From Blastocatellia bacterium (GTDB taxonomy: Bacteria > Acidobacteriota > Blastocatellia > UBA7656), in NCBI GenBank assembly GCA_963765495.1, contig CAVXWP010000007.1, positions 448,001 through 512,000 of the forward strand: a stretch of 64,000 nucleotides of DNA, in the 5' to 3' direction. The notes beneath the pieces are model-generated. The model did no database searches and was not told the origin of the DNA. It saw only the letters and a list, made by a program, of their open reading frames with translations. The translations under genes were made by a program, and so were the position numbers. This document shows positions 1 through 64,000 of the stretch, piece by piece (the first letter of the stretch is position 1; every line of letters starts with the position of its first letter).

Positions 1-8
1 TTTGCTTG

Positions 9-1277
9 ATGAATATTGTACTCATAGGTTTGAGCCACAAGACTGCGCCACTTGAAGTGCGCGAGCGATTGGCTTTCAACCCCGCCATCATTCGCGAGGC
101 GCTCTCAAGTCTTGTAGATCATTCGGAAGTCGATGAAGGGTTGATAGTCTCTACCTGTAACCGGGTCGAGCTGGTTGCCTGCGCCCCCTCGGGTGCAGAC
201 AAGGGCCTCGGTCGCCTGACCGGGTTTCTTTACGATTTTCACCGCCTGTCGGCAAGCGCACTCGATAGACATCTGTACCGCCACACTGATATGGAGGCCA
301 TCAAACATGTCTTTCGCGTAGCCTCGAGCCTCGATTCGATGGTAGTCGGCGAATCGCAAATACTTGGACAGTTCAAAGAGGCATATCAGCAGGCGGTCGA
401 TGCCGGGACGGTCGGGCGCGTGCTCAGCCAGTTGATGCACAAAGCCATCTCGGTAGCCAAACGGATACGGACCGAGACGGGAATATCTCAGAGGCCGGTT
501 TCGATAAGCTCTGTGGCCGTTGAACTGGCGCAAAAGGTGCGCGGCGATTTGTCGGATAATACTATACTGCTTGTGGGGGCGGGTGATATGGGCGAACTTG
601 CCGCGCGCAATTTGATGGAAGCGGGCGCGGGCAAACTCATAGTCACAAACCGAACCGCCAAACGTGCCGAAGAGATGGCGTCCGAATTCGGCGGCGGCGC
701 AATAAACTTCGAAGCCTTTTACGATGTTCTCCCCTCGGCCGATATAGTTATCTGCTCGACCGGCGCGTCTGGTTATGTCATTCATCAGGCGGAAACCAAG
801 CGTGCCATCAAGGGGCGCAAACGAGGGCCTCTGCTTTTCATAGACATCTCTGTGCCGCGAAATGTTGACCCGGCAATTGCGAGCCTCGAAAACTGCTTTC
901 TTTTCGACATAGACGATCTTCAATCCGTGGTAAAGGCAAATCTTAGCGAACGCCAGCGCGAGGCTCGCGCGGCAGAGATCATAGTGGAATCCGAGGTCCA
1001 GCAATTTATAAAGCACCTGCGAACGCTTGAAATAGGGCCGACCGTTGTTGAAGTGAAAGAATTGATCTCGCAGATGGCGATTGCCGAATTCAAGCGAAAC
1101 CGCAAGCGACTGGGCGCGCTCAATACGGAACAGGAAACAGCCATCGAGAATATCCTTATTCCGGCACTTGTAAATAAGCTCTCACATCCCATACTCGTTC
1201 ACCTGCGTAATGTGGCGCGCAACGGCGACTCTTCAGAAGTCCTAAACGAATTACGGAAAATGATTCACATTGATTGA
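9..1277 (+). CDS. hemA: glutamyl-tRNA reductase
   Basis: GLSHKTAP N-terminus, STCNRVE catalytic motif, GESQILGQ, GAGDMG Rossmann motif; ATG at 9; followed by hemC. Confidence 0.97.
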   Translation: MNIVLIGLSHKTAPLEVRERLAFNPAIIREALSSLVDHSEVDEGLIVSTCNRVELVACAPSGADKGLGRLTGFLYDFHRLSASALDRHLYRHTDMEAIKHVFRVASSLDSMVVGESQILGQFKEAYQQAVDAGTVGRVLSQLMHKAISVAKRIRTETGISQRPVSISSVAVELAQKVRGDLSDNTILLVGAGDMGELAARNLMEAGAGKLIVTNRTAKRAEEMASEFGGGAINFEAFYDVLPSADIVICSTGASGYVIHQAETKRAIKGRKRGPLLFIDISVPRNVDPAIASLENCFLFDIDDLQSVVKANLSERQREARAAEIIVESEVQQFIKHLRTLEIGPTVVEVKELISQMAIAEFKRNRKRLGALNTEQETAIENILIPALVNKLSHPILVHLRNVARNGDSSEVLNELRKMIHID

Positions 1278-1292
1278 CGCGAAAGGAGCAGA

Positions 1293-2222
1293 GTGAAGCG
1301 AAAAGTAGTTATTGGAACGCGGGGCAGTCAACTCGCTTTGTGGCAGACAAACTGGGTCAGGCGAGAGCTTGAGCGCATCCATCCCGGCGTCGATGTTGAA
1401 ATCAAAATCATCTCGACTAAAGGCGACCGCGTCCTGGACGTGTCGCTTCCGAAACTGGGCGAACAGGGCAAGGGATTGTTCACTAAAGAACTCGAAGACG
1501 AGATGCTCGACGGACGGACCGACATGGCCGTTCACAGCCTGAAGGATTTGCCCACAGAACTTCCCGCCGGTCTCGAAATAGGCGCTATCTGCGAGCGCGA
1601 AGATCCGCGAGATGCGCTGGTAGCCCGCGCCGGGATAAATTCCTTTGAAGAAATCCCGCAGGGCGCAGTAGTCGGGACCAGCAGTCTTCGTCGTCAGGCG
1701 CAGATTCGCGCCGCAAGGCCCGATCTCCTGCTCGAACCCATTAGAGGGAATGTGGACACGCGGCTCCGAAAGCTCGACACAGGCCAGTACGAGGCCATAG
1801 TGCTTGCATCGGCCGGGCTGCGACGACTATCGCTCGGCCATCGCATCACCGAGCAATTGAACCCTGATCTGATGCTTCCTGCCGTTGGACAGGGCGCGCT
1901 TGCGATAGAGATACGCGCAGGCGATGAGGAGGTGAGTGAGATCACGCGGGCGCTCGATCACACAGAGACGCGCCTCGCATGCCTTGCGGAGCGCGCATTT
2001 CTAAAGGGTCTTGGCGGCGGATGTCTTGTCCCAATTGCCGCGCACGCCGTTATAGAAGGCAGCCTGATCAGTCTGGATGGGCTCGTGGCAAGCGCGGACG
2101 GCTCGAAAATACTGCGCTCCCGGATGAGCGGACCCGCTCGTGATGCGGAAGCGATAGGCATCAGCCTCGCTGAGGAATTGCTCGGTCGCGGAGCCGCTCA
2201 AATACTCGCCTCGCAGTCTTGA
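1293..2222 (+). CDS. hemC: hydroxymethylbilane synthase (porphobilinogen deaminase)
   Basis: IGTRGSQLALWQ, GKGLFTKELE, VHSLKD, GTSSLRR, RGNVDTRL, LGGGCLVP; AAGGAG RBS. Confidence 0.97.
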   Translation: MKRKVVIGTRGSQLALWQTNWVRRELERIHPGVDVEIKIISTKGDRVLDVSLPKLGEQGKGLFTKELEDEMLDGRTDMAVHSLKDLPTELPAGLEIGAICEREDPRDALVARAGINSFEEIPQGAVVGTSSLRRQAQIRAARPDLLLEPIRGNVDTRLRKLDTGQYEAIVLASAGLRRLSLGHRITEQLNPDLMLPAVGQGALAIEIRAGDEEVSEITRALDHTETRLACLAERAFLKGLGGGCLVPIAAHAVIEGSLISLDGLVASADGSKILRSRMSGPARDAEAIGISLAEELLGRGAAQILASQS

Positions 2223-2250
2223 ACGGGTGTGAACAAACTCCGATCCGGCG

Positions 2251-2940
2251 CTAATCGCCTGCCGTCTCCAAGAGATGCTTGATCTTTTTCAGTATCCGGT
2301 TCAGTACCGAGCCAACGCTGATCGGAGACAGACCCAGACCCATGACTTTTGTTATCTCGTCCAGGGTCATCCCATGATAATACCTGAGTTTGAAGATCGT
2401 CAGGTCCCGGTCCCGGTTCTTGCCGGTGACAGCCTTTTCCAGAGCCTGTTCGATATCGTCAAGACTTATTCGGGCGGTCGGCTTCTTCAAAGGATTTCCT
2501 TCAAGATCGCTCATGGTTTGATTCATCAGAGCGCTATCGCCGCTGTTTTCTAATAGTTCGTCCAGAGAGAAACTGATTTTGGGTCTCTTCTGGGCTCGCA
2601 TCTCTCGAAAATGATCCCGGACCACGTTGACTGATATCGTTACCAGATATTGATAAATCGAATTGTCGTGCTCGCCTTCGAATCGGTCGATGGCGCGACC
2701 GCCGTCCTCGATCAACCTGAAATAGACCGTCTGCACCAGATCGTCTATAGCATCCTCGGGGAACTGCGGTTTGCGGTCGGCCTCTTCCCGCGCTTTCTTG
2801 TGAAATGTCTTGGCTACGCTTGATCTGATTATGGCGTGATAGCGATACACAAATTCCTTCCAGGCAATTTCATCAGGAGGTCGCCTGGAACAATTGGCTA
2901 ATAATTCCGCTACACTCCACTGGTTCGGTGCCAGACCCAT
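2251..2940 (-). CDS. RNA polymerase sigma factor, ECF-like
   Basis: Region-2-like (DEIAWKEFVYRY, DDLVQTVYFRL, ISVNVVRDHFR) and region-4 HTH (RDLTIFKLRYYHGMTLDEI); ATG at 2940 chosen over the ORF-track start 2997. Confidence 0.8.
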   Translation of the reverse strand: MGLAPNQWSVAELLANCSRRPPDEIAWKEFVYRYHAIIRSSVAKTFHKKAREEADRKPQFPEDAIDDLVQTVYFRLIEDGGRAIDRFEGEHDNSIYQYLVTISVNVVRDHFREMRAQKRPKISFSLDELLENSGDSALMNQTMSDLEGNPLKKPTARISLDDIEQALEKAVTGKNRDRDLTIFKLRYYHGMTLDEITKVMGLGLSPISVGSVLNRILKKIKHLLETAGD

Positions 2941-3152
2941 AATCTCATCTTTTGCCTGCGGGTTGCCAACATGAAGGCGCAACCCTACGAATCTCACGCA
3001 GAGCAGTGACCTGTTGGGACCTATTTCTTTAGAGAACTTATTTCAACTGCTCAAGCAGGTAGGGAGTATAACAAATAGCCAGTTCTACGGGTAGCCGGAT
3101 TTGACCCGCGCCATAACAAAATTCAGCCGGTGATGATTGATACGCTCGGCGC

Positions 3153-3953
3153 TTATTCGCTGCCGGTCGTAAATTCAGGAGGGAAATGATTAAGCGGGCC
3201 ATGCCCGTGACCGAGATTTGGAGCGGCCGTTATTGCTTCGACTATGTAGCGCTTTGCAACCGGGATAGATTGCCGCAACGAGCCTCCGTAGGCGAGCAGG
3301 CAGGCCAGAGCCGAAGATAAGGTGCAACCGGTCCCATGCGTGCTGGTCGAATAAACTTTTTTCGATGTGAAGACGGCCGAGCCGTCTTCGTCGAGCAAAA
3401 AATCAGATGCCGTTTCGCCCTCTTCATCGCCGCCTTTGATGAGGACCGCGCGCGGGCCGAGATCAAGTATCATCCGGGCGGCCTTCTCTAGGGCCGATTG
3501 ATTTTTTATGCGTGTGTTTGTGATGCGCTCGGCTTCAACGAGATTGGGCGTGACGATTGAGGCGAGCGGAAAAAGATATTCGATCAATGCCCGAAGCGCG
3601 CGATCATCAATCAAGTCATATCCGCTCGTGCTTCTCACAACCGGATCAATCACGACGTGCTCGAATTGTCTGCTTGAAATCGCTTCGGCGACTTTTTCAA
3701 TCACGTCGGTAGTGGGCAGCATCCCGGTCTTGACGGCGGCTACCGAAAAATCATTAAACAAAGGCTCAAGTTGTTTCTGGACCGTTTCTCCAGTCTGATG
3801 ATGAGCGCCGAAAACGCCCTGCGTGTTTTGAAAAGTGAGGCTCGTAACGGCGGCCACCCCGTAGCAGCCAAACGCGCTGATGGTCTTGATGTCGGCCAGC
3901 ACACCTGCGCCTGCCGACGGGTCAAGCCCGGCTATCGTCATAACTGTGAGCAT
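3153..3953 (-). CDS. thiD: hydroxymethylpyrimidine/phosphomethylpyrimidine kinase
   Basis: IAGLDPSAGAGVLADIKT, VKTGML, TPNLVEA, THGTGCTLSSA, GHGHGPLNH. Confidence 0.95.
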   Translation of the reverse strand: MLTVMTIAGLDPSAGAGVLADIKTISAFGCYGVAAVTSLTFQNTQGVFGAHHQTGETVQKQLEPLFNDFSVAAVKTGMLPTTDVIEKVAEAISSRQFEHVVIDPVVRSTSGYDLIDDRALRALIEYLFPLASIVTPNLVEAERITNTRIKNQSALEKAARMILDLGPRAVLIKGGDEEGETASDFLLDEDGSAVFTSKKVYSTSTHGTGCTLSSALACLLAYGGSLRQSIPVAKRYIVEAITAAPNLGHGHGPLNHFPPEFTTGSE

Positions 3954-3962
3954 GGTTTTCGA

Positions 3963-5216
3963 TCAGACTTCGAGCGGAATCTTCCGAGCGTCACTCACTT
4001 TTCCGGCGTAGTGCGAGTCGATGTATTCATCGAGTATGCGTGTGAACTCGGGGACGATTTCGGCCCCCTGAAGCGTAGTGAACATGCGTCCGTCAACATA
4101 GACCGGGGCGCGAGGCGTCTCGCCCGTGCCGGGGAGCGATATGCCGATGTGCGCGTGCTTGGATTCGCCCGGCCCGTTGACTACGCACCCCATCACGGCG
4201 ACCTTCAATTCTTCGACCCCGGTATATTTCTCTCGCCAGACGGGCATCTGCTCGCGGATGTAGACCTGGATGTTTTCGGCCATCTCTTGAAACAGGGTGC
4301 TGGTCGTTCTTCCGCAACCGGGACACGCGGTGACAAGAGGTGAAAAGCTCCGCAAACCCATCGTCTGTAATATCTGTTGCGCGACGATGACCTCTTCTGT
4401 GCGGTCGCCGCCAGGTCGCGGGGTGAGTGACACGCGAATCGTGTCGCCGATTCCTTCCTGAAGCAGCACGGCAAGGGCGGCGGTCGAGGCAACTATGCCT
4501 TTGCTGCCCATCCCGGCTTCGGTCAACCCAAGATGCAGAGGGTAATCGCAGCGGGCCGCAAGATCACGATAAATCGCGATCAAGTCCTGAACCTCTGAAA
4601 CCTTCGCGCTCAGTATTATGTAATCGTGCGGCAGCCCGATCCGCTCGGCAAGCGCGGCCGATTCGAGCGCGCTCATGACCACGGCCTCGCGCATCACTTC
4701 GCGGGCATCTTTAGGGTCTGGCCGCGCGGCATTCTCATCCATGAGCCTCGTCAGTAACCCCTGATCGAGCGAGCCCCAGTTTACGCCTATGCGAACGGGT
4801 TTATCGTTTTCGATAGCCACATCAATCATGGACTGAAAGTTCTTATCGTGATGTTGACCGGGGCCTACATTGCCGGGATTGATTCGATATTTAGCCAGAG
4901 CGCGGGCGCACGCCGGATATTCTTTCAGCAGGATGTGGCCGTTATAGTGAAAATCGCCGATGATAGGAACCGTGATGCCGCGCTCGCCCAGGCGTTCGTG
5001 TATATGGGGGACGGCCTCGGCGGCCTGACGGGTATTGACGGTAATGCGCACAAGTTCAGACCCGGCGCGCGCCAGTTGCTCTATCTGCAAGGCTGTACCG
5101 GCCACGTCCACCGTGTCGGTGTTGGTCATAGATTGCACGACTATGGGATTTGGACCGCCGGTCTTGATGCCGCCTACGTTGACCGCTACCGAAGGTCTTC
5201 GATTGATGTTTGACAC
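3963..5216 (-). CDS. ispG: (E)-4-hydroxy-3-methylbut-2-enyl-diphosphate synthase
   Basis: [49 protein letters not shown]. Confidence 0.97.
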
Positions 5217-5318
5217 GCGATTGCTCCTTAACTCACGTAAATGGAAAAGAAATTGTACCGGCTAGAGGACACGCGCTGCAACTTTAGGATTCGCAATCCA
5301 TTTGTTCGGAAAGAAAAG

Positions 5319-5390
5319 CTGCCACAGAGGTACACAGACGCAGAGAAAGATTATAAAAATCTCTGTGTCTGCGTGCCTCTGCGACCACTG
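5319..5390. repeat. CACAGAG/CTCTGTG-type imperfect palindromic intergenic repeat
   Basis: gccacagagg-tacacagacgcagag ... ctctgtgtctgcgtgcctctgcg arms; a related element lies at ~62232-62291. Confidence 0.55.
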
Positions 5391-5484
5391 TAGAAATCGT
5401 TGCTCCGAGATTGCGGAATTTGTCCCCGGCGTATATCTTTCCAACGATCTAAATTCTCATACGATAAAAGAGAGGTGAACCAAA

Positions 5485-5904
5485 ATGCCGCGAGACAGGC
5501 TCAGCGACCTTGAACAAACCAGAGAAAACATCAGCCCGAGCACACCCTATACGGTATCTCAGCGCTACACGCTGCCGCATCACATGGTGACGACCGCCTT
5601 TGCGCTCGATGGCTATCGAGTTGTTCGCACGTTTGGCGTAGTCAGAGGCATAACCGTGCGGTCGCGCTCGATCTTTGGCACGATGGGAGGCGCGCTCCAC
5701 ACAATCGTGGGCGGCAACATCACGGCATTCACACGCCTGTGCGAGACCGCACGTGCCGAGGCGTTTGACATCATGGTGCAGCACGCGAGCGAGATGGGAG
5801 CAAACGCTGTGATCGGTATGCGATACGATGCGACGGAACTTATGGGAGGAGTAGCCGAAGTGCTTGCCTACGGCACGGCGGTTGTAGTCGAAGCCATCGA
5901 GTAG
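5485..5904 (+). CDS. YbjQ/UPF0145 family protein
   Basis: GVVRGITVRSRS, GGNITAF, ARAEAF, GANAVIGMRYD, EVLAYGTAV. Confidence 0.9.
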   Translation: MPRDRLSDLEQTRENISPSTPYTVSQRYTLPHHMVTTAFALDGYRVVRTFGVVRGITVRSRSIFGTMGGALHTIVGGNITAFTRLCETARAEAFDIMVQHASEMGANAVIGMRYDATELMGGVAEVLAYGTAVVVEAIE

Positions 5905-6004
5905 TTTTGAATTATGAGTTTTGAATTATGAGTTTTGAATTATGAGTTTTGAGTTTTGAATTGCCCGGAGGTAACTCAAAACTCAAAACTCAAAACTCAA
6001 AACT
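5905..6004. repeat. heptamer-periodic palindromic repeat between convergent genes (likely bidirectional terminator)
   Basis: (TTTTGAATTATGAG)x3 plus TTTTGAG, then inverted (CTCAAAA)x4. Confidence 0.85.
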
Positions 6005-6008
6005 TTAT

Positions 6009-7205
6009 TCAGGCAAGTATGGCCACCACTTCGCGTTGTGGTTCGCCGCCCGTGACTCTCGCTTCGCCTTTGTCTACGTAAACATCTATCTCGCTGCGCA
6101 CTCCGAAGCGGCCTTCCAGATAGATGCCCGGCTCAATCGAAAAACAGGTTCGCGGTATCAACACGCGCTCGTCTTTCGTTTCAAGGTTGTCAATATTCGC
6201 TCCGTTGCCGTGCACTTCGGTGTGGATGTTGTGACCGGTTCGGTGTATGAAGTATTCACCATAGCCCGCGTCCTGAATTACAGCGCGGCAAACATCGTCT
6301 ACCTGCCAGCCGTAAACGGTGCGACCTTCGCTGAATGCATCTTTGACGAAATTCGTAGCCGCGTCGCGTGCGTCTCTGACTATCGTGAATACCTTGTTTA
6401 CTTCGTCGGGCACAGTTGAGCCTACAAAGGATGTCCAGGTGATGTCGGCATACACGCCGCCGGGACGGTCTACCTTTGCCCACAGATCTATCAAAACGAA
6501 ATCTCCTTCGTTGATAGGCGAGTGCTTCTCTTTTGTAGGTTCGTAGTGGGGTGAGGCGCTGTTGGCGTTTACGGCCACGATGGGAGGGTCGCGCGTAATG
6601 AGTCCGCGTTCGTTGAATCGCTCGACCATGTATTGCTGAATGTCGTATTCGTGCGTAGGAGTTCCGGCCTTTATGCGGCGGCCTATCTCAGCAAAGGCAT
6701 CCCTGACGACCGCGTAAAGGGCGCGAGCCGCTTCTTCGTGCATGTCGAGTTGCTCATCGTTCCAGGCGGATTCGAATTTTTGAACAAGGTCTGCCGATGA
6801 GATCGGCTCTACGCCAAACGAGCGGATCAGTTCGATAGTACCCGCGTCAATTCTCGAAAGATAAGGTATGGCGGCTTCGGGCGAATACTGCATCGCAATG
6901 CGCGGGGCGGGTTTGTTCCCGTCTTCGGTCATTGTGTTTCGCAGATGCTGGTGCAGTTGTTGCCAGGGCAGATAAATCAATTTCTTGCCGGGTAGATGGT
7001 CTATGACATCGCGCTCGATGGAATGGACGATTCTGGTAGGTTCGCCCGCCTGCGGAATGTAATAGAACCATCGCCGGGTAGCCATATGGCCTTCTTCGGC
7101 CATACCCAGGATGTTGGCCGCAATCGGATCGCTTCCCCGGAAACTGTAAAACAGCCAGCCGTCAAGGCCCGCCTCTTTCAGCGCTTCTTGTATCTTCTCT
7201 ATCAA
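6009..7205 (-). CDS. M24 family Xaa-Pro aminopeptidase
   Basis: IDLWAK, YADIT, HRTGHNI, FSIEPGIY, GVRSE metal motifs; GGAGG RBS before TTG at 7205. Confidence 0.9.
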   Translation of the reverse strand: MIEKIQEALKEAGLDGWLFYSFRGSDPIAANILGMAEEGHMATRRWFYYIPQAGEPTRIVHSIERDVIDHLPGKKLIYLPWQQLHQHLRNTMTEDGNKPAPRIAMQYSPEAAIPYLSRIDAGTIELIRSFGVEPISSADLVQKFESAWNDEQLDMHEEAARALYAVVRDAFAEIGRRIKAGTPTHEYDIQQYMVERFNERGLITRDPPIVAVNANSASPHYEPTKEKHSPINEGDFVLIDLWAKVDRPGGVYADITWTSFVGSTVPDEVNKVFTIVRDARDAATNFVKDAFSEGRTVYGWQVDDVCRAVIQDAGYGEYFIHRTGHNIHTEVHGNGANIDNLETKDERVLIPRTCFSIEPGIYLEGRFGVRSEIDVYVDKGEARVTGGEPQREVVAILA

Positions 7206-7424
7206 GGTATGCCTCCGCAAAAATGAATTTTATTTGACAGCCCTTTAGATTAACACAAGGTGAGGGCGCATTGACAGTTGCCGCGCTTCTGTAATGATCG
7301 CTCTTGCCTGTCTGCCATAATCATTCAGTTTCCCAAAATGTAGGTAAGAGAATTAGGAATAGGCCGGGAGGAAAACCGATTACCCCGACGACTTGTTTAA
7401 CCCGGGCACATCAAAGAAAATTGA

Positions 7425-7877
7425 GTGATGCCCTATAAACAGCCGCGCTCAGTACAGGTTGTGATCTTTGCCGAAAGCTCGGGCAGCCGGGATTTCCTGT
7501 TGCTCAGGCGCGTGGCCGCTCACGGCGGGTTCTGGCAATCCGTCACGGGCTCGCTAGAAGAAGGCGAGACACACCTCCAGACAGCCATCCGAGAGGTCGA
7601 AGAAGAGACGGGTATACGCGCCCGCGAAGACGAGTTGATTGATCTGGGCGTGATTAACACTTTCGAGATAGCACCTCAGTGGCGCGTGAAATATGCGCCC
7701 GGCGTCACACATAACGAAGAGGTCTGCTTCGCGCTCAAAGTAGACAAATGCGAAGTTAAGACAGACCCTCTGGAGCACGATACCTGCCTCTGGGTTGATT
7801 ACGAGACCGCCTTTGAGATGCTTTATTGGGAAAGCAACAAGCGAGCTTTTGCGGCGCTGGCCGCGATGCTAAAGTGA
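7425..7877 (+). CDS. NUDIX hydrolase, NudB-like (dihydroneopterin triphosphate diphosphatase-like)
   Basis: YKQPRSVQVVI, FWQSVTGSLEEGE..AIREVEEETG Nudix box, YAPGVTHNEE. Confidence 0.85.
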   Translation: MMPYKQPRSVQVVIFAESSGSRDFLLLRRVAAHGGFWQSVTGSLEEGETHLQTAIREVEEETGIRAREDELIDLGVINTFEIAPQWRVKYAPGVTHNEEVCFALKVDKCEVKTDPLEHDTCLWVDYETAFEMLYWESNKRAFAALAAMLK

Positions 7878-7905
7878 ATACAGTCTTTCTGTAACACGGA
7901 GGAGA

Positions 7906-8970
7906 ATGATGACCGAGTTTGACGATATAAGACTCACGCAGATGGCCAAGCGCGCCGGTTGCGCGGCAAAGCATCCGCCCGGATACCTGCTGCCGCTTCT
8001 TGGAAAACTGCCTCAGATAACCGACCCCAATGTGCTCATAGGCAGCGCGACCGCCGATGATGCCGCAGTTTACAAATTGAGCGATGATCTGGCGCTCGTC
8101 CTTACTACTGATTTCTTCACGCCCATCGTGGATCATCCTTTCGATTTCGGCGCTGTCGCCGCCGCAAATGCCTTGAGCGACATCTATGCCATGGGGGGCC
8201 GCCCTATCTCTGCGCTCAACATCGTAGGCTTTCCCGAATCATCGCTTCCCGCCGAAGTCCTCGGCGAGATACTGCGCGGCGCTTCGGCGAAAGCCTCGGA
8301 GGCCGGAATTGATATAGTCGGCGGCCATACGATAAAGACCGAAGAACCCATTTACGGGCTGGCGGTAGTCGGCACAGTTCATCCACAGAAAATACTATCA
8401 AACGCGGGCGCGCTCGCGGGCGATGCGCTTATTCTGACCAAACCCGTAGGCATAGGAATTATAACTACCGCTTCGAAAGTCGGCGAAGATACACAGGGCG
8501 CAATCGCTCAGGCGATAGAAGTGATGACGACGCTCAACCGGCAGGCTTCCGAAGTAGTGATCGAGATAGGAGCGCACGCGGTGACCGATGTTACAGGTTT
8601 TGGCCTCCTTGGCCACCTTCGCAATATGACTGCCGCATCTTCGTTGAGCGCGCGCGTCTGGCTCGACCGGGTTCCTGCCCTGTCTGCTGCGTGGGATTAC
8701 GTGCGAGCGGGCATCGCGCCCGGCGGAACACACGCCAACCGCAGGTTTCTGGCCGATTGGGTCAGTTATGCAGGGGACATAACTAAAGAAGATGAATTGA
8801 TCTTAGCCGACGCTCAGACATCGGGCGGATTGCTTGTAGCCGTAGCGGCTGATCGAGCCGATTTGATGATCCGGTCGCTCAAGCGAGCGGGTGTGAATGA
8901 GGCATGCGTAATAGGTCGTTTTGAGGCGGGCGAGCCGGGTCGCATATCCGTCACGCGTAGCGAGAGTTGA
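7906..8970 (+). CDS. selD: selenide, water dikinase (selenophosphate synthetase), Cys form
   Basis: RLTQ..AGCAAK (TGC codon), DDAAVY, TTDFFTPIVD, AANALSDIYAMGG, TDVTGFGLLGHL, DAQTSGGLL. Confidence 0.96.
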   Translation: MMTEFDDIRLTQMAKRAGCAAKHPPGYLLPLLGKLPQITDPNVLIGSATADDAAVYKLSDDLALVLTTDFFTPIVDHPFDFGAVAAANALSDIYAMGGRPISALNIVGFPESSLPAEVLGEILRGASAKASEAGIDIVGGHTIKTEEPIYGLAVVGTVHPQKILSNAGALAGDALILTKPVGIGIITTASKVGEDTQGAIAQAIEVMTTLNRQASEVVIEIGAHAVTDVTGFGLLGHLRNMTAASSLSARVWLDRVPALSAAWDYVRAGIAPGGTHANRRFLADWVSYAGDITKEDELILADAQTSGGLLVAVAADRADLMIRSLKRAGVNEACVIGRFEAGEPGRISVTRSES

Positions 8971-8974
8971 CAAT

Positions 8975-9045
8975 GATTAACAGGAGTTCAGACGGATTCG
9001 GCAAGAATCCCGTTTTATCCGTCTAAATCCTGTTAATCCTGTCAA
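8975..9045. repeat. ACAGGATT/AATCCTGT-type palindromic repeat
   Basis: aacaggagttcagacggat ... atccgtctaaatcctgttaatcctgtc between convergent genes; same family at 32459-32492 and 52181-52240. Confidence 0.6.
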
Positions 9046-9053
9046 CCTCTTTA

Positions 9054-11592
9054 TCAATCAAGCGTGGCGACCCGCCCTCTTGCAAGCTCTCTGACTGCGG
9101 CGAACAATCTGTCGGGGTCAATGGGTTTTGGAATGTGAGCGTCAAAGCCTGCGGCAACCGCGCGTTCGCGGTCTTCGTCTGATGCCAGGCCGCTTGTGGC
9201 GATCAGGGGTATCTCTTTTGCGCGTGAGTCCTTGCGGATGCGGCGCGCAAACTCGTACCCATCAATCCCGGGCATAGATATATCGGAGATTATGACGTCC
9301 GGGTGTTCGGCAACCGCTTTCTCAAGCGCCTCCTCCGCGCCGTAAGCGCCAGTCACTCGCATGCCCTGCTCCTCGCATAACACGCGCATCATCTCAATCG
9401 TGTCGAGATCGTCTTCTATTATCAGGAGCCGCAGCCCCGCAATCGAGGTCGCATCTTCTCCTTCTCCTTCGGCAAGCGGGTCTTCGCCGCTTTCGACATC
9501 ATCCGTCACGGCAAGCGGTATTTCGATTATGAACGAAGCGCCCCGGCCCGGCCCCTCCGATTCCGCTGTTATCCGGCCTCCGTGCATCTCTACAAGCGAA
9601 TGCACTATCGAAAGCCCGAGCCCGAGTCCGCCGTGGCGGCGACCGGTAGAGCTGTCGGCCTGACGGAATCTCTCGAAGATATGCGGCAAAAAGTCCACCG
9701 AAATGCCTATCCCGGTATCGGTTACGATGAGCCGCGCCGTGTCGTCTGTGTGATCGGTCGAGATGATTACGCGCCCCTGGTCGTCGGTGAATTTGATTGC
9801 GTTGATCAGCAGATTGCTTATGATCTGCTGTAGCCGTTTGGGATCGGCTGAAATCATGACCTTATCGGAACTCAGGGTAGTTTCTATCCCGATGCCCCGG
9901 CTTGCCGCCTCGCTTCTGAGGTTCTCTATCGTAGCCTCGACGACCATGTTCAAATCCGTAAGCTGCAAATAGAGCGCAAGCTTGCCCGATTCGATGCGCG
10001 ACATGTCGAGCAGATCATTTACAAGCTGGGTCTGAAACTTTGCGTTCCGCTCGATTACGCGGATTGCCTGCTCGCGGGTCGCGTGATCGTCGGGCGAGAA
10101 GTTTGCCGAGCAGATGTGCCCAGCCGAGGATCGGTGTCAGCGGCGTTCGCAACTCGTGCGAGAGAGTGGAAAGGAACTGATCCTTGATCCGGCTGGCCCG
10201 TTCGAGTGCGTGACGGCCTTCTACGGCATCTTTGTAAAGCCGCGCATTCTGTATGGCCGAGGCCGCCTGATTGGCGATGATCGAAAGCAACGGTACATCT
10301 TCGTCGGTGTATGCGCCTTCGCGTATGCTTTGCGCCTGAATTACGCCTATCACACGCTCCTGCACGATCATCGGAACATAGAGTATCGCCAGAGGGTTCT
10401 CTTCGCTCTCTCCCACATAACGAAATGTGCCCGGGCTGTGCGTCCTTATATTGTCAACGATGATCGGTCTGGCCGTGCGAATGCACTCGCTCTGCGGTCC
10501 CGCGCCAAGCCTTATAGGCTCGAAACAATCGGGCGGATATATCTGGCCGTCGGAGTAGCCGAACGCGCATTTTATGGTTTCAGTCTCAGCCTCATAGAGC
10601 GAAATAAGCAAGGCGTCGCACTCAATCAGGTCGCTCAACCGCTCGTGAACGGCCAGGTATATGCTTTCGAGATCGAGCCTTGAAGCCAGAGCCTGAACTA
10701 TTTCGTTTACCAGCGTGAGCCGTTCGCGCTGCTTGTCGAGGTCGCCGAATAGCCGGGCGTTTTCGATGGCAGTCGCCACCTGCTTGCCTATGGTCTCGAT
10801 GAGCGCCCTGTCGTCCGCGCCAAATTGCCGCTGTTTGCTCATCGTAAGCGAAATGGCTCCCACAAGCCTGTCGTGCGCAAACAGCGGGACGATTACGGCC
10901 ATATCCGCGCCGATTGTGCGGAGGTTCTCAAGCGATTGGGGCGATGTCTGATTCTCCTGACCAGCTATGACAATCGAACGACTGCGAACGGCTTCCGCAA
11001 GCGATAGCGGGGACGATTCCCACGAGAGTTTCGGATAATTCTCAACCAGCGCGGCATACTCTTTGTGGTCATAAAAAGCGGGTCTGAGGCTTTGTCCGTT
11101 TTCATCGGCCAGCCATATCGCTACGCCGTCGGTCGCAAAGAGTGAGGCGAGGCTTTCAGCCACGGTATTTAGCACCTCGTCGAGATCGAGTATGCTTGTA
11201 GTAGCCGCCGCCACCGAATGGACAAGCGCGAGTCGCCGCCGCTCGGTCTCCGCGCGTTCAAGGTTCTCGCGTTCGCGCCTGTTTGCCTTCATCTGATTGA
11301 AGACAAGCGAGGCCGTCGTCACCTGAGCCACAAGTGAGATCAATTCATTTGAGCCGATAAGCGGGCGGTTGCCCGCCTCGGCGCTCAACAGGTAATCGAG
11401 AATGCTCGAACAGATGCAAACGACCGTTACCGTGATGAGGTCGCGCACCGAACCGAGCCTGATCGAGAGCATGATGGGCACGACAAAAAGCGCCGATGCC
11501 AGGACGCCCGAGGGCAGCATACGGTCGAACGCGAAGATCGCGACTATCAGGAGCGCTATCACTGCAAGCGTTTTTCCTCGTACTGGTCTCAT
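9054..11592 (-). pseudogene. membrane GAF-GAF hybrid histidine kinase/receiver, split by a +1 frameshift near 10100 (pseudogene or assembly indel)
   Basis: The upstream ORF has TM helices, two GAF domains and the H-box LSHELRTPLTPILGW. Removing one base after AAA-CTT restores SPDDHATREQAIRVIERNAKFQTQLVNDLLDMSR, in frame with the HATPase_c + REC ORF 9054-10004. Confidence 0.85.
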
Positions 11593-11679
11593 CTATATTA
11601 TCCGGGCCGGGTAGTCGCGCAAGCGAAGGGAGGCAGTTGCGCCGGGGAGTGAAGACTAGCCTTTGAGAATGATCTCCCG

Positions 11680-14184
11680 CTAGGTGCGCGAGGTCAAGAA
11701 CAAATAGAGCCCTCCCGTTCCAAAAAGCATATTCGGCCCCCAGGCGGCAAGCAGAGGCGGCAGCATCTCGTAACGGCCCATCTGCTCGAACAACCCTGAA
11801 AGCCCCCAGTAAGCAAGACCTATGGCTATGCCTATCGTCACGCCGTAGAGCGCGCCGCGCTTGCCTACCGAAAAAGAGAAGGGAAGACCTACGATAACCA
11901 TGATCAGGCAGGTCAGGGGGAAGGCTACCTTGCTTTGAAGCGCGATCTTGAGATCGAGCACGTCAAAGCCCGCGCGCGATAAATCCGCAATCCTTCGGCG
12001 CAAATCAAGCAGCGTCATCGAGGAGGATCCTCGGACATCCTTCTTGAAATACTCTGGGCGCTCGCCGAGCGACAAACGGCGCTCTTTGAATGTCTCATAC
12101 GCAACCAGCCGCTCGCCCTCGAACTTTCGTTCCCACCCGTTCTCAAGCACCCATACCTGCGCGTCGTTGTCCCAGACGGCGCGGCGGGCATAGAGGCGGC
12201 TCTTTATTCCGAACGGGTCTTTGGCCAGGTCGAGCACGTTCAATCGGGCGAATGTGTCATTGGTCGCGTTGAAATAAGCGTAGTTGTATATCCGCGAATC
12301 CGAGCCGAAAATCCACTGATTCGTAGTTTGATAAAACGTCTGTGGCGGCTCTTGCCCGCTTCGAATCAGGTGGCGCAGGTTGTTTTGCCGGCTGTTGGTA
12401 AACGGCATTATGTAATCCTGATTGATAAAGACAAGCCCCGAAAGCAGCAGGGAAGCAACAACGGCCGGTGCAGCCATGCGATAGATTGACTGGCCGGAAG
12501 CCTTGAGCGCGATCACCTGACTGGTCTTTTGAAGTATCCCGAATGTGATCATTACCGCAACTAACGCCGCAAGCGGCGTCATATAATTGAGCACCATCGG
12601 CATTAAAAACAGCAGATAATTTGCCACGACTATCCACTCGATGTTGTTTCGAGTGATGGAATTGAGCAGTTGGAAGAGCGTAATGATGATGAAGAGGATC
12701 GAAAAGCCGCCGAGTATGAAGAAGAAGAAACGCGCCAGATCGGAAAGCACAAGCCTGTCGAGCAACTGGGGCAGGTGATACCTGCGGCGCGCCTGCAAAG
12801 CCATCAACGCGCCGGTAGAGCCGGGACGCAATCCGTTCACCGTCTCCTCGCGATTCTTTTCCTGATCTGTAATCGCGCCCTGTTCTCTTGTCGTCTTTTC
12901 TGCCGGACGCCACGCGTGGCGCAGGCTCGTGAGAATGCTCAGGGCATCAGAGCCGGGGCGGCGCTGAATAAAGAGTATCAAAAATCCGATGGCTGAAAGC
13001 ACTATATTGGCCAGCCACATCCCAAACCACACGGGCAGCTTGCCGCTTACGGCGGCGTGCTGTCCGCTCAGAGCCAGCAGATAATAAATGATCGTTATGG
13101 CGAGCCCTAAAAGCAATCCGAATGAACGGCCCGTGCGAACATTTGTGATGCCGAACCCGACTCCGAGAAGTGCAAAGACCAGACAGGCAGCCGGAAGCGC
13201 AAGCCTCTTATGCACCTCGGCGAGCCAGTCTCGATATTCGTCGTCGGGCGCGGAGTAGGCGACAAGCTGGCTCCAGGGCATCTCTTCGATCTTGCGCTCG
13301 TCTTCGTCCAGACTTATCGCTTCATCTTTTTTCTCTTCGGAGACCTCAAGGCCGAGCGTCATCTCCCCGAAATTACCGGCCGTATAAGTCTGCTGGTTAT
13401 GGCCCTTCTTCTTCTCTTTATCGGGCGACTTCTGCTGCTCCTGATCGCCTTCATCCGAATCCGCATCTGATGCAGATTGTTCCTGAACCGTAGCAGTTAT
13501 CTGTCTGACTTTGCTTATCTGGTGCATGGTCCCCATTTCAAGATGAAGCTCAGGCATCTCGGACCGTTCGCCCTGACGAAGCGATCCCGTAGTAGCGGTA
13601 AATATCCTCATATCGGCGGGGTCTTCGCCAAGGTCCACCAGAAAGATGTTGTGCCAGAGGTTTTGAGCACGGTCTATATCCTCGATATAGAGCACTTTTT
13701 TTGGAAGCCCTTCCTCAAAGACTCGCGGTTTGATCTGCGTGTTGAGACCCTGAAAGATAAGCGCCTGATTTGATTTCAGATCGCTCAGATTGTGGATAGA
13801 ATCGGGCAGCAGGTTAAAAGTTATATAAAGCATAAGCGAGGCGATAAGGGCTGCCAGCGCCACGACAGGCACGAGCAGCCTCCCCCGGCTTATTCCGCTT
13901 GCTCCGAGGACCACCAGTTCGCTGTCGCCTGAAAGCCTGCCAAGCCCCACAAGTATGCCTATCAAAAGCGAGATCGGCAGAGTGAAAACAAGTATTCCGG
14001 GCACGAGCGCCGCAAGCACGCGATAGAGCGCCTCCATAGGCAGCCCGTTGCGGCTTGCTACAACGAGGAGTTCTGAAAATCTGCTGGCATCATGGGCAAA
14101 AATAATCGCCGTCAAAAGCAACAGAGCGAGCAATATATAAGGGACTATCTCCCTGAGTAGATAGCGGTCAATCAGGCGGACCAT
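11680..14184 (-). CDS. fused LptF/LptG LPS export ABC permease
   Basis: Two tandem YjgP/YjgQ-type modules (RLIDRYLLRE ... GRLSGDSEL; LLDRLVLSD ... LAAWGPN). Confidence 0.88.
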   Translation of the reverse strand: MVRLIDRYLLREIVPYILLALLLLTAIIFAHDASRFSELLVVASRNGLPMEALYRVLAALVPGILVFTLPISLLIGILVGLGRLSGDSELVVLGASGISRGRLLVPVVALAALIASLMLYITFNLLPDSIHNLSDLKSNQALIFQGLNTQIKPRVFEEGLPKKVLYIEDIDRAQNLWHNIFLVDLGEDPADMRIFTATTGSLRQGERSEMPELHLEMGTMHQISKVRQITATVQEQSASDADSDEGDQEQQKSPDKEKKKGHNQQTYTAGNFGEMTLGLEVSEEKKDEAISLDEDERKIEEMPWSQLVAYSAPDDEYRDWLAEVHKRLALPAACLVFALLGVGFGITNVRTGRSFGLLLGLAITIIYYLLALSGQHAAVSGKLPVWFGMWLANIVLSAIGFLILFIQRRPGSDALSILTSLRHAWRPAEKTTREQGAITDQEKNREETVNGLRPGSTGALMALQARRRYHLPQLLDRLVLSDLARFFFFILGGFSILFIIITLFQLLNSITRNNIEWIVVANYLLFLMPMVLNYMTPLAALVAVMITFGILQKTSQVIALKASGQSIYRMAAPAVVASLLLSGLVFINQDYIMPFTNSRQNNLRHLIRSGQEPPQTFYQTTNQWIFGSDSRIYNYAYFNATNDTFARLNVLDLAKDPFGIKSRLYARRAVWDNDAQVWVLENGWERKFEGERLVAYETFKERRLSLGERPEYFKKDVRGSSSMTLLDLRRRIADLSRAGFDVLDLKIALQSKVAFPLTCLIMVIVGLPFSFSVGKRGALYGVTIGIAIGLAYWGLSGLFEQMGRYEMLPPLLAAWGPNMLFGTGGLYLFLTSRT

Positions 14185-14191
14185 CAAAGTG

Positions 14192-14200
14192 AGTCTAGCA
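14192..14200 (-). promoter_or_regulatory. extended -10 promoter, probable leaderless start of lptFG
   Basis: TG-C-TAGACT followed by 7 nt then ATG (14184); no SD. Confidence 0.5.
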
Positions 14201-14226
14201 CGTTCAGAAACCGAGCATCAAGATTT

Positions 14227-14362
14227 GTGATAAGTGATCGGTGAAGAGTGATGCGTAATGCGTGACACGTGAAGTGCGATCCGTGATTTTCGAATAGGTC
14301 GCCCGTTAAAAAGCACCTGCAAGTCTGGTAAATCACGTATCACGCATCACTCTTCACCGATC
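14227..14362. repeat. TGATGCG/CGCATCA heptamer palindromic repeat
   Basis: 21-bp perfect inverted arms gatcggtgaagagtgatgcgt / acgcatcactcttcaccgatc. Confidence 0.8.
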
Positions 14363-17122
14363 GGCGAGAGCCGCGTCGCATAAGGCGATCTGCCGCTTTA
14401 TCTCTATTATTTCATTATCACCCGTGCCGAGAGCCGTGAGCACATCCAGGCTCTTTTGAAACCAGACGCGGGCCTCGCGCCAGTGCTCGATTTGTTTGGC
14501 TGCTGCAAACCTTGTCTCTGTGGCAAGCCTCGCGTGTCCTTTGCCAAGGGTGGCATAAGAGGAGGCCAACGCCGCGCGAGTCTCTGCGTTGGAAGGGTCG
14601 GCATTTGAAAGGGCCTCGAAGGACTGGCGGGCTCTTCCCATGTACTCAAACCCCTTCTGGGTGTCGCTCGCTCTGACCAGTACGAGACCCATTTTTGAGA
14701 AGGTGTCGGCGAGCTTGCTGCTCACTTCCGTGTTGTCGGGGTTTTCTGTCGTAAGGGCTTCAAGAATGCCGAGCGCCTTATTGTAATTCTCAAGCGATTC
14801 TTTGAGTCTGGCCGATTTATCGAAGATGTCGGCCAGGTTGCCGTAGCTGTAGGCGAGATCAAGCCGCGCATCGGCGTTTGAAGGATCGGCTTCGGCAAGC
14901 TCTACGTCAATGGCCAGGGCTTTGTGTTGAGAATCGAGCGCGCCCGTCATATCGCCCGTACCCGATAGCGCGTCTGCTATCTTCTCAAAACTCGTGGCCA
15001 GATCGCGCCGGGCTTCGCGGTTGGTAGGGTCTTGTTTTGTAAGCGCGTCTCGGATGGCAAAAGCCTTGCGATAATTTTCAAGCGCCCCCGCGAAATCGCC
15101 GGTTTCCTGGAGTCTTCCGCCGATCTTGTTTTGAAAGACCGACAGATCGCGGCTGAATTGCGCATTGGCCGGATCGGTGCTCGACAGGGATTCGGCTATG
15201 GTTTCACCCTTGCGGTATACCGCGAGCGCCTCCGCGCCCGCGCCCGTGATTTCGAGCATCTCGCCGTTTTTCAGATAGCTGATCAAAAGCGTGCGACGGG
15301 CCTGTATGTTTTCGGGATCGGCTGCGGCAAGCGCCTCCGACAATTCCATAGACTTGTGATGGTTGGCGAGCGCGCCTACGGTATCCCCGGTCGCAGAAAG
15401 CAGGTCGCCCAGTCGTTCGTAGGCTATCAGCAAATCTCTGCGAAGCTCGGGATTTGTCGAGTCGTTTTTTACCAGCGCCTGGTTGATTGCAAGCGCCTTT
15501 TCGTAACTCGTTCTCGCGCCGCTTATATCGCCGAGATTCGCGTCATACGGATACCCCTGAACATCGCCGACTTTTAGATAAGCCTTTGCCAGTTCCCTCT
15601 GAAGCGACGGATCGGTTGATGATTCCTCGGCGAGGCTGTCGAGATATTCGAGCGCCCTCTTTACAAGCAGTTCCCGCACGCTTGTAGAGCCGGGAAGCTT
15701 CTCTATCCCGTCGTGAATCTCGAACATGAAGGAGTTGGCAAGTTTGCGAACATCGTTAAAACGACGTTCGGCTTTCATTCGCTCGGCCCTGGCTCTGTAG
15801 GCCTGCCACGTAGTGGTTGCAATCCCGCCGACGAGCGTCAGAAGTATCAGCGCGGCGGCCACAACGGCGGCTCTATGACGCTTGAGGAATTTTGCCGCCA
15901 GATAAGGAACCGTCTCTTTCGACGCTCTGACGGGCAGGCCTTCCAGATGTCGCTCGATGTCTTCGGAAAGCTGTTCGGCCGAACTGTAGCGCCGTTCCGG
16001 CTCTTTGCGCATGGCCATCAGGACTATGTTATCGAGATCGCCTCTCAATCGGCGGCGCAGCTTATCCACATGCGGAGCATTTGTTTTGTCGGTAGTTACG
16101 ACCGCGTCGTGGCTGGTGCTGCTGGTGCCGGGGGGGTGCGCAATGCGTGTGACGGCGGTGCTCGGCTTATCGGGGTCCTGCTCGCAAATGAGCCGGTATA
16201 TCTCCTGCGGCGCGTAGTTCGTGATGCGATAAGGCCGCTGGCCGGTCAGCAATTCGTAGAGCAGGACTCCGAGCGAATAGATGTCGCTCGCCGTAGTGAT
16301 CGTCTCGCTTCTGACCTGTTCCGGGCTGGCATATTGAGGTGTCATTACCTGCCCGGCGGTTTCGGGCGCAAGCGTCTGAAAGTACAACTCCGGCTTTAAC
16401 AGTTTGGCTATCCCGAAATCTAGCAGCTTAACAGTGCCGTCGTTTGTGACCAGAATATTGCTTGGCTTTATGTCACGATGGACCACGAGGTTTTGATGAG
16501 CGTACTGCACGGCGGAGCAGACCTTGCGAAAGAGCTTCAGCCGCTCGTTTATAGTCAGGTCATTCGAGCGCGAATATTCGGTGATCGTCCGGCCTTCGAT
16601 GTACTCCATTACATAATAGGGCCGTCCGTCGGCTGTAGCGCCTCCGTCAAACAGCCTGGCTATGTGCGGATGATCGAGCGAGGCAAGTATCTGCCGTTCG
16701 TAACGGAAACGCCTTATAATGTCGTCAGTGTCCATGCCCCGCTTGAGAAGTTTGATCGCTACACGCTTTTGATACTGGTCGTCGTCGCGGACTGCGAGAT
16801 AGACCGTTCCCATGCCGCCCTGCCCGATCACTCTGACAAGCTTGTAAGGACCTATATAAGCTTCTGTTTTTAAGCCTGAGCGGTAATTTGAGGGCAGTTC
16901 GAAAGCCGTATCTCCTGCAAACAGTTCTATAGTGGGATCGGAATCCAAACCCGAATCGTGGATTTCGGTTTGTGCCTCGGGGGCGACCACGGTTTCAGCC
17001 TCACAGATTGCAGCCGAATCATCCAAACGGATTTTCTCAGGCGCATCCGTAGGCAGACGGGGCTCAAATGTGCGGCCCGTCTTAAATGTTCCCTCTATCT
17101 CTTCCCTGTTTTTGTCCGCCAT
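14354..17122 (-). CDS. Hanks-type Ser/Thr protein kinase with TM helix and C-terminal TPR repeats
   Basis: IGQGGMGTVY, VAIK, HRDIKPSN, DFG, YASPE; TM AAVVAAALILLTLVGG; repeated 'DP.N..RRDLA' TPRs. Confidence 0.93.
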   Translation of the reverse strand: MADKNREEIEGTFKTGRTFEPRLPTDAPEKIRLDDSAAICEAETVVAPEAQTEIHDSGLDSDPTIELFAGDTAFELPSNYRSGLKTEAYIGPYKLVRVIGQGGMGTVYLAVRDDDQYQKRVAIKLLKRGMDTDDIIRRFRYERQILASLDHPHIARLFDGGATADGRPYYVMEYIEGRTITEYSRSNDLTINERLKLFRKVCSAVQYAHQNLVVHRDIKPSNILVTNDGTVKLLDFGIAKLLKPELYFQTLAPETAGQVMTPQYASPEQVRSETITTASDIYSLGVLLYELLTGQRPYRITNYAPQEIYRLICEQDPDKPSTAVTRIAHPPGTSSTSHDAVVTTDKTNAPHVDKLRRRLRGDLDNIVLMAMRKEPERRYSSAEQLSEDIERHLEGLPVRASKETVPYLAAKFLKRHRAAVVAAALILLTLVGGIATTTWQAYRARAERMKAERRFNDVRKLANSFMFEIHDGIEKLPGSTSVRELLVKRALEYLDSLAEESSTDPSLQRELAKAYLKVGDVQGYPYDANLGDISGARTSYEKALAINQALVKNDSTNPELRRDLLIAYERLGDLLSATGDTVGALANHHKSMELSEALAAADPENIQARRTLLISYLKNGEMLEITGAGAEALAVYRKGETIAESLSSTDPANAQFSRDLSVFQNKIGGRLQETGDFAGALENYRKAFAIRDALTKQDPTNREARRDLATSFEKIADALSGTGDMTGALDSQHKALAIDVELAEADPSNADARLDLAYSYGNLADIFDKSARLKESLENYNKALGILEALTTENPDNTEVSSKLADTFSKMGLVLVRASDTQKGFEYMGRARQSFEALSNADPSNAETRAALASSYATLGKGHARLATETRFAAAKQIEHWREARVWFQKSLDVLTALGTGDNEIIEIKRQIALCDAALADR

Positions 17123-17332
17123 ACATCCTTAAATCAAACCGCGTGAACCTGGGGCCAGGATATTCAGTTCCGACAATTGAAATGATAAGTGTGGCGGGCA
17201 TCCAACATCAAGTATTTACTATGAGAGCAAATATCGAGATCGCTGATTGACGAATTATTTTGTAGACTCGGTCATCTGAGTTGTCAAATCTCATACCTGA
17301 AATCTCAACTGAGGCAAATCTGTTGAGCCATA

Positions 17333-17382
17333 GAAAAAAGGCCGATGCGACGGCTCAGAAATGAACCGCAACGCATCAGCCT
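17333..17382 (-). terminator. probable intrinsic terminator
   Basis: aaggccgatgcg...cgcatcagcctt hairpin with an A-run (U-tract on the minus strand) downstream of the small gene 17429-17578. Confidence 0.55.
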
Positions 17383-17428
17383 TCTGTTAAGGCAGTCCTT
17401 GTTAGACCAATATCTTTGATTGGTCTTA

Positions 17429-17578
17429 TTAAACCACGGTTCTGCGTCCGCCTATAAGGTTGAATATCAGCACGATGGCCGCTACTACGAGCAGCAGGTG
17501 AATCAAGCTGCCCCCGATGTGGCCAATCAACCCGAGCAACCACAACACCAAAAGAATTACAAAAATTGTCCAAAGCAT
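17429..17578 (-). CDS. small hydrophobic membrane protein, lmo0937-like family (49 aa, not in ORF track)
   Basis: Manual translation MLWTIFVILLVLWLLGLIGHIGGSLIHLLLVVAAIVLIFNLIGGRRTVV; GGAGG RBS. Confidence 0.88.
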   Translation of the reverse strand: MLWTIFVILLVLWLLGLIGHIGGSLIHLLLVVAAIVLIFNLIGGRRTVV

Positions 17579-17875
17579 AGTTTCCCTCCATTCCTAGAAC
17601 TTAATTATTTTGCCCCGCGTCAAACGCCTAAAGATGCTCAACGCATAACCCCTTTCGCATAACTTACGCCTGTTAAATAGCAATGATCGTGCCACCCGAT
17701 GTTTGATCCTCTCTATTTACGGTTATCTCGCAATACCGACCCTTTTGCCCCTTTCATACTCGCCTAAACGGAGATAGGTCTATGAGAATCGTATAGCTTT
17801 CCTACAGAAGAACTGAATGGTGTGTATCAAATGTCGGAGCGGACCGGCGAGGGTGAATGGACCTGCTTATCGAGT

Positions 17876-18676
17876 TTAAGCGCGTTCAGAGGTGTGTGTA
17901 GAGACGGGCAGGAAGAGTTTTTCCTCTTCTGAATAGATAAAGACAGTCACCTTTATCTCTCGGTCGGAGACCTCGATCAGGTTGTAGGAATTTTTAAGGG
18001 CTTCCGCGCCTCTGCCTCGAAGGGAAGCGACTGTGCCCGCCTGTACCAGCAGCAGGCTTCGTGACAGGCGTGGATAGATGGACTTCAAATCCACGATATA
18101 GGATTGATGCAGATGGCCGGTCAGGACCATATCGACCCGGCATTCATCAAACAGGTTGAGCGCCCGCTCAAGCCCGCCCACGGTCTCCTCGTGTTCAAAG
18201 CCCGGCGGTTGAGCGAACGGATGATGCGCGACGATCACTTTGCAGACCGCTTCGGGCAAGGGGCAAAACCGCGCTCGCATTATACCGAGGCTGTTGCCGT
18301 CTACGCCGCCGCCTTTGATTGTAAAGCTGCGTGTAGTATCTATACCGAGAACGGCTATCTGATCGTCAAGATATGTCGGGTTGAGATCGGCAGTTATCCA
18401 TCGTTTGTATTTCTCAAGCGGCGAGGCAAATCGACGGACGACGTTCCACAACGGCACGTCATGATTGCCGGGGACGACAATCAGGGGAAGGTTTATGCGA
18501 TCAAGAAAGGCGCGCGCCTGGCGGAATTGCCAGGACCGCGCGCGCTGTGTCAGGTCGCCCGACAGTGCTACGACATCGGGTCTTTGCCGCTCTATTTCTG
18601 ACAGTAATGCTTCGGCGCGATTTGGGGCCTGTGGCCCGCCAAAGTGTATATCGGAAAAATGGAGAATTTTTTTCAT
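17876..18676 (-). CDS. metallophosphoesterase (Icc/CpdA-like)
   Basis: SDIHFG, SGDLT, PGNHD, HHP, GHLH motifs. Confidence 0.92.
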   Translation of the reverse strand: MKKILHFSDIHFGGPQAPNRAEALLSEIERQRPDVVALSGDLTQRARSWQFRQARAFLDRINLPLIVVPGNHDVPLWNVVRRFASPLEKYKRWITADLNPTYLDDQIAVLGIDTTRSFTIKGGGVDGNSLGIMRARFCPLPEAVCKVIVAHHPFAQPPGFEHEETVGGLERALNLFDECRVDMVLTGHLHQSYIVDLKSIYPRLSRSLLLVQAGTVASLRGRGAEALKNSYNLIEVSDREIKVTVFIYSEEEKLFLPVSTHTSERA

Positions 18677-18679
18677 ATC

Positions 18680-18775
18680 ATTTGCGATGCGGGATGCGTG
18701 ATACGTGAAATTAATATAGATATCGCAAATCAGGTATTTGCTCGGAAATCACGCATTACGCATCACCTATCACGG
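18680..18775. repeat. TGATGCG-family palindromic repeat
   Basis: gcgatgcgggatgcgtgatacgtga ... tcacgcattacgcatcacctatcac. Confidence 0.7.
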
Positions 18776-18776
18776 T

Positions 18777-19706
18777 TCATTTCTCAGGCGCGATTACGCG
18801 CAATCCGCCCGGCAAAACCGAGAAGCGGAGCGGGGTGGAAAGCCTGTACACCTCGCCATCCAATGCGACTTTTACGCGTCTGCTTCGTATCATCACTCTT
18901 AATTCAGTCGCGCAATGACTCTCAAAGCTGTCAGCCTCTTCGGGCTTGAATACGAGAGAGTGAAGCGCAATCTGCACGAGTCCGGCGCGGCCTTCATCCC
19001 GGAGCATGTAAATACCCAGCAAGCCCTCATCCAGTTGCTCGCGCCCGGTCAGGTTGCTCGGCTCAAGCCGGTATTTGTTATTGCTTATCAGCACCATCGG
19101 GCATCGTCTCTTTAGACGGTTGCCGTTGAATTCAGCCGTAATATTCAGATAAGGAAAACGCCTGAAGACCGCAAACGAGGCAACAACGACAGCAGGCCAT
19201 TTGCCTATACGAGACTGCCATACCTGCCGCAGTCGGAGCTGATCCGGGTAAAGCCCCAGGCTGGCATTGTTTATAAAACTGTGTCCGTTGACCTGTCCGA
19301 TGTCCACTCGCCGCGAATGGTCCGAACAAACGAGCGCGATTGCTTTATCCAGATCGAGCGGCACACCAAGATCGCGCGCAAAGTGGTTGAGCGTTCCAAG
19401 AGGAAGCACTCCGAGCGCCTCACTGCGCCCGGCCATTTCAGAGGCCACTGTGCTCAGCGTCCCGTCCCCGCCGCCCGCCGTGATCGTATCATAACCCTGC
19501 GCGAGCAAGGCGCGAACGGCCTTGCGTAAATCCCTGCCTCTCGCTTCGATGACGAGCGCCTCGGTTCCAAGGTCGGCGAAAGCGGCCGTTATCCTGTTCG
19601 AAATCCCGGACCCGATCCCCGAGCCTGCGGCGTTATTTGTGATGACGGCGATTTTTCTCATCCGGCTTACGAAAACATCCGATTTGATTTTATGCATAAA
19701 TTTCAC
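18777..19706 (-). CDS. diacylglycerol kinase family lipid kinase
   Basis: AGGGDGTL, LPLGTLNHFARDL, FINNASLG, ALDGE; start uncertain (may be ~19661). Confidence 0.88.
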   Translation of the reverse strand: MKFMHKIKSDVFVSRMRKIAVITNNAAGSGIGSGISNRITAAFADLGTEALVIEARGRDLRKAVRALLAQGYDTITAGGGDGTLSTVASEMAGRSEALGVLPLGTLNHFARDLGVPLDLDKAIALVCSDHSRRVDIGQVNGHSFINNASLGLYPDQLRLRQVWQSRIGKWPAVVVASFAVFRRFPYLNITAEFNGNRLKRRCPMVLISNNKYRLEPSNLTGREQLDEGLLGIYMLRDEGRAGLVQIALHSLVFKPEEADSFESHCATELRVMIRSRRVKVALDGEVYRLSTPLRFSVLPGGLRVIAPEK

Positions 19707-19934
19707 GGCAAATTGATTCTAGTAGAAATTAGCGTGCCGCTGTCTTCAGGTCGCTTTTCGAAAGGGTATTAATGGCCTCTCATTTTCGCTAACCTGTCTC
19801 AATGTTGAGACGGAAATGCGGAGTGTCGGGTTCTGATGAAATCTTCCCGCTCAGTTTGAGCTAAGACATGTGCATAACCGTTCAAGAACGAGTATTCTTG
19901 AATGTGACAGCACAGATTTGCGCGAGGGAAAGCA

Positions 19935-20168
19935 ATGGGAATACGCGACTGGTTTTATCACAGGCATTACTGGGGCATCCCGCACAAGCGCGAGGGTGAC
20001 GACCGCATGATCCAGATATGTTATGAGTGCGGAAAAGAGCGTGAATTCCGACTCGATCTGAGGCCAAGAAACGGCCCCGATCAGGGGTCATCGGAAGATG
20101 AGAACGGCGGCGAGCGAGATACTTATCGAGACGGCGGCGTGTTGAGCGCAAGGCGGCATGCATTCTGA
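19935..20168 (+). CDS. small hypothetical protein with His/Cys putative Zn-binding motif
   Basis: HRHYWGIPH ... ICYECGKER; GAGGG RBS. Confidence 0.6.
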   Translation: MGIRDWFYHRHYWGIPHKREGDDRMIQICYECGKEREFRLDLRPRNGPDQGSSEDENGGERDTYRDGGVLSARRHAF

Positions 20169-20226
20169 GAGGGTTGGTTGGATTGCAGGCCCCGACCTCA
20201 AAGAACGGAGCCTGCAATGTGAGCTT

Positions 20227-23200
20227 CTACGTACTCATCGTAAAGGTAAATGTCCGGTTAGCGGTGGCCCCGGTCTGATCCGTTACCTTGATTGAGACCA
20301 CATATTTACCCGTCGCACTCGAAACTCCGCTGATCACACCCGTAGAACTATTTAGCGTCAACCCCGGAGGAAGAACTCCTGAAAGTATGCTCCAGGTGTA
20401 AGGGGATGTGCCGCCTTGAGCCGCCAGCGTCAGACTGAACGCTATGTTTCGATGAACAGTGACAAGCTGTGAAGTAGTTATAGTCAGCGTGCCGCCGCCA
20501 CCGCCGCTGGCAACACTGACACTTACATTTGTGCTTGCCGAGCCGAAGTAGGCGGTCCCTTCCTGAATCATCTTCCACTGGAAGTTGTAAGTACCGGCTG
20601 ATGACGGAGCGGTGACGGTGAAATTGAAAGTGACCTGCGAACCGGGGGCAACCGAGGAGGGAAGCGAGACGCGGTTGAAGCCCCAGGTGGTATTGTCCTG
20701 CGGATTCTGCGAGCCCAGCTTGTAGCTGTTTGCCGCCGTCCAGGTAGTCGTTCCGCTGTTGAGCATCGTCACCGACACGCTGTAAGTCTGCCCGGCCGTC
20801 ATCGAAGACGATACCGACTGTGAGACAAACGAAGCGCCGTTTGTGCCGCCGCCGCCACCGCCGCTGCTGATAACGCCTACAACTACATTTGCGCTTGCCA
20901 TTCCGAAGTAGCCGGTCCCTTCCTGAATCATCTGCCACTGGAAGTTGTATGTGCTTACGGTTGACGGAGCGGTGACGGTGAAATTGAAAGTGACCTGCGA
21001 ACCGGGAGCAACCGAGGAGGGAAGCGAGACGCGGTTGAAGCCCCAGGTGGTATTGTCCTGCGGATTCTGCGAGCCCAGCTTGTAGCTGTTTGCCGCCGTC
21101 CAGGTAGTCGTTCCGCTGTTGAGCATCGTCACCGACACGTTGTAAGTCTGTCCGGCTGTCATTGTAGACACCACGGATTGCGAGACAAACGAAGCGCCGT
21201 TTGTACCACCGCCGCCACCGCCGCTGCCTACCTGAATGGCGACGGTTTGCGACAGGTCTCCAAAGTATCCCGTGCCTTCCTTAAGCATCTGCCACTGGAA
21301 GTTGTAAGTACCGGGCGTGGCGGGCGCTCTGACTGTGAATCTAAAGGCTGACTGCGAGCCCGAAGATACGCTCTTAAGTAAAGTGACGCGGTTGAGGCTC
21401 CAGGTAAGGTTATCCTGCGGATTTTGCGAGCCTAGCTTGTAGCCGCCCGATGAAGTCCAGGAACTGGTTCCGGTATTCTTCATCGTAACGGTCACGGTAT
21501 AGCTCTGTCCCGGCATCATCGTAGTAGGCACCGACTGTGACATATACTGAGCGTTGTTAGGTCCGCCGCCGCCGCCGCTGACAACACTGACAGCCACATT
21601 TGTGCTTGCCGAGCCGAAGTAGGCGGTCCCTTCCTGAATCATCTTCCATTGGAAATTGTAAGTACCGGCTGATGACGGAGCGGTGACGGTGAAATTGAAA
21701 GTGACCTGCGAACCGGGGGCAACCGAGGAGGGAAGCGAGACGCGGTTGAAGCCCCAGGTGGTATTGTCCTGCGGATTCTGCGAGCCCAGCTTGTAGCTGT
21801 TTGCCGCCGTCCAGGTAGTCGTTCCGCTGTTGAGCATCGTCACCGACACGCTGTAAGTCTGCCCGGCCGTCATCGAAGACGATACCGACTGTGAGACAAA
21901 CGAAGCGCCGTTTGTGCCGCTTGCGCTCGTAACCTGAATGGCCACATTGGTGGATGCCTGACCAAAGTAGCCTAACCCGGTCTTGTATAGCTGCCACTGG
22001 AAATTATAAGTGCCCGCCGTTGACGGAGCGAATGCGGTGAAGGTGAGATTGAGCTGTTGCCCCGGCGCTATGGTGAACCCGGAGAGTGATACCGTGTTGC
22101 CTCCCCAGGTAATATTATTTGCCGGATTCTGAGACGACACCTTGAACCCTGCGCCGTTGGTCCATGTCTCTGTGCCGCTGTTAAACCAGTTCAATGTCAC
22201 GGTAAACGACTGCCCCGCCTGAACAGTCGACGGAACCGTTTGAGACAGGAACAGTGAATTGGGTTGCACTGCTGCCACTACATCAATCGAAAGGGCCTTA
22301 TCGGCTGTTGCAGACGCGTTGTCGGTGACCCGCACTGTGAAGTTATATGTTCCCTCAGTATTGGGCGTGCCGCTTATGACTCCGAGTGAACTTAAACTGA
22401 GACCGGGCGGCAGGGAACCGGAACCGGGCGCAAGGCTCCAACTGTATGGTGTTGTGCCTCCCGTTGCGACCAGGGTTTGTGAATACGCAACGCCGGGTGT
22501 CCCGCTTAAAAGCGATGTCGTGGTGATGGATAAAGGATTACCGCCCCCGCCTCCCGTACCGGGATAAAGGAAGGTGATTCCATCCATATCGTCTTGTTTG
22601 ATTGAAGCACAACGCCCGTCGAAATGCGCTATGGCATACATCGTAGGGGGACTGGTCTGCGAATGGCCCATCCCCAGAGCGTGCCCAAGCTCGTGCGTTG
22701 TGACCTCTCGGACGTTGCAGTGATTCGAGAAAGAGCAACTGGCATAGGGGTTGAATGATACGAACCCGGCAGTTGCTCTGTGAAAGACTGTGCCGTTTAT
22801 CGTTATCGTAGTCCCGGTCCAGCTCAACCCTCCGAGAGCAAGGGTGCTTTGGCAACCTGTACTTGGCGACCATCGCCCGTCGCATCCGTTGAAGATCATC
22901 GTATTCAATCCGCTGGATGGCGTGCAGGCCCCGGTTGACCCTCCAATGACCACTTGAAGAGGTGACCCGTTGACGTGCGTCCACGCGCCCATCGCCGCCG
23001 TGATGTCATCGTTGATCGTCGCATTGGGCGCGCCAGCCGGATTGACCAGGAAAGTTACGGGCTGTCCGCTGTCAGGCTCGAACCATCGCGGATTTGCCGT
23101 GCTTATCGTAGTAAAGCTCGGCAGTATGCCGCCACGGCTCATCTCCACATCGTATTCCAACGGACGGGCATACATCGCGGCATTGCGATAATAAGTATCC

Positions 23201-23805
23201 TGAAACTGATCGGAACGCGCCTGGTTGGCTGCAAGCCTCGCGCGCACCATATCCATGTAAGCGTAAAACTCCATCTGATCGGTCGAATCGCCGGATTTGT
23301 GAGTCCCCCCTACGTACCGTGGCTCCGTAATGATACGGTCATCTCCGCTTGAACGGACTACCGTTTCCGTGCCTGTTGCCGGGTCTGTCAAGATGGTGAA
23401 TTTGCCGAGAAAGTATTGATGGACTCGAAGACTTCCATCCGGCCATGTCTCCAGATATAACAGCACTCGCTCGCCTACGTTGAATTCGGGAGAGCCATAA
23501 ATAATTTCGCCGCGATCTCCGAACTGGCCTCCTTCTTGTTTTATTACAATCTCCTGTTCTTTTATATCGCCCTTGAGCACGTCCTGCACTCGCAAGGTGA
23601 CGTATGTGTAAACGCGCTCCTGCTTTTCGTCGTAGGCCGTGCCCATCGAGACTACGCCGCCTGTGACGATGGCGCGTGCGCTTATAATCATATCGTCGTC
23701 GGAAGGTATGATGACCGAAATAGAAAAACCTGTCTGGGCGATTCCCAGCAGGCATATGATCAATACGAAGGATTTGAATAGTGAACATCTCAGAACGCGT
23801 TCCAT
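20227..23805 (-). CDS. secreted metzincin (matrixin-like) protease with He_PIG-like Ig domains and five tandem Ig-like (NBR1-type) repeats
   Basis: Signal peptide, HELGHALGMGH plus Met-turn, GGTTPYSWS..LPPGL Ig modules, repeated 'SQSV..GQTY.VSVTMLNSGTTTW..YNFQW.M' units; GGAGG RBS before ATG 23805. Confidence 0.85.
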   Translation of the reverse strand: MERVLRCSLFKSFVLIICLLGIAQTGFSISVIIPSDDDMIISARAIVTGGVVSMGTAYDEKQERVYTYVTLRVQDVLKGDIKEQEIVIKQEGGQFGDRGEIIYGSPEFNVGERVLLYLETWPDGSLRVHQYFLGKFTILTDPATGTETVVRSSGDDRIITEPRYVGGTHKSGDSTDQMEFYAYMDMVRARLAANQARSDQFQDTYYRNAAMYARPLEYDVEMSRGGILPSFTTISTANPRWFEPDSGQPVTFLVNPAGAPNATINDDITAAMGAWTHVNGSPLQVVIGGSTGACTPSSGLNTMIFNGCDGRWSPSTGCQSTLALGGLSWTGTTITINGTVFHRATAGFVSFNPYASCSFSNHCNVREVTTHELGHALGMGHSQTSPPTMYAIAHFDGRCASIKQDDMDGITFLYPGTGGGGGNPLSITTTSLLSGTPGVAYSQTLVATGGTTPYSWSLAPGSGSLPPGLSLSSLGVISGTPNTEGTYNFTVRVTDNASATADKALSIDVVAAVQPNSLFLSQTVPSTVQAGQSFTVTLNWFNSGTETWTNGAGFKVSSQNPANNITWGGNTVSLSGFTIAPGQQLNLTFTAFAPSTAGTYNFQWQLYKTGLGYFGQASTNVAIQVTSASGTNGASFVSQSVSSSMTAGQTYSVSVTMLNSGTTTWTAANSYKLGSQNPQDNTTWGFNRVSLPSSVAPGSQVTFNFTVTAPSSAGTYNFQWKMIQEGTAYFGSASTNVAVSVVSGGGGGPNNAQYMSQSVPTTMMPGQSYTVTVTMKNTGTSSWTSSGGYKLGSQNPQDNLTWSLNRVTLLKSVSSGSQSAFRFTVRAPATPGTYNFQWQMLKEGTGYFGDLSQTVAIQVGSGGGGGGTNGASFVSQSVVSTMTAGQTYNVSVTMLNSGTTTWTAANSYKLGSQNPQDNTTWGFNRVSLPSSVAPGSQVTFNFTVTAPSTVSTYNFQWQMIQEGTGYFGMASANVVVGVISSGGGGGGTNGASFVSQSVSSSMTAGQTYSVSVTMLNSGTTTWTAANSYKLGSQNPQDNTTWGFNRVSLPSSVAPGSQVTFNFTVTAPSSAGTYNFQWKMIQEGTAYFGSASTNVSVSVASGGGGGTLTITTSQLVTVHRNIAFSLTLAAQGGTSPYTWSILSGVLPPGLTLNSSTGVISGVSSATGKYVVSIKVTDQTGATANRTFTFTMST
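20525..21920. repeat. intragenic near-identical ~325-bp direct repeats
   Basis: 20525-20849 and 21596-21920 are almost identical; ~20886-21205 is a third close copy. Confidence 0.9.
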
Positions 23806-24352
23806 ACTTGCCTCCTGAACAGGGGAATATCCCCTCTCTTTGACAAAGCGACACAAGCTCGGACCTTGCTAGAGCACTTGACGCGTTCCCACGAGCCTGA
23901 AACAGATTTCATCTCCGATTGCGGAGATCATTCTGCCGGCGTCGCCTCTCGTCTCAAACAGTCACTGCTTGCACTTATGTGCGCATTTATTACCGATGAG
24001 GGGCCTGTCTGCCTGCCAGGAAATATGATTGTTTTCTTCTCATCTGATCGACACACCTACCCAACGAGGCGCAATCATTCAAATGGACCTGGCTATTGCT
24101 CGACAAAGACAACTAGGGGCTAAAAGAGCTTCGTTATTCTGCGGAATTGAACCATAAGCCGTATGCTTTGTCAATTACTATGAATTTGCCGGTTGTAAAT
24201 GTTTTCAGTTAAGGGGTTAGCGCCGGATATCTCCTCTGATTCATTCAAAGTATCAAAAAAACAGACCGCTGATTCCCGCGAATTTTATCGGCTCAACCCG
24301 ATATTACGCGCGTCTCCAGCGGTCTATTTTTCTTCAGTCTGGACAGGTTTTA

Positions 24353-25108
24353 TTATTCGCCCTGCGTCCATCCCTTACCCTGATACTCCATATAATCCGC
24401 CGTATTTTGCGCCACCGCTCGACCAAAGTATCGCTCGACCACTCTCAGCGCCATATCAATTCCTGAGGTCAACCCTCCGGCTGTTGATATCTTGTCGCCT
24501 TCGACAAACCTCAGCCCGCGCTTTACCTTGATTTCAGGGAACCTCTCTGCGAGGTTGTCAATAAAATCGTGATGAGTCGTAGCCTCCCTGCCCGAAAGCA
24601 ATCCGGCGCGGGCAAGGACGAATGCGCCTGTGCAAACCGACATGGTAATATCGGCAGTCGCGCTCGTCTTGCGGAGCCATTCGTAGGTGGCCGGGGTTGC
24701 CCCGCCCTGAGCGGGTACGACAACGACACGAGGTGCGGGCGCTGTCTCAAATGTGTAGTCGGGAACTAATTTAAGACCCCCCGAAGCCGTTATCGTGTCA
24801 ATCTTGTCCGATACGGTGAACAACTCAAAGGGCATCATCTCTTCCATAGTCGGGCCGCGCTCTTCCACGTGAACATCCTGAAAGACTTCCCACGGACCCG
24901 TGAAATCAATCACCGTGACATACTGCGATATCACAAACGCCACGGGTATCTTCCCTTTCGCCGGAGCCACAAGCCTTTTGCCCGCAGACAGTGACGCCGC
25001 CTTGCCCCCGCCAGTCTTTGTCTCCTGTGCCTCCGATGGAGCGATGCCGCATGCCGCCATCGCTACCCCCATCGCCGTGGTGCTCGCTAGAAATTCTCTT
25101 CGTCTCAT
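24353..25108 (-). CDS. Tat-exported DJ-1/PfpI family protein
   Basis: MRRREFL twin-arginine signal; DFTGPWEVF, SVCTGA, ATTH, STAGGLTSGID. Confidence 0.88.
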   Translation of the reverse strand: MRRREFLASTTAMGVAMAACGIAPSEAQETKTGGGKAASLSAGKRLVAPAKGKIPVAFVISQYVTVIDFTGPWEVFQDVHVEERGPTMEEMMPFELFTVSDKIDTITASGGLKLVPDYTFETAPAPRVVVVPAQGGATPATYEWLRKTSATADITMSVCTGAFVLARAGLLSGREATTHHDFIDNLAERFPEIKVKRGLRFVEGDKISTAGGLTSGIDMALRVVERYFGRAVAQNTADYMEYQGKGWTQGE

Positions 25109-25360
25109 ATTGCCTTCCTCCTAACTTCAAACACTATATGTCCTGACAACAAACTACCTTTTTAACTTCCCTAGATTATCTACAGAAGGTAAGGATAAGA
25201 AGCTTTCTGTAGATTGTCAAGGGGAGATGTCTTACTGGAAGCAGCACACAGGCGGGAGTGGCTATTGACATCATTGGTCGGAAGTTAATACTCTTGCGCT
25301 AGCGACGAATGCATAATTCACGATGACAATCCGATAACCGTTCAGAATGTGAGGGGTAAT

Positions 25361-27154
25361 ATGAACTTTGTACGATTGGGCAAACAGGCAAAATCGGAAG
25401 TAGATTTGAAGACCGTCTACGATGCGATAGTCGTAGGCTCAGGCGCGGCAGGCGGGATGGCTGCGCATGTCCTGACTTCGCACGGCATGAAGGTGCTGTT
25501 GCTTGAAGCCGGAAAGAAACTCGACATTGACAAGGAATTGAAATCCACCGAGTGGCCGTACGATCATCCCCGACGGGGAAACATGCCGCCCGGCTATCAT
25601 GCGTTGAGTCAAAACGAATACACGATTCGCAATCCGCCCTATGCTCAGGGCACATCCTTTGAAAAGGTCTTTTCTTATGTTCAAGGATGGGGCGGATCGG
25701 ATTACAGCAAGAACATAGTCGTAGACGAGCGCGATCATCCATACACGGGGACGAAATACGCCTGGGTCCGCGCTCGATGTCTCGGCGGCAAGACCAACAT
25801 CTGGGGGCGATTGGCGCTCAGGCTCTCGGATTTGGATTTTAAGGCAAAGACCCACGACGGGTACGGCGAAGACTGGCCAATATCCTACAAGGATATCGCG
25901 CCTTACTATGACAAGGTAGACCTCTACCTCGGCATTTCAGGTCAGAAAGAGAACCTTCCACATCTGCCCGACAGCATCTTTCAGCGACCGGTGAAGCTGA
26001 ATTATGCCGAGGTCATGTTGCGTCAGGGTCTAAAGAAGATGGGGCGAACGCTTACGCCTTACCGGGCGGGTGTTACCACAGACGGGCTAAAGCACAACAA
26101 GTACCGCAGTCGGTGTTTCGGGCGCGGAGCGTGCAATCGCCGCGCGGGCGGATGCGATATTCACGCCGCGTTCGATTCGCCTACGGGGTTGATTTACCCG
26201 GCTATGGACACCGGCAATCTGACTCTCAGAACCAACTCAGTCGCCCGCGAAGTGACGGTGGATAAAAAGACGGGAAAGGCGAGCGGCGTCTCGTTTGTGG
26301 ATTCGGAAACCGGGCAGACTTATGAGGCAAAGGCAAAGGTTGTGGTGCTTGCCGCCTCTACGCTCGAATCGGCGCGGTTGATGCTGATGTCGAAATCCGA
26401 TCAGCACCCGAACGGGATAGGGAACTCAAGCAATCAGGTAGGGCATAACTTCTGCGAGCACATAATGGGACCGGGCGTATACGGGCTGGTCAAAGACCTT
26501 GTGGGTAAGCCTCGCACGCTTGATGACGGCAAGCCGGGCAGCTTTTATGTAGCCAGGTTCCGCAATCTCTCCGAGCGCCATCCGAATTTCATTCGCGGGT
26601 ACGGGTTTGAAGGCGGTAGCGGAACGACTATGTTTCCGGGCAATGCGATGGACACTCCTGGTTTCGGGTCGGGCTATAAGAAAACGGTTCGCAACTATGC
26701 CGGGGCGTTTATCGGCATGGGCGCGTTCGGAGAAGTGCTCCCGCGATACGAGAATTACGTGGACATAGACCCGACGGTGAAGGACCGATGGGGCATCCCT
26801 GTCCTGCGGTTTCACTACGAGTTTGGCGATAATGAAAAGAAGATGGCCGAAGATATGGCCGTAACGGCTCGCGAGATATTTGAAGAATCGGGCATAGAGG
26901 TTCTTGGCGTTGACCGGGAGATTCTGACCGAAGGCTGGTCCATACACGAGCTTGGAACCTCTCGCATGGGGAGCGATCCGAAGACGAGCGCTCTGAATCA
27001 GTTTCAGCAATCTCACGATGTAAAGAACCTCTTTGTTGTTGACGGCAGCAGCCACGTGAGCGCGTCGTGTCAAAACCCGACCTGGACCATAATGGCATTG
27101 TGCTGGCGGTCTACCGATTATCTTGCCGATCAGTTAAAGAAAGGAAATCTGTGA
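25361..27154 (+). CDS. GMC family flavoprotein oxidoreductase
   Basis: VGSGAAGG FAD motif, LGGKTNIWG, IHELGTSRMG, NLFVVDGS, QNPTWTIMAL. Confidence 0.92.
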   Translation: MNFVRLGKQAKSEVDLKTVYDAIVVGSGAAGGMAAHVLTSHGMKVLLLEAGKKLDIDKELKSTEWPYDHPRRGNMPPGYHALSQNEYTIRNPPYAQGTSFEKVFSYVQGWGGSDYSKNIVVDERDHPYTGTKYAWVRARCLGGKTNIWGRLALRLSDLDFKAKTHDGYGEDWPISYKDIAPYYDKVDLYLGISGQKENLPHLPDSIFQRPVKLNYAEVMLRQGLKKMGRTLTPYRAGVTTDGLKHNKYRSRCFGRGACNRRAGGCDIHAAFDSPTGLIYPAMDTGNLTLRTNSVAREVTVDKKTGKASGVSFVDSETGQTYEAKAKVVVLAASTLESARLMLMSKSDQHPNGIGNSSNQVGHNFCEHIMGPGVYGLVKDLVGKPRTLDDGKPGSFYVARFRNLSERHPNFIRGYGFEGGSGTTMFPGNAMDTPGFGSGYKKTVRNYAGAFIGMGAFGEVLPRYENYVDIDPTVKDRWGIPVLRFHYEFGDNEKKMAEDMAVTAREIFEESGIEVLGVDREILTEGWSIHELGTSRMGSDPKTSALNQFQQSHDVKNLFVVDGSSHVSASCQNPTWTIMALCWRSTDYLADQLKKGNL

Positions 27155-27762
27155 TGGCTGAGGAAGAAAAAATCTCACGCAAAGAGCCCTCTTTCAGCAG
27201 GCGCGATATGATCAAGGCGACGGCAGGCGCGGTCGTAGCCGCTCCTTTGATAGCACTTGATTCCAAAGCGGCTGTTCAAAAGGCTGCGCGAAAGCGCAGA
27301 CAGAAGGGAGCGCCCGCTTCCAAACAAAAAGCGCCTCTGTTTTTCACGCCCGAAGAGTTCAAGCTTGTAGATGAATTGACGGAATTGATTATTCCTGCCG
27401 ATGAGCATTCGCCCGGAGCGCGAGCCGCCGAGGTGACTGCCTACATCGACGCGCGTCTGGCCGAATCCTTCGAGCCGGGGCCTAAGACCCAGTGGCGGGA
27501 GGGGCTGAAAAACATTGACAAGCTTTCCGCCGAAATGCACGGCAAATCTTTTATGGCTTCATCGCCCGATGAGCGCGTAGCTTTGCTCACTAGAATCGCA
27601 AAGAACGAAAGGGAGCCTAAAACGCCGGAAGAGGTCTTTTTCAAAGAATTGAAATCGCGGACCGTGCATGCCTATTACACCTCAAAGATAGGCATTCATA
27701 CCGAGATGGAATATAAAGGAAACACCTATTTGAAAGAGTTTGTCGGCTATGACGCGACATAA
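27154..27762 (+). CDS. gluconate 2-dehydrogenase subunit 3 family protein (Tat)
   Basis: SRRDMIK Tat motif, LIIPADEHSPGA, AYYTSKIG; TGATG coupling to the GMC gene. Confidence 0.85.
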   Translation: MAEEEKISRKEPSFSRRDMIKATAGAVVAAPLIALDSKAAVQKAARKRRQKGAPASKQKAPLFFTPEEFKLVDELTELIIPADEHSPGARAAEVTAYIDARLAESFEPGPKTQWREGLKNIDKLSAEMHGKSFMASSPDERVALLTRIAKNEREPKTPEEVFFKELKSRTVHAYYTSKIGIHTEMEYKGNTYLKEFVGYDAT

Positions 27763-27801
27763 GAGGGAATCAAAAGCGATAAGGGGCTCGAAACAATAAC
27801 T

Positions 27802-27831
27802 TTGACAAGGGGCGAAGAGGGCAGGTATGAT
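27802..27831 (+). promoter_or_regulatory. sigma70-type promoter of tRNA-Pro
   Basis: TTGACA-18 nt-TATGAT, 16 nt upstream of the tRNA. Confidence 0.7.
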
Positions 27832-27847
27832 ACCTCTTCGTCATAAA

Positions 27848-27921
<74 letters not shown>

Positions 27922-27939
27922 CTTTCAGTTTCAAACACT

Positions 27940-27969
27940 TAGCGGAGGCCGACCTGGCTTCCGCTTTTT
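27940..27969 (+). terminator. intrinsic terminator after tRNA-Pro
   Basis: agcggaggcc-gacct-ggcttccgct hairpin followed by a T-run. Confidence 0.7.
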
Positions 27970-28179
27970 CTATGTGACCTATATGTGACCGCACTTCTCC
28001 GGTCATGTCTTTTTTCTCTCCCCAATCGAGACTATGCGTTCATCATATCTATCGTTTATTGTTGTTGTTTGGATCGCCAATATGTCCGAGAATGTGCTTG
28101 GCGCAGGGCGGGCGATGATCATCAATTATGGTAGAATCAGTCTTCCCGTCTGTATTCTTCCTCATTCGCGAGGTCCGAA

Positions 28180-31011
28180 ATGAAGCGTTGCCCTATCTGT
28201 AAAAACGATTATGATGATGCCGTTGCATTCTGCGAAATTGATGGCCACGCGCTTGCAAATCTCTCTGATGCTGAAGCAGAAAAGGCTTCGGCGGCTACTA
28301 CCCCTCTTTCGGGTCTCATCAACACCCAGGCACCGTTTGAGCCTGAGCGCGCCGTGTGGCTTGCAATCTTGATCTGTGATGCAGTGGAAAGATTACATCA
28401 CAGCGGGAAGGTCATTGGCTCACTCTGCCCTCAAGATATTCTTGTTTCTACAGACGAGACAGGTAAGGAACGCCTGTATTTAGTCGCGCCAAAGGGTGGT
28501 GCTGACCAGTACGCACGGAATGAAAGAATGAGAGAGGCTGCCGATAATGTCTCTCCTGAGAGTGCTATGCGGGAAGCGTCCGGCACAGGCTACGCCTCTC
28601 CTGAAACGGCACAGAAAGATATAATTGATGTTCGGGCAGATGTTTATAGTATCGGCGCAATTCTCTATGAGATGCTCACAGGGCGAGCGCCGTTCAAAGC
28701 CTCTTCCCCGGCAGCGGTCGTAGTCAAACAGTTACTGGAAAACCCACGCCCTCTCCGAGATTTTCAGCCGGATATTCCTGAAAAGCTTCAAAGAGTCGTA
28801 CTTCGCGCTCTTGAAAAAGAGAAGGCCGACCGACAGCAATCCTGCGCTGAGTTCAGAAAAGATCTTGAGGCCGCCACCGCGAAATCTGATAGCGAGTACC
28901 CCGGGCTAGATAAAAACACACCTCTACAAATGAGTGCAATAGTAGAAATTGATCAGGCAAGTGATGCAGAAACCGAATATCGGGTTTGTCCGCTATGTTC
29001 GTATAAGAACGCTCCTGCTGATACTTTCTGTAAGAAATGTAGTACGCAATTAATTTCAGACCGACCGCTCGGAGAAACCAACTGCCCACGGTGCGGCTAC
29101 ACAAATCAACCCGATAGTCTGTTTTGTTTTGCCTGCGGTTCACAAATGACTATGACCAGAACCAGAGGTGAGGGAATGGTCTCCGCAGGACCGGGAGATG
29201 CGCCCGCGTCTGCGCCGAGCCCCGCTGTGCCTCGATCTGCACCTGCCCCCAGTATGCCGACGGGTGCTTTTTCTCCCGCCACTGCCAGTGCCGCCCCTCG
29301 CACGCTTAGAAAAGCCGTCTATGTGGTAATCTTTGGCGTTGCCATATTATCCGTCGCAGGCATTCTGGTTCTCCTGTTGTCTCGGTCGACCAGCATCAAC
29401 CCCTCTATTCCACCTCAACAGAGTAGCTCTAATTCGAATATTGGGATCAAGTCCAATTCAAATATTGGGACCGAACCTGAACCTGCTCCATCAGGGAGCG
29501 TGTCCAATTCAAATGTCGGGGCCGAGCCTGCTTCACCGAATGGGAGCGTCTCTATTGTCCTGCTTGTGACTCTTGTGGCGCTTGGCATGGGTGGTCTCGC
29601 AGTATTCTTCTGGCTTCTGCTCCGCCGAAGACCGCCTGTGCAGAAGAGCCGTCCGGTAATCGAAGGACGAGAGCAAGCGGTTCACCCCGAGCCGACTGCA
29701 ACTCTCCCCGCTCCGCATCCCGAGGTGCGTCTTCCTGCTCCGCCGCCCGAAGCTATGCCGGTAGAGCAACGCTTCCCCACGATGGTCAGCGAAAGCGTCT
29801 CGGCGCGAGCGGGGCAGGAAGACGCGGAGACCGTAAGGGTTCCTCAACCTCGACAAGCCCCTTCTCAAGAATCGATCAAGCGCTGCCCGTCCTGCGGGAC
29901 TGAGTTTCCTGTCAGCGCAAGGTTCTGTGTTCATGATGGAACGGCTCTCAAGGAAGAAGTCAAAACTATACCGGAAAAGAAAGGCCCGTCTTTTTACGAC
30001 CTGCAATCGGTGGAGATTAGAAAGCAGTGCCCAAAGTGCGGAGAGGACTATCCGCCAAACAAGAAGTTTTGCCGTTTTGACGGGCAACCGCTTATAGAGG
30101 TAAAGAAGCCACGCGAGAGCGACGAGCAACCGGACGAGATGGAGCCTATCGTCATTGGTCAGTACAGTTGTTTTGCCCGTCTGGGCGAAGGCGGCATGGG
30201 CGTAGTCTACAAAGCCCGTCATGTTCATCTGGATCGGCTCTCGGCAGTGAAGGTCTTACTGCCTCAAATGACCGCTCTATTGCCTGATGCCGTTCAGATG
30301 TTCCGGCGAGAGGCGCGGCTGGCCTCAAGTATAACTCACCCGAACATAGTTCTTATTTACGACTATGGCGAGTTGGATAAGAAATTGTTTTATCTTGCGA
30401 TGGAGTTCTTACTCGGAAAGAGCCTTGCAGAGATCATCGAACCACCGGGGCAGACATCTCGGCCGCTCCCCCTGCAACGGACGGTCGATATTACGCGGCA
30501 AATTTGCGAAGCTCTCGACGCGGCGCATCAGACAGGCATAGTACACCGCGATCTCAAACCGCAGAATGTTATGATCTGCAAGAAGTCAAACGGAGCAGAC
30601 CTGGTAAAGGTGGTCGATTTCGGCATTGCTCGCTCGTTGAGAGGCTACTCAGACTATCAAACTACCCCGGGGGCCATTATCGGAACACCTGCCTATATGT
30701 CGCCTGAACAGGCAACCGGATTGCCTGATATTGATGCGCGTTCCGATATATATAGCCTGGGATTGATGGTCTACGAGATGCTGTGCGGCAGGCCGCCATT
30801 TCAATCAGGAAAGTTGACGCCGATGCAGCAGGCGATTCGGCGCGCTCAGATGACAGCCCCCCCGGCTCCGTTAAGCAGCAGCCATCCTGAGTTGCGTATT
30901 CCAGCCGAAATAGATCAGGTGTTGATGCACGCGCTTGAACCGAATCGCAACCGGCGCACTCAGTCAATCAATCAGTTTATATATGAGATGGAAAAGGCGA
31001 CAAATTACTAA
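28180..31011 (+). CDS. two-kinase-domain membrane protein with multiple zinc ribbons (N-terminal degenerate kinase, C-terminal intact Ser/Thr kinase)
   Basis: CPIC, CPLC..CKKC, CPRC..CFAC, CPSC and CPKC ribbons; two TM helices; C-terminal LGEGGMG, HRDLKPQN, DFG, YMSPE; the N-terminal domain keeps YASPE and DVYSIG but lacks HRD and DFG. Confidence 0.88.
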   Translation: MKRCPICKNDYDDAVAFCEIDGHALANLSDAEAEKASAATTPLSGLINTQAPFEPERAVWLAILICDAVERLHHSGKVIGSLCPQDILVSTDETGKERLYLVAPKGGADQYARNERMREAADNVSPESAMREASGTGYASPETAQKDIIDVRADVYSIGAILYEMLTGRAPFKASSPAAVVVKQLLENPRPLRDFQPDIPEKLQRVVLRALEKEKADRQQSCAEFRKDLEAATAKSDSEYPGLDKNTPLQMSAIVEIDQASDAETEYRVCPLCSYKNAPADTFCKKCSTQLISDRPLGETNCPRCGYTNQPDSLFCFACGSQMTMTRTRGEGMVSAGPGDAPASAPSPAVPRSAPAPSMPTGAFSPATASAAPRTLRKAVYVVIFGVAILSVAGILVLLLSRSTSINPSIPPQQSSSNSNIGIKSNSNIGTEPEPAPSGSVSNSNVGAEPASPNGSVSIVLLVTLVALGMGGLAVFFWLLLRRRPPVQKSRPVIEGREQAVHPEPTATLPAPHPEVRLPAPPPEAMPVEQRFPTMVSESVSARAGQEDAETVRVPQPRQAPSQESIKRCPSCGTEFPVSARFCVHDGTALKEEVKTIPEKKGPSFYDLQSVEIRKQCPKCGEDYPPNKKFCRFDGQPLIEVKKPRESDEQPDEMEPIVIGQYSCFARLGEGGMGVVYKARHVHLDRLSAVKVLLPQMTALLPDAVQMFRREARLASSITHPNIVLIYDYGELDKKLFYLAMEFLLGKSLAEIIEPPGQTSRPLPLQRTVDITRQICEALDAAHQTGIVHRDLKPQNVMICKKSNGADLVKVVDFGIARSLRGYSDYQTTPGAIIGTPAYMSPEQATGLPDIDARSDIYSLGLMVYEMLCGRPPFQSGKLTPMQQAIRRAQMTAPPAPLSSSHPELRIPAEIDQVLMHALEPNRNRRTQSINQFIYEMEKATNY

Positions 31012-31261
31012 AACCTGAATCAAGCCCTCTGATTCGTAAAAACAGTGGCCTGCGCTAAAACCGACGGGCCGGTTAGGGATTTCGTTTTGTTCTGCTTGAT
31101 TTAAGCAGGCACTCTATATGGTTCTCTGGCCGATCAGCCAACAATATTTTACTGCGGGTTGCATAAAACTTTGAGGTCACCGATTCAAAACCAACTCTTC
31201 TGAATCGCGGCATCTTCGAATTGTCGCCGCGGATCGTAACATCATCAGAGCCGAAAGGCCG

Positions 31262-31270
31262 TGGTATAAT
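31262..31270 (+). promoter_or_regulatory. extended -10 promoter, probable leaderless start
   Basis: TG-G-TATAAT followed by 7 nt then ATG at 31278. Confidence 0.6.
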
Positions 31271-31277
31271 GGGGGCG

Positions 31278-32408
31278 ATGACCTGGGCCTACATAATCAA
31301 CTCATCGGATCGAAGATCGTTCAAACGTTGCCGGCGCGCCTGGGATCTGGGCGCTCACTCAAGACAGAACTACGAGCCGGTCACGCCCGTCGAGGTGTTT
31401 GATTTCAACCGGGCCATCTGCGACGCGCTGGCCGTCTATTACTTCCCCGGCATGTGGGAATGGAACCGGGAGATTGTTCTGCCTCTGACGATTGAAGGCT
31501 TTCTAAAGTCTATGCAAAAGCAGCTAGACCGCTACCTGCAACAGCAGACGTTGTCAAAGGAAGAGGAGCGGGATTGGAATGATCATCTCGAACTTGGCGA
31601 ATTGATGCTCAGGCGGTATTTTGAATGGGCCGCCACGATGGATAGTTTTTCCCCGATTCGGGTCGAAAGCCAGTTCGAAGTAAATATCCCCGATCCATTT
31701 CAGCCGGGCCGCGACCTCGCGTGGCGCGAAGGCGTGCCCATTCGTTATCGAGGGCGAATCCATCTGCTGGTCGTCGATGGGCACGATGCTTACTGGCTGG
31801 TTAAACATCAGGTCATTGATGAGCAGTGGAGTGATCTTGACGACCTGCTTCTTGATGAGCAAGGCATTTCATACTGCTGGGCGTGGGAGAACTTCTTTCT
31901 TGGAATGAAGATCGCGGGCACCATCTACAACGAACTGCGCAAGTCAGCTTTTCTGAGCGGCGGCACGATGTCGGGCGCCAGCCCAGTCGTCAACAGCCCG
32001 GTAGGCGGTGGTCAGGCAGAGCCGGTCGCTCAGCATCGCCGAATGTATGTGCAGACAGATCGCGAGCCGGATCAAAGGATCAAGCAGGAAGGAAATCAAC
32101 TCTTCCGGCGCACGCAAATCCCCAGGAGCCGAAAGGAACTCAAGAACTTCGGCAGGCAATTGGCGCTTGAGGCGCTCGACATGACAAACCCGGACCTGCG
32201 ACTTTATCCCAACCCTTCGAGAGAGAATTGCGGTGCTTGCGCTTATGTCAGACCCTGTATTGCGTTGAATGAAGGCGCGAGCGCAGGCCGTTTGCTTGAA
32301 GCCTACTATCGCAAGCGCGACGAAGAGAGCGAAGCAGGCCGGATCGGCGGGTCTACGTGGTCGGTTGATCGTGGAGCGATGCCTCCCGGTTGGGGAAGAA
32401 AATCATAA
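31278..32408 (+). CDS. PD-(D/E)XK (RecB/Cas4-like) fold protein with Fe-S Cys motif, catalytic residues degenerate
   Basis: SFKRCRRAW, GRIHLLVV..WLVKHQ, QGISY, NCGACAYVRPC. Confidence 0.7.
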   Translation: MTWAYIINSSDRRSFKRCRRAWDLGAHSRQNYEPVTPVEVFDFNRAICDALAVYYFPGMWEWNREIVLPLTIEGFLKSMQKQLDRYLQQQTLSKEEERDWNDHLELGELMLRRYFEWAATMDSFSPIRVESQFEVNIPDPFQPGRDLAWREGVPIRYRGRIHLLVVDGHDAYWLVKHQVIDEQWSDLDDLLLDEQGISYCWAWENFFLGMKIAGTIYNELRKSAFLSGGTMSGASPVVNSPVGGGQAEPVAQHRRMYVQTDREPDQRIKQEGNQLFRRTQIPRSRKELKNFGRQLALEALDMTNPDLRLYPNPSRENCGACAYVRPCIALNEGASAGRLLEAYYRKRDEESEAGRIGGSTWSVDRGAMPPGWGRKS

Positions 32409-32560
32409 ACCGCAGACGTGACCTTCGGGGCATATGGATGGTAAGAGTTGAATTTTTTAGACAGGATTAACAAGATTTTTCCTGTCTAATCCTTTCTGGC
32501 TCTGGCTTTCTGTTAAACTCGGACCGTAGAGTATTCCTTGACTCAGGGAGAACTGAGACG

Positions 32561-33583
32561 GTGGATGCAAATAATAACCTTCAGGGCAACGGCAAAGTAT
32601 ATCACTCTATCAAGGAGATAGATGTGCTCTGGATCACAGCGGGACTGGGTTGCGACGGTGATACCATAGCAATGACGGCGGCCACACAGCCGAGCATCGA
32701 AGATGTTGTGCTCGGGGCCATACCGGGAATTCCCAGAGTGAAGTTGCACAATCCCTTTCTCGCCTATGAAAACGGCGATGAGTTTATGGACTTTTTTTAT
32801 CGCGCCGAAGCCGGTGAGATAGATCCGTTTATCCTCGTAATCGAGGGCTCTATCCCCAATGAAACGAACAAAGCGGAAGGCTACTGGGCGGGCTTTGGCA
32901 CAGACAAACAGACGGGTCAGCCCATTCTGACGTGTGAATGGATAGACCGGCTGGCCCCAAAAGCCTGGGCCGTTGTGGCGGCTGGAACCTGCGCGACTTA
33001 TGGCGGCATCCATGCGATGCAGGGTAATCCTACGGGTTGTATGGGGCTTGCAGATTATCTCGGCTGGGCGTGGAAATCGAATGCAGAGATTCCCATTGTG
33101 TGTGTGCCGGGGTGCCCGGTGCTTCCCGACAATTTTATGGAGACGCTGCTTTACCTGCTCTATCAAGTGGCGGGGCTCGCGCCGATGATCCCGCTCGATG
33201 AGTCTCTCCGCCCCGTATGGCTTTTTGAACAGACGCTGCACGAAGGATGTGATCGCGGCGGTTATTACGAGCAGGCCGAATTTGCCGAAGAGTACGGCGG
33301 GCGTCAGTGTATTGTGAAACTCGGATGCTGGGGGCCTGTCGTACAATGCAACGTAGGCAAACGGAGCTGGATGGCCGGTGTCGGAGGTTGCCCGAACGTA
33401 GGCGGCATCTGCATAGGCTGCACGATGCCTGGCTTCCCCGACAAGTTCATGCCGTTTATGGATCAGCCTCCCGGATCGCTTCTGTCATCAGCCGCCGTGA
33501 TGACCTATGGCAAGGCCATTCACGCGTTGCGCAGGTTTACTCAGGCATCGCTGAACAAGGAACCGGATTGGCGGCGACGCTGA
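32561..33583 (+). CDS. [NiFe]-hydrogenase small subunit paralog (group 1h-like), no adjacent large subunit
   Basis: WITAGLGCDGDT, GTCATYGGI, PGCPV, HEGCDR, CIVKLGCWGP, CPNVGGICIGCT; strongly similar to 36847-37911; no Tat signal. Confidence 0.92.
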   Translation: MDANNNLQGNGKVYHSIKEIDVLWITAGLGCDGDTIAMTAATQPSIEDVVLGAIPGIPRVKLHNPFLAYENGDEFMDFFYRAEAGEIDPFILVIEGSIPNETNKAEGYWAGFGTDKQTGQPILTCEWIDRLAPKAWAVVAAGTCATYGGIHAMQGNPTGCMGLADYLGWAWKSNAEIPIVCVPGCPVLPDNFMETLLYLLYQVAGLAPMIPLDESLRPVWLFEQTLHEGCDRGGYYEQAEFAEEYGGRQCIVKLGCWGPVVQCNVGKRSWMAGVGGCPNVGGICIGCTMPGFPDKFMPFMDQPPGSLLSSAAVMTYGKAIHALRRFTQASLNKEPDWRRR

Positions 33584-33631
33584 TCCGACTGCTCACGAAA
33601 GCCTGTTCGACAGCCGGGTCATATCGAAGAG

Positions 33632-35569
33632 ATGATGAAGACGCAATCACAAAGTGGAGCTAACAGCGCCTATGCAGGCAATCGTAAGGGGGCGGCCTTT
33701 GAAGAGCCTCAAGCGGTGAGTCTGCCCGATGCGGAGAACATACTGAACGAGCTTGCCAGCGTCTTCTTTCCTGTTGATTCGCCGATTCAGACATCGGCAA
33801 GCGGAGCCATCGAGAAGCGGAGGCGGGCTACGATACAGGCAGCCGAACTGCCGAATGCCGTGGCTCGATATCGAACTCTCGTCGAGCAAATCCCCGCCGT
33901 TGTCTTCATGGCTTTTCTTGATAAAGGCATCGGCGAAGCCTACGTCAGCCCGCAGATCGAAGCGATGCTCGGCTTCTCTCAGGAAGAGTGGCTAAACGAC
34001 CCCGTGCGCTGGTATCGACATATCCACCCCGATGACAAAGCGCGCTGGAGCAACGAGGCGGCGCAGATGTTTTTGACCGGCGAGTCGTTGCGCTCCGTCT
34101 ACCGAGTGATCGCCCGCGACGGGCACGTCGTATGGTTTCACTGCGAAGCAAAGATGGTGAGGCGCGATGATGGCCGTCCCTGGTTTATCCACGGAGTCGG
34201 GTTTGACATTACCGAACTGAAACAGGCCGAGGCAGCGCTGAAAGAGGCGCACGACGAATTGGAAGTGCGCGTGCGGCAACGAACGGCCGAACTCGAAACC
34301 GCCAACCGCGAATTGCAAATGGAGATTGCCGAGCGCGAACGCGCCGAATCCGAGTTGCGGCAGGCGCACGATGAACTGGAAGATCACGTCCAGATGCGCA
34401 CAGCCCAGTTGGCGGAAGCGAACGAAGAGTTGCTTGTGGAAATCGGCGAGCGCCGCCGCGTCGAAGACGCCCTCCGCAAAAGCGAGGGCATGTTGCGCGG
34501 CCTCTTTGAGTATGCTCCCGATACTATGGTGCTCGTAGATAGCAGCGGGCACATTACGCGGATAAACGCGCAGGTGGAAGCTATGTTTGGGTACAGGCAG
34601 ATGGAGTTGCTCAATCAGCCGATTGAGTGCTTGTTGCCCGAACGCTTCAGGCAGGGGCATATAAAGCACCGCGCCGATTATAATATCGAGCCGCATATTC
34701 GCACCATGGGCGCAGGGCTTGAGTTATCCGGCAGGCGCAGGGACGGCAGCGAGTTTCCCGTAGAAATCATGTTGAGCCCGATAGAGACCAGAGACGGTCG
34801 TCAGGTGATAGCCGTAGTGCGCGACACCACCCGGCGCAAGCGCGCCGAAGCGGCGCAGCGCGAATATGCCGAGCGCCTGCAAATACTCTCTCGTCGCCTG
34901 ATGGAGGTTCAGGAGGTTGAACGCCGCAACATCGCGCGCGAATTGCACGACGAAATCGGGCAGGTGCTGACCGGCCTCAAACTCAGCCTTGAGATGTGTT
35001 CGCGGCTGCCGGCAGACCAGATGGGCGCGAGCCTCAATCAGGCGCAGATGCTCGTCAACGACCTGATGGCGCGGGCGCGCAAGCTATCGCTCGATTTGCG
35101 CCCGGGCATGCTCGACGATCTTGGCCTGTTGCCGACATTGCTATGGCATATCGAACACTATACGGCGCAAACCCGCGTTCAGGTGATCTTCAAGCATAGC
35201 GGCATTGAAGGGCGGAGATTTGCGCCGGAAGTCGAGACCGCGGCCTATCGCATCGCTCAGGAGGCGCTTACGAATGTCGCGCGACACGCGGGCGTAAATC
35301 AGGCCACACTGCGAGTCTGGGCATACCATCAAACGCTCAACCTGCAGATCGAAGATTATGGAAACGGCTTCAATTCCGATGCGGTTGTCGCCGCAAGCGA
35401 CACCAGCGGAGTGGCGGGAATGCGCGAACGCACCATGCTGCTCGGCGGGCAACTGACTATTGAGTCGCAACCCGGATTCGGCACCAGTCTGACTGCGGAA
35501 CTGAGAATAGACGACGAGCCTGACGCGCAGTCGGAAGCGGAGAGCTTGCCGACTGCTAAAGAGGATTAG
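33632..35569 (+). CDS. cytoplasmic PAS-PAS sensor histidine kinase (HisKA_3/NarX type)
   Basis: Two PAS/PAC domains (IHPDD; RRRDGSEFPVEI), coiled coils, ERRNIARELHDEIGQ, QEALTNVARHA. Confidence 0.93.
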   Translation: MMKTQSQSGANSAYAGNRKGAAFEEPQAVSLPDAENILNELASVFFPVDSPIQTSASGAIEKRRRATIQAAELPNAVARYRTLVEQIPAVVFMAFLDKGIGEAYVSPQIEAMLGFSQEEWLNDPVRWYRHIHPDDKARWSNEAAQMFLTGESLRSVYRVIARDGHVVWFHCEAKMVRRDDGRPWFIHGVGFDITELKQAEAALKEAHDELEVRVRQRTAELETANRELQMEIAERERAESELRQAHDELEDHVQMRTAQLAEANEELLVEIGERRRVEDALRKSEGMLRGLFEYAPDTMVLVDSSGHITRINAQVEAMFGYRQMELLNQPIECLLPERFRQGHIKHRADYNIEPHIRTMGAGLELSGRRRDGSEFPVEIMLSPIETRDGRQVIAVVRDTTRRKRAEAAQREYAERLQILSRRLMEVQEVERRNIARELHDEIGQVLTGLKLSLEMCSRLPADQMGASLNQAQMLVNDLMARARKLSLDLRPGMLDDLGLLPTLLWHIEHYTAQTRVQVIFKHSGIEGRRFAPEVETAAYRIAQEALTNVARHAGVNQATLRVWAYHQTLNLQIEDYGNGFNSDAVVAASDTSGVAGMRERTMLLGGQLTIESQPGFGTSLTAELRIDDEPDAQSEAESLPTAKED

Positions 35570-35572
35570 CCG

Positions 35573-36229
35573 ATGAATACGCTCACCATCGTGCTTGCCG
35601 ACGATCACAATGTCGTGCGACAGGGTCTGCGGGCATTGCTTGAGGCGGAGACGGATTTCAACGTGGTAGGCGAGGCCTGCGACGGTCTGGAAGCCCTGCA
35701 ACTGGTCGAACAATTAAGGCCGAATGTGCTGGTGCTTGATGTGATGATGCCCGGACTCAACGGCCTGGAGGTTTCTCGACAGCTTAACAAGCTCTCGCCG
35801 CAAACGCACATCGTCGTCCTGTCAATGTATTCCAACGAGGCATACGTCCTTGAGGCATTGGGCAACGGCGCATCGGCCTATGTCCTCAAGGATTCCAGTT
35901 CGGCTGATCTCGTGCATGCCGTACGCGAGGTTGCAGCGGGCCGGCGCTATCTGAGCCCGCCGCTTTCCGACCGCGCCATCGAGGCGTACCAGGAGAAGGC
36001 CAGGGCCGTCGTGCTCGACAAGTATGAAACCTTGACCACCCGCGAGCGCGAAGTGCTGCAACTGTCAGCCGAAGGGCATACCAGCACCGAGATTGCCGCG
36101 CGGCTTGGCATCAGTTCACGCACGGCCGAGACGCACCGCTCCAACCTTATGCATAAACTCGGTCTGCACACGCATGCCGACCTCATTCGGTATGCCCTGC
36201 GACGCGGCATCATCCCGATGGATAATTGA
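35573..36229 (+). CDS. NarL/FixJ family response regulator
   Basis: LADDH, LDVMMP, YVLK, LTTREREVL LuxR HTH. Confidence 0.95.
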   Translation: MNTLTIVLADDHNVVRQGLRALLEAETDFNVVGEACDGLEALQLVEQLRPNVLVLDVMMPGLNGLEVSRQLNKLSPQTHIVVLSMYSNEAYVLEALGNGASAYVLKDSSSADLVHAVREVAAGRRYLSPPLSDRAIEAYQEKARAVVLDKYETLTTREREVLQLSAEGHTSTEIAARLGISSRTAETHRSNLMHKLGLHTHADLIRYALRRGIIPMDN

Positions 36230-36278
36230 ACGCCGTTCGCGCGCCTTCAGGCTCCATTTTCCCTCCAATCCTGAAAAA

Positions 36279-36316
36279 TACGTAATAGTTTCGCTCTAAT
36301 TACGTAGGTTTACGAA
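36279..36316. promoter_or_regulatory. candidate NarL/LuxR-type operator (TACGTA boxes)
   Basis: TACGTAAT..ATTACGTA inverted repeat and TACGTA-N4-TACGAA upstream of the hhySL operon. Confidence 0.45.
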
Positions 36317-36846
36317 TAGACAGTCGGATAGCAGCGCGATATGATCAGCCCGTATTCGACGGCTCTAGTTTCTCCAAACTGCTAGAGACACTCTGGGGGG
36401 GGTGTCTCTAGCTGACTATCCGCAGCCAACGCTTATACATGCATGGATTGGGACTCATATTTGACCTTGAAATCACTCGGTGTTAAGATGGTGTCACATT
36501 GGATGGACGCATGTGGTAATGAAGCTGGTCTGATATACATGTGCTCATTCAAACAACTGGCGCGACAGGCGCTCCAATCAAAAATTCATTTACGGCATAT
36601 CACAAGAGCTTACTCCCTTCATCAGACGCTTTTTCTTATGAGCGATCATTTGCAACCTCACCGTTGCGCCGTACCAGTATTTGTTGATCATAAGGACCGG
36701 CGCGCTCGAGGCAATCGCGCTTCGAGACAAACCGGCTCACCGAGTTGCAAGAGTCATGGCTGATGCTAGCGCCCTCTTGCGAAAGCAACCGCGGGCCCAC
36801 CAACATCAACCGGCGACATCCATAATGATAGAAAGGAGGGACTACC

Positions 36847-37911
36847 GTGGCACAAGAAACGGTTCCATACGGGAGAAAAACCCAACACGCGCCCGCGGTA
36901 AAAGAAGTGCATATTGTCTGGATAACGGCAGGACTCAGTTGTGATGGTGATTCCGTGTCAATCACCGCAGCCACCCAGCCCAGCATCGAAGAAGTCGTAC
37001 TGGGAGCGATACCGGGACTGCCAAAGGTGCATCTGCACAACCCCGTACTTGCCTACGAAGTCGGCGATGATTTCATGCAGTATTGGTACAAGGCGGAGAA
37101 GGGCGAACTTGATCCTTTTGTACTGGTGGTTGAAGGCTCGATTCCAAACGAGAGGATTAAGAGCGAAGGTTACTGGGCGGCGATGGGCACAGACCCCGCG
37201 ACCGGACAGCCTATCACGACCAATGAGTGGATTGATCGCCTCGCCCCGAAAGCGCTGGCTGTGATGGGTTGCGGGACCTGCGCCACCTACGGCGGAATCC
37301 ATGCCATGGCAGGCAACCCTACAGGTGCCATGGGGCTCGCGGATTATCTGGGATGGGATTGGAAATCGAAGGCCGGGCTGCCGATCATCAATGTTCCAGG
37401 CTGTCCCGTGCAGCCGGATAATTTCATGGAGACCGTGCTCTACCTGCTCTATCAAGCGGCGGGGCTCGCGCCGATGATCCCGCTCGATGACCAGTTGCGG
37501 CCCACCTGGCTGTTCGGCAAGACGGTGCACGAAGGCTGTGACCGCGCGGGCTATTACGAGCAGGGCGATTTCGCCACCGAATATGGATCGCCGAAATGTA
37601 TAGTGAAGCTCGGATGCTGGGGGCCCGTGGTCAATTGCAACGTTCCAAAACGCGGCTGGATGGCCGGCATTGGCGGCTGCCCAAACGTAGGCGGCATATG
37701 CATAGGCTGCACGATGCCCGGCTTCCCCGACAAGTTCATGCCCTTTATGGATGAGCCGCCCGGCGGCAAGCTCTCTTCATCGGCCGTAGGTCTTTACGGC
37801 AAGGCGATTACGGCGCTGCGCAGCATCACAAACTCGACCCTGAACAAAGAACCCAAATGGCGGCACACGCGTCCCGAACTCACGACCGGTTATCGGCCAA
37901 GGTCATACTAA
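36847..37911 (+). CDS. hhyS: group 1h [NiFe]-hydrogenase small subunit
   Basis: WITAGLSCDGDS and full Fe-S Cys set, no Tat signal, AGGAGG RBS, directly upstream of the large subunit. Confidence 0.93.
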   Translation: MAQETVPYGRKTQHAPAVKEVHIVWITAGLSCDGDSVSITAATQPSIEEVVLGAIPGLPKVHLHNPVLAYEVGDDFMQYWYKAEKGELDPFVLVVEGSIPNERIKSEGYWAAMGTDPATGQPITTNEWIDRLAPKALAVMGCGTCATYGGIHAMAGNPTGAMGLADYLGWDWKSKAGLPIINVPGCPVQPDNFMETVLYLLYQAAGLAPMIPLDDQLRPTWLFGKTVHEGCDRAGYYEQGDFATEYGSPKCIVKLGCWGPVVNCNVPKRGWMAGIGGCPNVGGICIGCTMPGFPDKFMPFMDEPPGGKLSSSAVGLYGKAITALRSITNSTLNKEPKWRHTRPELTTGYRPRSY

Positions 37912-37928
37912 GGAAAGGAGCGAATCAG

Positions 37929-39737
37929 ATGAGTGCTTCAACGAAACCGAAATCAAAGTCTCCGACTGCGGCGCAGAACCTGGTTGAGATGAATTGGGAC
38001 CCGATCACCCGCATCGTCGGCAGCCTCGGAATCTTCACCAAGATAGACTTTGAGAACAAACAGGTCGCGGAATGCTACAGCACCAGTTCGATCTTTCGCG
38101 GCTACAGCATCTTCATGAAGGGCAAAGACCCGCGTGATGCGCACTTTATCACGAGCCGCATCTGCGGCATCTGCGGCGATAATCACGCGGTATGCGCGAC
38201 CTATGCGCAGAACATGGCCTTTGGCGTCCGCCCGCCCGCGCTCGGCGAATGGATAACAAACCTCGGCGAAGCGGCCGAGTATATGTTCGATCACAATATT
38301 TTTCAGGACAATCTGGTAGGCGTTGATTTCTGCGAGCAGATGATTAAAGAGACCAACCCGAGCGTCTGGGACAAGGCTCAGAATACCTCCGCGCCGAATG
38401 CCGACAAACACGGTTACAAGAAGATCTCCGACATCATGACGGCGCTAAACCCGTTCACGGGCGAGTTCTATCGCGAGACCCTGCAAGTGAGCCGTTACAC
38501 GCGCGAGATGTTCTGTTTGATGGAAGGCCGCCACGTTCACCCCTCGACACTCTATCCGGGCGGCGTCGGCACCGTGCCTACCGTGCAACTCTTCACCGAT
38601 TACATGGTCAGGCTGATGCGCTATGTGGAGTTCATGAAGAAAGTCGTGCCGCTGCACGATGACCTCTTCGACTTCATGTACGAGGCGCTGCCGGGTTATG
38701 AAGAGGTGGGACGGCGGCGAATACTGCTCGGCTGCTGGGGATCGTGGAATGACCCAGATATATGCGATTACACTTACAAAAACATGTCCGAGTGGGGTAA
38801 AGGCATGTTTGTCACGCCGGGCATTGTCGTAGACGGCGAGCTTGTGACCACGGACCTTGTAAAGATCAACCTCGGCATACGCATACTGCTCGGCAGTTCC
38901 TACTATGACGACTGGGAGAATTCCGAAGTCTTTGTCCGCGAAGACCCGCTCGGCAATCCCGTAGACAAGAAGCATCCGTGGAACCAGACCACCATTCCTC
39001 GACCGCAAAAGCGCGACTTCGATGACAAGTACACCTGGGTCATGTCGCCGCGCTGGCTCGACGAGCGGACGGGCGATCATCTGGCGCTCGATACGGGCGG
39101 CGGGCCGATTGCGCGGCTCTGGGCGACTGCGCTTGCCGGGATCGTGGACATCGGCTACATAAAGGCCACGGGCCACAGCGTCAAGATATACCTGCCGAAG
39201 TCTGCGACCCTGCCCGAAGTCGAGTTCGAGTGGAAGATTCCGCAATGGTCGAACGCCATCGAACGCGACCGCGCGCGGACATACTTCCAGGCTTATGCAG
39301 CGGCAGCCGCGCTTCATTTCATCGAGAAAGCGATGGCCGAACTCCACGCCGGAAGGACAAAGACGTGGTCTGATTTCAAGGTGCCGGATGAGGCGATTGG
39401 CTGCGGTTTCCACGAAGCGGTTCGCGGGGTGCTCTCGCATCACGTAGTCATCCGCGACGGCAAGATTGCCAACTATCATCCATATCCGCCTACGCCCTGG
39501 AACGCCAACCCGCGTGATATCTACGGCACGCCCGGCCCGTATGAAGACGCGGTGCAGAACACGCCGATCTTCGAAGAGAATGGGCCTGACAAATTCAAGG
39601 GCATAGACATCATGCGCGCCGTTCGCAGCTTTGATCCCTGTCTGCCCTGCGGCGTGCACATGTATCTGGGCAACGGCAAGGTGCTCGAAGAGCGTCATTC
39701 GCCGATGTTCGGCGTGGTAGGAAATGAGAAGAAATGA
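37929..39737 (+). CDS. hhyL: group 1h [NiFe]-hydrogenase large subunit
   Basis: WDPITRIVGSL, L1 TSRICGICGDNH, L2 SFDPCLPCGVH plus C-terminal extension; AAGGAG RBS. Confidence 0.95.
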   Translation: MSASTKPKSKSPTAAQNLVEMNWDPITRIVGSLGIFTKIDFENKQVAECYSTSSIFRGYSIFMKGKDPRDAHFITSRICGICGDNHAVCATYAQNMAFGVRPPALGEWITNLGEAAEYMFDHNIFQDNLVGVDFCEQMIKETNPSVWDKAQNTSAPNADKHGYKKISDIMTALNPFTGEFYRETLQVSRYTREMFCLMEGRHVHPSTLYPGGVGTVPTVQLFTDYMVRLMRYVEFMKKVVPLHDDLFDFMYEALPGYEEVGRRRILLGCWGSWNDPDICDYTYKNMSEWGKGMFVTPGIVVDGELVTTDLVKINLGIRILLGSSYYDDWENSEVFVREDPLGNPVDKKHPWNQTTIPRPQKRDFDDKYTWVMSPRWLDERTGDHLALDTGGGPIARLWATALAGIVDIGYIKATGHSVKIYLPKSATLPEVEFEWKIPQWSNAIERDRARTYFQAYAAAAALHFIEKAMAELHAGRTKTWSDFKVPDEAIGCGFHEAVRGVLSHHVVIRDGKIANYHPYPPTPWNANPRDIYGTPGPYEDAVQNTPIFEENGPDKFKGIDIMRAVRSFDPCLPCGVHMYLGNGKVLEERHSPMFGVVGNEKK

Positions 39738-39846
39738 ATCGTGATGCGTGAAGAGTGATTCGTGACTTTCAGGCAGGGCGCTGATTAAAGACATCTCGCC
39801 GGCCTGCTTGAATCACGCATCACGCATCACGTATCACGCATCACTA
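39738..39846. repeat. TGATGCG-family palindromic repeat inside the hydrogenase operon
   Basis: gtgatgcgtgaagagtgattcgtga ... tcacgcatcacgcatcacgtatcacgcatcac. Confidence 0.8.
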
Positions 39847-39850
39847 CTTT

Positions 39851-40393
39851 ATGGAAGAACAAGAGTTTCAACAACGTATACAAAAGATCGGGGCGCTGGT
39901 TCACAAGATAGAGAATCTTGCTGACGCGGAAGCGCGAACCAGCGCCCTGGAGCTTTTTCAACTCGTCATGGACCTTCACGGAGCCGGCGTGGAGCGCATG
40001 ATGAATCTCATCTTCGATGCCGGAGAGCCGGGCCAGAGGATCATCGACACCCTTGGGGATGACGATCTGGTTGGCAGCCTGCTCCTGTTGTATGGACTTC
40101 ACCCGCTCGATCTTGAAACGCGGGTGATGCAGGTGCTCGACAGGCTAGGCCCTGAATTGCGCTCTCACGGAGCTACGGTCGAAGTGCTCGGTTTCAATGA
40201 CGGGGTCGTGCGGTTGCGGCTTGAGCAGAGCGCGGGCGGATGCGGGTCGTCGGCGCAGAATCTGCGGGCCGGTCTCGAAGAGGCGATCTATACGGCTGCC
40301 CCCGACATAAGTGGTCTTGAAGTCGAAGGCGGAGTGGCACCGTCCTTTCCCTCCGGCCTCGTACAACTGGCCGGATTATCAAGCAAGCGATGA
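39851..40393 (+). CDS. NifU-like (NfuA C-terminal domain) hydrogenase accessory protein
   Basis: LLLLYGLHP, LRSHGATVE, GGCGSS. Confidence 0.8.
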   Translation: MEEQEFQQRIQKIGALVHKIENLADAEARTSALELFQLVMDLHGAGVERMMNLIFDAGEPGQRIIDTLGDDDLVGSLLLLYGLHPLDLETRVMQVLDRLGPELRSHGATVEVLGFNDGVVRLRLEQSAGGCGSSAQNLRAGLEEAIYTAAPDISGLEVEGGVAPSFPSGLVQLAGLSSKR

Positions 40394-40478
40394 TCGATTG
40401 AGTGTTTTTCTCCTCTTTGTGAGAGGGGTCGCGGCATGGGACCACAACCTGTTGTCTCGAATATAGGAGGGAAAGATT

Positions 40479-40652
40479 ATGGCAGATCAGGATATAACAC
40501 GGGGCGCGCCGTCGCATCATCCGGGCGCTAGAAAAGGCGAAGAAATTTATGAAAAACCTTTGCCCACTTTGCGGCTTTGCGCCTTTGCGACATTCTATTT
40601 CTCGCAAAGGCGCAAAGTACGCGAAGTACGCGAAGATTTTCCTGGAAATTAA
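40479..40652 (+). pseudogene. small ORF/remnant whose 3' half runs into a repeat element
   Basis: AGGAGG RBS; MADQDITRGAPSHHPGARKGEE.. then reads through tttgcggc/tttgcgcc repeats. Confidence 0.45.
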
Positions 40653-40660
40653 ACGACGCT

Positions 40661-40697
40661 GGGGCAACCACAAAATATAAATTCGGGCTGCCCCTAC
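40661..40697 (-). repeat. GTAG-type REP-like palindrome
   Basis: Minus strand GTAG-GGGCAGCC...GGTTGCCCC. Confidence 0.5.
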
Positions 40698-40727
40698 AAC
40701 CCTACGCTATTGCAATTCGCAAAAATT

Positions 40728-41399
40728 ATGAGTTCTACACGATCATCAGGGCCAGATAGCTCGTTTGCGACGATCCGCCAGTTTGTACGGGCGCGCGCGC
40801 CGGTCGAACGGTGTGAATTATGCAGCGCGCAACTGGCCGCCGATCATCCGCACCTGATCGAGCCGACTGCCCGTAAATTGGTCTGCGCGTGTGACGCCTG
40901 CGCCATTTTATTCAGCGGGTCGGCGGAGACGAAATATAGACGCGTCCCCCGGCGGATACGCCTGCTGACCGATTTTCAATTGACCGATGCGCAGTGGGAA
41001 AGCCTGATGATACCGATCAACCTGGCGTTCTTCTTCAACAGCACGCCTGCCGGACACGTCGTCGCGCTGTATCCAAGCCCCGCCGGCCCTACGGAATCGC
41101 TGCTCGGCCTCGATGCGTGGGAAGAGATCGCGCAATCAAATCCCGTACTCAACGAAATGGAGCCGGATGTTGAAGCGTTACTGGTAAACCGCGTAGGCAG
41201 CGCGCGCGGTTACACGGGCGCTCAGTATTACATCGTCCCGGTTGATGAATGCTATAAGCTTGTGGGATTGATTCGGGCGCACTGGCGGGGGTTGTCGGGG
41301 GGCGCAAAGGTTTGGGAAGAGATCGCTGTGTTCTTTAACAGACTGAAGGAACGGTCAATCCCGGTCGGAGAGAAAACGAATGCCAGACCTGAGCTTTGA
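40728..41399 (+). CDS. hhy-cluster accessory protein (DUF5947-like, Cys-rich)
   Basis: ERCELC..H.H, CACDAC, IPINLAFF, YPSPAGPTES, DECYKLVG. Confidence 0.8.
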   Translation: MSSTRSSGPDSSFATIRQFVRARAPVERCELCSAQLAADHPHLIEPTARKLVCACDACAILFSGSAETKYRRVPRRIRLLTDFQLTDAQWESLMIPINLAFFFNSTPAGHVVALYPSPAGPTESLLGLDAWEEIAQSNPVLNEMEPDVEALLVNRVGSARGYTGAQYYIVPVDECYKLVGLIRAHWRGLSGGAKVWEEIAVFFNRLKERSIPVGEKTNARPEL

Positions 41400-42057
41400 G
41401 GTGGAAACGGCCGAAGCGGTCCCCTTCGCCGTCACGCCGCTTCTGGCGTTCAAACTGCGCGTCAGCAATCGCTATCGGGATGAGCCGATTCACACGATTG
41501 CCTTGCGGTGCCAGATCATGATTGATCCGGCTCGCCGTCGCTACCAGGATGAAGATCAAGAGCGATTGCGTGATCTCTTTGGTGAATCGGAGCGGTGGGG
41601 CCAGACCCTGCGCCCGATGCTCTGGACCAATACCAGTATCATAGTTCCCTCATTCACCGGCAGTGATGTGGTTGATCTTCAGGTGCCCTGTACATTCGAT
41701 TTCAATGTCGCGGCGACGAAGTATTTTGCGGGGCTTGAAGATGGCGAGGTGCCGCTCAATCTGTTGTTCAGCGGTACTGTTTTTTATGCAAGCGGCGAGG
41801 GCCCGCTGCGGGTAGCGCAAATTCCATGGGACAAAGAGGCGCGCTACCGCCTGCCTGTGCAGGTGTGGAAGCAGATGATGGATATCTATTACCCCAACAA
41901 TGCCTGGCTCTGTTTGCGCAAAGATGTATTCGACCGGCTCTATCGCTACAAGGTGCAAAAGGGCATTCCGACATGGGAGCAAGCCCTTGAAAGCATTCTT
42001 CCTGACGAGGAGAAGCCCGGCGCTGAGAAGCCCGGCACTGAGGAGATAGTAAACTGA
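41380..42057 (+). CDS. hhy-cluster accessory protein (DUF6084-like)
   Basis: LRCQIMIDP.RRRY, LFGESERWG, PCTFDF, LLFSGTVF, IPWDKE. Confidence 0.78.
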   Translation: MPDLSFEVETAEAVPFAVTPLLAFKLRVSNRYRDEPIHTIALRCQIMIDPARRRYQDEDQERLRDLFGESERWGQTLRPMLWTNTSIIVPSFTGSDVVDLQVPCTFDFNVAATKYFAGLEDGEVPLNLLFSGTVFYASGEGPLRVAQIPWDKEARYRLPVQVWKQMMDIYYPNNAWLCLRKDVFDRLYRYKVQKGIPTWEQALESILPDEEKPGAEKPGTEEIVN

Positions 42058-43121
42058 TGAACCTCAGACTGGTAGAAAGACTCGTAAACGCCGTGCTCTA
42101 CGAAGGGTACATCCTCTACCCCTATCGGCCATCGGCGGTAAAGAATCAGCGGCGCTTCAGCTTCGGCGCGGTCTGCCCGGAAAGCTATAGCCGCGCAAAT
42201 CACGGCACAGAAGCCTGTAGCATGCAGACAGAGTGTCTGGTGATTGGCGGGCCGCAAACGACGATAGATGTGCACGCGCGATGCCTGCATCTGCTGGCGC
42301 GCGAAGTGGGAGAGGTGGCACCTCCGATAGTCGAGCTAAGCGAAGGCGACGAACCGGAGTATCGCAGGGTCGAGATGCTTGAAATCGGAGACCAGATCTT
42401 TCAAACCTGGGAGGAAGCGGTCGAGCGCGATGTGAGCGTCCCGGGTCTCAGCCTGAATGATCTTGCGGGAAAGCCCCGGCGGCTTGAGTTTGCTTTTTCG
42501 CCAGCGCGCGAGGTGGAACTCTTGCGCGATTCGAGCGACAGGATAGTCGGCGTGATCGTTCGCAAGCAGGAAGCCATCGAAGGGACTCTCGAAATCGCAG
42601 CCGAGTCGATAGGCGATAACCTGTTCAAGGTCTCTGTGCGAATACTGAACCGCACGGGCTTTGACGACGCGGAATCGAAGAACCGCGATGAAGCGTTGAT
42701 GCAATCGCTTGTCTCGACACACACGATCCTCGGCGTTCACGCGGGCGAGTTTGTTTCATTGCTCGACCCGCCCCCGGCTTTGCGCGAGCAGGCGGCGGGT
42801 TGTCAAAACACAGGCACGTGGCCGGTTCTGGTCGGCGAAGAAGGGGAGCGCGATTTGATGCTTTCATCTCCGATCATTCTTTATGACTATCCGCAGATCG
42901 CGCCGGAGAGCCCCGGCGATCTCTTCGATGGAACAGAGATAGACGAGATTCTCACGCTGCGCATCATGACGCTTACGGAAGAGGAAAAGCGCGCCATGCG
43001 CGGCGTGGACGAGCGCGCCCGGCTTATATTGGAACGAACCGAATCGCTTCCAGCCGAGCAACTGATGAAGATGCACGGCGCGATGCGCAGCCTTCGCCCC
43101 ACGCAAGAGGATGAGCGATGA
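42057..43121 (+). CDS. conserved hhy-cluster hypothetical protein
   Basis: AVLYEGYILYPYR, FVSLLDPP, SSPIILYDYPQIAPES, EIDEILTLR; translationally coupled. Confidence 0.8.
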   Translation: MNLRLVERLVNAVLYEGYILYPYRPSAVKNQRRFSFGAVCPESYSRANHGTEACSMQTECLVIGGPQTTIDVHARCLHLLAREVGEVAPPIVELSEGDEPEYRRVEMLEIGDQIFQTWEEAVERDVSVPGLSLNDLAGKPRRLEFAFSPAREVELLRDSSDRIVGVIVRKQEAIEGTLEIAAESIGDNLFKVSVRILNRTGFDDAESKNRDEALMQSLVSTHTILGVHAGEFVSLLDPPPALREQAAGCQNTGTWPVLVGEEGERDLMLSSPIILYDYPQIAPESPGDLFDGTEIDEILTLRIMTLTEEEKRAMRGVDERARLILERTESLPAEQLMKMHGAMRSLRPTQEDER

Positions 43122-43444
43122 ACGAATGGGAGTGGGAACTTCTCGAAGAGCGAACCCAGTTGGATCATGTCCATGTGCGCGGGATTGATCTCAAGCAGGG
43201 CGACCGCGTTCGGCTCTGCCCGCGAGCGGGCGGCGATATTTTGGACCTTGCGCTCGTGGGAAAGATTGCAACGATTGAATCCATCGAACAGGATTATGAA
43301 GACAAGGTCTATCTGGCAGTGATCCTGGATGACGACCCGGGTCGTGATCTGGGATTGCTCAGACAGCCGGGACATCGCTTCTTCTTTACGCCCGAAGAGG
43401 TCGAGCCGTTTTTGCCCGGCGAAGTCGAAGAGAAAAACTCATGA
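43118..43444 (+). CDS. conserved hhy-cluster hypothetical protein
   Basis: GDRVRL.P, DDDPGRDL, HRFFF.PEEVEP; ATGA overlaps at both ends. Confidence 0.75.
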   Translation: MNEWEWELLEERTQLDHVHVRGIDLKQGDRVRLCPRAGGDILDLALVGKIATIESIEQDYEDKVYLAVILDDDPGRDLGLLRQPGHRFFFTPEEVEPFLPGEVEEKNS

Positions 43445-43956
43445 CACAGCCACGCATCCTCATAGCCGGTATCGGCAATATCTTTCTCGGTGATGACGGC
43501 TTCGGCTCGGAAGTGGCGCGACAGTTAGCCGGTCGCGCGCAGCCGGATGAAGTGCGCGTGGTTGACTTTGGCATACGCGGCTTCGATCTTGCCTATGCGT
43601 TGCTTGACGGGTACGAAGTGACGATCTTTATCGATGCGACGGCGCGCGGCGGAGAACCGGGCACGCTTTACACCATTGAGCCTGACCTGAGCGAACTGAC
43701 GGAGATGGGTTCGCAAGAAGCTGCGGTCGAGCCGCACGGCATGGACCCGATGAAGGTGCTTCGGATGGTCAAGGCGATGGGCGGCGAGTTCAAGCGCATC
43801 CTGCTGGTCGCCTGCGAGCCCCTGACGCTTGGCCCGGAGGAGGGGCACATGGGGCTGAGCGAGCCTGTCGAAGCCTCGGTCGGCGAAGCGGTTCGCCTGA
43901 TCGAGTCGCTCATCTCGGAGATTCTTCGGGAAAAGAGTCTGGAAGCGACGAGTTGA
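43441..43956 (+). CDS. hydrogenase maturation endopeptidase
   Basis: IAGIGNIFLGDDGFG, DFGIRG, IFIDA, HGMDP. Confidence 0.93.
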   Translation: MTQPRILIAGIGNIFLGDDGFGSEVARQLAGRAQPDEVRVVDFGIRGFDLAYALLDGYEVTIFIDATARGGEPGTLYTIEPDLSELTEMGSQEAAVEPHGMDPMKVLRMVKAMGGEFKRILLVACEPLTLGPEEGHMGLSEPVEASVGEAVRLIESLISEILREKSLEATS

Positions 43957-44184
43957 ATCGTTATGAAAAGCTTTGCGTACTCTGCGCCTTTTGGAGAGCC
44001 TGTTTTTCGCACTCACGCTAAGAGCCCTGAGCAGGCTAAGAAGTTGCAGGAAACTGAATGGCCCTGATTAGAGGATGGTCTTTATAAACCTTTAGCTGGT
44101 TGATCGAGTCACTCATACGATATACTGTTAAAGCATAGGTTGGATGCTGTGAGTGATTCTCGAAAGACAGGAGATTATTACAGC

Positions 44185-44325
44185 ATGTACCTTTTTCATC
44201 ACAAAAAATCGTCAAATCACATCGTCTGGAAAATAGTCGGAGGAGCGACCCTCGCAGTCCTCGCCTACGGACTGGTAACGAACCTTCCAGACATCAAGCG
44301 TTACATCGAGATTACAACTATGTAA
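44185..44325 (+). CDS. small single-TM protein ending PDIKRYIEITTM (DUF6893-like)
   Basis: AGGAG upstream; TM IVGGATLAVLAYGLV. Confidence 0.65.
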   Translation: MYLFHHKKSSNHIVWKIVGGATLAVLAYGLVTNLPDIKRYIEITTM

Positions 44326-44514
44326 TACGGGCTGATCTGTAGCGGGGTTGATCCTCCGGCGTTCGGCTCGAATGAGGAAACGAGCAAGGGTTGGGCAGAC
44401 TAACGCAGGCAACTGCTGAACGGGCGTCTTGTCTCGTCGAGGCGTCCATCACGGAAATCTTAGAAGCATCCGCGATGCGGTTGCTGATCTAATGAAAATA
44501 GGAGAATACCCAAC

Positions 44515-44709
44515 ATGGATAATATCGAGTCCTACGACGGAAAGAGCGCAATGTATTTATTCGGAGGATTGGCCCTGGTCGTTCTCGGCACTGGCCTGAT
44601 CATCTCGCATCCATCCATTCAGAAGTATATGGGGCAGATGGGTCTCACCGATATGGTGCAGGCGGCTGTTCCTGATGTCGAACGATATTTGAAGCTCAGG
44701 TCGATGTGA
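44515..44709 (+). CDS. small single-TM protein ending PDVERYLKLRSM
   Basis: AGGAG RBS; TM LFGGLALVVLGTGLII; C-terminus shared with the previous ORF. Confidence 0.7.
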   Translation: MDNIESYDGKSAMYLFGGLALVVLGTGLIISHPSIQKYMGQMGLTDMVQAAVPDVERYLKLRSM

Positions 44710-44833
44710 TTGACGTTGACCTGAGCCGCTATGCCACTTCTTGCCGCAGCGAAAGGGCGTAACTGAGCATAAAGGCTCGCGCAGTCTACGCCCTCTGCCG
44801 GGCTGCGCTGGAAGGAATGACAGGTGAGACCGT

Positions 44834-45403
44834 ATGAGCGCTAGTGAAACCGGCGCAGTAATCTATCGTGTGGACCCCAGGCGAAGTCGTTTTATCGTTC
44901 GCACCTTCGCCACAGGCATGTTGTCGGCCTTTGGGCATAACCCTACGTTAGCCATCCGCGATTTTACGGGTGAGGTGCAGTTCTCGCCCGAGCATCCCGA
45001 AGATGCTTCATTGCGTTTGCAGATCAAAGCCGACTCGCTTGAAGTCACCGACGAAGTAAGCGACAAAGATCGCCGGGAGATCGAGCGGCAGACGCGCGAA
45101 GATGTGCTTGAAGCCGCTCGTTATCCCGAGATCGTTTTTGAGAGTACGAAGGTTTCTGCGGAAAAGGTTATGGGGAGTCAGTACCGCGCACGTATCACCG
45201 GAAAGTTGACATTGCGCGGCATCACGCGCGATTGCGTGATCGACTCGCAGGTGATCGCCGGAGAAGATACCTTGCGCGCCAACGGAGAATTTCCCCTGCG
45301 CCAGAGCGATTTCAATATCAAGCCGGTCAGCGCCGTCGGCGGTACGATCAAGCTCAAAGACGAATTGAAGTTCTCATTTGATATTGTCGCTTATCGGCAG
45401 TGA
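44834..45403 (+). CDS. YceI family protein
   Basis: L.AARYPEIVFES, GKLTLRGITR, LRQSDFNIKP. Confidence 0.85.
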   Translation: MSASETGAVIYRVDPRRSRFIVRTFATGMLSAFGHNPTLAIRDFTGEVQFSPEHPEDASLRLQIKADSLEVTDEVSDKDRREIERQTREDVLEAARYPEIVFESTKVSAEKVMGSQYRARITGKLTLRGITRDCVIDSQVIAGEDTLRANGEFPLRQSDFNIKPVSAVGGTIKLKDELKFSFDIVAYRQ

Positions 45404-45496
45404 TCGGTGGTCAGTGGTCAGTGATCACTGTCCGATGGCAATAATTAAAGATCAGCAATCAATAACTGACCACTGACTACAGACCACTGGCCACTG
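45398..45496. repeat. GTGGTCA/TGACCAC heptamer palindromic repeat
   Basis: cagtgatcggtggtcagtggtcagtgatc ... ctgaccactgactacagaccactggccactg. Confidence 0.75.
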
Positions 45497-45503
45497 TGAA
45501 AAT

Positions 45504-45848
45504 ATGCACGAGTTATCCATTGCTCTGAGTATCGTGTCGATGGCCGAGGAAGAGGCCAGAGAGCGAGGCGTTCAGGTCAATGCTGTTCACCTCAAACTCG
45601 GAACGCTTTCAGGCGTAGTCAAGGATGCGTTGCTCTTCTCTTATGAACTGGCCTGCGAAGGGACCGCGCTTGAGGGTTCGCAGTTGCTTATAGAGGAAGT
45701 CCCGACGGTGGTCTACTGCCCGGCCTGTCAGGCAGAGCGGAGGCTTGATTCCATTCAGCGATTCTGCTGCTCGGTTTGCGACAGCCCGACGCCTGATGTC
45801 GTGCAGGGGAGGGAGCTAGAAGTGGTTGCCCTGGAGATACAACAATGA
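45504..45848 (+). CDS. hypA: hydrogenase nickel incorporation protein
   Basis: MHELSIA, CPAC, CSVC, GREL. Confidence 0.95.
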   Translation: MHELSIALSIVSMAEEEARERGVQVNAVHLKLGTLSGVVKDALLFSYELACEGTALEGSQLLIEEVPTVVYCPACQAERRLDSIQRFCCSVCDSPTPDVVQGRELEVVALEIQQ

Positions 45849-46546
45849 GCACACCGCCGCGTCTGGTTGAAGTCAGACAAAAAGTTCTGAAGCAAAATGA
45901 TCTGCTCGCTCGCTCTCTGCGCGAGCGATTTCAGGAAGCCGGGGTTTATGTAATAAGTCTTGTATCAAGCCCCGGCTCGGGCAAGACCATGTTTCTTGAA
46001 AAGATGCTCGGTCGTCTTGGCGAACGCTATCGCGTAGCCGCGCTGGTCGGCGATCTGGCTACGGAAAATGATGCGGCGCGACTGGCGCGCAGCAAGGCTC
46101 CGGTCAGGCAAATCATCACCGGCACGGTCTGCCATCTTGAAGCCGCGATGGTCGAGCGCGCCCTGGAAGGATGGAGTCTCGAAGAGTTGGATTTACTCTT
46201 TATCGAAAACGTAGGCAATATGGTCTGCCCGTCGAGCTATGATCTGGGCGAAGATCTCCGGCTGGTTCTGATGTCGGTGACCGAAGGCGAAGACAAGCCG
46301 CTCAAGTACCCGACGATCTTCAATACGGCCGATGTCGCCGTGATTACCAAGATGGATTTAGCTCAGGCAGTCGAATTCGATTCGGTCGCTGCCAACAGCA
46401 ACATCCAACGGGTTCGGCCCGGCATGCAAATCTTTGAAGCCTCGGCAAAGACCGGCATCGGGTTTGACACGTTTCTGCAATTTATCGAGTCGCGCTTCAA
46501 GGAATCGAGCGGCGACGGTCTCGGCGAGCGAGCCGCTCATTACTAA
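45845..46546 (+). CDS. hypB: hydrogenase nickel incorporation GTPase
   Basis: SSPGSGKT, CHLEA, ENVGNMVCP, EGEDKPLKYP. Confidence 0.95.
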   Translation: MSTPPRLVEVRQKVLKQNDLLARSLRERFQEAGVYVISLVSSPGSGKTMFLEKMLGRLGERYRVAALVGDLATENDAARLARSKAPVRQIITGTVCHLEAAMVERALEGWSLEELDLLFIENVGNMVCPSSYDLGEDLRLVLMSVTEGEDKPLKYPTIFNTADVAVITKMDLAQAVEFDSVAANSNIQRVRPGMQIFEASAKTGIGFDTFLQFIESRFKESSGDGLGERAAHY

Positions 46547-46563
46547 AATTCACTGTTGAAATT

Positions 46564-48861
<2,298 letters not shown>

Positions 48862-49128
48862 ATGTGTCTTGCAATACCCGGAAAGATCGTCGAGATCGTA
48901 GACGCCGAAAATGACATCGCCAAAGTCGAGGTCGGCGGCGTGCGGCGCAACATCAACATCGGCATGCTCGATAAGGATGATGCGCGCATCGGCGATTACG
49001 TGTTGATACATGTCGGCTTTGCGATGAGCAAAATTGACGAGAAAGAAGCCGTAGAAACGCTCAGGCTTCTCGAAGAACTGGGATCGTATGAAATCGAGAT
49101 AGATCAGTTCAAGAGTTCGATTCAGTAG
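48862..49128 (+). CDS. hypC: hydrogenase maturation chaperone
   Basis: MCLAIPG, GDYVLIHVGFA. Confidence 0.96.
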   Translation: MCLAIPGKIVEIVDAENDIAKVEVGGVRRNINIGMLDKDDARIGDYVLIHVGFAMSKIDEKEAVETLRLLEELGSYEIEIDQFKSSIQ

Positions 49129-49137
49129 GGTGGCGTC

Positions 49138-49827
49138 ATGGCAAAAACTATAGACGATTTCTCTCGCTCGTTTTACCCCTTCCTGCACGATGACGATAAG
49201 AAGCCGCAGGACTTGCAGGAAGAGTTGCGCTTCTCGTTGCTTGAGAAAGCCCGCGAGAGCGTCGAAGTCAAACAACGTTTCTTTCAAGAGAACGCCGATG
49301 CCATTCTCGAAGCGTCACTGGCGATGGCAAAGAGCTTTCAGCGCGGCGGCAAGCTGCTGGTTTGCGGCAACGGCGGCTCGGCCACCGACGCGCAGCACAT
49401 CGCCGTAGAGTTTATGCATCCGATCACGGTAGGCCGCAAGGCGCTGCCTGCAATATGCTTGACCAATGATATGGCGATGGTCACGGCGGTCTCAAACGAC
49501 GTAGGATTTGCCGATGTCTTCTCGCGGCAGGTCATCGCGCTCGGGCGTGAAGGCGACATCCTGCTGGGGATTTCGACCAGCGGCAATTCCGACAACCTGA
49601 TGCACGCCTTCGAGACGGCGCGAAAAATGAAGCTCGTCACCATAGGTTATGCCGGTGGCGACGGTGGCAGGATGGTCGAGCTGCACGCAGCCAGGCGGCT
49701 TGATTTCTGCCTGACGGTTCCGACATCGAGCATCCACCGGATACAGGAAAGCCACGTGACGCTTTATCATACGATGTGGGACATGGTGCACACTTATTTA
49801 GAGCATCGCTCGCTTGTCGAGGGCTGA
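49138..49827 (+). CDS. SIS-domain protein (GmhA/phosphoheptose isomerase-like) within hyp operon
   Basis: CGNGGSATDAQH, STSGNS, RIQESH. Confidence 0.88.
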   Translation: MAKTIDDFSRSFYPFLHDDDKKPQDLQEELRFSLLEKARESVEVKQRFFQENADAILEASLAMAKSFQRGGKLLVCGNGGSATDAQHIAVEFMHPITVGRKALPAICLTNDMAMVTAVSNDVGFADVFSRQVIALGREGDILLGISTSGNSDNLMHAFETARKMKLVTIGYAGGDGGRMVELHAARRLDFCLTVPTSSIHRIQESHVTLYHTMWDMVHTYLEHRSLVEG

Positions 49828-49845
49828 GACGATGGAGGGACTCAA

Positions 49846-50973
49846 ATGAAATTTATAGACGAATACAGACAAAGCGACCTGGCTCGCCGTCTCGCCGATC
49901 AGATCGCGCAGCTGACCGACGAGCCGCTAAAGCTTATGGAAGTCTGCGGCGGCCATACGCACACGATCTTCAAGTACGGCATCGAAGACCTGCTGCCGCC
50001 CAACATCGAGATGATTCACGGGCCGGGATGCCCCGTCTGCGTCATCCCGCTTGGCCGAACCGATGACTCGATCTCGCTCGCCCTGCAACCAGACGTGATT
50101 TTTACCACCTTCGGCGATATGATGCGGGTCCCCGGCTCAAGCACTAACCTGTTTGACGCCAAGGCGGCGGGCGCTGACGTGCGCATGGTCTATTCGCCGC
50201 TCGATGCCTTGAAGATCGCAAAGAAGAATCCCGACCGTCAGGTGATCTTTCTGGCGCTCGGATTTGAGACCACCGCGCCTTCGACGGCGATGACCGTCCG
50301 GCAGGCGGCAAAAGAGCAGGTCGAAAACTTCAGCGTATTTTGCAACCACATCATGATAGTTCCGGCGTTGAAAGCTATGCTCGATTCGCCCGATCTGAAA
50401 CTGGACGGCTTTCTGGGGCCGGGCCACGTCAGCACGGTCATCGGCACGCGCTGTTACGAATTTGTCTCGACCGATTACGGCAAGCCGATAGTCGTGTCGG
50501 GCTTTGAGCCGCTCGACATTTTGCAATCGGCCTATATGATCGTAAAGCAGGTGGTCGAAGGCCGCGCCGAAGTCGAGAATCAGTATTCGCGTGTCGTTTT
50601 GCGCGATGGTAATATCAAGGCATTGGAAGTGATTTTTGATGTCTTCGAACCGCGCGATTATTTCGAATGGCGCGGCCTTGGCTCGATACCAAACAGCGGC
50701 ATGAAGTTGCAGAAGAAGTACGCCGCCTTTGACGCGGAATTGAAATTCGCGGTGCCGGGTCTGAAGATCGCCGACCCGAAAGCCTGCCAGTGCGGCGAGA
50801 TTTTGAAAGGCGTGAAGAAGCCCTGGGAGTGCAAGGTATTCGGGACCGCCTGCACGCCTGAGACGCCAATAGGTTCGTGCATGGTCTCTTCGGAAGGCGC
50901 GTGCGCGGCATATTACAACTTCGGGCGACTCTCGAAAGTCGCCGAACGTTCAGCCCTGAATGCGCGGCCCTGA
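49846..50973 (+). CDS. hypD: hydrogenase formation protein
   Basis: MEVCGGHT, GPGCPVC, GFETT, PGHVS, CMVSSEGACAA. Confidence 0.97.
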   Translation: MKFIDEYRQSDLARRLADQIAQLTDEPLKLMEVCGGHTHTIFKYGIEDLLPPNIEMIHGPGCPVCVIPLGRTDDSISLALQPDVIFTTFGDMMRVPGSSTNLFDAKAAGADVRMVYSPLDALKIAKKNPDRQVIFLALGFETTAPSTAMTVRQAAKEQVENFSVFCNHIMIVPALKAMLDSPDLKLDGFLGPGHVSTVIGTRCYEFVSTDYGKPIVVSGFEPLDILQSAYMIVKQVVEGRAEVENQYSRVVLRDGNIKALEVIFDVFEPRDYFEWRGLGSIPNSGMKLQKKYAAFDAELKFAVPGLKIADPKACQCGEILKGVKKPWECKVFGTACTPETPIGSCMVSSEGACAAYYNFGRLSKVAERSALNARP

Positions 50974-50997
50974 ACGCGCGGCCCTGAATGCGCGGCC
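50953..50997. repeat. 14-bp tandem repeat x3 across the hypD stop
   Basis: (gccctgaa[t/c]gcgcg) three times. Confidence 0.8.
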
Positions 50998-51019
50998 AAA
51001 CCGTGTCGCAGGAAAAGCT

Positions 51020-52156
51020 ATGACTGACGAATTCAATGCATCGCCGCTCTTTCAACGAGTCGAGCGGGCAAGGCGAAGAAAAGCGCGGATCAGAGAGACC
51101 AACATCACGCTTGCGCACGGCAGCGGCGGCAAGGCTATGCACGAACTGGTCGAGGGTCTGTTTCTGGAATACCTGAGAAACCCGCTGCTTGAGATGCTCG
51201 AAGACCAGGCGGTCTTTGAAGTGCCGCAAACGACGGGCGCGGCTGATTCTTCCGCCGATCAACGTCGGACGAGGCTGGCCTTTACTACCGATTCATTTGT
51301 GGTTGACCCGATCTTCTTTCCCGGAGGCGACATCGGCAAACTCGCCGTCAACGGTACGGTAAACGATCTGGCGATGAGCGGTGCGCGGCCTCTTTATCTC
51401 TCTGCCGGTTTTATTCTCGAAGAAGGTTTTGCCATCGAGGATTTAAAGCGCGTACTCCAGTCCATGCGCGAAGCAAGTGATGAAGCGGGCATACAGATCG
51501 TCACAGGCGACACAAAAGTCGTGCAGAAAGGCAGCGCCGACAAGCTGTTTATAAACACGGCAGGCATAGGCATTCTCGAATCGCCCGCAACGATTTCTGC
51601 GGCGCGCGCGCGCCCCGGCGACAAGGTGATTCTAAGCGGCACGATTGGCGACCACGGCACTACCATCCTGATTGCGCGCGGCGAGCTTGAACTAGAGACG
51701 GACATCGAAAGCGACTGCGCGCCGCTAAACGCCCTGGTGAGTGATATGCTCGATGAGGCCGCTCGCGCCGAACGTCTCGATGCGATCCACTGTCTGCGCG
51801 ACCCTACGCGCGGCGGCGTGGCCACTACGCTGAATGAAATCGCTCTTAGCTCGGAAGTCTGCGTGCAGATTTACGAAGACCGCATCCCGGTGCGCGAAGA
51901 GGTAAAGGGCGCGTGCGAGATACTGGGGCTTGATCCGCTCTACGTTGCAAACGAAGGCAAGTTAATCGCCATCGTCGCGGGCGATATTGCCGACGCGATT
52001 GTGGCGCGGATGCGGCAGAATCGTTACAGCCGCGACGCCTGCATCATCGGCGAAGTCAAGACCGAACCTAAAGGCATCGTCGCTATGGTCACGGGCTTTG
52101 GCGGCACGCGCATCGTAGACATGCTGGCGGGCGAGCAGTTGCCGAGAATCTGTTGA
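51020..52156 (+). CDS. hypE: hydrogenase maturation protein
   Basis: HGSGG, FTTDSFVV, GDTKVV, DPTRGG, ANEGK, terminal LPRIC. Confidence 0.97.
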   Translation: MTDEFNASPLFQRVERARRRKARIRETNITLAHGSGGKAMHELVEGLFLEYLRNPLLEMLEDQAVFEVPQTTGAADSSADQRRTRLAFTTDSFVVDPIFFPGGDIGKLAVNGTVNDLAMSGARPLYLSAGFILEEGFAIEDLKRVLQSMREASDEAGIQIVTGDTKVVQKGSADKLFINTAGIGILESPATISAARARPGDKVILSGTIGDHGTTILIARGELELETDIESDCAPLNALVSDMLDEAARAERLDAIHCLRDPTRGGVATTLNEIALSSEVCVQIYEDRIPVREEVKGACEILGLDPLYVANEGKLIAIVAGDIADAIVARMRQNRYSRDACIIGEVKTEPKGIVAMVTGFGGTRIVDMLAGEQLPRIC

Positions 52157-52180
52157 AGCGATAGCTTTTAAATCAAAGAC

Positions 52181-52240
52181 TCAGACAGGATTGACAGGAT
52201 TTCTGAAGTAGGATCAAGAAATCCTGTCAATCCTGTCTGA
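52181..52240. terminator. 24-bp perfect inverted repeat between convergent hypE and the UxxU gene (ACAGGATT family)
   Basis: tcagacaggattgacaggatttct ... agaaatcctgtcaatcctgtctga. Confidence 0.75.
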
Positions 52241-52246
52241 ATCTTT

Positions 52247-53713
52247 TTAGAATGAGATGCTGTAACTCACGCCGGGATTTTTGCCCTGCGCCAGCAGGAA
52301 TGTGAATACGTGACGTTCCCTGAAATTATAGTTCAGCGTCGGGTGGACTTTCACTCCATCAAAAATAATCAGAGATGACAGATTGTTTGTCCAGTTCACA
52401 TTCACCCCGGCAATCGGAAGAAATCTATCTTCATAAGTGCCATAGGCAATTCCCACATAAGGCGAGATCGGCAATCTTACGGCATCAGACAAATTCTTAC
52501 TGACAGTGGCGTAGACGGTCCTGCCGTTCGGCGTGCCGATGCGGTCGGAGCTTGTGCCAAAGATCAGAGCCGGTCTCTTTTCGGTTTCGGTCACGGCCAC
52601 GAAATTTGCAAGCAGTCCTACATCACTTGCTCGCGGATTGTACTCCACACCTATCGAAAGGCGCGGATGGAGGCGATAGGTCAGGGTAGTTCTCAAACCG
52701 GCTCGCGGTATCTGGTTGCTAAGCGCCCTTATCCCGAATGTCCATCTGTCAGGGACTTCATTTTCAGCCCCGCTCACGGCGCGGCCCTCTCCCGGTCAGA
52801 GCGGTCAACTCGGAACGCTTGACGCTTTCCCTGACTTCTTTGTCATCGCGACGATTTGTTGCTCCGATTCCTTTTCAGATTCCGCAAGCAAACCGTCTAA
52901 CTGCTTTTTCAGATCGGCCACTTTGATGACTCCCTTGTAGGCCGCAATGATCTTGCCTTCACGACCGATGACGAGAGTGCCGGGCAAAGCGGAACCTAGC
53001 CCCAGCCGCTGCATGTCTTCGGCCGTCGCCCCAAGCCAGATCGGGAAATTGAGTTTGGCTTCTTTTATGAACTGCATTACTTTTTGTTTGTCTTCGGATT
53101 TGTCGGATGCCGCGCCGATTACCTGTACGCCCAACGCCGCATACTGATTTTGAATAGTTACGAGATCAGGCATCTCTTTACGGCAGGGAACACAGTAAGT
53201 AGCCCAGAAGTTCAGCACAACTATCCGCCCGCGATAGGCGCTCAGGTGTTGCTCGACTCCGAAGAGGTCTTTGAGCGTAAGCTCGGCATCGGTGCCGATG
53301 ACGTTCACCTCCGGTTCGGTTGCCGCAATTGGCTCTCGAAGCACAGCGAGCGTATCAACCTTGATGTAGTGCCTGTCCTTCTTCTTGCCCAGAGTGCCTG
53401 TAACCTCGATTCGCTTCCCAACGTAACCGAGCCAGTTTTTTTCAGGCCGTTTGAATTTGTCTGTTTGCAGTTCATAGAGTGTAAATCCGCCTTCGCTGTT
53501 TTCAACCGCGAGTAAAGTCGGGTCGCCATTTGCGACGCACTGCGCCGCCTGTTCCAGATCGGCGCGAGTGCCGTAGGGCACGGTCTTGCGATCCGCTTTC
53601 GCCCAGCAATCTTCGCAGCAGACTACCTCTCCTGTCAGTTTATCCGGCTGCCGTGCCGTCGCCTGAGAGAGCGAGGCAAGTATGAAGAAACCAATTAAAA
53701 ACATTCGATTCAT
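52247..53713 (-). CDS. candidate selenoprotein: signal peptide + Cys-rich domain + TlpA-type thioredoxin + U-P-L-U linker + outer-membrane beta-barrel-like domain (488 aa if both UGA are read through)
   Basis: ORFs 52805-53713 (FWATYCVPC) and 52247-52777 are in the same frame, joined by TGA-CCG-CTC-TGA; SECIS-like hairpin downstream; C-terminal GVSYSISF beta-signal. Confidence 0.7.
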
Positions 53714-53805
53714 TTGATAATCTCCTGAGTGAAAAGAGAATAATTCCAGCCATGTCTCAATTCGAGAGACAGGCAGTTTATCTGGCGTTACTCGTTTCGG
53801 GAGAT

Positions 53806-54177
53806 TTAAATGCGCAGAATGCACAAATGGTCGAGAGGGGGGTCTGAATATAAACGGGGTGCTCTTGTGCAGTGATAGTCAGTCGGGTTATCGCCCGGCT
53901 GATTGACGGCCTTCATCGGCGGCGCTTGATAGAAATGGCTGTCAATCTGTTTAGCTACGGACGAACGTTCCGGCATCAGGCTGCTCAGTGTGTGTGTGAT
54001 CGGGCAGCAATCGTCATAATCATAGCCGGTTACTGAGGTTATCGAATACGCGAGGCGCGTATGATGAGTTTCGGCGGTGTGCTCGCAGCAAAATATGACA
54101 CAAGCCACAAATATCCACGTGAAGCAAAGTGGCAGCATTAATGCGAGCAACTGTTTGGATGAGACTCGTGACAACAT
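53806..54177 (-). CDS. Cys/His-rich membrane-anchored leader-like protein (DUF2946-like)
   Basis: N-terminal hydrophobic segment, CCEH..HH, DDCCP, C-terminal RAP..LCILRI; upstream of the redoxin gene. Confidence 0.55.
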   Translation of the reverse strand: MLSRVSSKQLLALMLPLCFTWIFVACVIFCCEHTAETHHTRLAYSITSVTGYDYDDCCPITHTLSSLMPERSSVAKQIDSHFYQAPPMKAVNQPGDNPTDYHCTRAPRLYSDPPLDHLCILRI

Positions 54178-54670
54178 TGTGCTGAAAATATACCTCAATT
54201 GAATGCTTGCCTACAATCTCGGAGCGGATTCGATTGAGTTTGAAAGGGCAATGCAGCGGAGCCATTTAATACCAGACTTCTACAGGTCTTAACGAACCTT
54301 CTCAGACTCTTCACAAATTTTTGACACCATATTCAGTTGATGAGCGTTCTATTGTGTGAAGCATGGAGCAGAGCAGGTATCTTGAGCAGACATTGATGTC
54401 TCTTGCCTGATCGCGGAACTGATCTGAACAACATGCGCTCTTGATTGCGCGCAACAGTAATCAACCACCGATAGTCGTTTGCTATCTGTAAGGGATAAGT
54501 GCGCTCTGAATCCCGTGCCGAACATATAGTGCCCAAATCAACCGATGACGAGAGTAAAAGACATGCAGTACAAAACTTCAAACAGTCGAAAGATAATGTC
54601 GGTTGCGGTCGCAATCCTGTTAAGCATCCCGATCAATGCTTTTGGAGGCGACGGCAAGCGATAGATCAGA

Positions 54671-55165
54671 TTGCACAGTCGATCACAACAAGAGCTTGAT
54701 GGTGACGACGACGATGATGATGACGATGATACCTCGACCGTTACGGGTGAAACTGCTCCCGTCGTTGTATCTGCCCGCGTCGCTTCATCCGTAGCGACTA
54801 CAGGCCAGGACTTTTACGTTGCGATAATACTAAACGGCGACGCCGAAATCTCATCTGCCGTCATCTCGCTCAACTATGATCCGAATATATTTGACGTAAA
54901 AGGGGTGCGCGACGGCGGATTGTTCCGTGCGGGAGGAAATACGGAGCCTCGCATAATAGAACAAAGCGGAAGGCTGACTGTGACGCTTGAGCGGCAACCA
55001 GAGCAGGGAGGGGTGCGCGCGCGCGGCCAGTTGTTGCTCATAGTATTTACGCCAAAAGGCCGGGGGCAATCATCGTTGAGCCTCGACAGCCAGACGGTCC
55101 TGTATTCGAAGGATGGCCGAATGATTCTGGTTAAACTAGAAAACGCGACGGTTGAAGCAAGATAG
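54671..55165 (+). pseudogene. cohesin-like domain fragment (resembles the C-terminus of a larger secreted/secretin protein), no convincing start
   Basis: Poly-Asp linker, then GQDFYVAI, LNYDPNIFDV, GQLLLIVFTPKGRGQSSL; no signal peptide or RBS. Confidence 0.5.
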
Positions 55166-55225
55166 AATCATCAACCCGGTGGTTCAATCGAGATGCTCTA
55201 CACTCTAATTGATAGTCGAGCTAAA

Positions 55226-55320
55226 CGTGATGTGTGATAGGCAATGCGCGATGCGCGATGCGAGAAAGCTCTCTCTTTTAACAGAAAAGCTTCTTTCACG
55301 GATCACGCATCACGCACACA
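55226..55320. repeat. TGATGCG-family palindromic repeat
   Basis: cgtgatgtgtgat..cgcgatgcgcgatgcg ... tcacggatcacgcatcacgc. Confidence 0.7.
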
Positions 55321-55361
55321 GCACTTTCTCATTGCCGGTTGTTCTGATAAAAAGAACGGGT

Positions 55362-57740
55362 ATGTCGAAACCATTCCGCTTGATATTCTGGCTGGTTATT
55401 ATCTTTGGGCTGACCGTTACCGCCTGGGCGCAGATTCAAATCGGCACGGTAAAGGTTATAGTCACGGATTCAAGCGACGCGGTTTTGCCCAATGTCAGGA
55501 TCGTGCTTACCAATCCTGTTTCGGGTTATCAAACCCCTTCTTCGACCGATGAGCATGGCATCGCTACGTTGAATAACGTCCCGCTGGCGCGCTACATCTT
55601 GCGAGTAGAGACATCCGGGTTTCAAGTCTCGCAACAGAATGTCGCAGTTCGCTCAAACATACCCGTTACGGTTTATGTGACACTCGTGCCTGTCGGCGCG
55701 AGCGAGTCCGTCACCATTGGAGCAGGGAGAGATCTGGTTGAAAGGGGCGCGTTGACCACGGAGTCGGCGATAAGCAGCAGCCGAATCGAGCGCGTTCCAT
55801 CCATCACGGGCAGCCGCGACCTGCAACGATTGATTGCAACCACGCCGGGGTGGATGACGGAAAATAACGGTCTGCTTCACATACGCGGAGTTGATGACGG
55901 CATTCTGTATGTTATTGACGGCATCCCGACAGTCGACCGCCTCGACGCCGTTTCGGCGAGCGTGTTCGATACGGAGATGATCCAGTCTCTGAAGATAATA
56001 ACCGGCAATATCCCCGCCGAATTTGGCGGGCGCAGCGGCGCGGTTGTGATTATTCAACCAAAATCGGGTATCAACACGCCGATTGCGGGCGGCGTGAGCC
56101 TGGGCGGCGGAACTTTTCACGCGGGCGAAATCGCTTATTCGCTCGGCGGGAGCATAAACAGGAAACTGGGCTTTTTTATAAATAACTCGGCCAGCCGCTC
56201 CGACCGCTTTCTTGATCCCGTAGACTTTCGCAACTTCAATAATCGCGGCGGGACGTTCAAACTCAACCTGAGAGCCGACTGGCATCCTTTAACAAACGAC
56301 ACCCTGCTCTTCAACCTTTCGGTCAACGGGACAAACTTTCGTGTGCCGAATGATTTAGAGCAGGAACTGGCAGGGCAGCGCGAGCGGCAACAGCTTAGAG
56401 ATAACAGTCAATCTATAAGCTGGCAGCACGTATGGTCTGCGGCCACAGTAGGAGACTTCGCCTGTTTCCACAGGTTCTATCGCTCCAGGCTGACCGGCAG
56501 CCAGTTTGACATACCGATATTTGCAAATCAGGACCGCGAGCATACGCGTCAAGGGGTTATCGCCAGTCTGTCTCATTTCTCACACGGCCATATTTTAAAG
56601 GCTGGGTTTGAGGCTACGCGCACCTCGGTTCGTGAATTCTTCACCTTTGCGATTACTGACCGGGATGCGGCCGAAGAGCGAGAAGTCAGCGAGCCAGTCC
56701 GGGCGTTTGACCCCGCCAATCCATTTATATTTCAGGATCGCAGAATCGGCGGATACCTGTCCGGCTATGTTCAAGACTCTTTTTCCGCGTTCAGGAATTT
56801 CACGATCAACGCCGGTTTGCGTTACGAGCATTCAAGTCTCCCTGTTGCAGACTACCAATTCAGCCCGCGCATCGGGGCCGCGTATTATATAGAGAGAATC
56901 AAAACGGCGATACGCGCTTCATTCAACCGGCTTTATATGCCGCCGCAAATCGAGAATCTGTTGTTATCGAATTCGGAAGCGGCTCGCCGCCTTTCACCTT
57001 TCGCCACCCCGCAGGCGGAAGGCGGAGCCGTGATCCGGCCTGAAAAAGTATCAGCCTGGGAAGTCGGTTTCTCGCAAGACATCCTTGGGATTTTTAGATT
57101 GGATATGGCTTACTGGTGGCGATCATTTCGCAATTTCGATGACCCGAATGCCTTCTTCAACACGACGATAATCTTTCCCAACAGCGTGGCCAGGGGAAAA
57201 GCGCGAGGGGTTGATGCGCGCGTTGATGTGCCTGAGCGAAAAGGGTGGTCGGGATATTTCAGCTACACAAACGCCCGCATTCTGCAAACAGGCCCGATAA
57301 ACGGCGGCCTGTTTCTGACCGATGATTTCGTAGAGATCGGACCGGGAACCGATTTTATCCCCGATCACGATCAACGAAACGTAGGCGCGTTCGGCATCAC
57401 CTATTACAATCACGCGACAGGATTATGGGCCTCGTTTTCAGGGCGCTATGAGAGCGGCGTCCCCCTCGAAGTCGAACCCGAACGGCTCGAAGAACTTAGT
57501 AACCTGCCCGGCTCGGACCTTGTTGATTTCACGCGCAGTCGTGTAAAGCCGTGGAAAGCGTTTGACCTTGCGGCGGGAATTGATCTGTTTCGCGATGAAC
57601 GGGTAACGGTCGGCTCGCAGTTTGTGATAGAGAACATAGCCAACGAAAAGTTTGTCTATAATTTTGGCAGCCCGTTTGAAGGAACGCATTTCGGTCATCC
57701 CCGACTCTGGGGAGGGCGATTGAAACTCACCTTTCACTGA
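55362..57740 (+). CDS. TonB-dependent receptor with N-terminal carboxypeptidase-regulatory-like domain
   Basis: Signal peptide, plug (LHIRG, YVIDGIP, PAEFGG), AGLRYE, FSPRIG, PEK..WEVG, terminal LKLTFH. Confidence 0.9.
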   Translation: MSKPFRLIFWLVIIFGLTVTAWAQIQIGTVKVIVTDSSDAVLPNVRIVLTNPVSGYQTPSSTDEHGIATLNNVPLARYILRVETSGFQVSQQNVAVRSNIPVTVYVTLVPVGASESVTIGAGRDLVERGALTTESAISSSRIERVPSITGSRDLQRLIATTPGWMTENNGLLHIRGVDDGILYVIDGIPTVDRLDAVSASVFDTEMIQSLKIITGNIPAEFGGRSGAVVIIQPKSGINTPIAGGVSLGGGTFHAGEIAYSLGGSINRKLGFFINNSASRSDRFLDPVDFRNFNNRGGTFKLNLRADWHPLTNDTLLFNLSVNGTNFRVPNDLEQELAGQRERQQLRDNSQSISWQHVWSAATVGDFACFHRFYRSRLTGSQFDIPIFANQDREHTRQGVIASLSHFSHGHILKAGFEATRTSVREFFTFAITDRDAAEEREVSEPVRAFDPANPFIFQDRRIGGYLSGYVQDSFSAFRNFTINAGLRYEHSSLPVADYQFSPRIGAAYYIERIKTAIRASFNRLYMPPQIENLLLSNSEAARRLSPFATPQAEGGAVIRPEKVSAWEVGFSQDILGIFRLDMAYWWRSFRNFDDPNAFFNTTIIFPNSVARGKARGVDARVDVPERKGWSGYFSYTNARILQTGPINGGLFLTDDFVEIGPGTDFIPDHDQRNVGAFGITYYNHATGLWASFSGRYESGVPLEVEPERLEELSNLPGSDLVDFTRSRVKPWKAFDLAAGIDLFRDERVTVGSQFVIENIANEKFVYNFGSPFEGTHFGHPRLWGGRLKLTFH

Positions 57741-57751
57741 GACTCTCCTGG

Positions 57752-57836
57752 TGCGCGATACGCGATGCGTGATTAACCGGGCTCACAAGTTGTCTTTTAC
57801 AGGCAAGCTACCTAAGAGCCACGCATCGCGCATCAC
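57752..57836. repeat. TGATGCG-family palindromic repeat
   Basis: gcgcgatacgcgatgcgtg ... cacgcatcgcgcatcac. Confidence 0.65.
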
Positions 57837-57977
57837 TTCGGTGATCTTCACATCTCGTCGCGTGCTGTGATAAATTCGAGGGTCTTCCGATAAGGGAGAG
57901 ATCGAAACCGAGGGGACAGGTTGTTTCAATCTGACTCTCTATTTCGATCACAGCCCGCGATGTTTTCTTGACGGCTT

Positions 57978-58253
57978 ATGATGGTGGCCAGACGTTTCAT
58001 AGTCAGGGGCAGAGTTCAGGGGGTGGGCTTTCGATACTTCGCCCTTCGCCGCGCGCGAGACCTTGCCCTGACAGGCACGGTGCGCAACCTGCCGGACGGC
58101 TCTGTCGAGGCTGTCGCCGAAGGTTCTCTGGATGCGATAGCAGGTTTTCGCGCGGAGCTTGAACATGGCCCTTCCTATTCGCACGTCACTTCGGTTGATG
58201 AGTTCGAGGCCCCACTTACCGGGCGCTATAAGGATTTCGATGTTGTTTATTGA
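57978..58253 (+). CDS. acyP: acylphosphatase
   Basis: GRVQGVGFR, GTVRNLPDGSVE. Confidence 0.92.
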   Translation: MMVARRFIVRGRVQGVGFRYFALRRARDLALTGTVRNLPDGSVEAVAEGSLDAIAGFRAELEHGPSYSHVTSVDEFEAPLTGRYKDFDVVY

Positions 58254-58311
58254 GCCTGACAATCGGCAACCGGATTGGGTATTCATCTTTAATTTTTAGG
58301 GGAGGAAATCT

Positions 58312-58830
58312 GTGGATAATCTGAAAAAAATGATTCGAACTGTGCCTGACTTTCCAAAGCCGGGCATACAGTTTTACGACATAACGACTCTGCTCAAGGA
58401 ACCATACGGATTGCGTACGACGATTGATCGGCTGACCGAATTCGTGGACCGCCCCATAGACACCGTTATTGGCATAGAAGCGCGAGGCTTTATCTTTGCG
58501 CCCGCGCTTGCATACAGGCTGGGGGCCGGTTTCGTGCCCGTTCGCAAACCGAAAAAACTGCCTGCCGCTACAGAGACCATCTCTTATGCGCTGGAATACG
58601 GGACCGACACGCTTGAGATACACCGCGACGCAATCGGGGCAGGCAACCGTGTGCTGATAGCCGACGATTTGCTCGCAACCGGAGGCACCGCCAAGGCTGT
58701 CGTTGATCTGGTGGAACGTCTTGGCGGCACGGTCGCGGGACTGGCCTTCGTCGTCGAATTGAACTTCCTGAAAGGGCGCGACCGCCTCTCCGGGTACAAG
58801 GTCTCGTCGCTGCTTCGGTATGAGGATTAG
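58312..58830 (+). CDS. apt: adenine phosphoribosyltransferase
   Basis: [34 protein letters not shown]. Confidence 0.97.
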
Positions 58831-58877
58831 CAATTCCTGGACAGGCTGAAAGTTTATCTGATAAGTTAACATTCTGT

Positions 58878-58954
58878 GCTCCCGTAGCTCAGTTGCATAG
58901 AGCGCGCGCCTCCTAAGCGCGAGGCCGCTGGTTGGAATCCAGCCGGGAGCACCA
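58878..58954 (+). tRNA. tRNA-Arg (CCT), CCA encoded
   Basis: GCTCCCG/CGGGAGC acceptor stem, CGCGC-CTCCTAA-GCGCG anticodon arm; atypical D- and T-loops. Confidence 0.9.
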
Positions 58955-59094
58955 CTCATACTCAGGCTCAAGGCTATTTACACTGCGTCAAAATTGCAGA
59001 TGCCGGACTCTAGCAAACTGCTCTCTTACCAGGCACAAGAGCGCAACGAAACCGATTTGCGCGACTGTCGCTTGAATTCGGATGAGAGGCTGTC

Positions 59095-59559
59095 ATGAAA
59101 GAGACTACCTATGACAAGGGCAATATCAGTGAGTCAATACTATTGCAGGCATATTTGAAGGCTGGGTTTATCGTCTCAATTCCATTTGGCAGCGGCGCCC
59201 CTTACGATCTATTGGTGGATACCGGATCAACTGTTTTAAAGATACAGGTCAAAACAGGATGGTACAGAAAAGGATGCGTTATCTTTCGCGGTAATCGGAG
59301 AGTTAGAGAAGCGTTACCCTATAAAGCCAGGGCTTATGCCGAAAACGAAGTAGACTTTTTCGCGGTCTTTTATCCTCCTACGGAATCCATCTATGTGGTT
59401 CCGCGCGCCGTGTGTGCTAATGGCTTTGGCTGTCTCCGTCTCGAACCTGTCCTCAACGGCCAGCAAAAACTCATACGGTGGGCCAGCGATTTTACGTGGG
59501 AAAAACACCTCACGCAATTGCAGCAAGATAGAGGCTCTGCCGTGTCGATTTCAACGTAA
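59095..59559 (+). CDS. PD-(D/E)XK endonuclease (PDDEXK_5 / group I intron-associated type)
   Basis: KGNISE, PYDLLVD, KIQVKT, Y..NEVDFFAVF. Confidence 0.8.
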   Translation: MKETTYDKGNISESILLQAYLKAGFIVSIPFGSGAPYDLLVDTGSTVLKIQVKTGWYRKGCVIFRGNRRVREALPYKARAYAENEVDFFAVFYPPTESIYVVPRAVCANGFGCLRLEPVLNGQQKLIRWASDFTWEKHLTQLQQDRGSAVSIST

Positions 59560-59567
59560 GGATATAA

Positions 59568-59910
59568 ATGTCTGCCGATGAGATACTGAGCGAAGTCCGA
59601 CAGTTTCGCATGCTCGAGCAGGTGATGCAATGGGCCTTTGCCCGGGTGCCGCCCGCAGAACTTCAAACGGTCATCACTCAGGATGAATTCACGCACGATA
59701 TAGTACTCCGCCTGACGCCTGAACTCTTCCTGAATTTCGATGCCACATGACTTGGCGCAGTCAGGGCGGTCGCTCTCTACGATCACGCGCCGGAGGCGGA
59801 CGAATTGCTAAAGGATCGGCTTGACAAGGGGGTGGGTTCCTACTCCGACCCCCTTGCGCGAAGGCGATCAGATACTGGGGCATGCCGCGTGTCTTTACAA
59901 GGCTAAATAA
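59568..59910 (+). CDS. candidate small selenoprotein (FDAT-U-LGAV) with probable extra G in the run at 59828-59832
   Basis: The ORF continues past TGA 59748-59750; an fdhF-like SECIS hairpin follows; the extended ORF fills the gap to the next gene. Confidence 0.6.
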
Positions 59911-59925
59911 CTCAGAGGCTCTCAA

Positions 59926-61335
59926 ATGAAAAAGACAATCCTGTTTATCTTGATTTCATCTATGCTGCTTTCAGTTGCTGCTTTGTCTGCTCAAAAGCGA
60001 GCACAATCGCATGCTTCGCCAGACCAGTCAGGTGGCGCGCTCAATTCCGAGATTCAAAAGATAGTACGGGAAATATCGGCGGCAAACATCGAAGCCACGA
60101 TCAAGAAACTCGTAAGCTTTCACACCCGCCACACGCTCTCAGAGACCGAAAGCGACACTCGCGGAATAGGCGCGGCCCGCCGATGGATCAAGTCCGAGTT
60201 CGAGCGCTACAGTCGAGAATCGGGCGGACGTTTGCAGGTCGAGTTCGATGAATATACTCAGGAAGCGGGGGGGCAGATACCTGCTCCGACAAAGATCGTC
60301 AACGTAGTCGCAACGCTCCCGGGAGCGCAGGCGGAAGCGAAGGACAGACTTTATGTCGTCAGCGGGCATTATGATTCGCGGGCTTCCGAACTCAATGACA
60401 CGACGAGCGCCGCCCCCGGAGCCAATGATGACGCATCAGGCACAGCCGCCGTGATGGAGATGGCCCGCGTGATGTCCAAATACAAGTTCGACGCCACCCT
60501 GGTCTTTATGGCCGTCGCAGCCGAGGAACAGGGGCTCTACGGCTCGACGCACTGGGCCGAAACAGCAAAACAAAAAAACATGAACGTGGCCGGTATGATC
60601 ACAAACGACATCATAGGCAGTTCGCACGCCGAAGACGGACGCCGGGACAACACACACGTCCGGCTCTTTGCCGAAGGCGTGCCTCCGGTAAAAGAGATGT
60701 CGGGGGATCTTCGCTCGCTCGTCAGGACCGGCGGAGAAAACGACAGCCCGGCCCGAGAGCTTGCCCGCTACATAAAGGAGACGGGTGAGAAATATGTCTC
60801 CAACATGACTGTGAATATCATCTATCGCCGTGATCGCTATCTGCGCGGCGGCGATCATTCGCCTTTTCTCGACCGAGGTTATGCGGCGGTGCGGATGACC
60901 GAGCCTAACGAAGATTTCAGACATCAGCACCAGAACGTACGCAAAGAGAATGGAGTGCAATACGGCGACCTGCCTGAATTCGTAGACTTCGATTACATAG
61001 CGCAGGTGGCTCGAATCAACGCCTCGGCCCTTGCGAGTATGGCGCTTGCCCCCGCCTCCCCCGAAGATGTTCAGGTAGACACAAGGAGGCTTGAAAACGA
61101 CACTACGCTCAGCTGGGAGGCCAATAAAGAACCTGATCTTGCAGGTTACAAAATAGTGTGGCGCGAGACGACCGCACCTTTCTGGCAAAAGAGTATCTCT
61201 GTAGGAAATGTAGCCACATACAGTGTCAAAGGCGTATCGAAGGATAACTATCTGTTCGGCGTTCAGGCGGTTGATAAAGACGGCAACACAAGCGTAGCCG
61301 TTTACCCCCGCCCTTTTCGTCAACGAAGAAATTGA
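59926..61335 (+). CDS. M28 family metallopeptidase with C-terminal FN3-like domain
   Basis: Signal peptide, SGHYDS, GANDDASG, AEEQGL, GGDH. Confidence 0.92.
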   Translation: MKKTILFILISSMLLSVAALSAQKRAQSHASPDQSGGALNSEIQKIVREISAANIEATIKKLVSFHTRHTLSETESDTRGIGAARRWIKSEFERYSRESGGRLQVEFDEYTQEAGGQIPAPTKIVNVVATLPGAQAEAKDRLYVVSGHYDSRASELNDTTSAAPGANDDASGTAAVMEMARVMSKYKFDATLVFMAVAAEEQGLYGSTHWAETAKQKNMNVAGMITNDIIGSSHAEDGRRDNTHVRLFAEGVPPVKEMSGDLRSLVRTGGENDSPARELARYIKETGEKYVSNMTVNIIYRRDRYLRGGDHSPFLDRGYAAVRMTEPNEDFRHQHQNVRKENGVQYGDLPEFVDFDYIAQVARINASALASMALAPASPEDVQVDTRRLENDTTLSWEANKEPDLAGYKIVWRETTAPFWQKSISVGNVATYSVKGVSKDNYLFGVQAVDKDGNTSVAVYPRPFRQRRN

Positions 61336-61344
61336 GAAAGGAGA

Positions 61345-61433
61345 AGTGATGCGAGATTCGTGATTCGTGATCTGAAAGACAGATGCCTTTCAACAGGAAC
61401 CTGCAAATCTCACAAATCAGGAATCTCGCATCG
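61345..61433. repeat. TGATGCG-family palindromic repeat
   Basis: agtgatgcgagattcgtgatt ... aatcaggaatctcgcatcgct. Confidence 0.65.
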
Positions 61434-61440
61434 CTGAATT

Positions 61441-62196
61441 ATGGAGATTACTAAACAAGGTGAAGAAGTGCGCGCGCTGCTCGAATCGGAGCGCAATGGT
61501 ATGCTTTGCACGTTATCAAAGAAGTTTGCGGGGTGGCCTTTCGGTTCGATAGCCCCTTATGCACTGTCGCTTGCGATGGAGCCGCTCATCTTGATCAGCG
61601 ATATAGCCGAACACACAAGAAACCTCCGCCAGGATGCCCGCGCAAGCCTGCTTGTCCAGGACGCGGCTGCGATCAAAGATCCACAATCCGGCTCTCGCGT
61701 GACGCTCATGGGTTATGCCGTACCCGTAAGCCAGCCGTATCTTGAATCGGCCAGCCGCCTCTATCTGGAATCGTTTCCAAACTCGGCTTCTTATTTCGAG
61801 GCCCACGATTTTTCGCTCTTTCAAATCAGGGTTTCCCACATTCGCTACATCGGCGGATTCGGAGAGATTTACTGGCTCGAAGGCAGCGACGTGGCAGACC
61901 CGGCTGCTGTTGCCGCTCTCGACCCCGTTGCCACGCACGCGGCAGGCATCTGTAGTCATATGAATGAAGATCACGCCGATGCGCTCATCGCGTATGCTGC
62001 GGCGTTTGCAGGTGTAGAGGCCGAGCGCGCCGAGATGATACACGTAGACAGCCGTGGGTTTGATATGGTGGCCGTAAAAGAAGGAACACACAAACATATA
62101 CGGATTGATTTTGAATCAGCCGTCACGACTACCGATGAAGTTCGCGCGGCGATGGTCGATATGGTCCGGCGCGCTCGACAGATGCTCGCGCGGTAG
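61441..62196 (+). CDS. HugZ-like pyridoxamine 5'-phosphate oxidase-fold protein with DUF2470 domain
   Basis: GWPFGS, ISDIAEHTRNL, HDF, IGGFG, HMNEDH. Confidence 0.88.
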   Translation: MEITKQGEEVRALLESERNGMLCTLSKKFAGWPFGSIAPYALSLAMEPLILISDIAEHTRNLRQDARASLLVQDAAAIKDPQSGSRVTLMGYAVPVSQPYLESASRLYLESFPNSASYFEAHDFSLFQIRVSHIRYIGGFGEIYWLEGSDVADPAAVAALDPVATHAAGICSHMNEDHADALIAYAAAFAGVEAERAEMIHVDSRGFDMVAVKEGTHKHIRIDFESAVTTTDEVRAAMVDMVRRARQMLAR

Positions 62197-62321
62197 TCTG
62201 TAGAGATACAGGTGTGGTCGAAGTTTTATCTGCCACAGAGCCACAGAGATTCTTAATGATCTTTTCTCTGCGTCTTTGTGGCTGTGTGGCTAATTCGAAT
62301 TTTCACTTGAAGGGGCCAAAT

Positions 62322-62350
62322 TTGACATACCGGAATTTGGTCGGCATACT
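62322..62350 (+). promoter_or_regulatory. sigma70-type promoter
   Basis: TTGACA-17 nt-CATACT. Confidence 0.55.
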
Positions 62351-62422
62351 TAAGACTGACGGTTGGACGACTGAGAGTGTTAATCCTCCGAACTCGAAAC
62401 GAACAAATGGAGGGAAACACTA

Positions 62423-62881
62423 GTGGATAACGACAAAGTAATAAGCAAACTCAACGATCTTATAGAGATATGCCGTGACGGGCAGCAAGGCTTCAAAGAA
62501 GCATCTGAAAACGCCGAGAACCCCGATCTGAAATCATTTTTTAATCAGGCAAGTCAACAACGTGCTCAATTCGCAGGCGAGCTTCAACAGGAAGTGCGCG
62601 GCCTGGGCGGCGATCCTGAAACTAGCGGTTCGGCTACGGGAGCCGCGCATCGCGCGTGGATAAATATCAAGGGGACACTTACCGGCAAGGACGATCATTC
62701 GATACTCAACGAAGTCGAAAGAGGCGAAGATTCGGCGGTCGAAACCTATCAGGAAGTGCTCAAAGACGGTCTCCCGACCAACATACTCACAATCGTAGAA
62801 AGACAGTTCCGATCAATCAAGCAGTCGCATGATCGCGTCAAGCAACTGCGCGACGCGAAATCCGCCACAAGCGGCAAGTAG
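62423..62881 (+). CDS. PA2169-family four-helix-bundle (ferritin-like) protein
   Basis: LNDLIE..RDG..GF, LGGDP, HRAWINIK, ERGED. Confidence 0.9.
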   Translation: MDNDKVISKLNDLIEICRDGQQGFKEASENAENPDLKSFFNQASQQRAQFAGELQQEVRGLGGDPETSGSATGAAHRAWINIKGTLTGKDDHSILNEVERGEDSAVETYQEVLKDGLPTNILTIVERQFRSIKQSHDRVKQLRDAKSATSGK

Positions 62882-62954
62882 CAAGCCTTTGGGCCGGAGG
62901 CAGAACGACCGATTCAAATGGTCGCCCTGTCTTCGGCCCGCTCCAGTCTTCAGA

Positions 62955-63191
62955 ATGAACAAAGATGAAATCAGAGCCGGTATCGAGCAGCTTGGATCGG
63001 AAGAGGCAAAGCTGCGCGAAGCGCTCGAAAAGCTTGAAGACGCGGTTCAAACCGCGCCCGGCTCACACGGTCCCGGCAGGCCCTCAGCCGAGACGATGAA
63101 AGCCGAGCGCGAGATCACTTCCATAGTTCTCCGCCTCAATGAAATAGACCGTAAACGCCAGGAACTTTCTGTAGCCTTGAATCTGAATTAA
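62955..63191 (+). CDS. hypothetical coiled-coil protein
   Basis: Helical-hairpin-like composition; fills the gap before gatC. Confidence 0.5.
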   Translation: MNKDEIRAGIEQLGSEEAKLREALEKLEDAVQTAPGSHGPGRPSAETMKAEREITSIVLRLNEIDRKRQELSVALNLN

Positions 63192-63313
63192 GCGATCCCC
63201 TCTCTCATCACCAATCCGGCAGCCTGAACTTGCGTTAGCTTTCGGGCGGTTGATAGCTCGCGGCGCGCTCCCTATAATTGGCAGGTTCATCACAGGTTCG
63301 AACAGGAGACTTT

Positions 63314-63616
63314 ATGTCTATAACGAAAGATGATGTTGAAAAGATAGCCACGCTTGCGAGGCTCGAGTTGACCGAGGGAGAGATGGAATCGTTCACCCAG
63401 CAACTCAGTGCAATTCTCGGATACATAGATAAACTGAATGAACTGGACACTACGGATGTCGAACCGATGTCGCACTGCTCTACGGCGGGTGGCGATACCG
63501 AGCATGCGCGCCGCGATGATATTGTCAGGCCGAGCCTCGGCCAGGAGCTTGCCACCGCTAATGCGCCTGACGCGGAAGCCGGGTACTTTAAGGTCCCGAA
63601 AGTCATCGGCGGGTAG
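63314..63616 (+). CDS. gatC: Asp/Glu-tRNA amidotransferase subunit C
   Basis: ITKDDVEKIATLARL, LDTTDVEP, NAP....YFKVPKV; AGGAG RBS. Confidence 0.95.
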   Translation: MSITKDDVEKIATLARLELTEGEMESFTQQLSAILGYIDKLNELDTTDVEPMSHCSTAGGDTEHARRDDIVRPSLGQELATANAPDAEAGYFKVPKVIGG

Positions 63617-63621
63617 ATGTT

Positions 63622-63712
63622 TAGTGATGGGTGATGCGTGATTTACCCGATTTGCAGTATGTCTTTAACAGGCAGAATTCCTGACAGTCACGCATCACCC
63701 ATCACCCATCAC
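63622..63712. repeat. TGATGCG-family palindromic repeat
   Basis: agtgatgggtgatgcgtga ... tcacgcatcacccatcacccatcact. Confidence 0.75.
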
Positions 63713-63716
63713 TGAA

Positions 63717-64000
63717 ATGGAGAGAGATTTGGAACTCAAGGAATTATCAATCAACACGATTCGCGAGCGGATAGCCGGGCGCAAGCTTAGCGCCGTCGAT
63801 GTCTGTCGCGCGGCTCTCGATCGGATAGAAGCCCGCGCGGAACTCAACGCATTCATAACCGTGATGGCAGACTCGGCGCTCGCGCAGGCCGAGCGCATTG
63901 ACCGAAGCGCCGAGCGAGGCGAACTGCTTCCTCCGCTCGCAGGCGCTTGTATCGCGATCAAAGACAACATGGTTATCAACGGCGTTCGCACTACGGCAGG
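63717..64000 (+). CDS. gatA: Asp/Glu-tRNA amidotransferase subunit A (5' part, runs off window)
   Basis: Manual translation ...LNAFIT...PLAGACIAIKDNM...RTTAG; follows gatC. Confidence 0.9.
   Translation, partial: MERDLELKELSINTIRERIAGRKLSAVDVCRAALDRIEARAELNAFITVMADSALAQAERIDRSAERGELLPPLAGACIAIKDNMVINGVRTTA

Follow-up and report, generated by a model that had tools for sequence, protein, structure and literature searches.

A kinase-coupled paralog of the group 1h hydrogenase small subunit is the probable input of a putative switch over hydrogenase genes in Acidobacteriota

Why does an acidobacterium keep a second group 1h small subunit that lacks its own large subunit and lies beside a sensor kinase? 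We addressed this question in a window of 64,000 nt, the whole stretch of DNA analysed here (Blastocatellia bacterium, GCA_963765495.1, contig CAVXWP010000007.1, positions 448,001-512,000, forward). The first-pass annotation had described a second small-subunit gene, a PAS-PAS-HisKA_3 kinase, a NarL-type regulator and an hhySL-hyp operon, and all of these were found on the plus strand (Table 1). The gaps between hhyS2 and the kinase gene and between the kinase and regulator genes are 48 bp and 3 bp, and accessory and hyp genes come after hhyL. The paralog indeed lacks a dedicated large subunit: the gene after hhyS2 encodes the kinase with the first PAS domain (PAS-A), and the module holds no large subunit. 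Two small subunits only, HhyS2 and HhyS, are present in this genome. The interval first annotated as the module starts at 31262 and takes in an open reading frame for a Cas4/PD-(D/E)XK-like protein, which is not conserved in the module. Our reading of these sequences is that HhyS2 is probably the input of a switch that turns on the genes of the air-hydrogen-scavenging enzyme.

Table 1. Positions in the window of the hhyS2 module, the putative operator and promoter, and the neighbouring genes
Feature	Position	Strand	Remark
Cas4/PD-(D/E)XK-like 4-Cys protein, catalytic motif degenerate	31269..32408	+	
hhyS2, group 1h small-subunit paralog, kinase-coupled	32561..33583	+	340 aa
Soluble histidine kinase: N-helix, PAS-A, coiled coil, PAS-B, HisKA_3 (H439), HATPase_c	33632..35569	+	
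N-terminal helix (AExxLxxLAxxF) and PAS-A, presumed docking/input domain; constant companion of hhyS2	33716..34234	+	
NarL/LuxR-type response regulator, receiver and GerE HTH, D56	35573..36229	+	
Upstream half-site, 22 bp ahead of main site	36275..36285	+	
7-2-7 inverted repeat TACGTAG-GT-TTACGAA, putative regulator operator	36301..36316	+	top match of the genome
Predicted sigma-70-type hhySL promoter (-35 TAGACA, 17 nt, -10 TATGAT), abutting the operator	36317..36345	+	
hhyS, canonical small subunit, putative target operon	36847..37911	+	
hhyL, group 1h large subunit, L1/L2 motifs intact, candidate borrowed partner	37929..39737	+	

HhyS2 contains the domains PF01058 and PF14720 and is 73% identical to HhyS of the same locus. 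Both its sequence and its tree placement put it within the group 1h (HhyS/HofK) lineage. As first annotated, the Fe-S ligand motifs are kept, and three Fe-S sites are intact (C31, D34, C144, C185, H227, C230, C250, C256, C263, C277, C284, C287); these ligands are assigned to three clusters, including a CxxD proximal motif. Among 78 HhyS2 orthologs, the 11 Cys/His ligands are retained in 77-78, and D34 is replaced by Glu in 21. The protein of the window ends in ...EPDWRRR, three residues past the last conserved Trp, and has neither the C-terminal tail HTRPELTTGY nor the N-terminal PYGRxTQ arm. The N-arm occurs in 0/78 HhyS2 versus 68/71 acidobacterial HhyS, and the LTTGY tail in 71/71 HhyS versus a remnant in 10/78 HhyS2; the missing tail noted at first thus holds for the window, but not as a general trait. 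Seventeen positions are fixed across HhyS2 and rare in acidobacterial HhyS, and the clade-specific residues include W136, S306, L307, F326 and S330. Of the 225 columns that never vary in acidobacterial HhyS, 59 are relaxed in HhyS2; many of these lie at residues 48–70, a region of contact with the large subunit. In the AlphaFold model of HhyS2, the N-terminal domain alone is confident, and residues 212–340 have a pLDDT below 50. A complex prediction of HhyS2 with the N-helix, PAS-A and three 4Fe-4S clusters gave a score of 0.01, the mark being 0.32, which we count neither for nor against docking.

The closest solved relative, by sequence (E 3e-176) and by fold, is the group 1h subunit HofK of Cupriavidus necator (PDB 5AA5), which has the same ligand set. 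HofK retains the N-arm and the LTTGY tail, whereas HhyS2 has lost the former and mostly the latter, and HofK is without the HhyS2 markers W136, S306/L307, F326 and S330. Its gene lies directly before that of its large subunit, and no two-component genes are annotated within 6 kb.

A constant feature of hhyS2 is its neighbor. In the kinase of the window, PAS_3 spans residues 103–189, PAS 287–398, HisKA_3 430–492 (with H439) and HATPase_c 535–626; hydrophobic stretches above KD19 1.25 are absent, consistent with a soluble protein. Among the best 80 of 589 PAS-A loci, upstream DNA of 1.3 kb or more is available in 75, and in 71 of these 75 hhyS2 is the previous gene. In a sample of 401 genomes, hhyS2 is found in 11 and PAS-A in the identical 11, with PAS-A scores of at least 254 bits and a next best score of 132; PAS-A is absent both from the 10 genomes whose small subunits are of other 1h-like kinds and from the 380 with none. 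The PAS-A profile was partly built from the 11 positive genomes, so the absences alone are independent. In 80 metagenome loci, a PAS-A-type gene follows all 13 HhyS2-type genes with room for one, and hhyL follows all 46 HhyS-type genes.

Behind PAS-A, the kinase cores of 73 loci vary: 37 are distant HisKA_3, 24 are HisKA_3 of the window type, 10 are HisKA and 2 are broken, and PAS-B is present in only 27. An in-frame fusion of small subunit, helix, PAS and HisKA_2 occurs in two records, from ENA and JGI, which are 90% identical (P0241/P0281). Two further fusion candidates were set aside, P0268 as a frameshift artefact and P0253 as one partial record that scores nearer HhyS. In one genome, G430, a PAS-A kinase and hhySL are present and hhyS2 was not found. 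The module is also coupled to hybrid kinases far from hhySL (L065, L074, L120). The constant partner of HhyS2 is therefore the first PAS domain with its N-terminal helix, while HisKA_3, HisKA and HisKA_2 cores are swapped. Linkage to two-component genes had been proposed; the linkage to a kinase is conserved, but the partner is PAS-A and the N-helix rather than HisKA_3/NarL as such. Separately, a search of the ESM atlas with PAS-A returned generic PAS clusters, and multi-PAS proteins swamped a profile-based search for PAS-A homologs.

On the output side, the regulator of the window comprises a receiver and a GerE domain (218 aa) and lacks an AAA+ domain. HoxA and HupR, the regulators of known hydrogenase-based sensing systems, are NtrC-type. 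The TACGTA boxes pointed out earlier are not enriched in the window (5 observed, 4.4 expected), and we rejected TACGTA as a stand-alone motif. The boxes at 36279 and 36301 are relevant only in that they are parts of a larger conserved site, the 7-2-7/half-site region before hhySL. This 7-2-7 repeat occurs in 24/24 loci with the regulator type of the window (1.2 in shuffles) and a different palindrome in 36/37 loci with another regulator subfamily, counts made on the same sequences from which both motifs were derived. Two loci with swapped regulators (L147, L029) have neither palindrome. The matching of regulator and motif comprises 2 independent pairs (about 2 independent contrasts; p 0.5). 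The operator abuts the predicted promoter in 21 of the 24 loci. A putative operator specific to the regulator type is thus located at the predicted hhySL promoter. Upstream of hhyS2 itself the operator was found in 1/78 loci, giving no sign of autoregulation. hhySL lies within 6 kb downstream of the module in 59 of 73 loci, and in 8 of the 73 the module is unlinked to hhySL.

The extra gene has already been mentioned in print, where it is uncharacterised. An additional hhyS about 3,600 bp upstream was reported in Acidobacteriaceae bacterium KBS 83, Edaphobacter aggregans and Pyrinomonas methylaliphatogenes, with expression in one of two strains tested; in E. aggregans the hhyS homolog showed no detected expression (PMC8027828). 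In E. aggregans, hhySL was induced upon carbon starvation. In exponential phase, hhyS transcripts were undetectable and a baseline of hhyL was measurable (PMC8027828). The main text of that paper gives no function for the extra hhyS, and 'kinase' and 'regulat' are absent from it. The spacing from hhyS2 to the structural genes is 3.6–4.9 kb in many of our loci and fits the published distance; judged by this spacing, the published gene very probably belongs to the same family as hhyS2. In the literature searched, which took in the main text of PMC8027828 but neither its SI-2 nor the 2015 PNAS paper of Greening et al., we found no characterisation of hhyS2 and no match for an acidobacterial hydrogenase 'two-component sensory system', and 'hhyS homolog' occurred in PMC8027828 alone. 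The extra hhyS upstream was known already, and the kinase link may be too; the PAS-A coupling, the clade, the fusion and the putative operator were seen in this analysis.

HoxBC-HoxJ-HoxA of C. necator (group 2b) likewise places a cytoplasmic hydrogenase subunit, a kinase and a regulator over hydrogenase genes, and for that system a ternary sensing complex is established (PMC10073562, PMC6978683, PMC5037454, PMC5665086). With group 2b, HhyS2 shares a genetically linked histidine kinase, as seen in the 71/75 loci and the fusion. In contrast, HhyS2 is of group 1h ancestry without its own large subunit, whereas HoxBC/HupUV have a group 2b large subunit of their own. HoxB needs a 50-residue C-terminal extension for its double dimer (PMC5665086), where HhyS2 has lost its tail instead. 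HoxA acts unphosphorylated, and the regulator of the HhyS2 module is NarL-type at a sigma-70-like predicted promoter. HhyS2 is not a group 2b member, but its mode of working is probably similar.

We propose the following mechanism. HhyS2, with an HhyS-type Fe-S chain, would probably dock onto the N-helix and PAS-A via a new conserved surface. We lean slightly towards a second step, in which HhyS2 and a share of the matured HhyL would form a low-abundance HhyL-HhyS2 sensory hydrogenase, its cluster redox state being set by H2 oxidation versus drainage to the respiratory chain. From what is known of the kinase family, this redox state would tune how H439 autophosphorylates and how the phosphoryl group passes to D56 of the regulator. 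The regulator would then, quite probably, bind the 7-2-7 site by the -35 element and activate hhySL-hyp. Such a switch would be a feedback loop layered over starvation control. The complete reading, in which HhyS2 serves a three-component switch over hhySL-hyp as its dedicated input and senses H2/redox state in partnership with HhyL, has in our judgement an even chance of being right.

That hhyS2 is a recent or decaying duplicate without a role is very improbable, and the sequences largely refute it. Frameshifted copies exist (G022, L140), and the gene's expression went undetected in E. aggregans (PMC8027828); however, HhyS2 forms an old, separate clade (support 100/100, tree of 43 rows) that spans Blastocatellia and Terriglobia, with its own fixed residues, a dN/dS of 0.018–0.068 in 7 pairs and conserved kinase linkage. 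The genomic condition under which the first-pass reading would have fallen is therefore not borne out, which speaks for that reading in part. The hhyS2 loci placed here are from Acidobacteriota, and the homolog search with HhyS2 gave almost no organism names; one locus labelled Actinomycetota (L163) was dropped, the phylum draw having given acidobacterial genomes again. In 13 plasmid records from other phyla we found one small subunit each, directly before the large subunit in the 5 regions opened. In many soil Acidobacteria, the enzyme's iron-sulfur subunit has a specialised second copy, encoded beside one sensor-kinase domain. HhyS2 might also be an alternative catalytic small subunit for other conditions, merely co-transcribed with regulators, since it keeps all ligands. 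It is the sole small subunit found in three genomes (G037, 99% complete, G441 and G443), where hhyL has no hhyS in front, and chimeras before hhyL occur, such as the intact L224, which is HhyS2-type to about residue 270 and lies directly before hhyL. We consider this isoform improbable: it leaves unexplained the fusion and why HhyS2 stays strictly tied to one PAS domain while the kinase cores are swapped, hhyS2 itself is not encoded directly before hhyL, and the N-arm and mostly the tail are lost, which 68 and 71 of the 71 acidobacterial catalytic HhyS keep.

Whether HhyS2 works with HhyL is the harder point. On PAS-A without HhyL, it would be a stand-alone Fe-S redox/O2 sensor of electron or oxygen status. 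Loss of the N-arm in all 78 orthologs, the relaxed residues 48–70, the coupling to distant hybrid kinases and starvation as the known inducer agree with this, as does G436, a 5.2 Mb MAG nearly all in one contig, in which hhyS2 and a hybrid kinase are both intact and hhyL, hhyS, hypD and any other NiFe large subunit were not found. On the other hand, G436 may reflect recent loss or incompleteness, the full three-cluster wire is conserved, all 11 hhyS2 genomes of the 401 have hhyL, and G037, G441 and G443 hold hhyL with HhyS2 as the sole small subunit found; we regard a stand-alone sensor as possible but rather unlikely. Among 16 genomes picked because their hhyS2 loci showed no hhyL, 13 have it; hhyL was not found in G438 and G446, and both assemblies look fragmented. 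Binding of matured HhyL, instead of a redox change, might switch the kinase, with HhyS2 reporting nickel or maturation status. The co-occurrence with hhyL and the position of hhyS2 beside hyp genes in L094, L110, L114 and L213 fit such a reporter, but the medial and distal clusters are strictly conserved, which points to electron transfer, and hhyL was not found in G436, so that we give it little credence. With hhyS transcripts undetectable and hhyL at baseline in exponential phase, HhyL would be free for HhyS2, and borrowing of HhyL by HhyS2 is the reading that the gene content favours, the chimera of L224 included.

In summary, this module offers candidates for the input protein, the kinase domain, the regulator and the operator in Acidobacteriota, cultured strains among them. 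Should HhyL be shared, the same large subunit would act as catalyst or as sensor according to its small subunit. We speculate, at a little under even confidence, that with HhyS2 H2-sensing hydrogenases arose independently a second time, by way of a group 1h duplicate, subunit exchange on HhyL, and one PAS domain placed on at least three kinase families. If so, the sensor would have been made from an enzyme active at atmospheric H2 levels, and genomes with hhyL and no hhyS would carry a sensor-only group 1h hydrogenase, miscounted as an uptake enzyme in hhyL-based surveys.

The kinase-coupled HhyS paralog, HhyS2, is encoded with a PAS-PAS HisKA_3 kinase and a response regulator upstream of the hhySL-hyp operon, as the first-pass annotation had described; all of these genes were located, co-oriented on the + strand. 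The kinase is soluble. HhyS and HhyS2 are the only small subunits in the source genome (97.9% complete) and share 73% identity. The closest solved relative of HhyS2 is HofK, the group 1h small subunit of C. necator (PDB 5AA5, E 3e-176), a structure cited in a portion of PMC10017518. We notice that YceI-like (44834-45403) and SIS/GmhA-like (49138-49827) genes lie inside the hhy-hyp cluster and are kept in relatives. Close upstream, 28180-31011 encodes a 943-aa protein that combines a pair of Ser/Thr kinase domains with zinc ribbons and two hydrophobic segments, for which the window annotation revealed no tie to the hhyS2 module.

Features of the hhyS2 module and its neighbors
Feature	Coordinates	Strand	Remarks
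Cas4-like ORF	31269-32408	+	
hhyS2	32561-33583	+	small-subunit paralog
Histidine kinase	33632-35569	+	PAS_3-coil-PAS-HisKA_3-HATPase, H439
Response regulator	35573-36229	+	receiver-GerE, D56
Regulator-to-hhyS intergenic gap			617 bp
hhyS	36847-37911	+	
hhyL	37929-39737	+	accessory and hyp genes next

By following gene alone, 154 small subunits (leaving out copies with internal stops and any with fewer than 300 aligned residues) were divided into 78 preceding a PAS-A protein, 73 preceding hhyL and three preceding neither, PAS-A being the N-terminal helix and first PAS domain of the kinase. A quick tree built from 156 rows has a branch (SH-aLRT 88) that separates the 78 HhyS2, together with an orphan (L067), from the other rows. 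In a careful tree of 43 rows, including proteobacterial and actinobacterial HhyS, the 20 HhyS2 rows form one clade (100/100), which covers both Blastocatellia and Terriglobia, groups weakly with HofK/Methylocystis (89/71) and does not group with neighboring HhyS. This separate, two-class clade largely rules out a recent lineage-specific duplicate and bears out the distinct clade envisaged at first. Pairwise dN/dS is 0.018–0.068 for HhyS2 (seven pairs) and 0.017–0.057 for HhyS (four pairs).

The 11 Cys/His ligands are conserved in 77–78 of the 78 HhyS2, confirming the first reading of the Fe-S motifs; the loss of the C-terminal LTTGY tail proved not universal (68/78). The PYGRxTQ N-terminal arm is absent in all 78, and Glu replaces D34 in 21. 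At seventeen positions HhyS2 is fixed for a residue that is seldom seen in acidobacterial HhyS. Compared with six other catalytic subunits, ten are missing there too (I91, C125, W136, G233, G266, Q302, L307, H321, F326, S330), four occur in one or two each (S306, L308, T315, R325), and A37, L196 and Q262 are not exclusive. Going by the strand order in the AlphaFold model, residues D21, I91, W136 and C181 are predicted to sit near strand starts of the flavodoxin-like sheet, at the edge that faces away from the proximal cluster.

A PAS-A-only scan of GTDB confirmed at least 589 loci, of which the best 80 were analyzed; the named loci nearest to the window's belong to Blastocatellia. Across related kinases, PAS-A is 62–84% identical in 80 loci, and the core is 25–78% identical where alignable (67 loci). 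Among the best 80, hhyS2 is the preceding gene in 71 of the 75 loci with at least 1.3 kb upstream, and in two of the five with less. In three of the four exceptional loci hhyS2 lies elsewhere in the genome; in the fourth genome (G430) none was found. The outputs behind PAS-A comprise HisKA_2, HisKA (receivers present or absent) and two HisKA_3 subfamilies. The proposed linkage of hhyS paralogs to kinases is conserved, but narrower than a tie to HisKA_3: PAS-A is the constant partner, and the kinase core is swapped.

One draw of 401 Acidobacteriota genomes gave a 1h-like small subunit in 21 and hhyS2 in 11 of these, two of the ten hhyS2-negative genomes (G238 and the unpublished G062) being typed by identity alone (48–49%). 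PAS-A is present in exactly those 11 (≥254 bits, ≤132 elsewhere); because the profile held rows from these positives, the weight rests on its absence from the other 390. In one genome (G369) hhyS2 and the PAS-A gene are on separate contigs. In 80 metagenome loci, for which a fusion protein served as the query, a choice that may favor linked loci, a PAS-A-type gene follows all 13 HhyS2-type genes with room, and hhyL follows 46 of 46 HhyS-type genes, with nine at contig edges and one ambiguous. A fusion in two records, P0241 and P0281, joins small subunit, helix, PAS and HisKA_2; the two, from ENA and JGI, are 90% identical with in-frame linker indels, and their PAS is a more distant relative (44% over the aligned stretch). 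Two loci (L162:8891-14118, L127:10001-16128) carry a single hhyS2 with two PAS-A kinases each, which suggests one HhyS2 input serving several kinases. In G166 and G369 (L065:12333-14369; L067:5170-7152) hhyS2 is relocated away from hhySL, next to a gene which we take to resemble copper amine oxidase.

If HhyS2 is sensory, we lean slightly towards its borrowing HhyL, judging from gene content. In three genomes, G037 (99% complete), G441 and G443, hhyL is present but unrelated DNA occupies the place expected for hhyS, and HhyS2 is the sole small subunit found; their hhyL motifs L1/L2 are intact where visible, the gene being split across contig ends in G441 and G443. Moreover, hhyL is present in 13 of 16 genomes selected for no hhyL at the hhyS2 locus, and an intact chimera (L224:5905-7041), HhyS2-type to about residue 270 and then HhyS-type, immediately precedes hhyL. 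Against borrowing, a 5.2 Mb genome in nearly one contig (G436) has intact hhyS2 and kinase, and hhyL, hhyS and hypD were not found in it; HhyS2 residues 48–70 are also relaxed. A second chimera directly before hhyL (L031:370-1390) has an internal TAG. Both chimeras are as expected if paralog recombination deleted the kinase-regulator genes; an assembly artefact is possible.

The TACGTA boxes noted ahead of hhySL occur at chance level in the window as a stand-alone motif, and hold up as part of a larger 7-2-7 site, a layout typical of NarL-family operators. This candidate operator, TACGTAG-N2-(C/T)TACGAA at 36301-36316, directly adjoins a predicted -35 (TAGACA) and -10 (TATGAT), has a half-site 22 bp upstream, and is the top motif match in its own genome. 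With ≤3 mismatches allowed, the site is present at all 24 loci that have a regulator ≥60% identical to that of the window (shuffles 1.2), in 0/5 with intermediate regulators and in 1/37 with the Terriglobia-type regulator; another palindrome, TCGGGGAATCCCCGA, occurs in 36 of the latter 37. This regulator-motif match could reflect relatedness, since both palindromes were derived from the very sequences in which they were counted and supported branches give only two independent pairs (p 0.5). The -35/-10 arrangement is the same in 21 of the 24 loci. From the predicted -10 to the hhyS start, about 500 nt intervene (36346-36846); the operator-to-start distance is 124–550 nt in relatives. Of 73 loci, 59 have hhySL no more than 6 kb beyond the module, eight are unlinked and six are too short to tell. 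A close relative (L090:1115-3830) has a HisKA-receiver hybrid kinase instead of HisKA_3, and despite this difference a regulator 94% identical to that of the window and the same candidate operator.

The Cas4/PD-(D/E)XK-like product of the neighboring ORF has four conserved Cys, and its catalytic motif is degenerate. A sample of 300 other Acidobacteriota gave no match to it. Its relatives nevertheless adjoin group 1h loci in G006 and L085, on a Mycobacterium plasmid (39%; the only plasmid match) and in a metagenome locus, L241 (34%). It is possibly a hydrogenase-associated Fe-S protein.

The extra hhyS gene is already in print for cultured Acidobacteria: portions of PMC8027828 report it for KBS 83 and E. 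aggregans, some 3,600 bp upstream of the structural genes, an arrangement shared with P. methylaliphatogenes; expression was detected in KBS 83 and not in E. aggregans. Neither ‘kinase’ nor ‘regulat’ occurs in its main text. Excerpts of PMC5900883 depict gene clusters and do not discuss the paralog, and those of PMC13098282 leave Hhy induction open. The literature searched holds no characterization of the hhyS2-kinase module; the supplement of PMC8027828 and a 2015 PNAS paper lie outside it and may bear on novelty. In HydDB the NiFe groups classed as sensory are 2b and 2c, and group 1h is classed as respiratory (PMC5037454, in part); sections of PMC10073562, PMC6978683 and PMC5665086 describe the HoxBC-HoxJ-HoxA model of group 2b H2 sensing. 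The hhyS2-kinase-regulator module is real, old and strongly selected. It falls outside group 2b, its parts deriving from group 1h; as read from its sequence, this module made of group 1h parts most likely works like group 2b.
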